Positions 1 to 64,000 of a DNA stretch of 64,000 bases are shown in pieces. Source of the DNA: Mobula hypostoma. Its lineage: Eukaryota. The stretch lies in contig NC_086097.1 of the NCBI RefSeq assembly GCF_963921235.1, positions 85,190,001 to 85,254,000 on the forward strand, given 5' to 3'. Position 1 is the first letter of the stretch. Every line of letters starts with the position of its first letter. A program made the position numbers and the translations under genes. The notes beneath the pieces were generated by a model. It saw nothing but the letters and a program-made list of their open reading frames with translations, was not told where the DNA came from and searched no databases.

Positions 1-369
1 CTATGGCCTTGGAAGTCTTAATCAATCAGAGAGTCTCTTTAACTCCAGTTATGTTCTTAAACTCGAATCATGTCTCCAGAATGGCATAGTGTTGAAAAGA
101 TTAGTACCATGCAGTCCATTTCTGATTTTGCCCGGAGTAAATTATGTTAGCTATTTTTAAGGATAAAAACATGCCATTCACAAAGTTAGATCAGACGTTT
201 GCATTCCTGATCTGTGCTTGCATGTGTGACCTTTTCTTGCCCTCACTGAATGATGCTGCTATTTGCAAAAATACATCTTTTATCTGTGAAAAGCTTCACG
301 CTGCAAGCATCACAGAACAGTCTCCCTCAAACTGGATCATACAGATTGCCATAAATAGCTATGAGGTGC

Positions 370-960
370 AAAATTAATAAAGAATGCAACAGAAGGGAAA
401 ATGCAGAGTTCATGGGTTTATGGACTGTTTAGAATTATGATGGCAGAGGGGAAGTTGATATTGTTGAGCTGTTGAGCCTGCATCTTCAGGCCCCTGTATT
501 ACCTTCCTGATGGTAGTAATGACAAGAGGGCATGGTCTGGATGATGATGGTCCTATGTGGTGGATGCAGCTTTCTTAAAGCACCACCTCTGAAAGGTGAC
601 CTCAATGGTTGTAAGGACGGTGCCCATGTTGGAGCTGGTCGAGTCTACAGTCCTCTGCCTCTGTGGCCTCTTGCAATCCCATGCATTGGATCCTCCAAAC
701 CAGGCTGTGATGCAACTAGTCAGGATGCTCTCCACTGTACATCTATAGAAATTTGCAAGAATTCTTTGTTAACATACCAAATCTCCTCAAACTCCTAAAG
801 AAGTAGAGATACTGGAATGCCCCTCCATGATTGCATCAACATTTTGGGCCCAGGATAGATCCTCCGATCCTTCACGGTGATACCTGGGAACTAAAGTCTG
901 CTCACATTCTCCACCACACTGACCCCTCAGAGAAGACCATTGTATATTGTCCCATTTTCC
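370..960 (-). mobile_element. Degraded 3' fragment of a Rex1/L2-like LINE
   Basis: Minus-strand peptide ESILTSCITAWFG...KKAAS, typical of the RT C-terminal region also seen at 19226-19642 and 45034. Confidence 0.65.
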
Positions 961-1155
961 ATTATGATATCTGGAAACTAGAAGGATATTGTGCTAGTTT
1001 GTGGCTGTTTAATGGGGGGGAGGGATTGGAGGGAAGAAGATGATCAGCTGGCATCAGAAATTCTGAGTGGGCCACCTTAGAACTCCCCGCGAGCTGCCAA
1101 AACACTTTTTCCCCATTGCATGTGTTATTATCAATAGTGAGTACTTTCTCCTTTG

Positions 1156-1709
1156 TGTGGTTGCGGAGATGCTTGTTAGTCTAGGGGAAGACAGCCTCCG
1201 GCCTGGCCAAACTTGAGAAATCTTGTTTGGGTGGATGCTGTGTGATGTGTTCCCCGTTACAAATCAGTACCACAAAATAATAAACAGTACACGATATGCA
1301 ATTAAATGATTGAACTTTATAATTCTTAATTTGACCATAGGGTTAGTAAAGAAACAAAAAAGGAAAAAGGCCCATTCTCATGAAACAGTCTAAAGTACAG
1401 CCTTGGAGTTCATGATTTTCCCGTCTGTTCGTTCTCCATCAATTTCCCCCAGGTGTTGTCAACTCCCGACCCCATTCCATGTCCACTCTGTTCTGCAGAC
1501 TATGACTTCCCTGTTCGGGCATCTTCTCTCTCCATCTTCCGTCGAACAAAAGACCACAAAACTCTCTCTTGGATACACAAGAAAGAAAAACACCTCCCCT
1601 CATGGGTCAGTGCACATTCCAAAACCCCCATTATCTCTAGTCATAACCCAAACACTGCACTACAGAGAAACCATTCCATTAGCAGTGAAACCTTTCCCAG
1701 GTCATTACA
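1156..1709 (-). mobile_element. Solo LTR (ERV- or Gypsy-type), 554 bp
   Basis: TG...CA termini (TGTGG...TTACA) and a 4 bp TSD TTTG (1152-1155, 1710-1713). Shares blocks such as gtggatgctgtgtgatgt and attaaatgatt with the LTR at 31534-32218. Strand is inferred. Confidence 0.75.
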
Positions 1710-2050
1710 TTTGGATGACACTGCCAGCAATGGCCCATCAGTGGAGATGTGACTGAGGCCTGAGCTGGGCCCTAATGCCAGATCTGCTCTCTCCATAGAG
1801 GTCAACATCACCATGACTCTTAACTCCCTCACCACTGGCCTCTTGATGTCTTCCAGTGTGGCTCCACCACTGTATTTAAGGGAAATCATTTCCACGGCCT
1901 CCAACTCAGTAAGCAACAAGTGGCATTTTGGGCACAGGAATTCTCCAGCCACACTGTACTCCTGACAAGCTCTGTGGCCTCTGATTGCCATGTTGCACTC
2001 CAGAACAAGTAGGTGTAATGTCCATTGTGTCACACTTTGTGACCAAGCCA
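1710..2050 (-). mobile_element. Old CR1 ORF1-like remnant (host of the solo LTR)
   Basis: Minus ORF has an ECNM...CPKC Cys pattern reminiscent of the CR1 ORF1 zinc finger. Confidence 0.35.
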
Positions 2051-2249
2051 TCTCATTCAGTAAATGCGCTCACCATTGGCTGACCCTTCAATTTTGCACA
2101 CAAAGGAAGGCTTCCAGAGAAAGAGCTGCACTTACTATGTATAAAAACAGAAAATACTAAAAACACTTGTCAGGTCAGGTGACATCTAGAAGGAAGAAAA
2201 AGTCAACATTTAAGATCCAGGAATCTTGGCCAGAACTGAAGAAGTGAGT

Positions 2250-2945
2250 TCCATGTACCTATCTGAGAGTCTCTTAAAATACCCTATTGTATCTGCCTCT
2301 ACCACCTTCGCTAGCAGTGCATTCCACTGCCTGTGTGAAAAACTTACCTTTGACTTCCCCCTTGTACCTACTTCCAAGCACCTTAAAACTATGCTGCCTC
2401 GTGTTAGCCATTTCAGCCCTGTGAAAAAGCCTCTGGCTATCTACACGATCAGTGCCTCTCATCATCTTATACATCTTTATTAGGTCATCTCTCATCCTCT
2501 GTCCTCTGTCACTCCAAAGAGAAAAGGTCAATTTCATTCAACCTGTTCTCATAAGGCATTCTCTCCAATCCAGGCAACATCCTTTGTAATCTCTTCTGCA
2601 CTCTCTCTATAGTATCCACATCGTTCCTGTAGTGAGGTGACCAGAAATCAATGGGGGGGGGGGGTCTAACTAAGGTCTTATATAGCTTTAACATTACCTC
2701 ATGGCTCTTGAACTCAGTCCCATGGTTGATGAAGGTCATCACTCCGTACACCTTCTTAACAACACTGTCAACCTGCACAGCAGCTTTGAGTGTCTTAGGG
2801 TCACAGATCCCAAGATCTCGCTGATCCTCCACATTGCCAGAAGTCTTACCATTAATATTATATTCTGTCTTCAAATTTGACCTACTGAAATTAACCACTT
2901 CGCACGATCTGGGTTGAACTTCATCTGCCACTTCTCAGCCCTGTA
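2250..2945 (-). mobile_element. CR1 LINE 3' fragment
   Basis: ORFs 2509-2931 and 2274-2537 carry CR1 ORF2 C-terminal motifs (LYKTLVRP, ERVQKR, MRDDLIKMYK, FFTQ). Confidence 0.85.
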
Positions 2946-2994
2946 TCCCAACGATATATGGTTGGGTTATTATAGTCTCACAATATCATGACTT

Positions 2995-4844
2995 GGCAGT
3001 CAAAGTGAAGGATAATCCAAAGAGCTTTTACAGGTATATTAAGAGCAAAAGGATTGTAAGGGATAAAATTGGTTCTCTTGAAGATCAGAGTGGTCAGCTA
3101 TGTGCGGAACCAAAGGAAATGGGGGAGATCTTAAGTAGGTTTTTTGCGTCTGTGATTACTAAGGAAACTGGCATGAAGTCTATGGAATTAAGGGAAACAA
3201 GTAGTGAGATCATGGAAAGTGTACAGATCGAAAAGGAGGAGGTCCTTGCTGTCTTGAGGAAAATTAAAGTGGATAAATCCCCGGGACCTGACAGGGTGTT
3301 CCCTCGGACCTTGAAGGAGACTAGTGTTGAAATTGCAGGGGCCCTGGCTGAAATATTTAAAATGTCGCTGTCTACAGGTGAGGTGCCGGAGGATTGGAGA
3401 GTGGCTCATGTTGTTCCATTGTTTAAAAAAGGATCGAAAAGTAATCCGGGAAATTATAGGCCAGTAAGTTTAACGTCGGTAGTAGGTAAGTTATTGAAGG
3501 GAGTACTAAGAGACAGAATCTACAAGCATTTGGATAGACTGGGACTTATTAGAGAGAGTCAACATGGCTTTGTGTGTGGTAGGTCATGTTTGACCAATCT
3601 ATTGGAATTTTTCGAGGAGGTTACCAGGAAAGTGGATAAAGGGAAGGCAGTGGATATCGTCTACATGGACTTCAGTAAGACCGTTGACAAGGTCCCGCAT
3701 GGGAGGTTAGTTAGGAAAATTCAGTCGCTAGGTATACATGGAGAGGTGGTAAATTGGATTAGACATTGGCTCGATGGAAGAAGCCAGAGAGTGGTGGTAG
3801 AGAATTGCTTCTCCGAGTGGAGGCCTGTGACTAGTGGTGTGCCACAGGGATCAGTGCTGGGTCCATTGTTATTTGTCATCTATATCAATGATTTGGATGA
3901 TAATGTGGTAAATTGGATCAGCAAGTTTGCTGATGATACAAAGATTGGAGGTGTAGTAGACAGTGAGGAAGGTTTTCAGAGCCTGCAGAGGGACTTGGAC
4001 CAGCTGGAAAAATGGGCTAAAAAATGGCAGATGGAGTTTAATACTGACAAGTGTGAGGCATTGCACATTGGAAGGACAATCCAACGTAGAACATACAGGG
4101 TTAATGGTAAGGCACTGAGGAGTGCAGTGGAACAGAGGGATCTGGGAATACAGATACAACATTCCCTAAAAGTGGCGTCACAGGTAGATAGGGTCGTAAA
4201 GAGAGCTTTTGGTACATTGGCCTTTATTAATCAAAGTATTGAGTATAAGAGCTGGAATGTTATGATGAGGTTGTATAAGGCATTGGTGAGGCCGAATCTG
4301 GAGTATTGTGTTCAGTTTTGGTCACCAGATTACAGGAAGGATATAAATAAGGTTGAAAGAGTGCAGAGAAGGTTTACAAGGATGTTGCCGGGACTTGAGA
4401 AACTCAGTTACAGAGAAAGGTTGAATAGGTTGGGACTTTATTCCCTGGAGCATAGAAGAATGAGGGGATATTTGATAGAGGTATATAAAATTATGATGGG
4501 TATAGATAGAGTGAATGCAAGCAGGCTTTTTCCACTGAGGCAAAGGGAGAAAAAAACCAGAGGAAATGGGTTAAGGGTGAGGGGGGAAAAGTTTAAAGGG
4601 AACATTAGGGGGGGCTTCTTCACACAGAGAGTGGTGGGAGTATGGAATGAGCTGCCAGACGAGGTGGTAAATGCGGGTTCTTTTTTAACATTTAAGAATA
4701 AATTGGACAGATACATGGATGGGAGGTGTATGGAGGGATATGGTCCGTGTGCAGGTCAGTGGGACTAGGCAGAAAATGGTTCGGCACAGCCAAGAAGGGC
4801 CAAAAGGCCTGTTTCTGTGCTGTAGTTTCTATGGTCTATGGTCT
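2995..4844 (+). mobile_element. Young 5'-truncated CR1 LINE with an uninterrupted RT ORF (2993-4768, 591 aa)
   Basis: KSPGPD, NYRPVSLTS, QHGF, GVPQGSVLGP and KFADD motifs; (TCTATGG)n tail; candidate 7 bp TSD ATGACTT at 2988-2994 and 4845-4851. Confidence 0.95.
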
Positions 4845-6499
4845 ATGACTTTACTGGACAGCTCTGTATTTTTTTTTGAAGATCTATTCATCTCCCTGTC
4901 CTACTTACTTCGCCTGTGCGGTTAGATTCTGTTTCAGGTTTTCCTGATGGTTCTGAAAATACTATTTTGTGATGTGGTTCTCTCAGGAAACTTTGGTTCA
5001 GGTATAATTAAGTTCCTTTTCAACACACATCTTTTGGAATGCATTCCCTGAATGTCATTCTTATCTGTGTTTTCTGATGACCTGATCATGAATTAAAAGA
5101 AATGGTTAGAAATGTTGCCTAAAGACAAGATCTACACTCAATCTATTACCTTCTTATTGAAAGTAAATTGGAGCATTCTGCCAAATTCATCTCTATTGTT
5201 CTACGTTATCTGTTTTTATATGCAAGTGAATGAGTAGCTTTCTTGATTTCATGAGCTTGATAATCTGGTCAGATAGATGTATGCATTATCACTGATAAAG
5301 ACTGTTACTGATAAAACTGATTAGTTCAGTCTTCTATGTGCCAAGCCCTCAACGGAGAAAAATCAAACTGCAAGCATCTGAGAAAGGGTCGATGAAGGGT
5401 ATTAATGACTCCATTAAACAGTTCAAAGTCCTGACTAAGCTAAACTCTTTCTAAATAATATTTAGGGTTAGTCTACTTAAAATACATAGTTGCCTGTGAG
5501 GGTATTAAATTATGAGAAAGTTCAGTCGACAATGTTTATTGTTTTACGCAGAAATTTGATCTTTAGTAAACTCGTAGAATTCAGATTTGCCGGGATGTAT
5601 TTTTCTAGAAAGATTGCTGCACTTAATTGATGATTGTAGGACAATTTATTTCTATGTTTGCTAACCTGAATGACTTTCCCATTTTCTCTATAAAATGGTG
5701 ATGGGGTCCTGTTTTATATCCTGACAACCAAGTTTAGCACAGCTCAATATTAAGAGCGTAATAGCTTACCTTGATGTGAAGTTCATTCCTATTCTCAGAG
5801 TTAAGAAATGAAAGAAAAATTTTAAGAGACTAACTATCTAAAACTGCAAGAGTTTTGCCTCAATTATAACTGATCCATTCAAACAGCTAATGGTTACTAA
5901 ATCTAAACTGAATTCAAATGTCTTCAGGTTGCATTAAAGGCAAAGGAATAAATTGAATTTGCTGCTGCTGGTTTATTAGCTGAAACAAAGAGATGTTGCT
6001 AACATCACACTACCAAGCTCCAACAACACCTATAATTCATGCCTCTTTCAGTTTTAGTGTCACCTGGATGTGTTCTCTTTGTCAAAAAGACCAAAAGGTT
6101 TCCTAATGATGGATTTACCCTTTTTTTATATTAGGATTACCATGCCACACTTTTCAAAAAATGTTACTCAGCCGAGAAAAAAACAGAAAATGAGAGGTGG
6201 TCATTTGGATCTCGTTGTCTTCATCATCCTCGCTGGCTTTCACTGGAGTAAGCCAGAATTAGTCCCAGTGCTTCCAATTAGTTAACTGATTAACTCAAAA
6301 GACTGAAGAAGGATCTTCCAAACCTAAAAATACAAATTGCAGCCATTCCTTTGTGACTGCAAATGAATGTCCCATGATGATCATGGTCCCACACTTGTTA
6401 TATTTATATCTGTAATTCAAGAACAGTTAGCAAGGTTCATAGTCTATGTTTTCACCTTTACGCCTTTACATCTAAAGCCTCACCAAGCTTACTGTTAGT

Positions 6500-6725
6500 T
6501 AGATAGATAGATACTTCAATGATCCCAAAGGAAATTACAGTAGCCTTACAAGTGCACAGATATACAAATATACAAATTTTAGAAGTAAAGCAAGAAAAAA
6601 CTAAAGCAAATAGGTTACCTCAAACAGTCTAACAGGAGGGGGTCATCAGTTCCCCGGCTATAGGTTGACTCATTATAGAGCCTAATGGCAAAGGGTAAGA
6701 ATAACCTCATATAGCGCTCTTTGCA
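6500..6725 (-). mobile_element. Short 3' end of a Rex1/L2-like LINE
   Basis: Reverse complement ends gggatcattgaagtatctatctatct, resembling the Rex1-type ggatcaataaagta(tandem) terminus. Confidence 0.5.
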
Positions 6726-6998
6726 AGTCATATTTTAGATTTTCCAGGCATCAAGAGTAATTGTCAAATAATTAAAGTTTAGTACAAAATTATGAAGTAA
6801 AACTTTATGAAACAAGGGTGACCATTTCAGGATATTATACAATGAGAATGGTTAATTTGTACTGAAAATTCTTGTCTTTTTACTGATGGTGAAGATTACA
6901 ACACCTTCCATTATTTAACACCATAAACATATTTCATGGTTTCCAGTTTCACAAGGTGATGATGGTGATCACTGACAGTTTCTTCAACCTCACAAGTA

Positions 6999-7543
6999 CA
7001 CTTAGTGGCCACTTTATTAGATACCTCCTCTACCGAATGAAGTGGCCACTATGCGTTTGTTGATGGTCTGCTGCTGCAGCCCATCCACTTCAAGGTTCAA
7101 CAAGCTCTACGTTCAGAGATGCTCTTCTGCACACCACTGTTGTGACATGTGGTTATTTGAGTTACTGTCTTCTTCCATTCAGGTTGAACCAGTCTGGACA
7201 TTCTCCCCTGACAAGGCATTTTCACCCACAGAACTGATGCTCACTGGATGTGTTTTGTTTTTCGCACCATTATCTGTAAACTCTGTTATGTGTGAAAATC
7301 CCAGGAGATCAGCAGTTTCTGAGATACTCAAACTACCCCACCCGGCACCAACAATCATTTCACAGTCAAAGTCACTGAGATCCATTTCTTCCCCATTCTG
7401 ATATTTGGTCTGAACAACAACTGAACCTCTTGACCATGTCTGTATGCTTTTATTCATTAAGTTGCTGCCACATGATGGGCTGATTAGATATTTACATTAA
7501 CGAACATGTGTACAGGCGTACCTAATATAGTGACAACTGAGTG
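6999..7543 (-). mobile_element. Internally deleted Tc1/mariner DNA transposon
   Basis: Terminal inverted repeats CACTTAGTGGCCACTTTATTAG / CTAATATAGTGACAACTGAGTG flanked by TA. Minus ORF 7179-7457 (DLSDFDCEMIVGA...SISETADLLGFS) resembles a Tc1 transposase N-terminal HTH. Confidence 0.85.
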
Positions 7544-8679
7544 TATAACATTCAGGCAGTTATTTTGGTTACTCCAAGTAGTCAACAAAAAGCAGACAAA
7601 CAGTGGTGCTGATTCGCAAGACCTTAAAGCAACAATCGTTGTTCTGAGACACAGAGGTAGTTAAGTTTCAAAAGTTTATGCAGAGTCTGGGAGGATCAAA
7701 TCACAGAAGGTATGCATCTTGCAGTTCTATAAGAGAAGTGCTCAGGAGATCAAATGTCAACTTTGGAAGCAGAGGAGAGCTAGGCAACACTTCATATGAT
7801 AAGTTATTCTGTAACTGTCTGGATCACAGGCACAGGATGTCAACATTGCCTTCATAACGCTCTACCTCATACCCAGTGAGAATAATCTTCACTGGCCCTT
7901 CAGAAGAAATATTTCTTCTTTATCAGAAAAGGCAATAGGAATTATACGTCGGTGCAGTAAGGAGAGTAAGAAGCAATTTTATTGTTCATAGGCATAAGCT
8001 TTATGTGTCTTCAAAAATAATAGGAATCAAACAGTTAGCCTAATAGTTTAACATTCCATTTTCCATAAATAAAGCTTTGCCCAGAGAGCAGCTTATAACT
8101 TTGGCCAGCATGTGGATGAAAAATGGAAGACAACAGTTGGAAGACCTGCTGTTAAACTCAGCAGAATGTTTGTGATCCTTGCATGGACTGTCTCTTTCAG
8201 CTCCCTGTAAATAACACTCTTCATGAATTTTTGTCCAAAGCTTCAGTACAATAATCTAGAGATCTAGAGGTTTGTTCTTACGAGACAGGGGTTCAAATCC
8301 CATTGTTGTAGCATAGAAATACTGTACGTTCAAGTATTTTAGTAAGTCTGAAATAAAAGTTAGTGTCAGTAATGAAGATCATGTTAGACATAAAAAACTT
8401 ATATGTTTTATCAACACCCTTTGATAAAAGTAATCCGTCATCTGTTACCCGGCAATGGCCATAAGCAACACAAGATTCAGCATTATTGACTTGTAGGTAC
8501 TCTTCAGTTAATAGTCATCTTGGGATGGTCAGCAAATGCCCTGCTACTGACATTCATTGCAAGGATGCATTTTTCAGCTGCATATTTTATAATGTGCATA
8601 ATCTGTGGCAGAATGATTTGTATATTCATTAATCTTGCACGCCAGGTACTGATGAGGAATTTATATTGCACTGCGTAAG

Positions 8680-9910
8680 ACCATAAGACATAGGAGCAGA
8701 ATTAAGCCATTTGGCCCATCAAGTCTGCTCCGCCATTCAATCATGGCTGACCCTTTTTTTTCTCCCCCTCAACCCTATTTCCCAGCTTTCTCCCCGTAAC
8801 CTTTGATGGCATACTGCTAGTGTCTTCCGCAGTGAAGGCTGATGCAAAATACTCATTTAGTTCGATCTGCCATCACCTTGACCCCCGTTATTAATTCTAG
8901 CAGTCCTATATTCACTCTCATCTCTCTTTCATTTTTTACATACTTGAGAAAGCTTTTACTATCCACTTTGATATTATTTGCTCGCTTGCTTTCATCTTTC
9001 ATCTTTTCCCTTCTAATGATTCTTTTAGTTGCTCTCTGTAGGTTTTTAAAAACTCCCCAATCCTCTATCTTCCCAGTAAATTTTGCTTTGATGTATGCCC
9101 TCTATTTTGTTTTTAAAATAGTTTTGACTTTCCTTGTCAGCCACACTTATACAATTTTGCCATTTGAGTATTTCTTCACTTTTGGAATACACATGTCCTG
9201 CACCTTCCTCATTTTTCCCAGAAACTCACACCATTGCTTCTCTGCTGTCATCCCTGCCAGCAGCTCCTTCCAATTTACTTTGGCCAACTCCTCTCTCATA
9301 CCTCTGTAATTCCTTTACTCCACTGAAATTCTGCTACATCAGACTTTACTTTCTCCCTATCAAATTTCAAGTTGAACTCAATCATATTGTGATCACTGAT
9401 TCCAAAGGGTTCTTTTATCTTAAGTTCCCTAATCGCCTCTGGTTCATCACATAACACCCAGTCCAGTATAGCTGATCCCCTAGTAGGCTCAACGACAAAC
9501 TGCTCTAAAAAGCCATCTCTTAGGCAATCAACAAACTCACTCTCTTGAGACCCATTACCAACTTGATTTTCCCAATCAACCTGCATGTTAAAATCTCCCA
9601 TGAGTATCATAACATTGCCCTTTTGACAAGCCTTTTCTATTTCCTATTGTAATCAGTGGTCCACCTCCAGGCCACTGTTGGGAGGCCTGTGTATATCTGC
9701 CATTAGGGTCCTTTTACCCTTGCAGTTTCTTAGCAAAACTCACAAAGATTCAACATCTTCCTACTGATTTGATGCCATTCTTTGCTGGTAGAGCCATGCC
9801 CTCTGCCTACTTTCCTATCCCTCCGATACAACGTGTGAACTTGGACATTCAGCTCCCAACTAAAAACATCCTGCAGGCACGATTCAGTGATGGCCACAAC
9901 ATCATACCTG
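8680..9910 (-). mobile_element. CR1 fragment: 3' UTR joined to the endonuclease region (internal deletion)
   Basis: GDFN, PTRGSAILD and SDHN APE motifs in ORF 9296-9610; CR1 3' UTR at 8680-8810 with the RT region missing. Confidence 0.8.
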
Positions 9911-10860
9911 GCATGTTTATTTCTGAAGTAATGCTTTGTGATTAAACATAGTGAAATTAGTTTGAACCATAGTAAAGTTAAAGTATTTCAGTATTTCAGC
10001 ATTATATAATTGAGAGCGATTTTTTTTTTGCAGAACTAAAATATTTCTTTTATTCACCATGAAGAGATCTAATTGCAGTCTTTGCTGTATTATTGTTCAG
10101 CAATACCTACTAGATTTACGATGCAAGAAGAAAAACCAATAAGACTGTAGTTCAGGTTCTGCTTGGAACCGGCAGATCTCTCCTTCAGAATGATTGATGA
10201 GCTAATAGCTGGAACAGTGCTATGTCTATCACTGTACCAGCAGTTGAACAACCAATGAAGTGTTACATGGTATAATGGGCCACTGTGGTTCTGTTCACTA
10301 CCAGGACATAGTTTTATTGCTCACTTAGAAATAGCTATCCTTAGCGATTATGTAGAGTAAAATGGAGTTATCAGCAGCCATGGAGATGTCATGCATAGAA
10401 GGATTTATTCCAAAGCTTTTAGATCTATTATGAATAATTCCTTGAACCAGAGATGTGCATATAAACGGTGCCTCAAGAGGGCAATGTGAAGGAAGTCCTA
10501 CCACAACGTACTGACCCATCAAGGATGCTACTAAAACTGTCAGTGAGATGTCGTATGCTGGAGTATGCAACCATACTTGAGATTTAGTCTCAGAGATGAT
10601 TTGTTTACTTCATGACACTCCGCAAGCCAAGATGCACCTCAGACAAAATAAAAGAAAAAAAGGCAGCCTCCAGGCACTGAAGGTAGAGTCAGCTGATGCT
10701 GGTGAGGATTCCTCTGCAGGACAGATGATGAATGGGAAGACACTCGATCAAATTGCTGGGAAGAACCAAATATTCCAGCTTAAGTTATGTACCAAACAAT
10801 GCAGGAACAGTTTCAAGTTCCCTACAACATATTGTACACTGTTGATCAATGATGTAACAA

Positions 10861-10938
10861 TCAAGTCAAGTCAAGTTTATTGTCATTTCGACCATAAGCT
10901 GCTGGTACAGTACACAGTAAAAATGAAACAACGTTCCT
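10861..10938 (-). mobile_element. Short 3' tail of the LINE family also seen at 56978
   Basis: (CAAGT)n plus tttattgtcatttcgaccataa...gctggtacagtacacagta, nearly identical to 56978-57050. Confidence 0.6.
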
Positions 10939-11444
10939 GAACAGAGAGTTAATAACCAATTGTTTATGGCCATTCAGTGTATAGCAGTGGTCCATGCAGT
11001 GTCAATGCCATAGGTAGTTACAAAGAATGTTAAAGCAACCGGAACAGGTATTTATTTACTGCCTTTAAAAAAAGTACAATTTGCAGCTTTGGAGTATAAA
11101 AGATGACAAGCATTGCTGCTGTTATTTTTAAGGCTATACCGTATTGCCTTGATCATTTGACCTTTTGCTTTTTTACAGCTGTACATATGTAGCAGCTACA
11201 AATCTCCTAAACCATCTGGTTCAAATTTCTTTTCCTCTTCCTACATTCCACCGATTGAAGTATTGGTGTAAATATCTTCATTAAGCTATTGAATTCTTTA
11301 TTAAATAATGGGGAATAAAATGGGAATTGTGCATTTCTGCACTCAGTAGTTTTATTTTAATCTAATTTAAAGCTTGTTCCCCAGGATCAAGCAGGATGGT
11401 GATCACTGATTGGAGGAATAAGTGCAAAAAAAGGCATAAGATAG

Positions 11445-11735
11445 AGACATGGTAACACAGTGGTTAGTACAATACTTTACAGTATGGGTTCATTTTCCAT
11501 CGCTACCTGTAAGGAGATTGTACATCCTTTCCGTGACTGTGTGGATTTCCTCCAGCTGCCCTGGTTTCCTCCCACAGTCCAAAGATATACCTGTAGGGAG
11601 GTTATTTGGTCATTGTAAATTGTTCCATCATTGAACTAGGATTAAAATTGGGTGGCATGACTCGAAGGACTGCAAAGGCCAATTCCACACTGTATCCCAA
11701 TAAATAACTAAATCAATCAATCAATCAATCAATTA
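11445..11735 (+). mobile_element. tRNA-derived V-SINE (HE1-like)
   Basis: A-box-like gtggttagt, central gtggatttcctccagctgccctggtttcctcccacagtccaaagat block, and an (AATC)n tail. Confidence 0.7.
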
Positions 11736-11879
11736 ATAGCCTTAAGGTGAGCACATGAAGGATTATGTGAGCAATGAAGCACACATGGAAGATTGCAGAG
11801 GAGGGGATTTCAATCAGGTCCATTGTCCAAAGATAAAAGGCAGGAGCCGGTCACGGAAGCATAATAGAGCTTTGACCAG

Positions 11880-14800
11880 CGACCAATCTGGACATCGGAT
11901 CTTTGAAGAGCAGGGGATTTCAATCAGAGTCCGTACCACATGCTAGTGAGGCTAGAACTAGGAAGATTATACAGTTTAATACATGGCTAAGGAGCTGGTG
12001 TAGGAGAGAGGGCATAAGGTTTTCGGATCTTACTTTGGATTTTTGGGCACAAGATTTTGGTCTCTTCCAGGGAAGATGGGACCTGTACAGAGGGGCGGCT
12101 TGCACCTGAACTGGAGGGGGACTAATATCCTAGCAGGAAGGTTTGTTACTGCTGCATGGTGGGGTTTAAACTAGAGTTGCAGGGGGGTGGGAACCAGAGT
12201 GCAAGAACAGTTAGAGGAGAGTTTGTGGGTGGGAGGCATTGGTAAGACCTCAGACAAAGTTCGGAATCAAAAGGTTGAACATGGTGCAACTAGTGTCCTG
12301 AGCTGCCAATATTTCAATGTAGGAAGTATCATAGGAAAGGCGAATAATAGTTCTGCAGGTGAGGTAGTTGGTTTACAAACAGAGACAATGTGTAGTGAGG
12401 AGAGGCTGTTGATAGGGCAAAATTGCAGTCAACAGGATGAGTTGCAATGTAAAATGTGGACAAAATGGAAAAGGGTGAATACAGGACTGAAAGTGTTGTA
12501 TCTGAATGTGCGCAGTGTACAGAATAAGGTAGATGAACTTGCAGCACAGTTGCAGACTGGCAGGTATGATGTTGTAGGCATCACTGAATCATGGCTGAAA
12601 GAAGATTACAGCTGGGAGTTTAATGTCCAAGGATACACATTGTATCGAAAGGACAGACAGGAAAGCAGAGGGGGCAGCATTGCTCTGTTGGTAGAAAATG
12701 AAACCAAATCATTAGAAAGAGGTGACATAGGGTCAGAAGGTATTGAATCATTGTAGACAGAGCTAAGGAACTGCAATGGTAAAAAGACCCTGACAGGAGT
12801 TGTACAGAGACCCCCAAACAATAGTATAATGTGGCCCACAAATTACAATGGGAGATAGAAAATGCAAGCCAAAAGGACAAAGTTACAATAGTCATGGAGG
12901 ACTTCAATATGCAGGTAGATTTGGAAAACAGGTTGATGCTAGAGTACAAGAAGAGGAATTTCTAGAGTGTCTGCAAGCTGTTTTTTTAGAGTAGTACATG
13001 TTTGAGCCCACTAGAAGATTAACTTCTGGATCAGGTGTTATGCAATGGACCAGAATTGATTACAGAGCTTAAGGTAAAAGAATCCTTAGAGTCAAGTGAT
13101 CATAATATGATCAAATTCACCCTGAAATTTGAGAAGGCGAAGCTAAAGTCAGATGTATCAGCATTACAGTGGAGTAAAGGGAATTACAGAGGCATGAGAG
13201 ACAAGTTGGCCAGAATTGATTGAAAAAAAATTGATTGGGATGATGGCAGAGCAGCAATAGTTGGAATTTTTGGAAGCTATTTGGAAGGCACAGGATATAT
13301 GCATCCCAAAGAGTAAGAAGTATTCTGAAAGAAAGATGACACAACCATGGCCAACAAGAGAAGTCAAAACCAACATAAAAGCCGGAGAGGGCATAGAATA
13401 CAAAAATTAGTGAGAAGTTAGAGGATTGGGAAGCTTTTAAAAACCAACAGAAGGCAACTAAAAAAGTCATTAAGAAAGTAAAGATGGAATACAAAGGTAA
13501 GCTAGCCAATAATATTAAAGAGGATACCAAAAGTTTCTTCAGATACATAAAGTGTAGAAAAGAGGTGAGAGTTGATATCAGACCTCTGGAAAACAATGCT
13601 GGAGAGGTAGTAATGGGGGACAAGGAAACAGCAGATAAACTAAATAAGTATTTTGCATCAGTTTTCACGGTGGCAGACTCTAGCAGTATGGTGGAAGTTC
13701 CAGGTGTCAGGAGTCATGAAGTGTGTGAAGTACATAACTAGAGAGAAGGTTCTTGGGAACTGAAAGTTCTGAAGGCAGATAAGTCACCTGAACCAGATGG
13801 TGTACACCCCAGAGTTCTGAAAGAGGTGGCTGAAGAGATCATAGAGGCATTAGTAATGATCTTTCCAGAATTACTAGTTTCTGGAATGGTTCTGGAGGAC
13901 TGGAAATTGCAAATGTCACTCCACTCTTCAAGAAGAGAAAGAGGGACAGAAGAAAGGAAGCTATATTCCAGTTAGTCTTTCGTCAGTGGTTGAGAAGATG
14001 TTGGAGTCGATTGTTAAGTATGAGGTCTCAGGGTACTTGGAAGCACATGATAAAATAGGCTGCAGTCAGCATGGTTTCCTCAAGGGAAATCTTATCGGAA
14101 AAATCTGTTGGAGTACTTTGAAGAAATAGCAATCAGGACAAACAATGGAGAATTGGTTGATTTTGTATACTTGGATTTTCAGAAGGCCTTTGACAAGGTG
14201 CCACACATAAGGCTGCTTAACAAGCTACAAGCCTGTGGTATTACAGGAAAGATTCTAGCATGGATAAAGCAGTGGCTGATTGGCAGGAGGCAAACCTTTT
14301 CTGACTGGTTTCCAGTGACCAGTGGTGTTCCACAGGGGTCTGTGTTGGGACCTGTTTTTTCACATTATATGTCAATGATTTGGATGATGGAATTGATGGC
14401 TTCATTGAAATGTTTGCTGACGAAATGAAGGTAGATGGAAGGGCAGGTATTTTTGAGGATTTAGAAAAGCTATTTTCTTCTTGGAGAGAAAATACAAAAA
14501 AACTGAAGTGCAAAGGGACTTGGGAGTCATTGTGCAGGATTCACTAAAGGTTAATTTGCAGGCTGAATCTGTAGTGAGGAAGGCAAATGCAATGTTAGCA
14601 TTCATTTCAAGAGGACTAGAGTAGAAAAGCAAGGATGTAATGTTGAGACTTTATAAAGCACTGGAGTATTGTGAGCAGTTTTGTGCCCCTTAGAAAGGAT
14701 ATGCTGAAACTGGAGAGGGTTCAAAGAAGGTTCACGAAAATGATTTCAGGATTCAATAGTTTGTCATATGAAGGGCGTTTGATGTCTCTCGGCCTATATT

Positions 14801-15210
14801 CTCTGGAATTCAGAAGAGTGAGGCGTGACCTCATTGAACCCTATTGAATGGTTAATGGCCTTGATAAAGTGGATGTGGAGATGATGTTCCCTATGATAGG
14901 GGAGTCTCAGACCAGAGGACCTCAGAATAGAGGGGTGTCCTTTTAGAATAGAGATGAGGAGGAGTTTCTTTAGCCAGGCAGTGGTGAATCGGTGGAATTC
15001 TTTGCCGCAGGAAGCTGTGGGGGCCAAGTCTTTACGTATATTTAAGTCAGAGTTTCATAGCTTTTTGATTGGTCAGAGCACGAAGGGATACGTGGAGATG
15101 GCAGGAGTTTGGGGCTGAGAGGAGAATTCGATCAGCCTTGCTGAAAGAGCAGAGAGACTCGATGGGCCAAATGGCTTAACTTTGCTCATATAGCTTGCGG
15201 TCTTATTATT
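11880..15210 (+). mobile_element. Long degraded CR1 LINE (ORF1 end, endonuclease, RT, 3' UTR)
   Basis: ORF1 esterase-like end (FNTWLRSWCRREG), LYLNVRS, GITESWL, SDHN, YLDFQKAFDKVPH and SGVPQGSVLGP, with many stops and frameshifts. Confidence 0.9.
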
Positions 15211-16069
15211 ATCCAAATGACTTGGGGTGGAGCACTCAAATCACTTTCTGCATACAAACGTGGTAAAATCCCTGGATAGCACTGGATCAAGTCAAGTTCA
15301 TTGTCACATGCACAAGTACATCTATGCACTCATGCAATGAAAAATTTGCTTGCAGCAGCATCACAGGCAGATTGCATTAAAGGCAGAACATTCACAAGAA
15401 AAACATGGATTAAACATAAATTATACAAAGATGTACCAGTTGGTAGGTTAATTGGCCATTGTAAATTGTCCCGTGATTAAATTGCTGGGCAGTGTGGCTC
15501 AAAAGGCAGGAACATTCCATGTCGTCAATAATTACATAATTAAGCGAGAACACAATCAAAACAACAAAAAAGAAGAGTAGGACAAAACAAAGTAGATTAA
15601 CTCAGTTTGTTTGTTCTTGTCAATCTTATGCTCTTCCATCCTTCCAAAATCAGTGTTCATTTGATTATAATCCAAGAGCAATTAGATATTTTGTCCTAGG
15701 CCAATTAATTCAGATTGTTTCTGCCTCACTATCCAGTTTGATTGAAAAAGGCGACCCTTCACCTGAAGTTTTCCCTTAGTATCAATGGAAATATTGAGAC
15801 AATGAGGACTAATTGATCTGTGTTAGAGGAGCCATGCAGGAGGATATAACTACAGTACTAACCTAGGCAAAATAATGACCAATCTAATTGAAAGATATAA
15901 TTTGCTGAGTTGTTTCTCAGATTTGCATGAGGTTTCAAGGTACAGATACTGGCTAGAGTATAGCACATGCTGTAAAAAATCGACTGATAACCTAATTGCT
16001 TGTCAGAGCTCTCATCAGTCTGGCCTTCTGGTGTTCAGCTATAAAATATATTTCACAGTGTATACCTGT

Positions 16070-16355
16070 GAGCAATGCAGTTGCACAGTTAGTGGAGATG
16101 CTGCCTCACCACTATGGCAATTGAGGCTCAATACTGACCTTGTGTACTCTTTGTGTGGGGTTTGCACGTTCTCCCTGCAAGGCCATACAGATTGCTAAGT
16201 TAGTTTGCCAACATAAATTGTCCCGAATGTAAAGTGAGTGGCAGAATCATGGAACATTGATAAGAATGTGGGGAGATTAAAGTGTGATGACTGTAAATGA
16301 CTACTTGATGGTTGGTATGTAATCAGTTAGTTGAAAGTTTTGTTTATGTGCTGTG
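16070..16355 (+). mobile_element. Degraded V-SINE-like element
   Basis: gctgcctcac...gtgtggggtttgcacgttctccctg and taaattgtcccg blocks. Confidence 0.5.
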
Positions 16356-17869
16356 TGAGTTGACTTCGTGAATTATAGAATGATATCGCAGGGAAAGTTT
16401 TCTGCTCACTGTGGTAGAGCAAATCAGTGCCAAAAATTAAGTACCATTCACCTGCTCCTATTCTGCAAGATGTGATTTCCCCTCCACGCATTTTCATTTT
16501 TTAATCATATCTACTTTCATCACTATTATAGGCAGAACTTTTCTGATAATTCTTTGCAGGTTAATTCCTTTGCCAATTGCTTTAAAGCTTCACCAGCTGG
16601 TTACTGTAATCCATCAACCAAAACATTCTGTACTAGTTTAATCTTTCAAGATTTTGACATTGCTTTCAAATGTTTTAACCTTTTCTGCCTGCCAGCTAAT
16701 GTGGTACCTTCTAATGAGTTGCTTCTGGGTTTCTTTAAGTTCTTGATTGTCATTCTAAACTGGAGGTGTCCAGAACTGAATATGTCATTTTTAGCACAGC
16801 TTCCTTCGTTTTCAACTCTGCATCCTCATTAATAAAACCAGTGGTCTCATGTGTATTTTTACAGCTTTTCCAACATCCTGCCACTTTTGAAGATTTGACT
16901 AAATGCAGCCCCAAATTATGGTCTCCCCCTCATTATTTTCACCAAACTACACAACCCTTGCCAGCAGTACGTAGCTTCTGTCATACAACTGCTCATCACA
17001 AGCCTGTCCACATCCTTCTGGAAGATTATTTCTATTTCTCCTTGCAGTTTGCCATTGTCAACTGCAGGCAGAGAAAATTATGCCTTGCATACCTGGAACG
17101 TGTTGATAATGTACATCAGAAACAAGCAGGGACTCGTACTGACTCAAGAAACATGGCAGGTTCTTTTTCCCAGCCTGATAAAAACTAAAGGTAGAATGGA
17201 ATCAGAGCCTACACCTTTCCATTCTCCACTGCGTTGTCAGAGGTGTGGATTTCTTTTCATTTATTTGTTCTATTTCAACCAGCATTTATAACCAGTCCTT
17301 AAATGCTCTTAAAAAAGGGTTGGTGACTCATCTTCTTGCACTGCTGCATTCCTTCTGGTGAACAGGCTTCCACAGTCTATTGGGTGAAGAGTTGCAGAAT
17401 TTAGATCCAACAGCAGTGGAGGATTGGTGTTATATTTCCAGGTTGGGATGGTGAAAGAACTAAAGGGGAAGCTGCAGGTGGTGGTGGTGGTGTTCCTATG
17501 TGGTTGCTGCCTTTGTCATTCCTGATAGTCCAGGTCATGGGTTTAGAAGGTATTGTCAGTTATTTGACACCTGCTCAAAAGGAAGGGCTATTAATCTGTT
17601 AATTATATACCAATCAGTCTAATCTAGGTAATAGGAAAATATTTATTGACAATATTCTAGAGAACCCTAATCAAAATTAACAATCAAATAAAGACAAACA
17701 GGTAAAAACAAAATAGATAATAGAACTAACATTTCCCTCCTTGTCTATAGATTGAGAATCCCCACTCAAAATATATGGGGATTCCATTCCCATATCAGGT
17801 CTGGCCATGGTAGGCTCCCATTAGCCGATTTCCCAGCATTTCCTTCAGAAGTCCTTGCATGATCAAGCT

Positions 17870-18130
17870 CTGCTGCTGGAACCCATGTGTAGAGCTCCAT
17901 TATGGGCACCAGCCTCTGTAGTGTCCTGGAAATCAAAGAGCCGGCATCCATTATTAAGGACCCCATCACCCAGGACATGCCCTCTTCTCATTGCTACCAT
18001 CAGGAAGAAGGTACAGAAGTGAGCAGGCACACACTCAACGATTCTTTCCCTCTGCCATCTGATTTCTAAATGGACATTAACCCATAAACACCACCTCACT
18101 ACTTTTAAAAATTTTGATTTTTGCAATATT
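17870..18130 (+). mobile_element. Rex1/L2-like LINE 3' fragment
   Basis: gcatccattattaaggacccc...ccatcaggaagaaggtacagaag block shared with the copies at 45180 and 51180. Confidence 0.6.
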
Positions 18131-18152
18131 TACTTAATTTAACTATATACAT

Positions 18153-18178
18153 TGTGTGTGTGTGTGTGTGTGTGTGTG
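18153..18178. repeat. (TG)n microsatellite
   Basis: About 13 perfect TG units. Confidence 0.95.
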
Positions 18179-18984
18179 ATTCTGGGGTTGTGACAGCTGA
18201 GAATATCAACAGAGGATGTATTTACCTGCAAATATACGAAAGGAAAGGGTTCTTTTCAGTGTTTTCATGAGTCAACCCTTAATTTCCACTAATTTCAGAG
18301 AGATTTAAAGTCAAGCAATACAAACCTAATTTTGCGCCAGATTTCATCAGTTTATCAAAGTTTAGGTTTAATTAAATTTGACCCCATTTGCTTTATAGCT
18401 TGGGGATAAAGGTGAGACTACCACTAATGGCTTAGAACTGGATAATTTGAAACAAGGACAGAAAGGACTCATCGGGTGAGGCAGCAGATTTAGAAAGAGC
18501 AACAGGGTTAATGTTTTTAGGTCTGATGAAACATAGAATCCACTAGACCTGTTGAGAGTTTTCATTTTTACTATTTTATTTATTTCACATTTCCAGTATC
18601 TGCAGCTTTTTAAAAATTTTAATTTACTGAGTAATTGAACGTTTGTCAACCTAAAGCAGAAAGGCACACCCTTTAGTAAAGAATGAATGTATCATATCCA
18701 TTAATCTGTGTAATTTCATGAAAACCAGCAACTCTAAATGAATTGAGTAGGTCCAATAATAATTGTGTTCAGTTACCATGAATTTAAGCAGCTTAATTAT
18801 ATATTCTCCACTGACTTCATTAAAAAAGTTGTTTTCCACTTTCAAAGAGATGTACCGTACATTTATTCTTTGCTGTCAGCATCTGATAGGATAACTGAAC
18901 CAGCATTGCCCCAGATCCACTGGCACTGAAAGGTTAAATGGCTCAGATTAAAGTGGATTGTCACTTTCAGCAATACTGTACCTT

Positions 18985-19940
18985 TGGAATTGGAACCAGA
19001 TTTGGAATTGATCTATTATTGTCACGTGCCGAGATAAAGTGAAAAACTTGTTTTGCATGCTGTTCATACTGATCAAATCATTACGCAATGCATTGAGGAA
19101 ATAGAAGGTAAAGCAATAATAATGCAAAATAAAAGTGTAATAGCTATAGAAAAACAGGCAGCGCAGATAAACAATGAAGTGGAATATCATAACAAGGTGG
19201 ATTGTGTATTCAAGGATCTACCTTATTATACTAGGGAACCATTTAATAGTTGTATAGCAGTGACATTGAAGCTGTCCTCGAGCCTGGTGATATGTGCTTT
19301 CGGGCTTGTGTATCTTCTGCGCCATGGAAGAAAGGGAAAGGGAGAATGTCCAGGGTGGGTGCGGTCTTTTATTATGCTGGCTTCTCGACTGAGGCCATGA
19401 GAAGTGTAGACAGAGTCCACAGAGGGAAGGCTGGTATTCGTGATGTGTTGAGGTATATCCACGACTTTCTGCAGTGTCTTGCAGTCACATGCAGAGAAGC
19501 TGCCATACCAAGCTATTATGTATCCAGATAGGATGCTTTCTATGGTGCATTGATAAAATTGGTAAAGATCAAAAGGGGCATGGCAAATTTCTGTAGCCTC
19601 CTGAGAAAGTAGTGGCATTGGTGAACTTCTTGGCCATGGCATCTACATGGTTAGATGTTCACTTCCAACCTTCAACCTCAACACCATTGATGTGAACAGC
19701 AGCACGTTTACCGTCCCCTTCCTGAAGTCAATGGTTCTCCTTTGTTCTGCTGTCATTGTGGGAAAGGTTGTTGTCATGGTACCATGTTACTAAGCTCTCC
19801 ATCTCCTTCTCATGATCCAACTCATTGTTATTTGAGATGTTGCCCATTGCAGTGGTGTCATCTGCAAATGTGCAGTTGGAGTTACAGTAGAATCTGGCCA
19901 TGCAGCCATCTGTGTACAGGCGGTAGAATACAGGAATGAG
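18985..19940 (-). mobile_element. Rex1/L2-like LINE 3' portion
   Basis: ORF 19226-19642 FYQCTIESILSGYIIAWYG...IIKDRTHPGH...RLEDSF, with a tandem-repeat tail near 18990. Confidence 0.8.
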
Positions 19941-20856
19941 AGCACACTATATGATCATATATATAATGATCTTGTGAGCATACCATTTCATTAGGGCCCA
20001 TGCTTCAAGTTGTTAATGAAACAATAATGTTGAAGTTTCAGAGTGAAATGTTCCTCCAATTTGTCCACATGTATTAAGGTTCAGTGTTTAACTTTCAAAG
20101 AGCTATGCATTGAAGTATTCTAATAATAGACTGAAGGAAGTAATTGTATAGTCAATGTTTGCTGAAGCCACAGAATACTTGAATGCAAAATGTGTAACAA
20201 TCACGTGGACATCTGGTGGTTACCAACTCCAGGATATTCATTATTCTTCAGTTAAGAAACCATGTGGAATTTATACATTTCTTCTGAAAAGCTTCATCAG
20301 CGGTAGCACCGGTTGTTAATCTTCAATAAAGACTTAACTTTTGAGACAAGGTTTTAACAAATTTATCAAGAAATAATTCTCATATGATTATAAAGAAATA
20401 GGAAAGTGCCTTACTCCATCATTGGGACGATAATGAAGATTTAATTTTTCTGCTTTCTGAAAGATCACAATAATGTTCAGTTGTAATATCTCTATTGGTT
20501 TTTCACCAGTATGAAAGGATGTAGGTGTTTTATAAAGCAGCTGCCCAATGCAATTATTAGACTAGAAGGCATTGTAAATTTTAAATTAACCATAAAACAA
20601 AATGATCATCAATGAAATGATTTTCCCAGCATCTTTGTTGTTATTGGCCTCTAGTGCAGCGTTCTGCAGAACTGCAGGTGATTTGATTATGTTGAGTTTT
20701 CCAATGGGGAGTTACAGGCAAATATTGGTTGGTAACACAGAGAAAATGCAAATTGTAAAGTACAGTATAAAAATATGTCAGTGACATTCAAAACCAGAAG
20801 TATTGAGCTCTGCTGACTTTAGATTTCCGGAGGATGAAATCAGGTATTGTGGCACC

Positions 20857-21430
20857 TATGTTTTTTCTGGGTGTCGTTGTTAGGTTGCATCTGGAATTTC
20901 CAGTTGGCGGACGATTTCCCTCCATGCTGCTCTGTCCTGATACTTGTCCACAACAAGTCTAGTCTTGTCCAGCTTGGTTCAATCCTTGATGTTATCCAGC
21001 CACGTTGTTCTTTGCCTTCCTCTTCATTTCTTTCCCTCCACCTTTCCATATAGCAAGTCTGACAAGATGTTATCTCTCTGCGTAATGTGTCCACAATAAG
21101 CAACTTTTAACTTCATGACCTTCTCCAGCAGTATCCATGCTCTATCAACTTCGGACAAAAACCTCTCATTTGAAACTCTCTCTACCCAGCTGATCTTCAA
21201 TATTCGTCCATAGCACCACATTTCAAAAGCATTAGTTCGTTTCAGTCATCCTTCTTCAGGGTCCATGTTTCTGATCCATACCTCAGTACTGATCATACGT
21301 AACACTCGAGGAAGCGGATTCTACTTTGGATGTCCACCTTCCGATTGCAGAGTAGATCTTTTAGCTTCATAAACTGGGCCTTAGCCATACCTATTCTCCT
21401 TCTGATCTCAACTTCACATCTCATTTCTGG
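20857..21430 (-). mobile_element. RTE-clade LINE 3' fragment
   Basis: MWCYGRILKISWVERVSNE...YCGHITQR...GKVEGK is a typical RTE C-terminal motif. Confidence 0.8.
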
Positions 21431-22384
21431 GTGTAGTGAAGCCCAAGGTGTTATTTGCGTTGCTACACATCCAAAGCAGAAAGTAGGAAAGTAGGATGCT
21501 ATTGGTAAAAGGGTTGATTAGTGTTACTACAATGACCACTGGCAACATATTGATTGTGATACTGTTCACTGTGCAAAGCTGATTCACTGCGGGAACTGGT
21601 GCTTTAGATCTCAAAGCTTATATATATGTGCACAATGCACATTTATGCACGATTTTAGGCAGCAAGAAGGATCCCCTTCTCTATGCTCATGATTTACAGA
21701 GGTTATTAGTTTAGTTGCTGGCTTATGTGTTCTGTTCATCGCTACCACTCTGTGTGTTTCTATCAGCTCACTACAGTTGCTTAAAGTTTCAGAAGTATAA
21801 AGGGAATGGTCTGGCCGGTGCTAAGTCACTACAGCTTGGACTTCAGTGTTTCTGCATGGACCACAAGTTTCAAAGTTCAAAGTAAATTTATTATCGAAGT
21901 ACATACTGTATATGTCACCATATACAAACCTGAGATTCATTTTCTTGCAGTCATTCACAGTAAATTTAAGGAACACAATAGAATCAATTAAAGGCTGCCC
22001 CAAGTCAGACAGACATCAGGCAGTGAGCCTCAGGCATCCATTGGAAGCCTTTATTTTGGTGCAGGAATATGAAAATGATCAAAACCACAGAAAGCTGTTG
22101 CAGGGATTTGATAAGAGTTGGCCCTTCGTGTTTTGAAGCAGAGTTGCTCCTGTTGAGGTGAAGCTATGCAGCGCTCACCTGGGCAAACCTGACGACTTGT
22201 GATGGTCTGCCTCATGCTGCCTATCTCACTGTTGTGACCCTTTCACATAATCTATCGAACTCCACCAAGGAGGAGCAGCACGGGTGAAGAGGAAGTGAAC
22301 AAACTGGAAAAGGCAACCCTGGCAGCCCTCCCCTACATGGTCTAGCTAGGACCAGTGTAACCAAAGGAGCTAAAATAAACTCAG

Positions 22385-24295
22385 TGTCATGTGTTGTACT
22401 TTGGTAGGACCAATCAGGGTAGGTCTTACACAGTGAATGTTAGGGCACTGAGGAGTGTGGTAGAACAAAGGGGTCTGGGAATACAGGTCCATAATTTGTT
22501 GAAATTGATGTCATGGGTAGATAGGATTGTAAAGAAAGGTTTTGGCACATTGCCCTTCATAAATTGAAGTATTGAGTATAGGAGATGGGACGTTATGTCT
22601 AAGTTATATGGTGAGGCCTAATTTGGAGTATTGTGTGCAGTTTCGGTCAACTACCTATAGGAAAGATGTAAATAAGGCTGAAAGAGTACAGAGAAATTTT
22701 ACAAGGATGTCGCTGTGTCTGGAAGATCTGAGTTATAAGGAAAGATTGAATAGTTTAGGATTTTATTCCTTGGATTTGATAGAGGTAAACAAAATTATGA
22801 GGGGTATAGTTAGGGTAAATGCAAGCAGACCTTTTCCACTGAGGTTAGGTGGTACTTCAACCAGAGATCATGGGTTAAGGGTGAAAAGATTAAGGGAACG
22901 TGTGGGAGCACTGTGAGGGTCATGTTTTTTGACTTCTCCAGTGTGTTCAACACCATCCACCCTGCTCTGCTGGGGGAGAAGCTGACAGCGATGCAGGTGG
23001 ATGCTTTCCTGGTGTCATGGATTCTTGATTACCTGACTGGCAGACCACAGTACGTGTGCTTGCAACACTGTGTGTCCGACAGAGTGATCAGCAGCACTGG
23101 GGCTCCACAAGGGACTGTCTTGTCTCCCTTTCTCTTCACCATTTACACCTCGGACTTCAACTACTGCACAGAGTCTTGTCATCTTCAGAAGTTTTCTGAT
23201 GACTCTGCCATAGTTGGATGCATCAGCAGGGGAGATGAGGCTGAGTACAGGGCTACGGTAGGAAACTTTGTCACATGGTGTGAGCAGAATTATCTGCAGC
23301 TTAATGTGAAAAAGACTAAGGAGCTGGTGGTAGACCTGAGGAGAGCTAAGGTACCAGTGACCCCTGTTTCCATCCAGGGGGTCAGTGTGGACATGGTGGA
23401 GGATTACAAATACCTGGGGATACGAATTGACAATAAACTGGACTGGTCAAAGAACACTGAGGCTGTCTACAAGAAGGGTCAGAGCCGTCTCTATTTCCTG
23501 AGGAGACTGAGGTCCTTTAACATCTGCCGGACGATGCTGAGGATGTTCTACGAGTCTGTGGTGGCCAGTGTGATCATGTTTGCTGTTGTGTGCTGGGGCA
23601 GCAGGCTGAGGGTAGCAGACACCAACAGAATCAACAAACTCATTCGTAAGGCCAGTGATGTTGTGGGGATGGAACTGGACTCTCTCACGGTGGTATCTGA
23701 AAAGAGGATGCTGTCCAAGTTGCATGCCATCTTGGACAATGTCTCCCATCCACTACATAATGTACTAGTTGGGCACAGGAGTACATTCAGCCGGAGACTC
23801 ATTCCACTGAGATGCAACACAGAGCATCATAGGAAGTCATTCCTGCCTGTGGCCATCAAACTTTACAACTCCTCCCTTGGAGGGTCAGATACCCTGAGCC
23901 AATAGGCTGGTTCTGGACTTATTTCCTGGCATAATTTACATATTACTATTTAATTATTTATGGTTTTATTACTATTTAATTATTTATAGTGCAACTGTAA
24001 CGAAAACCAATTTCCCCCGGGATCAATAAAGTATGACTATGACTATGACTCTGGGAATCTTCTTCACTCAGAGAGTTATGAGAGTGTGGAATGAGTTGCC
24101 AGCATAAGTGGTGCATGCAAGCTAGATTTCAATGTTTAAGAGAACTTTAGATAGGTACATGGATTGTAGGGGTGTGGAGGTCTATGGTCCTGGTGCAGGT
24201 CAACAAGATTAGGCAGTTTAAATGGTTTAGCATGGAGTGGATGGGATGAAGGGCCTGTTTCTGTGCGGTATGTTTCTTTGACTCTATGGCTCTAT
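22385..24295 (+). mobile_element. CR1 3' fragment split by a Rex1-like insertion
   Basis: VRPNLEYCVQF...ERVQR before 22907; CR1 resumes at 24052 (ttcttcactcagagagt) and ends in a (tctatg)n tail. Confidence 0.85.
22908..24051 (+). mobile_element. 5'-truncated Rex1/Babar-like LINE (RT ORF 22913-23905)
   Basis: FFDFSS, GAPQGTVLSP and KFSDD motifs; ggatcaataaag(tatgac)n tail; 5 bp TSD TGGGA (22903-22907, 24052-24056). Confidence 0.9.
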
Positions 24296-25060
24296 GACAA
24301 GCTCATTGAACCCATTTCACAGCATTGGCCAATGGTTCCAAGAGCTGAATTTGAACTCTCAGGACAGTGCCAGATTCCTCTATGCTCCTTGATAATGAAT
24401 ATTGAGTACCCAGCAGGCTGCTCAGTGCCCCCAAGCATTGCAACTTTCTCCTTTCATCCATTATCTATTGTCTGGTGGTCCAAAGTCCTCATCTGAGTAT
24501 TTTGCCAGAACTTCCTTGCAGTAGGCTGTCAACTTCACCATCTTTTCCCCTGAGTTGAATACTCAACACTTGTGGCTGATGTCACCATCAAAGCTGATTA
24601 TAAAATTGACTTCACCAACACTATCTCCTCTTTGTTCCTCAGCTTCTTGGGCTGCTCTGGAGTCTGAAATCAGAAAGGAAAATGCAAGTGCATGGTGCTT
24701 AGAGTAAAATGTAAGAGTTACAATGTTGTACCACGTGCAGATTGTAAGTTAGGGACAAGGGGTATGAAGAGGAGGATTTGTTGTGAGGATGAGGTGATGG
24801 TGGAAAGTTAAATGAAATTTGTGAAGTATAATTTTTACACAGAGATTGGTCAGTGCTCAGAGTGTGATAACAGGGAAAATGGTGGAAGCAGCTGCAATAG
24901 TAATACAAAGTTAAAGGGGTGTTTGGACAAGCACATGAACAGGCAGGGAATAAAGGGTTATAGGTCATGTACAGGCAGAAGCAATTAGTGTAAATTAACA
25001 ACACACATAAAAATTGCTGGTGAACACAGCAGGCCAGGCAGCATCTATAGGAAGAGGTAC

Positions 25061-25096
25061 AGTTGACGTTTCAGGCCGAGACCCTTCGTCAGGACT
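25061..25096 (-). ncRNA. Minimal type I hammerhead ribozyme (Penelope pLTR)
   Basis: Reverse complement AGTC-CTGACGA-AGGGTCTCGGCCT-GAAA-CGTC-AACT: intact core, one stem I mismatch. Confidence 0.75.
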
Positions 25097-26612
25097 AACT
25101 GGAGGAAGAGCTAGTAAGAGATTTGAAAGTGGAGGGGGGGAGAGGGAGATCTGAAATGATAGGAGAAGACAGGAGAGGGAGGGATGGAGCCAAGAGCTGG
25201 ACAGGTGATTAGCGAAAGGGATATGAGAGGATCATGGGACAGGAGGCCTAGGGAGAAAGAAAAGGGGGAGGGGTGGAAAACCCAGAGGATGGGCAAGGAG
25301 TATAGTGAGAGGGACAGAGAGAGAAAAAGGAGAGAGAGAGAGAGAGAAAAAGAATGTGTGTATATAAATAAATAACGGATGGGGTACAAGGGGAAGGTGG
25401 GGCATTAACGTAAGTTAGAGAAGTCAATGTTCATGCCATCAGGTTCGAGGCTACCCAGACGGAATATAAGGTGTTGTTCCTCCAACCTGAGTGTGGCTTC
25501 ATCTTGACAGTAGAGGAGGCCACGGGTAGACATATCAGAATGGGAATGGGATGTGGAATTAAAATGTGTGGCCATTGGGAGATCCTGCTTTCTCTGGTGG
25601 ACAGAGCATAGGTGTTCAGTGAAACGGTCTCCCAGTCTGCGCCGGGTCTCGCCAATATATATAGAAGGCTGCATCAGGAGCACCGGACGCAGTATATCAC
25701 CCCAGCCGACTCACAGGTGAAGTGCCGCCTCACCTGGAAGGACTGTCTGGGGCCCTGAATGGTAGTGAGGGAGGAAGTGTAAGGGCATGTGTAGCACTTG
25801 TTCCGCTTACAAGGTTAAGTGCCAGGAGGGAGATCAGTGGGGACGGATGGGGGGGACGAATGGACAAGGGAGTCGCATAGGGAGCGATTCCTGCGGAAAG
25901 CAGAGGGCGGGGGAGGGAAAGATATGCTTGGTGGTGGGATCCCTTTGGAGGTGGCGTAAGTTACGGAGAATTATGTGTTGGACCCGGAGGCTACCTCCCT
26001 CATTACCATTCAGGAACAAGTGCTACACATGCCCTTACACTTCCTCCCTCACTACCATTCAGGAATTCGCTGAACACCTACGCTCCGTCCGCCAGAGAAA
26101 GCAGGATCTCCCAGTGGCCACACATTTTAATTCCACGTCCCATTCCCATTCTGATATGTCTATCCACGGCCTCCTCTACTGTAAAGATGAAGCCACACTC
26201 AGGTTAGAGGAACAACCTGAGCCAACACTCAGTTTGGCTACCTTAATGCCATCAGGTAGCCTCCAACCTGATGGCTTTAACATTGACTTCTCTAACTTCC
26301 GTTAATTCCCCACCTCCCCCTCGTACCCTCGTACCCCATCTGTTATTTATTTTTATATATATATATATTCTTTTTCTCTCTCTCCTTTTTCTCCCGCTGT
26401 CCCTCTCACTATAACTGCTTGCCCATCCTCTGGGCTTCCCCCCTCCCCCTTTCTTTCTCCCTAGGCCTCCCGTCCCATGATCCTCTCGTACCCCTTTTGC
26501 CAATCACCTGTCCAGCTCTTGGTTCCATCCCTCCCCCTCCTGTCTTCTCCTAACATTTTGGATTTCCCCCTCCCCCTCCCACTTTCAAATCTCTTACTAG
26601 CCCTTTTCAGTT

Positions 26613-26648
26613 AGTCCTGACGAAGGGTCTCAGCCTGAAATGTCAACT
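26613..26648 (+). ncRNA. Minimal hammerhead ribozyme copy (mutated)
   Basis: AGTC-CTGACGA-AGGGTCTCAGCCT-GAAA-TGTC-AACT. Confidence 0.7.
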
Positions 26649-27076
26649 GTACCTCTTCCTAGAGATGCTGCCTGGCCTGCTGCGTTCACCAGCAACTTTT
26701 ATGTGTGTTGCTTCAAATTCCAGCATCTGCAGATTTCCTCGTGTTTGCGAGTTTAAATTAGCATCATGGTCAACACAACATTGGGGGCTTGTTCCAGTGC
26801 TGTGCTGTTCTAAGCTACCGTCATCTCCACTGACTTTATTCTAGCTCATTTCATATGTTTGCAATGCTCATCGCCCATCCCAAGATGGCTACCACATCCC
26901 TTTCATGGTGGACAGTACCTGCAGTTGCACCTCTCTTTTTCTGGTGACTTACAGCAATTTCCAGTTTTCTTTTCCTCTCTACAGGAACTAAAATAGAAGT
27001 ATTTCACTGAAATGTTGCACAGTTTACTTGTGTGACTGCCACAGCTGAACAGTTCCAAATATGCACATGCTGTGCA

Positions 27077-27236
27077 TGGGATACTCAGCAAATTCTACGT
27101 TTGTGTTGAATATGAAGAGTGACTCCAGATGACGGGAGGTTGTGAGGGAGACAGACATTGTGATGCTGTGAGAAGTGCCTGAGGCTGGTGTATTTTGGAA
27201 TGTAGCATTTGAAGATTTCCTTAGCTGATCTTAGCT
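27077..27236 (+). repeat. Left copy of the ~160 bp direct repeat flanking the Hero element
   Basis: Matches 39373-39533 with 4 substitutions and 1 indel. Confidence 0.95.
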
Positions 27237-28917
27237 GTGTACATACTTCTACTGATGCCTCTGGACACGTCTTCAGTGATGTTACTGGAATCATTGGGTG
27301 TTTCAGGTCTTTCAACATCATACAACCTCCTCCAGGTGACCCAGCCGGGGCTGATCAGACCCCAGCTTGTGTCCAGATGGCTAGCTACTTATGACTCCAT
27401 GGCTCCCCTCTTTTGAGCCACAGCCACCTTGAGGCCCTCTCTGCCGCATCGGTGGTACTGCGGATGGCTCTCCTCTTCCTCTCTCCCTCGATGCCCAAAA
27501 TGCTGAAGGTTTTGGCTAAGGAATGGGCTGTGAATCCCCTACAACCAACCTCCACTGGGAGACACCTCACTCTCCATCCAGCCTGCTGACAGTTGCTGAC
27601 CAGTCCTGCGTACTTGGAGAGCTTCCTTTCAAAGGCCTCCTCCAAGCTATCTTCCCATGGGACTGTCAGCTCCAGCAACACCACTTGCTTAGTAGACTCA
27701 GACACTAGGACAATGTCTGGTCGCAGGGTGGTGGCTGCGATATGGTTGGGGAACTTCAGCTGCCCTTCGAGGTCCACCAACAGCTGCCAGTCCCTTGCAG
27801 AGGTCAGAATGCCTGCAGATGTTCTTTTGGCAGGTATTGGCTGCTCCCCAGCTCTGACAAAGGCAATGGTCTGCTTGGAGGGTCGGGACCGCTTTGTCCA
27901 CTCAACTCCTGTGCTGACGGCTTCAGCAATGGTCTTCAGGACCCGATCATGCCTCCACCTGTACTGTCCCTCACCAAGTGCCCTTGCGCAGCCGCTGAGG
28001 ATGTGCTCCAGGGTTCCTCGCTTGGAGCACAGTGGGCACGCAGGTGACTCTGCCTTGCCCCATGTGTGCAGGTTTGATGGGCTTGGAAGCACATCGTACA
28101 CTGCCTGGATGAGAAATTGGATGCGGTGTGGTTCGGCTTTCCAAAGATCAGCCCAGGTCACTTTCCTCTCAACCGCATTCTCCCATCTTGTCCAAGCTCC
28201 CTGATGCTTCATTCCCACCGCCTTGCAGGTTCTCACCTCCTCCTGAACTAGACGACGCCTTTCCTTCCCTCTGGTGTCCATTTGGGGAGTTTTAAAGGAT
28301 CCTAGCCCAGCTCGGCCTTGTGTGACCACTCCCACCAGCCTCCTGTGACGCAGCCTCGCCTCTCCCTCCTGAACAGCTTCCTCTGCCCTCCACTTCCTGC
28401 CAGTCCTCACTTGGATCCCTGCTCTAGCCACCTTCGGGTCACTTGAGTCCCTATACTGTAGCACTTCTCTGGCTCTTGTTACCTTGAATTCCTCCTCCAA
28501 GGATTTGAAGGGCAGTTTCAGTTTGTTGTGGTGTCCATAGAGTGCGATGCTGCTCAGGCTCTTTGGCAGCCCCAGCCATCTCCTGAGGTGGTTGCTAACC
28601 CTCCTCTCTAACGTTTCGACTGTTGAGATCGGAACTGCATAGACGAGGAGGGGCCACAGGATTCTGGGAAGAATGCCATGCTGATACACCCAGGCTTTAA
28701 ATTTCCCAGGTAGGCCAGACTTGTCCACAGATTTCAGCCAGCCTTCCAACTCGGTGCAGGTCGCCTGGATGGATGTCATGTCCCTTAAAGAGCTGTCAGA
28801 AACTTTGCCTAAGCTCTTGACTGGCTTTTCTGTGATGGTTGGGATGGCTGTGCCTGCGATGCTGAACTGGAACTTGTTCTCCACCTTCCCCTTCCTCAGC
28901 ACCATCGATGTTGATTT

Positions 28918-29139
28918 CAAAGTTGCTGGTGAACGCAGCAGGCCAGGCAGCATCTCTAGGACGAGGTACAGTCACAGGTAAGATCACTAGCTCTTCTTTT
29001 AGTTAGTCCTGACAAAGGGTCTCGGCCCGAAACGTCGACTGTGCCTCGTCCTAGAGATGCTGCCTGGACTGCTGCGTTCACCAGCAACTTTGATGTGTGT
29101 TGCTTGAATTTCCAGCATCTGCAGATTTCCTCGTGTTTG
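28918..29139. mobile_element. 222 bp Penelope pLTR-derived hairpin inserted in Hero
   Basis: 28918-28973 is the reverse complement of ~29037-29092. 15 bp TSD CATCGAT(G/C)TTGATTT at 28903-28917 and 29140-29154. Confidence 0.9.
29005..29040 (+). ncRNA. Minimal hammerhead ribozyme copy with a core G-to-A change
   Basis: AGTC-CTGACAA-AGGGTCTCGGCCC-GAAA-CGTC-GACT. Confidence 0.7.
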
Positions 29140-31533
29140 CATCGATCTTGATTTGGCTGGTTTGAAATGCATCCGGGCCCACTCCACCAGCTTTTCGAGC
29201 CCCTGGCAGCCTGGGACTGATTCTGTGTTGACTGCGAGGTCATCCATGAATGCCCTGATAGGTGGTTGCCGTTGAGCGGAATTCATTCTGGGCCCTCTGC
29301 ACTCTGGTTCAGCAGACTTAGTGAGCATGTTCATGGCTAGGGAGAACAGTGTCACTGAGATAGTGCACCCTGTGATGATGCCGACCTCCACCTTGTGCCA
29401 GGTTGATGTAATTGCTGCTGAAGAGACCCTCATCCTGAAGTTGCTGTAATAATCAGCGATAAGGTCTCGGTTTCTGCTGGGGACGGGATGTTTGGTCAGT
29501 GTGAGCTGCACCAGCTTGTGCGGAATGGAGCCATATGCATTTGCCAGGTCGAGCCACAACACTGACAGGTTGCCCTTGTTCTCTCTGACTTCCCTGATGA
29601 GCTGTGTCACCACACCGATGTGCTCCAGACAGCCCGGCATCCCTGAAATACCACCTTTCTGGACTGATGTATCAATATAGGTGTTCTTTGCTAGGTAGGT
29701 GCACAGCCGATTGGAAACTGCACTGAAGAAGATCTTCGCCTCGACACACAGCAGGGAGATGATGCGAAACTGATCTATCTGGGTGGCATTTTCCTCCTTC
29801 GGGATCCACACCCCTTCAGCCACTCTCCACTGTTCTGGGATCTTCCCCCTTCTCCAGAAGATTCTCAGGATCTTCCACAGACGCAGCAGGGGTTTGGGGC
29901 AGTTTTTTTTTTATTAATTTTTTTCTGCGTTTCTACACTATAGCTACAGAAAAAAAACATCAATAAAATGGAGATTTATACAGAGCAAAACAAACATGTC
30001 CAATATATAGTTCATAACAATAAAGAAAAAGCACCCAAAATAAACTCATGTAAGATTAACCTCCCACTAAAAAAAACCCCAGGCCAACCATTTCTGTGTA
30101 TAAAAGAAAAACATAATCGGAGCACTCGACCCCACAGAGCTGTAAATATATATATAAAAAAGAAAACATAATGCCGACTACCAAAACTATAATGTAATTC
30201 ACAACAAAAAACCATAAAACCTACAGGAAAAAAAGCTGAAGGTAAGGGATTGTAGTACAAAAAAAGGGATGGACTTAATCTAAAGAGGAGTTATGAAAGT
30301 ATTCAGGAAAAGGTCCCCACACCTTTTGGAACTTTATGTCCGAATTGAGAATTGAGTAATGAATCTTTTCAAGGTCTAAACGGGACATAATATTACTAAG
30401 CCATTGAGCGTGAGTGGGTGGGGCAGCATCTTTCCACCTCAGAAGAACTAACCATCTAGCCAAGAGAGAGGCAAAAGATAATGTTCGACGTTTAGTCGGA
30501 CTCAGGTGCATGTCTACTTCACTCAAGATGCCAAAAAGAGCAATCAGAGGGTTAGGTTCGAAGTGGCAATTAAGAATATGGGATAAGGTTGAAAAAAACT
30601 TCTCTCCAGAATTTCTCTAGACTAGGACAGGCCCAGTACATATGGATAAGAGAAGGCTCACCCCCTTTACCCTTATCACAAACGGGACTAGTGTCAGGAT
30701 AAAACTGCGATAATTTAGTTTTAGACATGCGAGTCCTGTGTACAACCTTAAACTATAAAAGGCAGTGGCGAGCACACAGAGAGGTTGAGTTCACTGACTT
30801 AAGAATTGAATCCCAAACCACATCAGATAAGGAGATATTTAAATCATTTTCCCAAGCAATTCTAATTTTATCGAAAGGGGCACACCTCAAGATCACTAAC
30901 TTATCCCGAATAACAGCTATTAAACCTTTACCCAATGGATTGATACAAAGAAACAAATCCAGAACATTTTTCTCAGGCTTCTCAGGAAAGTTTGATATTA
31001 AGGGTTAATGAAATGTTTAATTTGAAGATGTCTAAGGAAATGAGTATTAAGTAGGTTAAACTTTACAGACAGTTGTTGAAAAGTTGTAAAACGATTACCT
31101 ATGAAAAGATCTTTAAAACGCCTAATACCCTTTCTGTACCAATCATAAAATGTTGAATCCTTCATGGAAGGTAGGAAAAGATGATTTTGTAAAATAGGGC
31201 TGGAGAGAGAGAAACCATGAAGGCCGTTATATTTTCTGAACTGTGTCCATATTCTCAGAGTATGTCTAATAAGAGGATTAACAATTAGTCTAGACAAATG
31301 ACAGGGAACTGCGGATCCAAACAGTGCAGAAATGGAAAGATCCTTACGAGAATTCAACTCCATTGACACCCATTTTGGGCAGTCAGACTGATTATGAAAG
31401 AAAGACCAAAAGGTAAGGCAGTGAATATTGGCTGCCCAGTAATAAAAACGAAAATCGGGCAAGGCCATACCATCTTCCCTTTTAGGTTTTTGAAGATGAA
31501 CTTTATTAAGTCTGGGCCGTTTGCCCTTCCATA

Positions 31534-32218
31534 TGTAGCCCCCTGGTAGGCCTCGGGCTCACTCAACTCACTTTCGTCTAAGGGAAGCAGCCTTCAGCCC
31601 CTCCAAACTGGGTAATCAAGTTTGTGTGGATGCTGTGTGATGTACCCCACCCCGCCAAATAACAGACAATACACCATATACGATTAAATGATTACACTTT
31701 ATAGATATTATTGGAACTATATGATTAATAGAGATAAAATATAAAAGGAAAGTAAAAGGCGCCAAACTTATCAAAGTTCAACCTCTTCGTGGAGGTTGGA
31801 GCTCTAGTAACAGGGTCAGCTTTCCACCATTCGATCCCCTCTGACCACCTCGACCCGCTGCCTGGGACCAACCACAGTGGTCGACCAGACGCTCCACACC
31901 AGTCTGTTGTCGTCTCCTCTCCTTGCCGAAGACCCTGGACCTCGAACTCCGGCTTCGGGTCCGACCAGCCGGCCAGCTCACAACATCGCATCCACCCTCT
32001 CTCTCCCCATCGCGCCTTCTGCCCAAAAACCCACGCATCACAATAGCTTACAGACACACAAAAAAGAATAACATCTATCCCAATTGGTTAGCAACTGAAT
32101 ACAACTCTTTCTATAATCCAAACAAGCTGCTAGCGAGAGAACTTTCTCAGCAGTTAACATAACAAAGAAGCCATTTTAATTAGCCTACAGAGTAACATAA
32201 AAGAAGAAAACCCTTACA
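31534..32218 (-). mobile_element. Solo LTR (685 bp) inserted in L1 ORF2
   Basis: TGTAG...TTACA termini and a 4 bp TSD CATA (31530-31533, 32219-32222). Removing it restores L1 IISSYLWKGKRPRL. Strand is inferred. Confidence 0.88.
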
Positions 32219-35167
32219 CATAGATAGGAGGAAATAATAGAATCTAACGCATCAAAAAAAGCTTTAGAAATAAAAATTGGTAAAGATTGAAATAGATACA
32301 AAAATTTAGGAAGGATATACATTTTAATAACATTAATTCAACCTACAACAGACATGGACAAGGGTGACCACTGTGTCAGATTCTGTTTTGTAGAGTTTAG
32401 ATGACTGGTAAAATTTTTTCGAAAAAGATTCTTAAAGTTCCTTGTTACTGTAATACCAAGGTAAGTGAGTTAATTGTTAACTACTTTAAAAGGGAGGTCA
32501 TGGAATATTAATGCTTGGCTTCTCTATTGATCGGAAAGAGTTTGCTCTTGTGTAAATTAAGTTTATAACTGAAAAGCTATAATTAATTAAAATTTATTAA
32601 GGAGTGAAAACATTGGGGGTAAGGAGGTAGTCGGATTTGATATAAAAAGTAAAAGATCATCAGTATAAAGAGAAACTTTATGCGCAACACCCCCTCTCCA
32701 AATCCCCATCAATTCAAAGCAGCTACGAAACGCAATCGCCAATGGCTCTATGGCCACATCAAAAAATAAGGGACTTAAAGGGCATCCTTGACGGGTGCCA
32801 CGTTTAAGGCTGAAAGACTGGGATTGTTGAGAGTTGGTCAAAACAGAAGCAGTGGGACATAAATGTAACAATTTAATCCATGTAATAAATCTTCGTCCAG
32901 AATCAAATTTTTCTAAAACCGCAAAAAGGTAATTCCATTCCACATGATCGAACGCTTTCTCCGCATCAAGAGAAATAACACATTCAGGAGTCCCAATTGA
33001 GGGTGAATATAAGATATTAAATAAGCGACGTATATTGAAAAAGGGAAGGCGATTTTTAATAATACCAGTTTGATCTGCAGAAATAATAGAGGGTACAATG
33101 TTCTCTAATCTACAAGCCAAAACTTTCGCCAAAATTTTAACATTGACATTTAACAAAGAAATCAGCGTATACAAAGAACACTCTGTCGGATCTTTATCTT
33201 TTTTGGCTAAAAGAATGATACGTGCCTCGTTAAGTGATGCTGGCAATTTACCGTGTTTAAATGAATCAGATAGAACTAAAAATTATTGAGACAAAAGCAG
33301 TGAAGAAAATGATTGATAAAATTCTACAGAAAAGCCATCAGGTCCAGGAGATTTACCCCACTGCAATGCAGAGATGGCAGATGATATTTTCTCTAGTGAT
33401 AATGGCTCATTGAGTTTTGCTTTCGGAGGAGAGCGAAGGAATATTTAAACTGTTTAAAAAATGCTCAACAGAGATACTATCATTTAAAGATTCAGAGGTA
33501 TAAAGTCGAGAATAATAGTTCTTAAATGTATCATTAATATCAGAATGATTCGAAATAATGTTCCCATTTCCCATTCAAATTTTTGTAATTTGTTGTTTAG
33601 CTTTAGAGCGTCTTAGTTGGTTAACTAAACTCTTAACCGGACTTATCCCCATGAATATAAAATTGACTCTTACTTTCAAGAAGTTGGCGTTCAACTGGCC
33701 GAGTGGAGATGAGGTCAAACTTAGATTGAAGTTCTACTCACTTCTTATACAGTTCGGGATTTTTGTTAGGGGCATATAATTGGTCTGTTGCTTTAATTTG
33801 ACTAATCAAGTCTAATCGCTCTAAATATGTCTTTCTTTTCCGATTCGCAGTATATGAAATTATTTGACCCCTCAAATATGCTTTCATAGCATCCCAGACA
33901 ACCTGGGATGAGATTTCAGATGACATGTTAGTACTTTAAAAAAAAAGTTATCTGGTCCTTCATAAATTTTACAAAATCATTATCTGACAATAAGGTCGGG
34001 TTAAAACACCAACGCTTATTCATTTGAGGAAAACCAGGGAAATTTATGGACAGAGTAACAGGGGCATGATCAGAAACCAATATACTCTGATAATCACAAT
34101 AATCAATTATAGTAAAAGTATGAAGGACATGTGAAAAAAAGGAATAATCTCTCTCAGTAGGATGGAAAAAAACACCACACATCAGAGATATCATAATTAG
34201 AAAGGAAAGAGTGAATAGATAGAGCAGATTTACTCCTCCTCCTCCTCATCTAGGGAGTCTAGGAACAGAGGAGGATCGATCCAATACTGGATCTAACCAA
34301 CAATTAAAATCACCACCCAATATGAGGGAATATAAACTCAAGTCAGGCAATAAAGAGAAAAAAACGATCACAAAAGTCCACATCATCTGAGTTGGGAGCA
34401 TAGAGGTTAGCCAAGACTACCCTATTATTAAACAATTTCCCAGAGACTATAATAAAACGACCATTTGTATCCGATACTTTGTTGTGAAGCTCAAAGGGAA
34501 CATTCTGATTAATAAGGATCGAAACCCCCCTGGTTTTAGCTGGAAAAACAGAATGGAAGTGCTGTCCCACCCACCTAGACATAAGGCGAAAGTTATCAAA
34601 ACCACAAATATCTGTTTCTTGCGAAAAAGCAATGTCAGCTTTGAGCTGCTTGAGATGTGAAAACACCTTCCTTCTTTTAACAGGATGGTTCAATCCCTTA
34701 ACATTCCAGTTTATTAGATTCAATGGGCTAACCGTTGTCATATAAAAAAGCATAAAGGGTAGTAGGCATAAATAGGAACAAACATTCAAGTAACAGCTCT
34801 GGGGCAAAGGTATAAGACAAGAAAATCAGGACAAAAAAAAGTCCTGAGTAACAAAGAATAACTAAGGGTTGTATAAATAGTGTTGGTGCTAGGGAACCCT
34901 CCCCCCACTCTAATCCAAAAGCAAGAAAGCTACCAAAGAACAGCAGCAAGCTCTTCAGAAAAAAACTATCCCTAACCCCAACTTCCAGTTTCTGAATATC
35001 TTCATAAGCTCCATTTAATTAACAGTTCATAAAAAAACAGAGAATTTATGCACTACGAATTAAAATTGTACATAAAGAAAAAAAGAAACGGTATCATCAA
35101 AGAGTATTAGACTTAACTCAACGTAATAATCCAGAGTACCATACCCGTGAAAAACTATAAAAAAGAA

Positions 35168-35505
35168 TTCAGTAATTAAAAATTTAGTTTAAAAAGAAAA
35201 CAGGGAAAAAAACCCTAAGAGAGAAAAAAAAGGTACTGATCGGCCATTTTAAATAATTAAATCAAGTCTGAAGGAGTCGCCATGGCAGGGAGACTTTCGA
35301 TAAATTTCTGAACTTCTGTAACAGAGTTAACCCATTTTCAGTAATTTAAAAATTTAATTTAAAAAGAAAACAAGGAAAAAACCAAAGAGAGAAAAAAGTA
35401 CTAATCAGTCATTTTAAATAATCAAATTGAGTCTGAAGGAGTCGCAATGGTAGAGAGACTTTGGATAAATTCCTGAGCTTCTGTAACAGGGTTGAACCAT
35501 TTTTT
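35168..35505. repeat. Diverged ~170 bp tandem duplication at the L1 ORF1 end and inter-ORF spacer
   Basis: Two copies of cagtaatt...gtctgaaggagtcgc...cttctgtaacag...ccatttt. Confidence 0.85.
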
Positions 35506-36243
35506 GTCCCCAATAGAAAAAGTTATTCGGAGACGGGCAGGATAACGCAGAGAGGGCCTGAATCCACGATTGTAGAACTCTTTCATAACAACTTTGTACT
35601 CGGCGCGCAGCCTCAAAACTTGAGGAGCATAATCTTCAACAATACGAATGGAATGATCCTTATAATGCAATTTTCCTCTCCGACATGCTTCCATAATCAA
35701 AAGGTTTTTCACCTGATATCGATGAAAACTGAGTATAACTGGGGGTGGCCTAGAGCCTAACTCGGGCTTGGCCAGAAATAAATGGTGAACGCTGTCTAGC
35801 TCAGGTAAAGTCGGAAGAGTATCTTTCCCAAAAATCTCACAAAGTAAAGAAGAAAAAAATTCAACAGGAGATCTGCTTTCGATAGCCTCTGGCAGACTGA
35901 AGATTCGTAAATTATGCCTTCTGCTCCGAGCTTCGAGATCAGTCATTTTAGATAATAACTTGGTGTTACACTCACTCAGATTAGAACAAACAGCTTCCAG
36001 CTGCTGAACATGACATTTTAAATCTTCGGTTTCTGAGTCAAGATGAGAGAGACGTACAGCATGATCCTCCACTTTGGAGTTAATTTGATCCAATTTTGAC
36101 TCCAACAAACTAAAATAAGACATATTCAGACTTAAATTGAGATATAATCTCCTGTCGGTGCTGATCCAAAATGGCAATAAGTCGGTAGAGGAGCCGGAGA
36201 CAGTGACTTCTTTTTTCCCAGATTTAGAGGGCTTGAAAGCCAT
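35422..36243 (-). CDS. L1 ORF1p (273 aa, open frame)
   Basis: Coiled-coil followed by DLEARSRRHNLRIFSLPE, IRIVEDY and LRYPARLRI, typical L1 ORF1 motifs. Confidence 0.85.
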   Translation of the reverse strand: MAFKPSKSGKKEVTVSGSSTDLLPFWISTDRRLYLNLSLNMSYFSLLESKLDQINSKVEDHAVRLSHLDSETEDLKCHVQQLEAVCSNLSECNTKLLSKMTDLEARSRRHNLRIFSLPEAIESRSPVEFFSSLLCEIFGKDTLPTLPELDSVHHLFLAKPELGSRPPPVILSFHRYQVKNLLIMEACRRGKLHYKDHSIRIVEDYAPQVLRLRAEYKVVMKEFYNRGFRPSLRYPARLRITFSIGDKKWFNPVTEAQEFIQSLSTIATPSDSI

Positions 36244-36670
36244 TGTAGGACAGGTGTATTCTCAGGCAGGTAGGAGAACAAAAAAAAAAATTAGCATTTT
36301 GGGGTAAAAAAAAGAAGATAAGAGGTGCAGAGGTAAGAAATGAAACAGAGCGCCAATTTTAAGCGATTAACCTATCACCATCTTACCGGAAGTCACAGGA
36401 CAGTTCTTGTACACTTTGTACAAGGTGTTGTTTGGTCCTGGAGCCGAGCTTGCCCTTGCTTTGTGGACGACCTCTCTGACTTCCTTTAGCTGCAGCTCTG
36501 ACATGTCGAACTTCACATCTGGTTCAGTGGGGTCTATTAGGATGTTGCACTCTCCCAACTCCTGCTGTCTTTCAGGATCACTGTATATCTTCTTCAGATG
36601 TTGGTTTATGTCTTCCTGCAAACAGGCCAATTTCCCACTGTGCTTCTGCCCTGGCAACTCCTTGGTGAAC

Positions 36671-39271
36671 GTGTTTGTAGCCCGGATATTGAACTTTTTG
36701 CTGTTGGACTCCGGCCATATTATTTACCAAGGGAAATCTCGCATGCAATTGTGGTTGTTGTGTACGTCCCTCCCTCTGCCAATCCGATGTCGATGTGTAA
36801 CATCATTTACACCGTCATAGCCAGATTACAAACCCAGCACCCGGGTGCCCTCATTACCATCTCGGGTGACTTCAACCAGGTTACCATGGCTAGAACACTG
36901 CCCAACTTCACGCAGTATGTGAGCTGTACAACCAGAGGGGAGAGGACTCTGGATTTGATGTACGCTAACATTAAGGATGCATACAGCTCCTCTCCCCTCC
37001 CCCCACTGGGAAGGTCAGATCACAACCTGGTGCATCTAAAACCCTGCTACGTGCCTCTGGTGAAGAGTAAACCTGTAACCTCGAGGACAGTGAGGAAATG
37101 GTCGGAGGAGGCTTATGAGGCGCTCCAGGGTTGTTTTGAGGTGACAGACTGGCAGGCACTCTGTGAGCCACATGGAGAGGATATTGATGGGCTCACAGAG
37201 TGCATCACTGATTACATCAACTTCTGTGTGGACTGCAATGTTCGACAAGAACTGTCCTTTGTTATTCAAATAACAAGCCATGGGTGACAAAGGACATTAA
37301 GGACATCCTGAATGCTAAAAAGAGGGTGTTTAGAGATGGAAATAGGGAGGAGCTGAGGGCAATACAGAGTCACCTGAAAGCCAGGATCAGGGAGGCTAAA
37401 GACAGGTACAGGAGGAAGTTTGAGTGGAAACTCCAGCAGAACAACATGAGAGAGGTCTGGAGGGGATGAGGACCATCACTGGGTTCCGGCAAACTAGCAA
37501 CAGAGGAGCAGAAGGCAGTGTGGACAGCGCCAATGAACTTAACCTGTTCTTTAACAGATTTGACATTGTGGCCCCTGCCCATCCCACACATGAGCCATCT
37601 GTTTTCGGCCCCCAACCAACACAAATTCCACTCTCCCCTCCTACCCCTCCTCACAGTCCCCCACCCTGCTCTCATGACTATACCCCTTCCCCACGCGAAA
37701 CCACCACAGTGGGCTTCACAACTGAACAGGTGAGAAGACAGCTGAAACGTCTCAACCCAAGCAAGGCTGCAGGACCGGATGGTGTCAGTACCAGGGTGCT
37801 CAAAGCCTGTGCCCCTCAGCTATGTGGAGTACTTCGCCATGTATTCAACCTGAGCCTGAGGCTCCGGAGGGTTCCTGTACTGTGGAAGACGTCCTGCCTC
37901 GTCCCTGTGCCGAAGATGCCGCGTCACAGTGGCCTCAATGACTACAGACCGGTGGCATTGACCTCCCACATCATGAAGACCCTGGAGAGACTTGTTCTGG
38001 AGCTGCTCCAGCCTATGGGCAGGCCACACTTAGAACCCCTCCAGTTCGCCTACCAACCCCGACTAGGAGTTGAGGATGCCATCGTTCCTCTGCTGAACCG
38101 TGTCTGCGCCCACCTGGACAAGCCAGCGAGCACTGTGAGGGTCATGTTTTTTGACTTCTCCAGTGCGTTCAACACCATCCGCCCTGCTCTGCTGGGGGAG
38201 AAGCTGACAGCGATGCAGGTGGATGCTTCCCTGGTATCATGGATTCTTGATTACCTGACTGGCAGACCACAGTACGTGTGCTTGCAACACTGTGTGTCCG
38301 ACAGAGTGATCAGCAGCACTGGGGCTCCACAGGGGACTGTCTTGTCTCCCTTCCTCTTCACCATTTACACCTCGGACTTCAACTACTGCACAGAGTCTTG
38401 TCATCTTCAGAAGTTTTCTGATGACTCTGCCATAGTTGGATGCATCAGCAAGGGAGATGAGGCTGAGTACAGGGCTGCGGTAGGAAACTTTGTCACATGG
38501 TGTCAGCAGAATTATCTGCAGCTTAATGTGAAAAAGACTAAGGAGCTGGTGGTAGACCTGAGGAGAGCTAAGGTACCGGTGACCCCTGTTTCCATCCAGG
38601 GGGTCAGTGTGGACATGGTGGAGGATTACAAATACCTGGGGATACGAATTGACAATAAACTGGACTGGTCAAAGAACACTGAGGCTGTCTACAAGAAGGG
38701 TCAGAGCCGTCTCTATTTCCTGAGGAGACTGAGGTCCTTTAACATCTGCCGGACAATGCTGAGGATGTTCTACGAGTCTGTGGTGGCCAGTGCTATCATG
38801 TTTGCTGTTGTGTGCTGGGGTAGCAGGCTAAGGGTGGCAGACACCAACAGAATCAACAAACTCATTCGTAAGGCCAGTGATGTTGTGGGGATGGAACTGG
38901 ACTCTCTGATGGTGGTGTCTGAAAAGAGGATGCTGTCCAAGTTGCATGCCATCTTGGTCAATGTCTCCCATCCACTACATAATGTACTGGGTGGGCACAG
39001 GAGTACATTCAGCCAGAGACTCATTACACCAAGATGCCACACAGAGCGTCACAGGAAGTCATTCCTGCCTGTGGCCATCAAACTTTACAACTCCTCCCTT
39101 GAAGGGTCAGACACCCTGAGCCAATAAGCTGGTCCTGGACTTATTTCCTGGCATAATTTACATATTCCTATTTAACTATTTATGGTTCTATTACTATTTA
39201 TAATTTATGGAGCAACTGTAATGAAAACCAATTTCCCCCGGGATCAATAAAGTATGACTATGACTGTGACT
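36671..39271 (+). mobile_element. Rex1/Babar-like LINE (partial APE endonuclease plus RT ORF 37424-39127) inserted in Hero
   Basis: VYVPP, GDFN, TRGERTLD, SDHN, KAAGPD, DYRPVALTS, QFAY and KFSDD motifs; (tatgac)n tail; short AAC duplication at the junctions. Confidence 0.92.
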
Positions 39272-39372
39272 AACTTGAAGGGGTTGGTGATAAAGGCAGC
39301 ACGTTTTCTGGCCCTTTCACGATGCCGCCTCTGGTGCCACTCTGTCCGGTGGAGAACCCTGATCTTCTTGCG

Positions 39373-39533
39373 TGGGATACTCAGCAAATTCTACGTTTGT
39401 GTTGAATATGAAGAGTGACTCCAGATGACGGGAGGCTGTGAGAGGAGACAGACATTGTGATGCTGCGAGACGTGCCTGAGGCTGGTGCATTTTGGAATGT
39501 AGCATTTGAAGATTTCCTTAGCTGATCTTAGCT
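39373..39533 (+). repeat. Right copy of the ~160 bp direct repeat flanking Hero
   Basis: Matches 27077-27236. Confidence 0.95.
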
Positions 39534-42500
39534 AGTCATGTGAGAGGATTGAACTTCTTCAATGCATCTCAGGCAACCGGGCATAATTCTTTGTATTAGT
39601 CTCATCGCTTGAAGGAGTTCCTTCCCCTTGAGTATGCACAACATCTCAGTTTTCTACATCTTACCAAAATCTCCATTGCACTACCTCTCCTATGAATAGC
39701 ATTTCTCTCTCATTCACAGGTCATCGCTGAGCCTGTTACAAAAATTGGATTTGATTAATCGAAATAGCTTTAACATTGTCATATGTTCTGAGATACAATT
39801 AAAAAACTTCATTTTGCAAGATGTCCGTATAGATCACTTTAAAACTTAGGAACATCGAATTAGTACAAGATAAAAGCAAATGCAGAATATAGTGCTACAT
39901 TTACGATACAGAGGAAGTGGAGTGCAAGTAGTTGATAAGATGCAGGGGCCACGACAAGGTAGACTGAGAGGTCAAGAGTTCATCTTTCATGAAGAAGAGG
40001 TCTGTTCAAGAGTTTTGTACAAGTGGGATAGAAGCTGTCCTTGAGCCTGGTTATGTGTGTTGGTTAAGACCTCCATTCACAGTCATCACCCTTCAAATGG
40101 TGGGCGAAAGTACTAAAATAGTAAATAGCACAGGCGTGCATTAAGAAGTGTTGACAATATGGTATCAGGCCCCCATCAGGTTGCCAATGAATAACACTGA
40201 GTGAGCAAAGAACAAACTGCTGGAGAAACTCGGCAGGCCAAGCAGTGACTCTGGGGGTGGGGGGTGGGGGAGAGGATTGGGGCGAGAAGAACTGTCAACG
40301 AGACCCTGCATCAGGGTGAAGTGTGAATTGTGTTACCTGCATGCAGAATCCATTATAATCAGCTGGAATCATCGGGAATATTACTTGTATTCCATTCAAG
40401 AGGTTTCACAAACCTCAGGCTAGTTTCAGAATGAACATGTTAAACCTATGACCTCCCACCAACTCTGACCCCAATCCCGCAATTGTATAGAGCTTGAAGG
40501 ATTCATTAGTTGTTAGAGGTCAGGGTTGGAAGATAGCATTAGCAGCAAGTTGCTTCTCAGTTTTTTTTTCAGTTTACTCCCTGCTATCTCGTTAAATTAA
40601 CCACAGAGGAACGCATACCCTGTTGACTGTTTTCCTTGTCTTGGTTCAAAGGTTCTAGGTGCGACTTTGAACGCAGGATTCATTCTGGGTTCAGTCTCTT
40701 TCTGCCTCACTTGATATTGTTGGAATGTGGAAAGGATAACATATTCATAAACCTGTAACAGAAAGTCAAAGAATACTGTATGAATTTCCCAATCAAACTT
40801 CTGAAATCTGGAAGTCAGCACTTCCACACACAACGGACACTTACTCATGAAATGTAATGATGAACTGCTCGCAAGACATTCATTGCCTGGTGTGGTTCTG
40901 ATCCTCAGGGACAGTCAAGCCTTGGATTTTTGTTGCAATTTAAATGATTTTATTTAAAATATGCTTATATCCTTTCATTTTGAGCTTTTCCTTTTAAAAT
41001 TATGTTCATTGCATTTGTTTTATGCCTCTACAAGGCACCCACTGCTGTGAACTGATGCATCCATGAATGGCACACAATTCAATGTATGCGCTCTATCATT
41101 TTCCTTCCCACCCCCACCCCTGCCCTATCTCTTGCCCCTCCTAAACTGTGATACTCTGCAAATGTTCTTCACATCCTGATGGAGGCAAGCAAAATTCCAC
41201 CTGTTATTGAAAACTGGGATAATATCATGAGCAGGAAGCTGGTATCATAGTTTCAAATGGGAATCCAGTTTGTGAATTAAATCCCCTTCACCTCATTTAG
41301 CTATTGAGTTAGTGTCGTCATCTCATGTGAATGTGAAGTGATTGAAGAAGTTGGTGATTGAGGAAATTAATGCTTATCTCATGAATTGTTAATGAAGGTG
41401 ACATAATGTGTCTCTTTACTGAGCCAACATCACAGATCTGGAAAGAAAACAGACATGCATTCTCACCTGATTGCTTTCCTGAGTTATTGACCAAGAGACT
41501 ACCGAACAATCGATGTCTTTCAGGCAACTGGTCTTATAAATGAGCTTCTGCCTTCTTGAATGCATGTAGCGTGCTTCAGAAATTTCATGAAGGTATTAGA
41601 AATTGGAAACAAGGATGGTGGTTTTACTTTGAGTTGTTTGAAGGTCATTGATGACTGTCGGATGGTAAATTTTAGGTGTCTTTATAGCACAAAAACTGAT
41701 TTATGCAGTAGTTTCCTGCAATCATATGCATGGAATCTCACTTGTCTAAGGCATTCATGATTACCGATGAGGGTAGCAAGCCACAGTGACAGGAGACAGC
41801 AATGCAGACTCATTACTGGACCATCTCTCCCCCTCTCTCTCACATACACACACAAAACAAGTATAGCCATGTCACTTTTGAATAGTAAGGGAAAGAGATG
41901 GCTGCATTGTCTGGCTACATGAGGAGATTCAGCATATATGACTGAGCTTAAGAACTACTTACCTGAAATTTTGAACTAATGAGCATATTCTATAAAGTAA
42001 AAAATGTCCTGGTGGTTGAAGGAGAAGGGGACACAAAGCAGCCGTAGAAAAGTAATACAGTGGAAATCAGAAGCAAAGTGTTCATGAATAATTCAGCCTG
42101 TGCAAAACCTGGCTGATTACCTTTAATCTGAAGCCAAAACCAATAACAGAAACCTGTAAATTTGAGACAAAAATTAAGTAAGGTGTTACAAATGGTGAGT
42201 TTTTACTTTGTCTTCTCCCTTCTAATGTTGATTCTTGTATAAATAGCTATATGAGTAGACTGGTAGTGAGAAAGTTGTTGAGCATTCAATATCTGACTTT
42301 CAAACTTGCATTTAAAATTACTTCTTTTAAATGCTACTTAATAATCCTGGAGCATTTTATCGGCCTTTAACAAGTGGAATTGGCACTATCCACTGTCAGA
42401 GTCGTGTAGCAAAATCAATGGCTCATGAAATAGAGTTTAGAGTATATTTTTTCATAGTTTCTTATAACAGAGAAGTGGGCTATTTAGCCTATTGAACTTA

Positions 42501-42981
42501 TGCTGGTTATCACTGCAATCCCATCCATGCCATTCCCAAACTATGTCACCTATTCTCTCTTACACATGCATCAACTTCATTCTAATTGTCCCACCATCCA
42601 TCTACACTACAGTAGGCAATTAGTACAACTATCATTTGGTCAGTCAGTGCTGTGCCAATGGCCATCATATGCACAGTCCTGAAAGAGTAGAACAGCCAAA
42701 TATTTCATTTGCCAAAAGATGGAAAGGTATTGCTGTTTCGAGAGACTAGGTCTTCTTGTATACAAATTGTAGAAAGTTAACATTCAGGTCAACAAGCAGA
42801 TAGAAAGGTAAACACAGTGTTGGCCTTTAACATAAGGAGGTTTGATAGGAAACTGAAAGGTATCCATCTTCTGTTCTATAGGGCCATGATGAATACCGGC
42901 AATATTGTTCACAGCTTTGGCCTCATGACCCAAGGAAAGATATACTTATAAGATAAGAACTGCAAAGAAGGTCCATAAATT

Positions 42982-43273
42982 GGGACAGCACAGTAGCATA
43001 ATGGTTAGCATAACGCTTTACTGTACAAGTGACCTGAGTCCAATTCCCGCCACTGTCTGTAAGGAGTTTGTACATTCTCCCCATGACCACATGGATTTCC
43101 TCCAGATGCTCCAGTTTCCTCACACAGTCCAAAGACCTGCTAGTTGGTAGATTAATTTGTCGTTGTAAATTGTCATGTGATTAGGCTAGGATTAAATTGG
43201 GGGGATTGCTGGGCGGCACAGCTCAATGGGCTGGAAGGGCCTCTTCCACACTGTATCTCAATAAATACATAAA
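42982..43273 (+). mobile_element. tRNA-derived V-SINE inserted in an old CR1 (~42690-43795)
   Basis: gggacagcacagtagcataatggttagc A-box, gagtccaattccc B-box, V-domain, and a ctgtatctcaataaat tail. Confidence 0.8.
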
Positions 43274-44132
43274 GATTAGATCCTGAGATGGAGAGGGCAG
43301 AGTCCATAATCTCTAAAGTTTGCATGGATGGAATGTATATCTACTGAATGCATCAACGAAATCACAATAAAACTTTTAAAAAAATCTTATGGGATTTGTC
43401 AGGGAAATCCAGAGATGATATTCTTCTCACAAACAAGAGAAAATCTGCAGATGCTGGAAATCCTGGCAACAAACACAAAATGCATTTTGTATGATATTCT
43501 CCTTGTTGGGGTGTGTAGAGCCAGAGGCTGTAGTTTCCGAATAATCAATTGGTGATTAAGGATTGAAATGAGAAGAAGGTTCTTTACACGTAGGTAAAGA
43601 ACACTTGGAATTCTGTACCCAAGAGGGCTGTGGAGGCTTAGTTGAGTATATTCAAAGCAAGTTATTTGAATAAAAGGGGAATCGAGAGATAAGGGGAATA
43701 AAGAAGGACAGCTTTGAAGTAAAAGCCATAATCTTACTGATTGACTGATGGGATATTATTGGTCACATGGCCTGTTCCTGCTTCCAATTCTTCTGTTCTA
43801 AAAGGCAGGCAATCTGTGGAGCCAAAGTGAATTTCAGCAGCCATTTCAAATGTCAATAAAAATAAATGATAATTAGTTTATTCAGACAAAAAGGAACTGG
43901 TTTTGTATTTTGTCAATGCCACAAGTAGCAGTCAGACAGATTTTCAAGTAAAGATATTGAGCATTTTAAAAAAATATTGCAATGATGATGATTAAACAAT
44001 CAGTGAATGAATGTGTGGATTAATACCGTCGCAGAGTATTCAATAATTTATCAAGAACTTTACCCAAGCAACTACACTTTGACACCATTGGTTGTCAAAC
44101 AGAAAATCTATCCTGGCAAGGCTTCACAAACA

Positions 44133-45028
44133 TTAGGGCATAGAACACAGTCAATACAATGGTAGCACTAAGTCAACAGCCCAGTGTATATAAGGAGGGA
44201 TTGGCTAGCAAATCTCTTTACTGAAAGAACGTTTCTACTGGGGGATACTTCAGAGAAGCTCCTTGGCTTATTATTGTGAAGCATATATTCAAACGCAGAT
44301 CGCAAGCATCACATGGTACAATGGGCATATTCACATCAGGTAAGATGCAAAGCCAGTTTATGGCAAGCGCAGATTGGACCTGCAAGTTCTAAGAGTCACA
44401 ATCACCATCAGCACAGGTGCATCAGTCGTGCTTAGCCCCCTTGCTCTATTCGCTTTACACTTATGACCTTGTGGCTAAGCACAGCTCCTGTGCAATATTC
44501 AAGTTTGCTGATGACACCATTGTCATAGGCCGAATCATTGGTGGTGAAGAATCAACATATTGAAAAGCTGGCTGGGTGGTGCTTCTGCAGCAACCTCTTA
44601 ATCAATGTCAGTAAGATCAAGGAGGAGGAAACCAGAGAGGTCCATGTACCAGTCCTAACCTGAGGATCAGAGGTGGAGAGGATCAGCAACTTTAAATTCC
44701 TTGGTGTTATCATTTCAGAGGACCTGTCCTGGGCCCTACAAGGAAGTGCAATTATGAAGGAAGCACAGAGGCACCTTCACATTTTTAGGAAGATTCGGCA
44801 TTGACATCTAAAACTTTGACAAACCTTAGGGCATAGAACACAGTCAATACAATGGTAGCACTAAGTCAACAGCCCAGTGTATATAAGGAGGGATTGGCTA
44901 GCAAATCTCTTTACTGAAAGAACGTTTCTACTGGGGGATACTTCAGAGAAGCTCCTTCGCTTATTATTGTGAAGCATATATTCAAAGGCAAATCGCAAGC
45001 ATCACATGGTACAATGGGCATATTCACA
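44133..45028 (+). repeat. 203 bp dispersed direct repeat (44133-44335 and 44826-45028)
   Basis: Two copies with 3 mismatches. Confidence 0.95.
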
Positions 45029-45605
45029 GATGTGTGGTAGAGACTGGTTGCATCACAGCCTGGTATGGAAACACCAATGCCCTTGAATGGAAATGCCTAC
45101 AGAAAGTAGTGGATACAGCCAGTCCCTCACGGGTAAAGCCCACCCCACCACTGAGCACTTCTACCTGGAGCATTATCACAGGAAAGCAGCATCCATCATC
45201 AGGGGCCCCCGTCACCCAGATCACGCTCTCTTCTCACTGCTGCCTTCAGGAAGAAGGTACAGGAGCCTCAAGACCAGGTTCAGGAACAGTTATTACCCTC
45301 AAACATCAGGCTCTTGAACCAAACGGGAAAACTTCACTCAGCTTCACTTGCCCCATCATTGAAGTGTTCTCACTGCGTATGTACTGATTCCTTATCTCCT
45401 GCTCTGGTTATTTATTGCTTATTTACTGTATTTATTATTACTATTATTTCATCCCTTTTGTAACGCCACAGTTTGTTGTCTTATGCACTCTGGTTGAACA
45501 CACAAGTTGGTGCACCTTCCATTACTAATTTCCTGAGTATGCCTGCAAGAAAATGAATCTCAGGATTATATATGGTGATATATATGTACTTTAATAATAA
45601 ATATA
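44420..45605 (+). mobile_element. Rex1/L2-like LINE 3' part interrupted by the 203 bp copy
   Basis: aagtttgctgatgacacc (KFADDT), CITAWYG, and HPDHALFSLLPSGRRYRS. Confidence 0.8.
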
Positions 45606-45614
45606 TTTACTTAT

Positions 45615-45969
45615 TTTGTCTATTTATTGTCATACAGCGCAGAATTGGTCCTTCCGGCCCTTTGAGCCATGGCCTCCAGCAACCCCACTACACCCCGCCA
45701 TTTAATCCTGCTTAATCGCAGACAATTTACAATGACCAATTAACCTACCAACCGGTACGTCTTTGGCCAGGAGAGTGTGGGAGGAAACCAGAGCACCCGG
45801 AGGAAACCCACATGGATAAATGGAGAATGCATGAACTCCTTACAGGCAGCAGCGGGAATTGAACCCCGCTCAACTGTACTGTAAAGCGTTGTGCCCACCT
45901 GTATTGTAAAGCGTTGTGCCCACCTGTACTGTAAAGCGTTGTGCTAACCACTATGTCTCCGTGCCGCCC
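45615..45969 (-). mobile_element. V-SINE with an internal 25 bp tandem triplication (45874-45944)
   Basis: Reverse complement starts gggcggcacggagacatagtggttagc; V-domain present; ctgtactgtaaagcgttgtgcccac x~2.8. Confidence 0.8.
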
Positions 45970-46754
45970 AACTTTGAATTTTGAATTTCAAGAAAGTAGT
46001 GAAAAAGCCACAGCAAACTGCTCTGCTCTGAAAATGGCTTAAGTTAAACGTACCAAACCAATAGTATTTACGGTTTAAAAAAACAAAATATGGGGACGTG
46101 ATATGAGTGATGGTATTGAATTTGCTGACCATGAAGCTCTGAACTCAAATGCAGGCCTTTACCCCTATCAGATATAGATAGCCATGAGTACTCTCACTAA
46201 GGGGAGATTATGCTGTAACGATCCAATCTTCAAAGACTAGTTTCCTTCCCTGTTTATTCACCACGGTGAGTTCAGCTAACAATACCCACTAATTGAGTGG
46301 TGGGTTCTCCCCCACCGCCGAACAAAGAGAAGATACTTTGAGTTAACAAAGTAGTTTAAAACACTGCTCATTTGTTTTCCGCAATACATGTTTAAATCCA
46401 AACAACACTCTTAGAACACATCTAAAACTCACAGAGGGCTTCTATCTTATAAGACATTTCCAGATTACAAACCTTTTCTAAAACACAAAGAATCTCCAAA
46501 ACACAGATAGGATTCCTATAAACTAAAGAAACATACCAACAATACAGAAGAATAAATCATCGTTGCTGAAATCGAAGCCAGAGAAACGGATTCTAGCTCA
46601 CTCCTTTCATTCTTCTTGATGTTCTTTACCCCATTCCTAATAGCTGGAACTGTTGTCTACACTTATACCCTTTGCCATTTGAGTGACTTCACATATATGT
46701 GATGGTTCCTCAGATACTCTTTTTGCACAACCTTAAGTCAACCTTAAGAGCACT

Positions 46755-47450
46755 GACAGAAAAACCAGGAAACCTAACAATGAGGAGTAACCCATTGCTA
46801 CCACTTGTCTTCCCTATATTTCCACAGTTTCTGGAAGTATCACCAGGATCCTGGAGAATTACCGGATTAATTCCAACCACAAACCCGTAAGGAAGCTCAA
46901 GTCACAGTTTGTGCAGGTCAAAGATGACCTTAGACTCAGGTTGGCTGGCATTTACAGGATTCCCTGTGAATCTGGAGCAGCGTATATCGACCAGATGGGA
47001 TACATGGTGGAAATGTGCATCAAAGAGCACAGGAGGTGTATCCATTTGGGTTACCCGGAGAAATCGGCAGTATCAGAACACTGCATTCGCAATGGCCATA
47101 GGATTGACTTCAACAGCATAAAACTACTGTGCCGCGCCAGTGACTTTTGGGATCGCCTGGTAAAGGAAGCCATTGAAATAAAACTGGAGGAAAAGTAACT
47201 TTTGTATTTTGATAAAGCCAAAGCTCTCACTCTAAGTAAGAACTGGAATCCGATTGTAAACAAGGTGAAAGAGCGAAGACCTGATTGGACGAGGACTAAC
47301 CAATCAGAGGGATGGATTACAGGGTATAAATACCACTGGACTAGACATGCCCAGGCATCATCCCTGACGAGGATGGCCGAGTTTGTCATTGAAATGTCGG
47401 TGATAATCATTACCCTTACCTGGCTAGAAGCCCGAGAAGAATTTATTCAA
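46755..47450 (+). mobile_element. Penelope-like element of a second family (Penelope/Poseidon-type GIY-YIG), 3' fragment
   Basis: ORF 46911-47198 AGIYRIPC..AYIDQ..IKEH..SAVSEH..HRIDF..RLVKEAIEI. Confidence 0.85.
47357..47404 (+). ncRNA. Hammerhead ribozyme of the second Penelope family
   Basis: ATCATCC-CTGACGA-GGATGGC-CGAGTTT-GTCATT-GAAA-TGTC-GGTGAT; stems I and II can pair. Confidence 0.7.
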
Positions 47451-48239
47451 TAAAGTTGGAAGTATACTCACAATTGTTTTGACCTTGACAAGAGGCAGCT
47501 GCTGTGTTTAAAAAGTGAGCATTGCAAAACATGTGACCCCACGCCCCTTGCTCAGGAAATGAATATCCATCTCATGTGAAGACTACAAATCTACACTCAC
47601 TTTGCAAGACCTGCAGGTGATGAATAAGATCAGAAACATTCATAGCGCCTAAGCACAATTAAATATTGAAAAGATAGCACCACCTGACTGTCTACACATG
47701 GAACAGAACACAACATTCCAAGCCTTAAGATTTTTTAAGTGTTGGATCATTGCTTTGTTTTTATTGATTGCTACAAGCGGAGAAGAAGAAAACCTCCAGA
47801 TTTTGGAAGTGGTGCCAGGAGATTACCCAAGTGAATTGAAATGAAGCAGTTGCATGCTTTTCAATCGGGTGATTTGTCTCTTGGTTTGAGAGTTAATGCT
47901 GATGGCCTACATCAGTGACAAAAAATAGTAGAGGTGACCACTAATGCATTGAAACTTGGAAATATAGCAGATATAGCAATTCCCCTAAGTGTAGAATGAC
48001 GTGCTATTGCTAGCAGTTTTTGTGATGGCGGGCAGGTCATTGTATCATTTGTTGAGAAAGGAAGAGCAATGGGGGTTGGATAAGGAAGCTTAGTGTGCTT
48101 ATATTGAAAGCTTAGTAAGTGAAATTCTCCATGTTGATTCTGATGTTATGTCTGAATTATCATAGTGCAGTAATGTTGATGTGAAAGAAAATCCCATTGT
48201 TTTAGTTTCTTCCTCTGTCAAGGAGACAACATGATTATT

Positions 48240-49410
48240 CATAGATCAGAATCAGGTTTATTATTACTGGCGTGTGTCAGAAAGTTGTTTTTTTGTGGCA
48301 GCAGAACAGTGCAAGACAAAAGTTACTGTAAAACAATGTACAAAAGAGATATAGTGAAGTAGTGTTCATGAGTTCGTGGACCATTCAGAAATCTAATGTT
48401 GGAGGTTAGGAACCTGTACCTAAAACACTGAGTGTGCATCTTCCGGCACCTGTATCTCATCCCTGATGGCGGTAATACTGAGAAGAGGGCATGTGCCGGA
48501 TTGTGAGACCACTGCCTTTTGAAAATGTCCTCAGTGGTGGGGAGACATGCCTGTGATGGAGCTACCTGAGCCTCCAACCCTGTATGGCCTCTTTTGATCA
48601 AGCTTCAAGATCATTTAATGCCATTTCCAGTACACAAGTGTAAAGGAGAACGAAATAATTTCTACTCCAGATCCAATGCAGCACAAAAAAACAAAATAAA
48701 TATGAATACATAAGATAGCTTACGTACAGGAGTTAATTGCACTGTATGTCCATAAAATGGTGCCAGGCACAGGTATATAAGGTGGCTGATAAGTAATGGT
48801 GGTGGGGTTGTGGAAGGGTGGGTTAGTGGCTGGAGGTCTTGATCAGCCTTACTGCTTGGAGAAAGTAGCTGCTTTTGAGTCTGGTGGTCCTGGTGTGGAT
48901 GCTCCGTGCTGGATGATGATAAGATCCAGGCGGTAATGTAACCAGTCAAAATACTCTTCACAGTGCATCTATAGAAATTTACTAGTGTGTTCGACACAAA
49001 CCAAATCTCCACAGAATACTAATGAAGTATAGTCTTTGGCATGCCTTCTCCATGGTTTCATTAATATGTTAGGCTTAGGATAGATCCTGTGAGATATTGA
49101 TGCCCAGGAACTTGAAACTACTCATTCTTTGCACGGCAGCCCCCTCAATGAGGACTGGTGTGTGTTTTCACAACTTTCCCTTCCTGAAATCTACAATCAA
49201 TTCCATGGTCTTGCTGATGTTGAGTGCTAGGTTGTTGTTGCAACGCCACTCAACTGCCCAATTTCTCTGCCTCCTGTTCCCCTCCTCATTCACATCTGAA
49301 ATCCCACCAGCGATAGTTGTGACATCAGCAAATATATTGATGGCACTCTAGTTACACGGTCATGAGTGTAGAGAGTAGAACAGTGGGCCAAGAACACATC
49401 CTTCAGATGC
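48240..49410 (-). mobile_element. Cluster of Rex1/L2-like LINE fragments
   Basis: NFYRCTVKSILTGYITAW and HALFSVLPPSGMRYR peptides; two 3' tails (~48245 and ~48605). Confidence 0.7.
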
Positions 49411-50220
49411 AGCTCTGTTGATTGGCAAGGAGAAGATGCTATGACAGGTTGATTGTTACAGATTGAATAGGACGCACTTGAAATAAGGTTTGGAAATAAG
49501 AAATAACATAGTTTTTTACTGAGCAAAGTCCTTCATTCAGTTTTTAGATCATAAGCCTCAGCTTGCAGTCATCATTATCATTATGTGCTGTGTCATTGGC
49601 ATAGGTGAGCATGGTCTTTCCATGACCATGATTGTTTTTCGCGTATTTCACTACAGAAGTGGTTTGCCATTACCTTCTTCTGGGCAGTGCCTTTACAAGA
49701 CGGGTGACCCCAGCCATTATCAGTACTCCAATTATCTGCCTAGCATCAGTGGTTGCATAAACAGGACTTGTGATATAGACCAGCTGCTCATATGACCATC
49801 CACCACCTGCTCCCATGGCTTCACGTGACCCTTGCCCAAGGGATGCTACACCTTGCCCAAGGGGTGAGCTGCAGAGGGAAGGAGTGCCTATACCTTCTTT
49901 GGTAGAGACGAATTTCCACCCTGCCTCCCTCAGCTTGCAATATTAGGCCCAAATCTGTAGCAAGTTACAAATTTCAGGATGGACGGCAGGCAGTAATCAT
50001 ACCATTGAGGACAGGATTTCAAACAGAATACCATTGCAGGTTCTCTGTCACCGCTAATACGTGAGAACTCTGTTGCTGGGTGAAAAAGTGTGATCTAAAT
50101 GTTTAATTCATTCAAAGAAGGTTTTCCACTAACTGTGTCTGAAAATCCAGACGAGACCAAGAAACACTCACAGATGCTGCTCACTTCTCTGTGCTCCTCC
50201 TGCAGATTGTTTGTTGCTTC

Positions 50221-51937
50221 TGGAAGGAAAAATGAAAGAACAGATTATTATTCAAATGTTAAAAATTGCAGCATGCTGCTGTGCAGAGGGACTTGGGAAT
50301 GCTTGTGCATGAATCACAAAAGGTTGGTTTGCAGGTGCCGCAGGCTATCAAGAAGGCAAGTGGGATGTGGCCTTCATTGCTAGAGGGATTGAATTTTATA
50401 GCAGCGAGGTTATGCTGTAACTCTACAGGGTACTGGTGAGGTCGCACCTGGAGTACTGCATGCAGTTCTGGTCTCCTTACTTGAGGAAGGATATACTGGC
50501 TTTGGAGGTGGTGCAGAGGAAGTTCACCAGGCTGATTCCAGAGATGAGGGGATTAGATTATGAGGAGAGATTGAGTCGCCTAGAACTGCGCTCACTAGAA
50601 TTCAGAAGGATGAGAGGAGATTTTACAGAAACATATAAAATTACGAAAGGGGTAGATAAGACTATTGTTGGTAGAATCTCAGGTGGTGACGAGAGGGCGT
50701 ACAGGAGTGAGATATGCCAACTAGTGGAGTGGTGCTGCAGCAACACCCTGGCACTCAACGTCAGTAAGACAAAAGGGCTGATTGTGGACTTCCAGAAAGG
50801 TAAGATGAAGGAACACATACCAATCCTCACAGAGGGATCAGAAGTGGAGAGAGTGAGCAATTTCAAGTTCCTGGGTGTCAAGATCTCTGAGGATCTAACC
50901 TGGTCCCAACATATTGATGCAGTTATGAAGAAGGCAAGACAGTGGCTGTAGTTCATTAGGAGTTTGAAGAGATTTGGTATGTCAACAAATAACTCAAAAA
51001 CTTCTATCAATGTACTGTGGAGAGCATTCTGACAGGCTGCATCACTGTCTGGTATGGCGGGGGGTGCTACTGCACAGGACTGAAAGGAGCTGCAGAGGGT
51101 TGTAAATTTAGTCGGCTCCATCTTGGGTACTAGCCTACAAAGTACCCAGGACATCTTCAAGGAGCAGTGACTCAGAAAAGCAGCGTACATTATTAAGGAT
51201 CTCCAGCACCCAGGGCATGCCCTTTTCTCACTGTTACCATCAGGTAGGAGATACAGAAGCCTGAAGGCACACACTCAGTGATTCAGGAACAGCTTCTTCC
51301 CCTCTGCCATCCGATACATAAATGGCCATTGAACCCTTGGACACTACCTCACTTTTTAAAAAATATGCTGTATAGTATTTCTGTTTTTTACATGATTTTT
51401 AATCTATTCAATATACATATACTGTATAAAGTATACTGAATAAGATTTGCTTATTTATTTATTATTATTATTATTTCTTCTCCTATTTTATGTTTTACAT
51501 TGAACTGCTGCTGCTAAGGTAACAAATTTCACGTGACATTCCGGTGATAATAAACCTGATTCTGATTCTGATACTGAGATAGAGGCAGGAAAGTTGTTTC
51601 CACTGGTAGGTGAGACTAGAACTAGGGGGACATAGCCTCAAGGTTCAGGGGAGTAGGTTTAGGACAGAGATGAGGAGGAGCTGCTTTTCCCAGAGAGTGG
51701 TGAATCTGTGGAATTCTCTGCCTAATGAAGCAGTGGATGCTACCTCAGTAAATATATTCAAGACAAGGTTGGATAGATTTTTGCATACTGGAAGAATCAA
51801 GGGATACGGGGAAAAGGCAGGTAGGTGGAGATGAGTCCATGGCCAGATCAGCCATGATCTTATTGAATGGCGGAGCGGGCTCAACGGGCCAGATGGCCTA
51901 CTCCTGCTCCTATTTCTCATCCTCCTGTTATGTTCTT
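50221..51937 (+). mobile_element. CR1 3' fragment split by a Rex1/L2-like insert (~50662-51572)
   Basis: HLEYCMQFWSPY...RRMRGD switches to TIVGRISGGDERAYR; (tgattc)n tail at ~51557; CR1 resumes at gatagaggcagg. Confidence 0.85.
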
Positions 51938-52977
51938 CAGATTCCAGCACCTGCAATCTCTCCTGTGTCTTCAGGAAAGGCCCAATGGGTTACAGATATT
52001 GGCAGAGTCGTCAAAACTTGATCACTGTGCAGAGGAAGAAACTGAAACCCTTCCACAGTCATTGCAATGTTTCTTGCATCCTACTATTGTTGCCAAAATT
52101 TAGGCGGGAACGGGGTAATATATATCATGCACCATGGAAAATGCTGTCTGTGTCCATATGTATGTTTATATTATCATCTTATTGGACAGCAAAGTCAAGT
52201 GATCTATCCAATGTACAGCAGGGTAACATCAGCATAGACATTAACCCTGCTACGGCTTAAAGTATTAAAGACTAAATATGTAAATAGTTTTAAAGTTGTG
52301 TCAATAAAGCTTTGTCTCGATGTAAATATATACAAAATACAACATTAGTTTTTGATGTGTAAATGACTAAAAACATTACGAATAACACCTTTCCTGAAGT
52401 AAGTTGTGGTCAATTATCAATGAAGAAGCAAGCGGAGGTGAAGCTGATTGGAAGGATGGGCTGTGCGGGTGCATTGCAAAGCCGAGGGGCAACATGTTCA
52501 AGATGGGGTTGCAGGTGGAGAGTGAATCGTTGGAGTGAACGATTTGTAGAGGAGTCGATGCAGAAGAGTTTCGATGCCTGTCCGTGTACTCTGGGTCCGA
52601 GGTGGATCACTCCAAGCGGCGAACCGATTTCGTGAGACTGAGAACAGCTTCGGCTGTGTCGCTGCGCCGGGACCCAGGTCCTAGAGTGAGGCACGACCTA
52701 GTGCTTGGGCAATTTAAACGTGGTCCAGATAAACTGAAAAGCCCGAGTGTCGGCACCAGAGGCAAAGGTCTGGCTGATTTTGTTCACTTGCCCGTGATGT
52801 TCATACCCCTCTCTGGAGGCTGTCGGCCCCGTGAGTTTCACGGCATTTTTTGACCTGCTAAGATGAACTGAGATGGCCAACGTGAGTAGGCTTGGGCCTA
52901 CTCTGGCTGCTCAGGGGAGCGGATCTAGGGAGTCAGTCTGGTTCAGAATGCTGTCGTTTGCTTCTATTGTTTGCATG

Positions 52978-52978
<1 letters not shown>

Positions 52979-53018
<40 letters not shown>

Positions 53019-53047
53019 TGCGTGTCTGTGTGTGTGTCTGTGTCTGT
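52979..53047. repeat. (TG)n microsatellite with a degenerate extension
   Basis: About 19 TG units followed by tgtc variants. Confidence 0.95.
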
Positions 53048-53266
53048 GTTTTCCCTTGTTTATGGTGTCTTTTTAATTGAGTTCTTCGGGTTTCTTGCCT
53101 TGTGGCTGCCTGTAAGCAAACAAATCTCAAGGTATATAATTTATACTTTTTTTGATAATAAACATACTAGAATTTTGAATACATGAAGACATAACTTTTT
53201 TTATTTTTGTAGCATGTTTGTTCACTCACACAGTTTGCTTAGACATAAGATTTTTGGCTACCAATA

Positions 53267-54723
53267 GCAATACACACAAAGTGCTGGAGGAACTTAGTAA
53301 GTTAAGCAGCATCAACAGAGGAGAATAAGCAGTCATCACTTTGGGCTGAAACTCTTCATCAGGGCAGGGAAGGAAGGGGCAAGACACCAGAGTAAGAAGG
53401 TGGGGAGATGGAAAGGAGTACAAGCTGGTAGGTGGCAAGTAGAAGACACAAAAGCCAGGATTTCCTGGTGGCCACCCATTTCAATTCGACTTCCCATTCC
53501 CTTTGTGACATGTTGGTCCATGGCCTCTCCTACTGCCTATTCTGAGGTAAAACTCAGGTTGGAGGAACAACACCTCATATCCGAGTGGCCTGATAACTTG
53601 AATATTCATTTCTCTAACTTTAAGTAATTTCTTCACCTCACCCTTCTCTCTTTTTCATTCCCCATTCTGGTTCCCCTTTCACTCATTCTCTTCAAAAGAA
53701 CATAAGAAATAGGAGCAGGAGTAGGCCTTCTAGGCCGTAGAGCCTGCTCTGCCATTCAATAAGATCATACTTGCTCTGGCCATGGACTCATCTCCACCTA
53801 CCTGCCTTTCCCACATAACCCTTAATTCCCCAACTATGCAAAAATCTTCTAACCTTGTCTTAAGTATATTTACTGAGGTAGCCTCCACTGCTTCATTGGG
53901 CAGAGAATTCCACAGATTCACCACTCTCTGGGAAAAGCAGTTCCTCCTCATCTCTGTCCTAAATCTACTCCCCTAAATCTTGAAACTGTGTCCCCTAGTT
54001 CTAGTCTCACCTACCAGTGGAAACAACTTTTCTGCTCTATCTTATCCCTTTCAAAATTTTATATGTTTCTATAAGATCTCCTCTCATCCTTCTGAATTCC
54101 AGTGAGTACAGTCCCAGGCAACTCAATCTCTCCTTATAGTCTAATCCCCTCATCTCTGGAATCAACTTAGTTAACCTCCTCTACGCCGCCTCCAAAGCCA
54201 GTATATCCTTTCTCAAGTTAGGAGACCAGAACTGCACGCAGTACTCCAGGTGCAACCTCATCAGTACCCTGTACAGTTGCAGCATAACCTCCCTGCTCTT
54301 AAATTCAATCCCTCTAGCAATGAAGGCCAACATTCCATTTGCCTTCTTGAAAGCCTGCTGCATCTGCAAACCAACCTTCACCTCACCTGCCCATCACTTC
54401 CCTCTAGTATCCTTCCTCTTTCCTCTTCATCAATGGTCCACTGTCCTCTCCTATCAGAGTCCTTCTTCAGCCCTTTACCTCTTCTACCTCTTACCTCCCA
54501 GCTTTTTACTTTACTCCACCCACCTACCTTCGCCCTCTCCTGGTCTTATTTATCACCTGCCAGCTTGTACTCCTCCCCCTACTCCCCTCCACCTTCTTTT
54601 TCTGGTTTTTGCCCAAAACATGGACCATTTATTCCCCTATATTAATGCTGTTTGACTCGCTGAGTCCCTCCAGCATTTTGTGTACACTGCTCAAGATTTA
54701 CAGCATCAGCAGATTGTCTTGTG
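53267..54723. mobile_element. Older Penelope-like insertion with an inverted 5' arm, split by a CR1
   Basis: Minus arm ~53267-53440; plus body KLRLEEQHLI...NIHFSNF; tail ending cttgtg; 16 bp TSD TTTTTGGCT(A/T)C(C/T)AATA at 53251-53266 and 54724-54739. Confidence 0.75.
53696..54378 (-). mobile_element. CR1 3' fragment
   Basis: KKANGMLAFIARGIEFKS...LEYCVQFWSP and FSQRVVNLWNSLP. Confidence 0.88.
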
Positions 54724-56630
54724 TTTTTGGCTTCTAATATTTTAGAAGAAATATAATTATAGTTCCAGCCTTTGACAGCAGTAACACTTTCATTGGATGC
54801 ACCTTAAGATCATTCAGACGTCAATATTTTGTGCTTGTGAGAAACTCAGTTGAATGAGTTGAAAAATCTTTGGCTACATTGCTATGTCAAGCTTAATACA
54901 GCTAGGGAGAAGATTGGCTTTGAACTGCTGCTAAACTTCAAGTGAGGAACATTCTGAGGACAAAGCTGAATGAAATAAAATACAATGAAGCTCTTTCCTA
55001 TCAAAAAGATTTAATTGAGACACAAAATCCACCCTTGATCCGTTAAACACATGCGCTATGGTTGCATCTTTGTTGTGGAGTAACAATTATCCGTAAGACT
55101 TCATTTCTTGTCTTTGAAGGCGGACAAAAATCACTGCACTTACTTGTAACAACAGCTTGCAATTATATAGCACTTTAAATTAAATAAAATGTCTTAAGGG
55201 AATATAAAGGGATTTTATCAAAGTTTCGCCCTGAGATACACCAGGGGTGTAGAGCAGATGGCTGAAGGCTTAGCCCTTGGTTTTACGGAGCATTGTAAAG
55301 GAGTGCAGAAAGATAGGGAGAAGGAGGGACCTAGGGTAGGAATGCCAGAGGCTAACCTCTGAGAGATTGAAACCACAGCCACTTGGAGATTCTGAAGGGC
55401 GGAAGAGCTGGAGGAGGAAACAGAGAACTGGAGGGGGTAAAGCCAATGGTGTATGATGTATGAGAGCCTCATAAAAAGGACAATTTCATGCCAATTTCTT
55501 TATCTAGCTTTCTTCAGCAACTTCCATAGGACCAAGAAGCAGCGAGATGGAAACCACAGTTCTTACTGTGCCTTAACACGTCTCCTGGAGCAATGGAACA
55601 TCTTCTTTTAGTTTTTCCATTGATAACCCAATTATCTCTTCCATTTAATAAGCCCAAATCATGGAATCCTGGAGTATAAATTATCTGGTAGCAAGACATA
55701 GGCTTGCCATAGTGGATAGACTCAAAGGATAGGTGATGAGATTGAAGGGAGAATTACTTGGAATTTCTCCTGTATGCTTTACAGTGGCTGGTACAAATCT
55801 TATTGCACAAGTAATATCCTACGTAGATGACAAATCAACTAATAGCAGGGAAGGTAATTCATTTTCAGGATTCAGGTGCTACTTTAAACCCCAGATACTC
55901 AGTGACGGACACATCTTTTAATCTATTATTATTAGTACAGAACTATATTGAAGTATCAGACTTCAATGTCCACTTCGAATGCTCATTTTTTTCATATTTA
56001 GACTTCTTTGGTGTAACAAAGTTCTGTTAGAAGTTGTCAACTTTCAAATCTTTGTGTGAGAGAAAGAAGGAAATCAGTCATGCATGGCTTGATCAGGATC
56101 AAGTATAATAATTATACAGTTCACATTGCAACAACTGGTTGTTGCTGTTCATTAAAAAAAACATGTCCTGCTCTGATAACTGAGAAGAGGGTATGGATAC
56201 CTATGGTTTTGTTGGGGAAACATGATGAAAAGTTGCAGAGAATATTACAAACAGTAACTAAATGGCCTTTCAATTTAGGTATAGTTTTGATTTGGTTTTA
56301 GTTCAGTTTGTTTTCACCAATATGTACTTCGTGGATGTAAGTCACTGAAGACTGCAGCCCAAATATTGCAGTGAATTCTGTTGTCTTTATTTTACATTTA
56401 TAACCAACATGACTGCTTGTAGGTAGCTTGGATCAACAGGGAAATTGAATTAAGCCATCAGAGCAGAGCAGCATCTTTGCAAATTTGCTGTTGATGTATA
56501 TGTGGATGCCTTTTGAAAGGTCTAAAGGCAATGGGATGGGCAGGTATTGTGGGATGGGGTGGAGAGTACACAAGAACAGGAAACACCACTCTGCAGTTTT
56601 AGTTGATGAAGTAAACTCTTTGTTTTGCAG

Positions 56631-56755
56631 AGGATGCTAACCGTAAACTGACAATTGAGGAGGAGGAAGCAAAACGCATTGCAGAAATGGGGAAACCCAT
56701 TTTGGGTGAACATCCAAAATTGGAGGTCATCATTGAAGAATCTTATGAATTTAAG
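56631..56755 (+). CDS. SLC8A3: Internal coding exon of a sodium/calcium exchanger (NCX3-like, CBD2 region)
   Basis: Acceptor ctctttgttttgcag| and donor AAG|gtaag. The 125 bp exon (phase 1 to 0) encodes (E)DANRKLTIEEEEAKRIAEMGKPILGEHPKLEVIIEESYEFK, matching recalled NCX3 DVTDRKLTMEEEEAKRIAEMGKPVLGEHPKLEVIIEESYEFK. The AKR/GKP/EHPK residues favour NCX3 over NCX1/2. Confidence 0.9.
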
Positions 56756-56977
56756 GTAAGAAATTAATTTGTTTCATCTTTAAACTATTACGGAGTACTT
56801 TAAACTATTATAGATCCATTCATAAAGTTAAATAATGGAAAGAAGCAAATGTTAATACTAGCAAATATACAGAATAGTGAATTGGGGACAATAAGATAGT
56901 AATTTTGTTCTCCCTCACCTCCTGCCTCCCCCAGGTCTAGGTAGAGGAAGTAAGTAAAAATGTTCTTACTCCTAACA

Positions 56978-57705
56978 AGTCAAGTCAAGTTACTTCTTAT
57001 TGTCATTTCGACCATAACTGCTGGTACAGTACACAGTAGAAATGAGACAATGTTTTTCAGGACAATGGTGCTACATGAAACAATACAAAAACTACACTGA
57101 ACCGTGTAAAACAACACAAAAACTACACTAGACTACAGATCTACCCAGGACTGCATAAAGTACACAGAACAATGCAGGCATTACAATAAATGATAAACAA
57201 GACAATAGGCACAGTGGAGGGCAGTAGGTTGGTAGTCCGATGGCTTGAGGGTAAAACTATTACATAAATAAACAGCTGTACTCCCGCCGAGTATTTCGCT
57301 GGAGTTGGATGTAGTCCAACTTAATGTCCATTGGAGAGCAGAATGGACAGGAGAGCCAGCGGCTAGGACTTGCTTTTTTCCTGGCACAGACTCCTGCCTG
57401 CTCTCCTCGCTTCCACTTCCTCGCACACCGCTTACGACGTCCCTACCTCCGGCCACTGGCATCAGGCGACTCCAAGGACTGCAGGCCTGATTCTCTCAGC
57501 AAGCCAAGATCGCTCAATTTAACCAGCAGATCTTCATGAAGGTTTGTTTTTAGGTGATCTCTGTATTGTAGCAGCATTTGGCGATGGTAGATAGTCACTC
57601 TGTTATCCATTGCCCTAAACCATAACTGTGCCTTAAAATTAAATTAAAAAACAAATTAAAGTAGCACCAGATCCGAAAGGCCGCTGCTGCTGTGCTGCGA
57701 CGCCT
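56978..57705 (-). mobile_element. Probable internally deleted non-autonomous LINE (3' tail plus 5'-like region)
   Basis: (CAAGT)n tail and terminus shared with 10861; GC-rich distal part with no RT. Confidence 0.45.
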
Positions 57706-59209
57706 GCTGGATAACCATTGTTCTGCTGCCTCTGGGTTAAAGAAAGAGGGAAATCTGCTGGGGTCCTTGTTCCCATCAATGCTTAGTGACCCCTGTGTGA
57801 GAGACAAGAGAATTAAGTCAGGGTTCCTGTTCCCAATCACTATCCATTGACTCGGGTTAGAGAGAGAAGGGAATCTGCAAGGCTTCCTATTCACCATTTC
57901 CTTTGGTTTGTCCTATTTTCTACGCTACCTTGCCAACACATACATGCATGACTTATCAGTACTGAATAATGCAAATTAGTAAGTATATTTCCTGGGGAAC
58001 CCCTACCCTTACATGGAATAATTTCTTTTTGACCACAATATTGTCCTTGGTAATCTACTCTTTGAGGTACCCTTCCAATTCTGTCCTGGGGAATCCTAAG
58101 CCATCTGCCCTCCAAGATTCTCATTATAAATTCTTCTAGAAATCATCCACCCTTTCAAAAACCTGCAACTTACACAAATCCCTCACGTCTTCTTCATGTC
58201 CGCTTAGATGCTGGACAATTGAATTTGTTGAAATGAAACATTTTCTGTTCTGAATGGCCGAAGATGTACGCGCTTGTGGCAGTAGTTGATTTACTCGGAA
58301 ATCTCCATATCTCACTGTGGTCCACTAACTTTAGCTTATTAAAACTGCTTGTTACCAAGATCCAGGTCCCATCTTTGCTTCCTCAACTCTGATGGGTACA
58401 AAACTGAACATATCCAGAAAGCACCTGGAACAGAAATGGCACAACCATCCACTCCTATGTTTGGATACACCATTTTTATGCAAGCTTTGTCTTTCTCTGC
58501 CCCACAACCCACTGCCAACATGAGGCTGTCAGTTTTACATATGATGCATTGCAGAAAAACATGGACAGTCAAGTGACAGAAAAAGTATAGTACAAAGTAT
58601 GAAATAACGGATTATGGCAGATAGAACATAAGGTGTGAAAGTGTTAGTTCTAAAGAGAGTCATGCAGAAATTAGCAGACTATAATTAAGGACACCTTGGA
58701 AATTCTCTGCAGATCAGAGACAGACAGCACAAAGCAGTAAAAATTAATACATTTATGAATATTACAAATTAAGTTTTTGAGGAGGTGACTGAAGAATTCG
58801 AAGAGGAATGATTCCTGAGGACAATTGATAAAGTTCCTCAGAGGAGATCACTAACTGAAGCTGAAGCCCATGCATTTGAAGAGAGACTATTGAGAAAGAA
58901 ATTAGCTCCACAGCTGGAGATGGAAGGTGAGGATATTGGGTACATACCCATATGGGCCACATGTGGAGAGAGGTGCCCTGCAAGGATGTTTTTGGACTTC
59001 AACCAATCATCATATTTATAACCAATTTGTTTGATGGGATGAAAAGTCACATTCAAGTGTTCTGTTGACACAAGGGACATAAAGTAAGGCGACATCATGA
59101 GCAGTGAAGATGGATGTAGGGCTGTGGAATTCTGGAAAGTTTGAGCAGTCCATCCCCATTAGTGAGTACAGACTACTTAAATCTGATTGTGTTGAAACAA
59201 AGTTAGTTA

Positions 59210-59533
59210 TGATCCAGTTTTCCCTTCTTCCCTCTCGCAAAAGATACAAGAGCTTGAGAGTATGTAGCACCAGACTCAAGGGCATCTTCCATCCCACTGT
59301 TATCAGGCTCCTGAACAGACAGCACATACGCTAAAGGTGAATTCTTGTTCTCCTAATCTACCCTGTAATGCTCCTTGCACTTTGTTTACAATGCACTGCA
59401 CTTTTGCTGTAGGTGCAACACAATATTCTGCATTGTGCTTTCTTTTTTTTACCTTGATGTGCTCAGGTATGGCATGATCTGCCTGGGTGCCATGCAAATG
59501 TTATATCTTGGTACACACAACAGTAATAAACAA
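59210..59533 (+). mobile_element. Rex1/L2-like 3' end
   Basis: FSLLPSRKRYKSL...RLKGIFHPTVIRLLN followed by an aataaa tail. Confidence 0.7.
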
Positions 59534-60105
59534 TAAGACAATAATATATAGAAGCAGAATTAGGCCATTTGGTCCATCGAGTCTGCTCTGTCATTTCATC
59601 GTGGCTGATCCATTTTCCTCTTAGCCAAAATCCTCTGCCTTCTCTCCTTAACCCTCATGCCCTGACTAATCAAGAATCTATCAGCCTCTGCCTTAAATAT
59701 ACCCAATAACTTGGATTCCACCGCCACCTGTGGCAATGAATTCCACAGATTCACCACTCTGTAGCTAAAGAAATTCCTCATCTGTTCTAAATGGACATCC
59801 CTCTATTCTGAGGCTATGTCCTCTGGTCCTAGACTCACCCACCATAAGAAACATCCTCTCCACATCCACTCTATTTAGGCCTTTCAACATTTCCATAGGT
59901 TTTAATGAGATCCCCTTCATTCTTCTGAATTCCAGTGAGTACAGGCCCAGAGCCAGCAAATGTTCCACATATAATAAGCCTTTCAACCCCAGAATCATTT
60001 TTGTGAACCTTCTTTGAACCCTCTCCATTGTCAGCGCATCCTTTCTTAAAAACAGAGCCCGAAACTGCTCACAATACTCCAAGCGAGGCTTCGCCAGTGC
60101 ACTTG
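59534..60105 (-). mobile_element. CR1 3' fragment
   Basis: EYCEQF...ERVQRRFTKMI and RNFFSYRVVNLWNSLP. Confidence 0.85.
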
Positions 60106-61448
60106 TGCTGAAATCTTTACAAAATAATTTTTCTTAAGTGGACCATTTTGTATTACCAATACCATTTGCAGCTCCCAGTGGCCTCAGGCAGAACATCCTT
60201 ATCCCAGCTGGGGTGTGTTGATGAAGCCTCTAAAGCCTTTATCATCCGCAAATGCCGGAATATAATGACATGAATGAATCCTCTCATTTATTTGCTTTTT
60301 GAGCTTTTCTTCCTCCATCTCTAAGCTCACTTCTTCTGAGCCACAGAGAACAGAAAGATCCCAGGTTTGTTGGGAATATTGCAGGGGACAAAAATGAGCT
60401 CTCCCAGTGGAGAGACTCAGACCTGAATTACGAGCTCTCTTTTTTTCCACAGATGCTGCCTGACAAGCTGAATTTTTCCAGCATTTTCTGTTTTCATTCC
60501 AGATTTCCAAAAGACCCTAAGAATAGGAACAGAAATACCTGTAGGCCATTGCTTCACTTTGAATATATGCAATAACTTGGCCTCCAAGGCCATCTGTGGC
60601 AAAGAGCTCTTCGGATCCACCACCCTTTTGCTAAAGAAGTGCCTTATAATCTTTGTTCGAAAGGGACGCCCTTCTAATCTGAGGCTGTGCCCTCTGGTTC
60701 TAGGTCCATGCACAATAGGAAACATCCTCTCCATGTGCCCTCTATCTAGGCCTTTCAATATTCAATAGTTTTCAACGAGATTCCCTTTGATTCTTCTAAA
60801 TTCTAGTGAGTACGGAGCCTGATCCATCAACGCTCCTCATACAGGAACATTTTCAATCCCAGGATTATTCTTGTAAACCTTCTCTGGATCCTCTCCAATG
60901 CCAACATATCCTTTCTTAGATAAGGGTCTCAAAACTGCTCACCATACTCGAAACAAGGTCTGGCCAATGCCTTATAAAACTTCAGCATTATATCCTTGCT
61001 TTTGTATTTTAGTTCTCTCCAAATGAATGCTAACATTGCACTTACCTTCTTTACTACAGACTCAACTCGTAAGTTCACCTTTAGGGAATCCTGCGCCAGA
61101 ACTTCCAAACCCCTATGTGCTTCTGTTTTCTGAACCTGCTCCCCATTTAGAAAATAGTCAGTGCTTTTATTCCTTCTACCAAAGTGCATGACCACACACT
61201 GCTAAACACTCTATTCAATCTGCCACTTCTTTGCTCATTCTCTTAATCTGTCCAAGTCTTCTGCAGACTCTCCACTTCCTCCACTCTACCTGCCACTCCA
61301 CCTGTTTTAGTGTTATCCACAGACTTGACCACAAGGTCATCAATATTGTCATCCAGATTACTAACATATCATGTGCAAAGTAATGGGCCTACACCGACCC
61401 CTGCCAATCACCGCTCGCCACCAGGAGACAACTAGAAAAAGCCACTTT

Positions 61449-62037
61449 AATTCCACATCCCATTCCCATTCTGACATGCCTATCCACGGCCTCCTCTACT
61501 GTAAAGATGAAGCCACACCCAGGTTGGAGGAACAACACCTTATATTCCGTCTGGGTAGCCTCCAACCTGATGGCATGAACATCGACTTCTCTAACTTCCG
61601 CTAATGCCCCACCTCCCCCTCATACCCCATCTGTTACTTATTTTTATACACACATTCTTTCTCTCACTCTCCTTTTTCTCCCTCTGTCCCTCTGAATATA
61701 CCCCTTGCCCATCCTCTGGGTCCCCCCCCCCCCACCTTGTCTTTCTTCCCGGACCTCCTGTCCCATGATCCTCTCGTATCCCCTTTTGCCTATCACCTGT
61801 CCAGCTCTTGGCTCCATCCCTCCCCCTCCTGTCTTCTCCTATCATTTTGGATCTCCCCCTCCCCCTCCAACTTTCAAATCCCTTACTCGCTCTTCCTTCA
61901 GTTAGTCCTGACGAAGGGTCTCGGCCTGAAACGTCGACTGCACCTCTTCCTAGAGATGCTGCCTGGCCTGCTGCGTTCACCAGCAACTTTTATGTGTGTT
62001 GCTTGAATTTCCAGCATCTGCAGAATTCCTGTTGTTT
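61449..62037 (+). mobile_element. Neptune-type Penelope 3' fragment (pLTR)
   Basis: HFNSTSHSHSDM...LEEQHLIFRLGSLQPDGMNIDFSNFR; candidate TSD GCCACTTT at 61441-61448 and 62038-62045. Confidence 0.88.
61904..61939 (+). ncRNA. Minimal type I hammerhead ribozyme, intact core
   Basis: AGTC-CTGACGA-AGGGTCTCGGCCT-GAAA-CGTC^GACT: stem I AGTC/GACT, palindromic ACGT in place of stem III. Confidence 0.8.
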
Positions 62038-63529
62038 GCCACTTTTATTCACACTCTTTGCCTTCCGCCAGTCAGCCAATCTTCGAGCCATGCTTTTTAT
62101 CTTTTTGTGTAATACCATGTTTAGCAGCCTCGTGTAGCATTTCTGAAAATCCAAGCAAACAACATGTAACGACTCTGCTTTGCCTATCTTGCCTGTTATT
62201 TCCTCAAATAATTCCAGAAAATTTGTTAGATAAGATTTTCCCTAAAGGAAACCATGTTGAATTCAGTCCATTCTACCATGTGCCTCCAAGTACCTTGAAG
62301 CCTCATCCTTGTTAATGGTCTCGAACATCTTGTCAGCTTCTGAAGTAAAGCTAACTGGCCTATAACTTCCCATATTTGCCCCCCTTTTTAAAGAGTGGAG
62401 TGACTTGCAATTTGCCAGCCCTCCGGAACCACTGCAGAGTCCAATAGTTCTTGGAAGATCACTACTAATACCTTCAAATCTATTCAGGTACTTCTTTCAG
62501 AGCCCTGGGGCGTAATCCATCTGGTCCAGGTGACTTACCTACCTTCAGACCTCTCAGCTTCCTAAGCATCCTCTCCTTGTTCTCAGTTGCGGAGGGCACG
62601 TATGGTATTATTAACCATGATGAAATCTCAAGAAACCCTTTGTAACTCCCGTTAATATTGAAAGCTGCAGAAGTTATGCTGTAATATCACTGACAGCCCC
62701 GTCTGTGTTTCCCATCCAGCTCAGTGCCCAGTTCTGCAACCTGTCACCAGTGCATCGGACAATGGAAAGGCAAAATAGAGACCAGTTTGAAAGAGCAGTG
62801 CACCCTAATTGGTGCCTGCTTGCAGCAGAGCTCTTAATACCCACTGCGCCAATTAAAACAGACCATTCCCAGTGTTTCGTCAGGTGCAGTGTCACTCCCG
62901 CTGACCCTGTCAAGGCCGCTATGGTACATATGGGGAGTGCTGAGTGAGATGTGGTAACGTGTTTGAGCTCACCTGCAAACCTGGCTCCAACTCCCCATGC
63001 TGAGAAAGTGAGAGAAACGATGAGACATGCGGGACACCGCAGGGCAGGAGAACACATGGAATTAGTCAAACAGTAATTCCTCTTCTAAAAGTAGTACTCT
63101 CTTATTGTAGCATTACAAATAAAAAACAAAACAAACAGCAAACTTGGCACTCTTCTGGCTTTAATTAATGACAATAGAACCACAACAATTAAACCTACTC
63201 ACAGTGATTGCTGTAGCGTTTTGTCAGTACCAGTGTCAAGCAATCTTACAAAATAACAACTATTTTGCTTGATTATCATTTTCCCAGCAAGATTGGAAGT
63301 TCCAGCTCCCAAGGCACTCACACTAGTTGCGAAGTGCACTTTAAGGTTTATGCAGAATTGCTGGACAGCCTGATCAGTTGACCAGTGTGGCTACTGTTTG
63401 GATGTTCATGTTTAAATATGCACTGGGCTGTGCCGATGGATAAAGCGAAAGGGGGATATTGGAAAGTACAGGTCTAGGACTTTGGGTTTTCTAATAAATA
63501 AGGCTTTCTTAGACAGCCCTTCAGGATCG

Positions 63530-63710
63530 GGCAATCAGCCTAGCAAACCAGCATATCTTTGGGATGTGGGAGGGAGGCAAGTATCTGGGGAAACCAATGG
63601 ACTCACAAGGGAGATCTTGAAGGTTCCACACTGACAGATTCAGGGGTCAGGAAAGAACTCAGACTGCCTGAGCCCAGAGGTAGTGGCGTCGCCTGCTGTA
63701 CCACTGTGTC
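63530..63710 (-). mobile_element. Degraded V-SINE-like element
   Basis: tctttgggatgtgggagg...actcacaagggaga...ccacactgacag is the reverse complement of a V-domain. Confidence 0.5.
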
Positions 63711-64000
63711 TTTTCCTTAAAGTGGTCAGAGGCACAGCAGTAGTGTTGAACGTGGCTTTCAGCAAAGTGGTGACTGTTGAGCCAGTGACTCTGTAGTAGA
63801 TTGGAAATACTGTACTTGTTTATAAGAGGTATGTCCCTGCTAACAAAAAGAAACTTTGTCGCAATGAACAGCACGGGGAGAAACACTTTATTTCCAATGA
63901 CCACCTGATCAATAAGATTCATAAAATTTGTTGAAATACCCTAACTTAGTCTTATTTGGTAAGTCTAACGCTTAATACTGAACTGGTGAATACTGGTGTT

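Follow-up and report, generated by a model that had tools for sequence, protein, structure and literature searches.

Two direct repeats of about 160 bp in a 64,000-nucleotide stretch of the Mobula hypostoma genome (here called the window) likely represent host DNA that was duplicated at the target site when a 5'-truncated Hero-like retrotransposon inserted. This reading is drawn from the abutment of the repeat on both ends of the element, its occurrence at only these two places in the genome search, the differing flanks of other copies of the family, and contigs of a related organism, D, in which the stretch is apparently single; it upholds a candidate put forward in a first-pass annotation of the window. 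Taken alone, the window case belongs to an outcome already known for LINEs and stands out as unusually long. The more useful part is the profile of the family, a dispersed element with a restriction-like endonuclease that inserts mostly near-bluntly and shows a 7% tail of duplications of 19–160 bp.

The Repeat Pair and Its Host Setting

Local alignment places the putative duplicate on the 3' side of the element at 27077–27236 (160 bp; supported by alignment, genome search, and copy comparison) and that on the 5' side at 39373–39533 (161 bp), with 96.9% identity over 161 columns and an E value of 2e-73 within the window. The two copies, to which no strand is assigned, differ by four substitutions (27140/39436, 27169/39466, 27174/39471, and 27191/39488) and one indel at 39443, exactly as first described. 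The repeat abuts both ends of the element in the same orientation, starting at the element 3' end (ATGTACAC|AG) and stopping at the 5' truncation point, at unit position ~805–809 of 3633. Read in the sense of the element, the 3'-side duplicate opens with AGCT, which is shared with the element 3' end. To the left, the match extends by 4 bp with one mismatch (27073–27076 versus 39369–39372), and these extra bases are a near-microhomology with the element truncation point, matching at three of four positions.

On the plus strand, ~400 kb and 48 kb ahead of the window, are Calx-beta exons of an SLC8-type gene; the window itself would be intronic in that gene, and a scan of it with 13 short motifs found no exon. 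A search of the 3.48 Gb source genome with the 160 bp, which passes over very common words, returned two matches, namely the two copies in the window. The first-pass annotation had recognized that the same sequence at the 3' ends of other Hero copies would mark it as part of the element or as a tandem copy. It is absent there, and the flanks differ in all 134 copies examined; together with the genome search, these differing flanks exclude an element tail, a transduction, or a tandem copy as the source of the 160 bp.

Structure and Identity of the Element

The Hero-like element is preserved in the window as four minus-strand pieces, which make up ~2.8 kb of the 3,633 bp unit. They are separated by a short repeat, an L1-type LINE, and a Rex1/Babar-like LINE, all three of which entered the element later. 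Its 3' part (27237–28917; unit 1930–3633) holds the 3' UTR and the C-terminus of the ORF, with a knuckle and an endonuclease motif. The nested short repeat beside it (28918–29139, read from sequence and given no strand) contains an inverted 5' piece and shows a duplication of 15 bp with one mismatch (28902–28916/29140–29154). There follow the reverse transcriptase (RT) part (29140–29907; unit 1166–1944; PF00078, 1e-16), a decayed minus-strand LINE (29908–36397) with an ORF1-like frame, endonuclease and RT fragments, a poly-A tail, and a ~9 bp duplication, the pre-RT part (36398–36673; unit 900–1176), a plus-strand LINE (36674–39271) with endonuclease, RT, and a short-repeat tail, and the 5'-most retained part of the element (39272–39372), which is cut off at the truncation point. 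We take the first of these LINEs to be L1-type and the second to be Rex1/Babar-like, both from their general features. A second copy of the Rex1/Babar-like LINE lies near 22.8–23.9 kb of the window.

The assignment as Hero-like is well supported by sequence comparison. The frame at 27385–28971 contains a C-X2-C-X7-H-X4-C knuckle and an RPD..E..K restriction-like endonuclease motif, and the pieces are collinear with the single proteins P0003 and P0038, which gives the layout of the HERO clade, an RT followed by a CCHC knuckle and a PD-(D/E)xK endonuclease in one protein. The collinear ORF pieces share 79–88% identity with P0003 (Limanda), 48–69% with Tetraodon AAN12398.1/BAC82599.1 (65–69% in the RT and C-terminus), and 47–68% with Takifugu BAC82598.1 (59–68% in the RT and C-terminus). 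Similarity to solved R2 proteins is weak (E about 1e-3). Judged by species, BAC82598/9 are presumably the products of HEROFr/HEROTn, and AAN12398.1 we take to be Zebulon of Tetraodon. The nucleotide accessions of HEROFr and HEROTn are given as AB097130 and AB097131 (PMC2790886), and HERO elements are described as largely non-site-specific (PMC4640811, PMC3636483).

Exact matches to one 23-base 3'-end pattern number 1,930 and are dispersed through the source genome. All 134 copies examined end in ..ACAC followed by A, with unrelated flanks beyond. After ..ACACA, the next base is G in 120/134, the following one C or T in 121/134, and the one after that A or T in 106/134. No fixed target site is apparent among these flanks: all differ, and a T-rich | G-(C/T)-(A/T) bias is present but weak.

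Duplications Across the Family

The first-pass annotation had proposed that the second strand is nicked about one nucleosome length away, so that host DNA is duplicated at each insertion. Flanking repeats were scored at other copies of the family in three samples. The first comprised the 39 copies that, apart from the window itself, best matched its 3' end; the second took the first 100 pattern matches along C1 and kept 94 of them, two having been dropped as already in the first sample and four as neighbours of another match. The third began with 90 loci with variant 3' ends, of which seven were excluded (the window, five copies of one array, and one upstream tail of L067) and 22 had their junction out of reach, so that 61 were scored. 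Scoring used a gapped, junction-anchored test, and 300 mismatched flank pairings gave a longest match of 13 bp.

Ten of 133 copies in the first two samples carried duplications, with lengths of 19, 22, 28, 39, 45, 52, 55, 59, 74, and 90 bp (loci L042, L061, L064, L107, L112, L146, L150, L164, L166, and L167); three or four of them, one at 19 bp, fell among the 39 and six or seven among the 94. The third sample contributed four of 61, at 20, 20, ~30, and 113 bp, the longest being L316. A doubtful case in that sample (L307; 27 bp, 85%) and cases of 10–13 bp (L070, L180, L191, and L252) were left uncounted, while L133 and L179 were counted as negatives although their junctions chained to a farther fragment. 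Altogether, 14 of 194 other copies (7.2%; 95% CI 4.0–11.8%) have a duplication of at least 19 bp, ranging from 19 to 113 bp; 11 of them exceed 20 bp, as does the window, one reaches at least 100 bp, and none falls at 140–200 bp (0/194; upper 95% bound 1.9%). The other 180 were below 19 bp or doubtful, nearly all at chance level. The 160 bp of the window is the longest duplication seen in the family, and no kilobase duplication was found in 134 copies when 1.5–8 kb upstream (median 6.4 kb) was searched.

These length counts refute a fixed or nucleosome-sized stagger as a family trait. As an account of the window, a second nick of the R9 type, placed at a set distance of about one nucleosome at each insertion, is scarcely credible: it would be in keeping with one 160 bp case and two 113 bp cases (L316, and L196 in a second family), but the 140–200 bp range is empty, 180 of 194 copies show less than 19 bp or are doubtful, and the 39 copies nearest the window's 3' end behave alike, with three above 19 bp and one of 19 bp. 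A subfamily effect is likewise rejected, the rate being the same among copies whose 3' ends are variant, the variant of the window among them. The fallback offered in the first-pass annotation, a one-off repair event, proves too strong, because long duplications recur at ~7% with scattered lengths.

The second family is Hero-like but different, with no DNA match and 26–58% protein identity, in pieces, to teleost relatives. Its member L196 has a 113 bp duplicate with 99.1% identity (L196:3665–3777/5218–5330). No long duplicate was found among the 11 of 29 further copies with a 5' junction clearly in reach, a number too small for a rate.

Near-blunt insertion is the usual outcome in the window family. 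Empty sites rebuilt from known repeats lay within ±11 bp of blunt in 21 of 24 copies, the other three being at -16, +81, and +880; these estimates are rough, many resting on one match; one example is L041, at -1 in 40 of 52 matches. Among the five bases before the 5' junction, T is over-represented in the 118 copies that lack a duplicate (243/590 versus a 30% background, p = 2e-8), and T-rich bases also precede most duplicate starts, a pattern that fits joins near the first nick.

The Orthologous Site and the Age of the Insertion

A search of sequencing runs gave four organisms, the source (A) and three others (B, C, and D). Both repeat variants are present in source-sample contigs. Contigs of B span both element junctions, and in C a single contig in each of two runs reaches element sequence at the 5' junction and stops there, so that the site is occupied in both; contigs of B and C miss much of the right flank, and these gaps were not used as evidence. 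Organism D (one run, depth 2.7–2.8) yielded two contigs of 162 nt, one covering 27082–27175, the loose end of which resembles the left flank, and the other covering 27147–27236, with a loose end that matches the right flank exactly. They overlap by 29 bases (27147–27175), and neither enters the element or bridges the site alone. Apparently, the site in D holds one copy and is empty of the element, at low depth.

That low depth gives some room to a duplication independent of the insertion, such as an older tandem, a later rearrangement, or an assembly error, or to one borne by the element. Such an origin is very improbable in view of the exact abutment at both ends, the recurrence of duplications in 14 other copies, the lack of any further genomic match, the detection of both variants in contigs of the source sample, and the occupied junctions in B and C.

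The bases of D agree with the 3' copy at all four substitutions and with the 5' copy at the indel, which polarises all five differences: four arose in the 5' copy and one in the 3' copy. Neither B nor C has two of the substitutions, so that these arose later in A. Judged by these contigs, the Hero-like insertion predates the A/B/C split and probably postdates the split from D.

The copies of the repeat differ at 5/161 positions (95% CI 1.0–7.1%). The window element is 3.56% from the family majority, compared with a median of 2.39% for 113 copies, and had all of this divergence followed insertion, ~11 differences would be expected in the repeat rather than five (P = 0.03); because of this mismatch, ages are rough. 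The ~3% divergence, which had been offered as a relative age for the whole stack, loosely dates the Hero insertion but not the nested elements, which are younger; the age of the insertion is an upper bound for them and dates none of them.

Origin of the Long Duplications

We lean toward a reading in which the element's second-strand nick failed and the cDNA was joined to a host break 160 bases downstream, with the gap then copied. First-strand nicking and target-primed reverse transcription are established R2 chemistry. The event would have begun in this way, the RNA 3' end (..ACACAG, often on to C) matching the first target bases; the junctions are observed, and the chemistry is carried over from knowledge of R2. 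Usually, a second cut within a few bases would give the near-blunt insertion seen in the junction counts. In ~7% of events, the 5' end would be joined 19–160 bases downstream, in the window over the near-microhomology of three of four bases, an outcome that is observed and a cause that is suggested by analogy with R2. Fill-in would double the stretch between the two breaks, and the three younger elements entered the copy afterwards, as their nesting shows.

The R2 and LINE long-duplication papers are the basis for preferring failure of the second nick to the alternatives below. In R2, the two strands are normally nicked 2 bp apart; variants that make the second nick poorly move from small deletions to heterogeneous duplications of ~1 kb, as does a lower protein dose (PMC13486585, 2026). 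Against this reading, the lengths here reach at most 160 bp, compared with ~1 kb in R2, and 5' microhomology of at least three bases was seen by eye in only four of 11 long cases from the first two samples. Furthermore, the strand broken in R2 is suggested to be the one that does not serve as template in a transcribed gene (PMC13486585), whereas the element here is antisense to the presumed host gene, so that the broken strand would be the template strand. Host pre-mRNA as a template was considered and rejected, since its strand would not fit if the host gene is on plus.

The sequence cannot separate a host break from loose cutting by the element or a template switch at a fork. Loose cutting, in which the element's own nuclease cuts the second strand, usually adjacently and sometimes tens to >100 bases downstream through a loose second-subunit nick or looping, is a less probable but reasonable account. 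The lengths thin smoothly from 19 to 160 bp, far short of the ~1 kb duplications at R2 host breaks, and the R9 enzyme, of the same type, has been linked to a 126 bp stagger (PMC6895275). Yet no obvious common motif was seen by eye at the downstream ends, and in R2 and L1 the same outcome is reported to follow loss of nicking or to vary with host cell type (PMC13486585, PMC4245944).

Rather unlikely is a replication-coupled repair, in which a fork runs into the nicked intermediate; the end of the cDNA would then invade, via microhomology, the duplex downstream or the sister chromatid and copy it by a template switch, with no second nick. Several 5' junctions do show microhomology or extra bases, with irregularities such as an internal 8 bp repeat in the L061 duplicate and a start 12 bases late in that of L042. 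Inserts with long duplications also tend to be shorter (median 393 versus 708 bp with the window copy excluded; p = 0.02 in a post hoc test). Kilobase duplications would be expected as well, however, and none was seen, and the window copy keeps ~2.8 kb of the element.

A broader and more tentative proposal is that Hero proteins may possibly be without a reliable second-strand nick, such that thousands of dated germline copies record completion by the host, mostly near-blunt but extending in a tail as far as 160 bp or more.

Comparison With Known Systems

Zebulon of Tetraodon, which we take to belong to the HERO clade and to have a tandem structure, is with HEROTn and HEROFr a close likeness of the window family: all are non-site-specific, and full-length copies have a piece of the 3' end repeated upstream. 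Long duplication is a known LINE outcome, and no account of target-site changes for Hero or Zebulon was found in the literature searched, a weak absence because Repbase Reports, most subscription papers, and supplements lay outside its scope.

Long target-site duplications (L-TSDs, >20 bp) are a recognised LINE class, the share of which varies with the host cell line (PMC4245944). The window family resembles this class in having a minority of long, variable duplications, >20 bp, at ordinary insertions. The published set consists of cultured-cell insertions of LINEs with apurinic endonucleases and a usual TSD of 5–15 bp (PMC4245944), whereas the window family comprises germline fixed copies of an element with a restriction-like endonuclease that is usually near-blunt. 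Tools that limit TSDs to ~30 bp would misplace the ends of such elements.

R9 of Adineta vaga, with a 126 bp TSD (PMC6895275, PMC13486585), is also a restriction-like endonuclease element with a duplication >100 bp. It is, however, rDNA-specific, R2-derived, and described with one stated length, whereas the window family has dispersed 3' ends, weak similarity to R2, and no single long length.

R2 with a weak second nick shares with the window family the endonuclease type, a near-blunt default, and downstream joins that duplicate the target. The R2 cases are rDNA-specific, engineered, and ~1 kb long, whereas those described here are natural, dispersed, and 19–160 bp long. Whether other elements have an R2-type second nick is presented as an open question, for which the sampling of target sites on a large scale has been limited (PMC13486585). 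The ~2,000 copies here permit such sampling, and if Hero proteins do lack a reliable second nick, Hero families would be a natural, non-site-specific test bed for the question of a two-subunit second nick.

Structural variants of the Hero-like family

Nine of the ten Hero-like copies that reach the 5' start of the unit carry a piece of the element's own 3'-end sequence, 8 to about 570 bp long, immediately upstream (loci L040, L062, L067, L128, L137, L169, L172, L180, and L184), which is a head-to-tail or pseudo-LTR structure; the remaining copy, L103, has an internal deletion. Such deletions, in which unit positions ~605–670 are fused to ~3260–3330 and the RT is absent, were found in 16 of the 133 copies sampled besides that of the window (L051, L058, L060, L104, L111, L114, L140, L168, and L195, and also L059, L069, L103, L151, L173, L174, and L176). 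Nine of these 16 share a nearly identical deletion junction yet differ in their 5' ends, which suggests either that the shortened form is itself mobile as a non-autonomous derivative or that the junction is a hot spot for jumps. Across all the Hero-like copies examined, the junction bases (T-rich | G-(C/T)-(A/T)) indicate a weak target preference. Five element 3' ends lie 1.3–2.8 kb apart with similar flanks (L266–L270, G000:C2:147.606–147.617 Mb), and represent one truncated copy amplified within a tandem array.

Nested insertions and probable host gene

The short repeat nested in the window copy (28902–29154), in which a 5' piece is inverted and which is accompanied by a duplication of 15 bp, resembles a twin-priming product. 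Within the nested L1-type LINE, a stretch at about 31630–32220 differs in character from its surroundings, beginning with TG and ending with CA, and is possibly a solo LTR, judging by sequence. Ahead of the window, Calx-beta exons of a plus-strand SLC8-type gene lie at 84.79 Mb and 85.14 Mb (G000:C1), with an apparent intron of 350 kb.

Similarity to teleost elements

The protein encoded by window 27385–29907 is 82–88% identical to those of flatfish and catfish elements (P0003 and P0001). Such identity between teleost elements and a copy in a cartilaginous-fish-like genome suggests that the Hero-like element may have been transferred horizontally.
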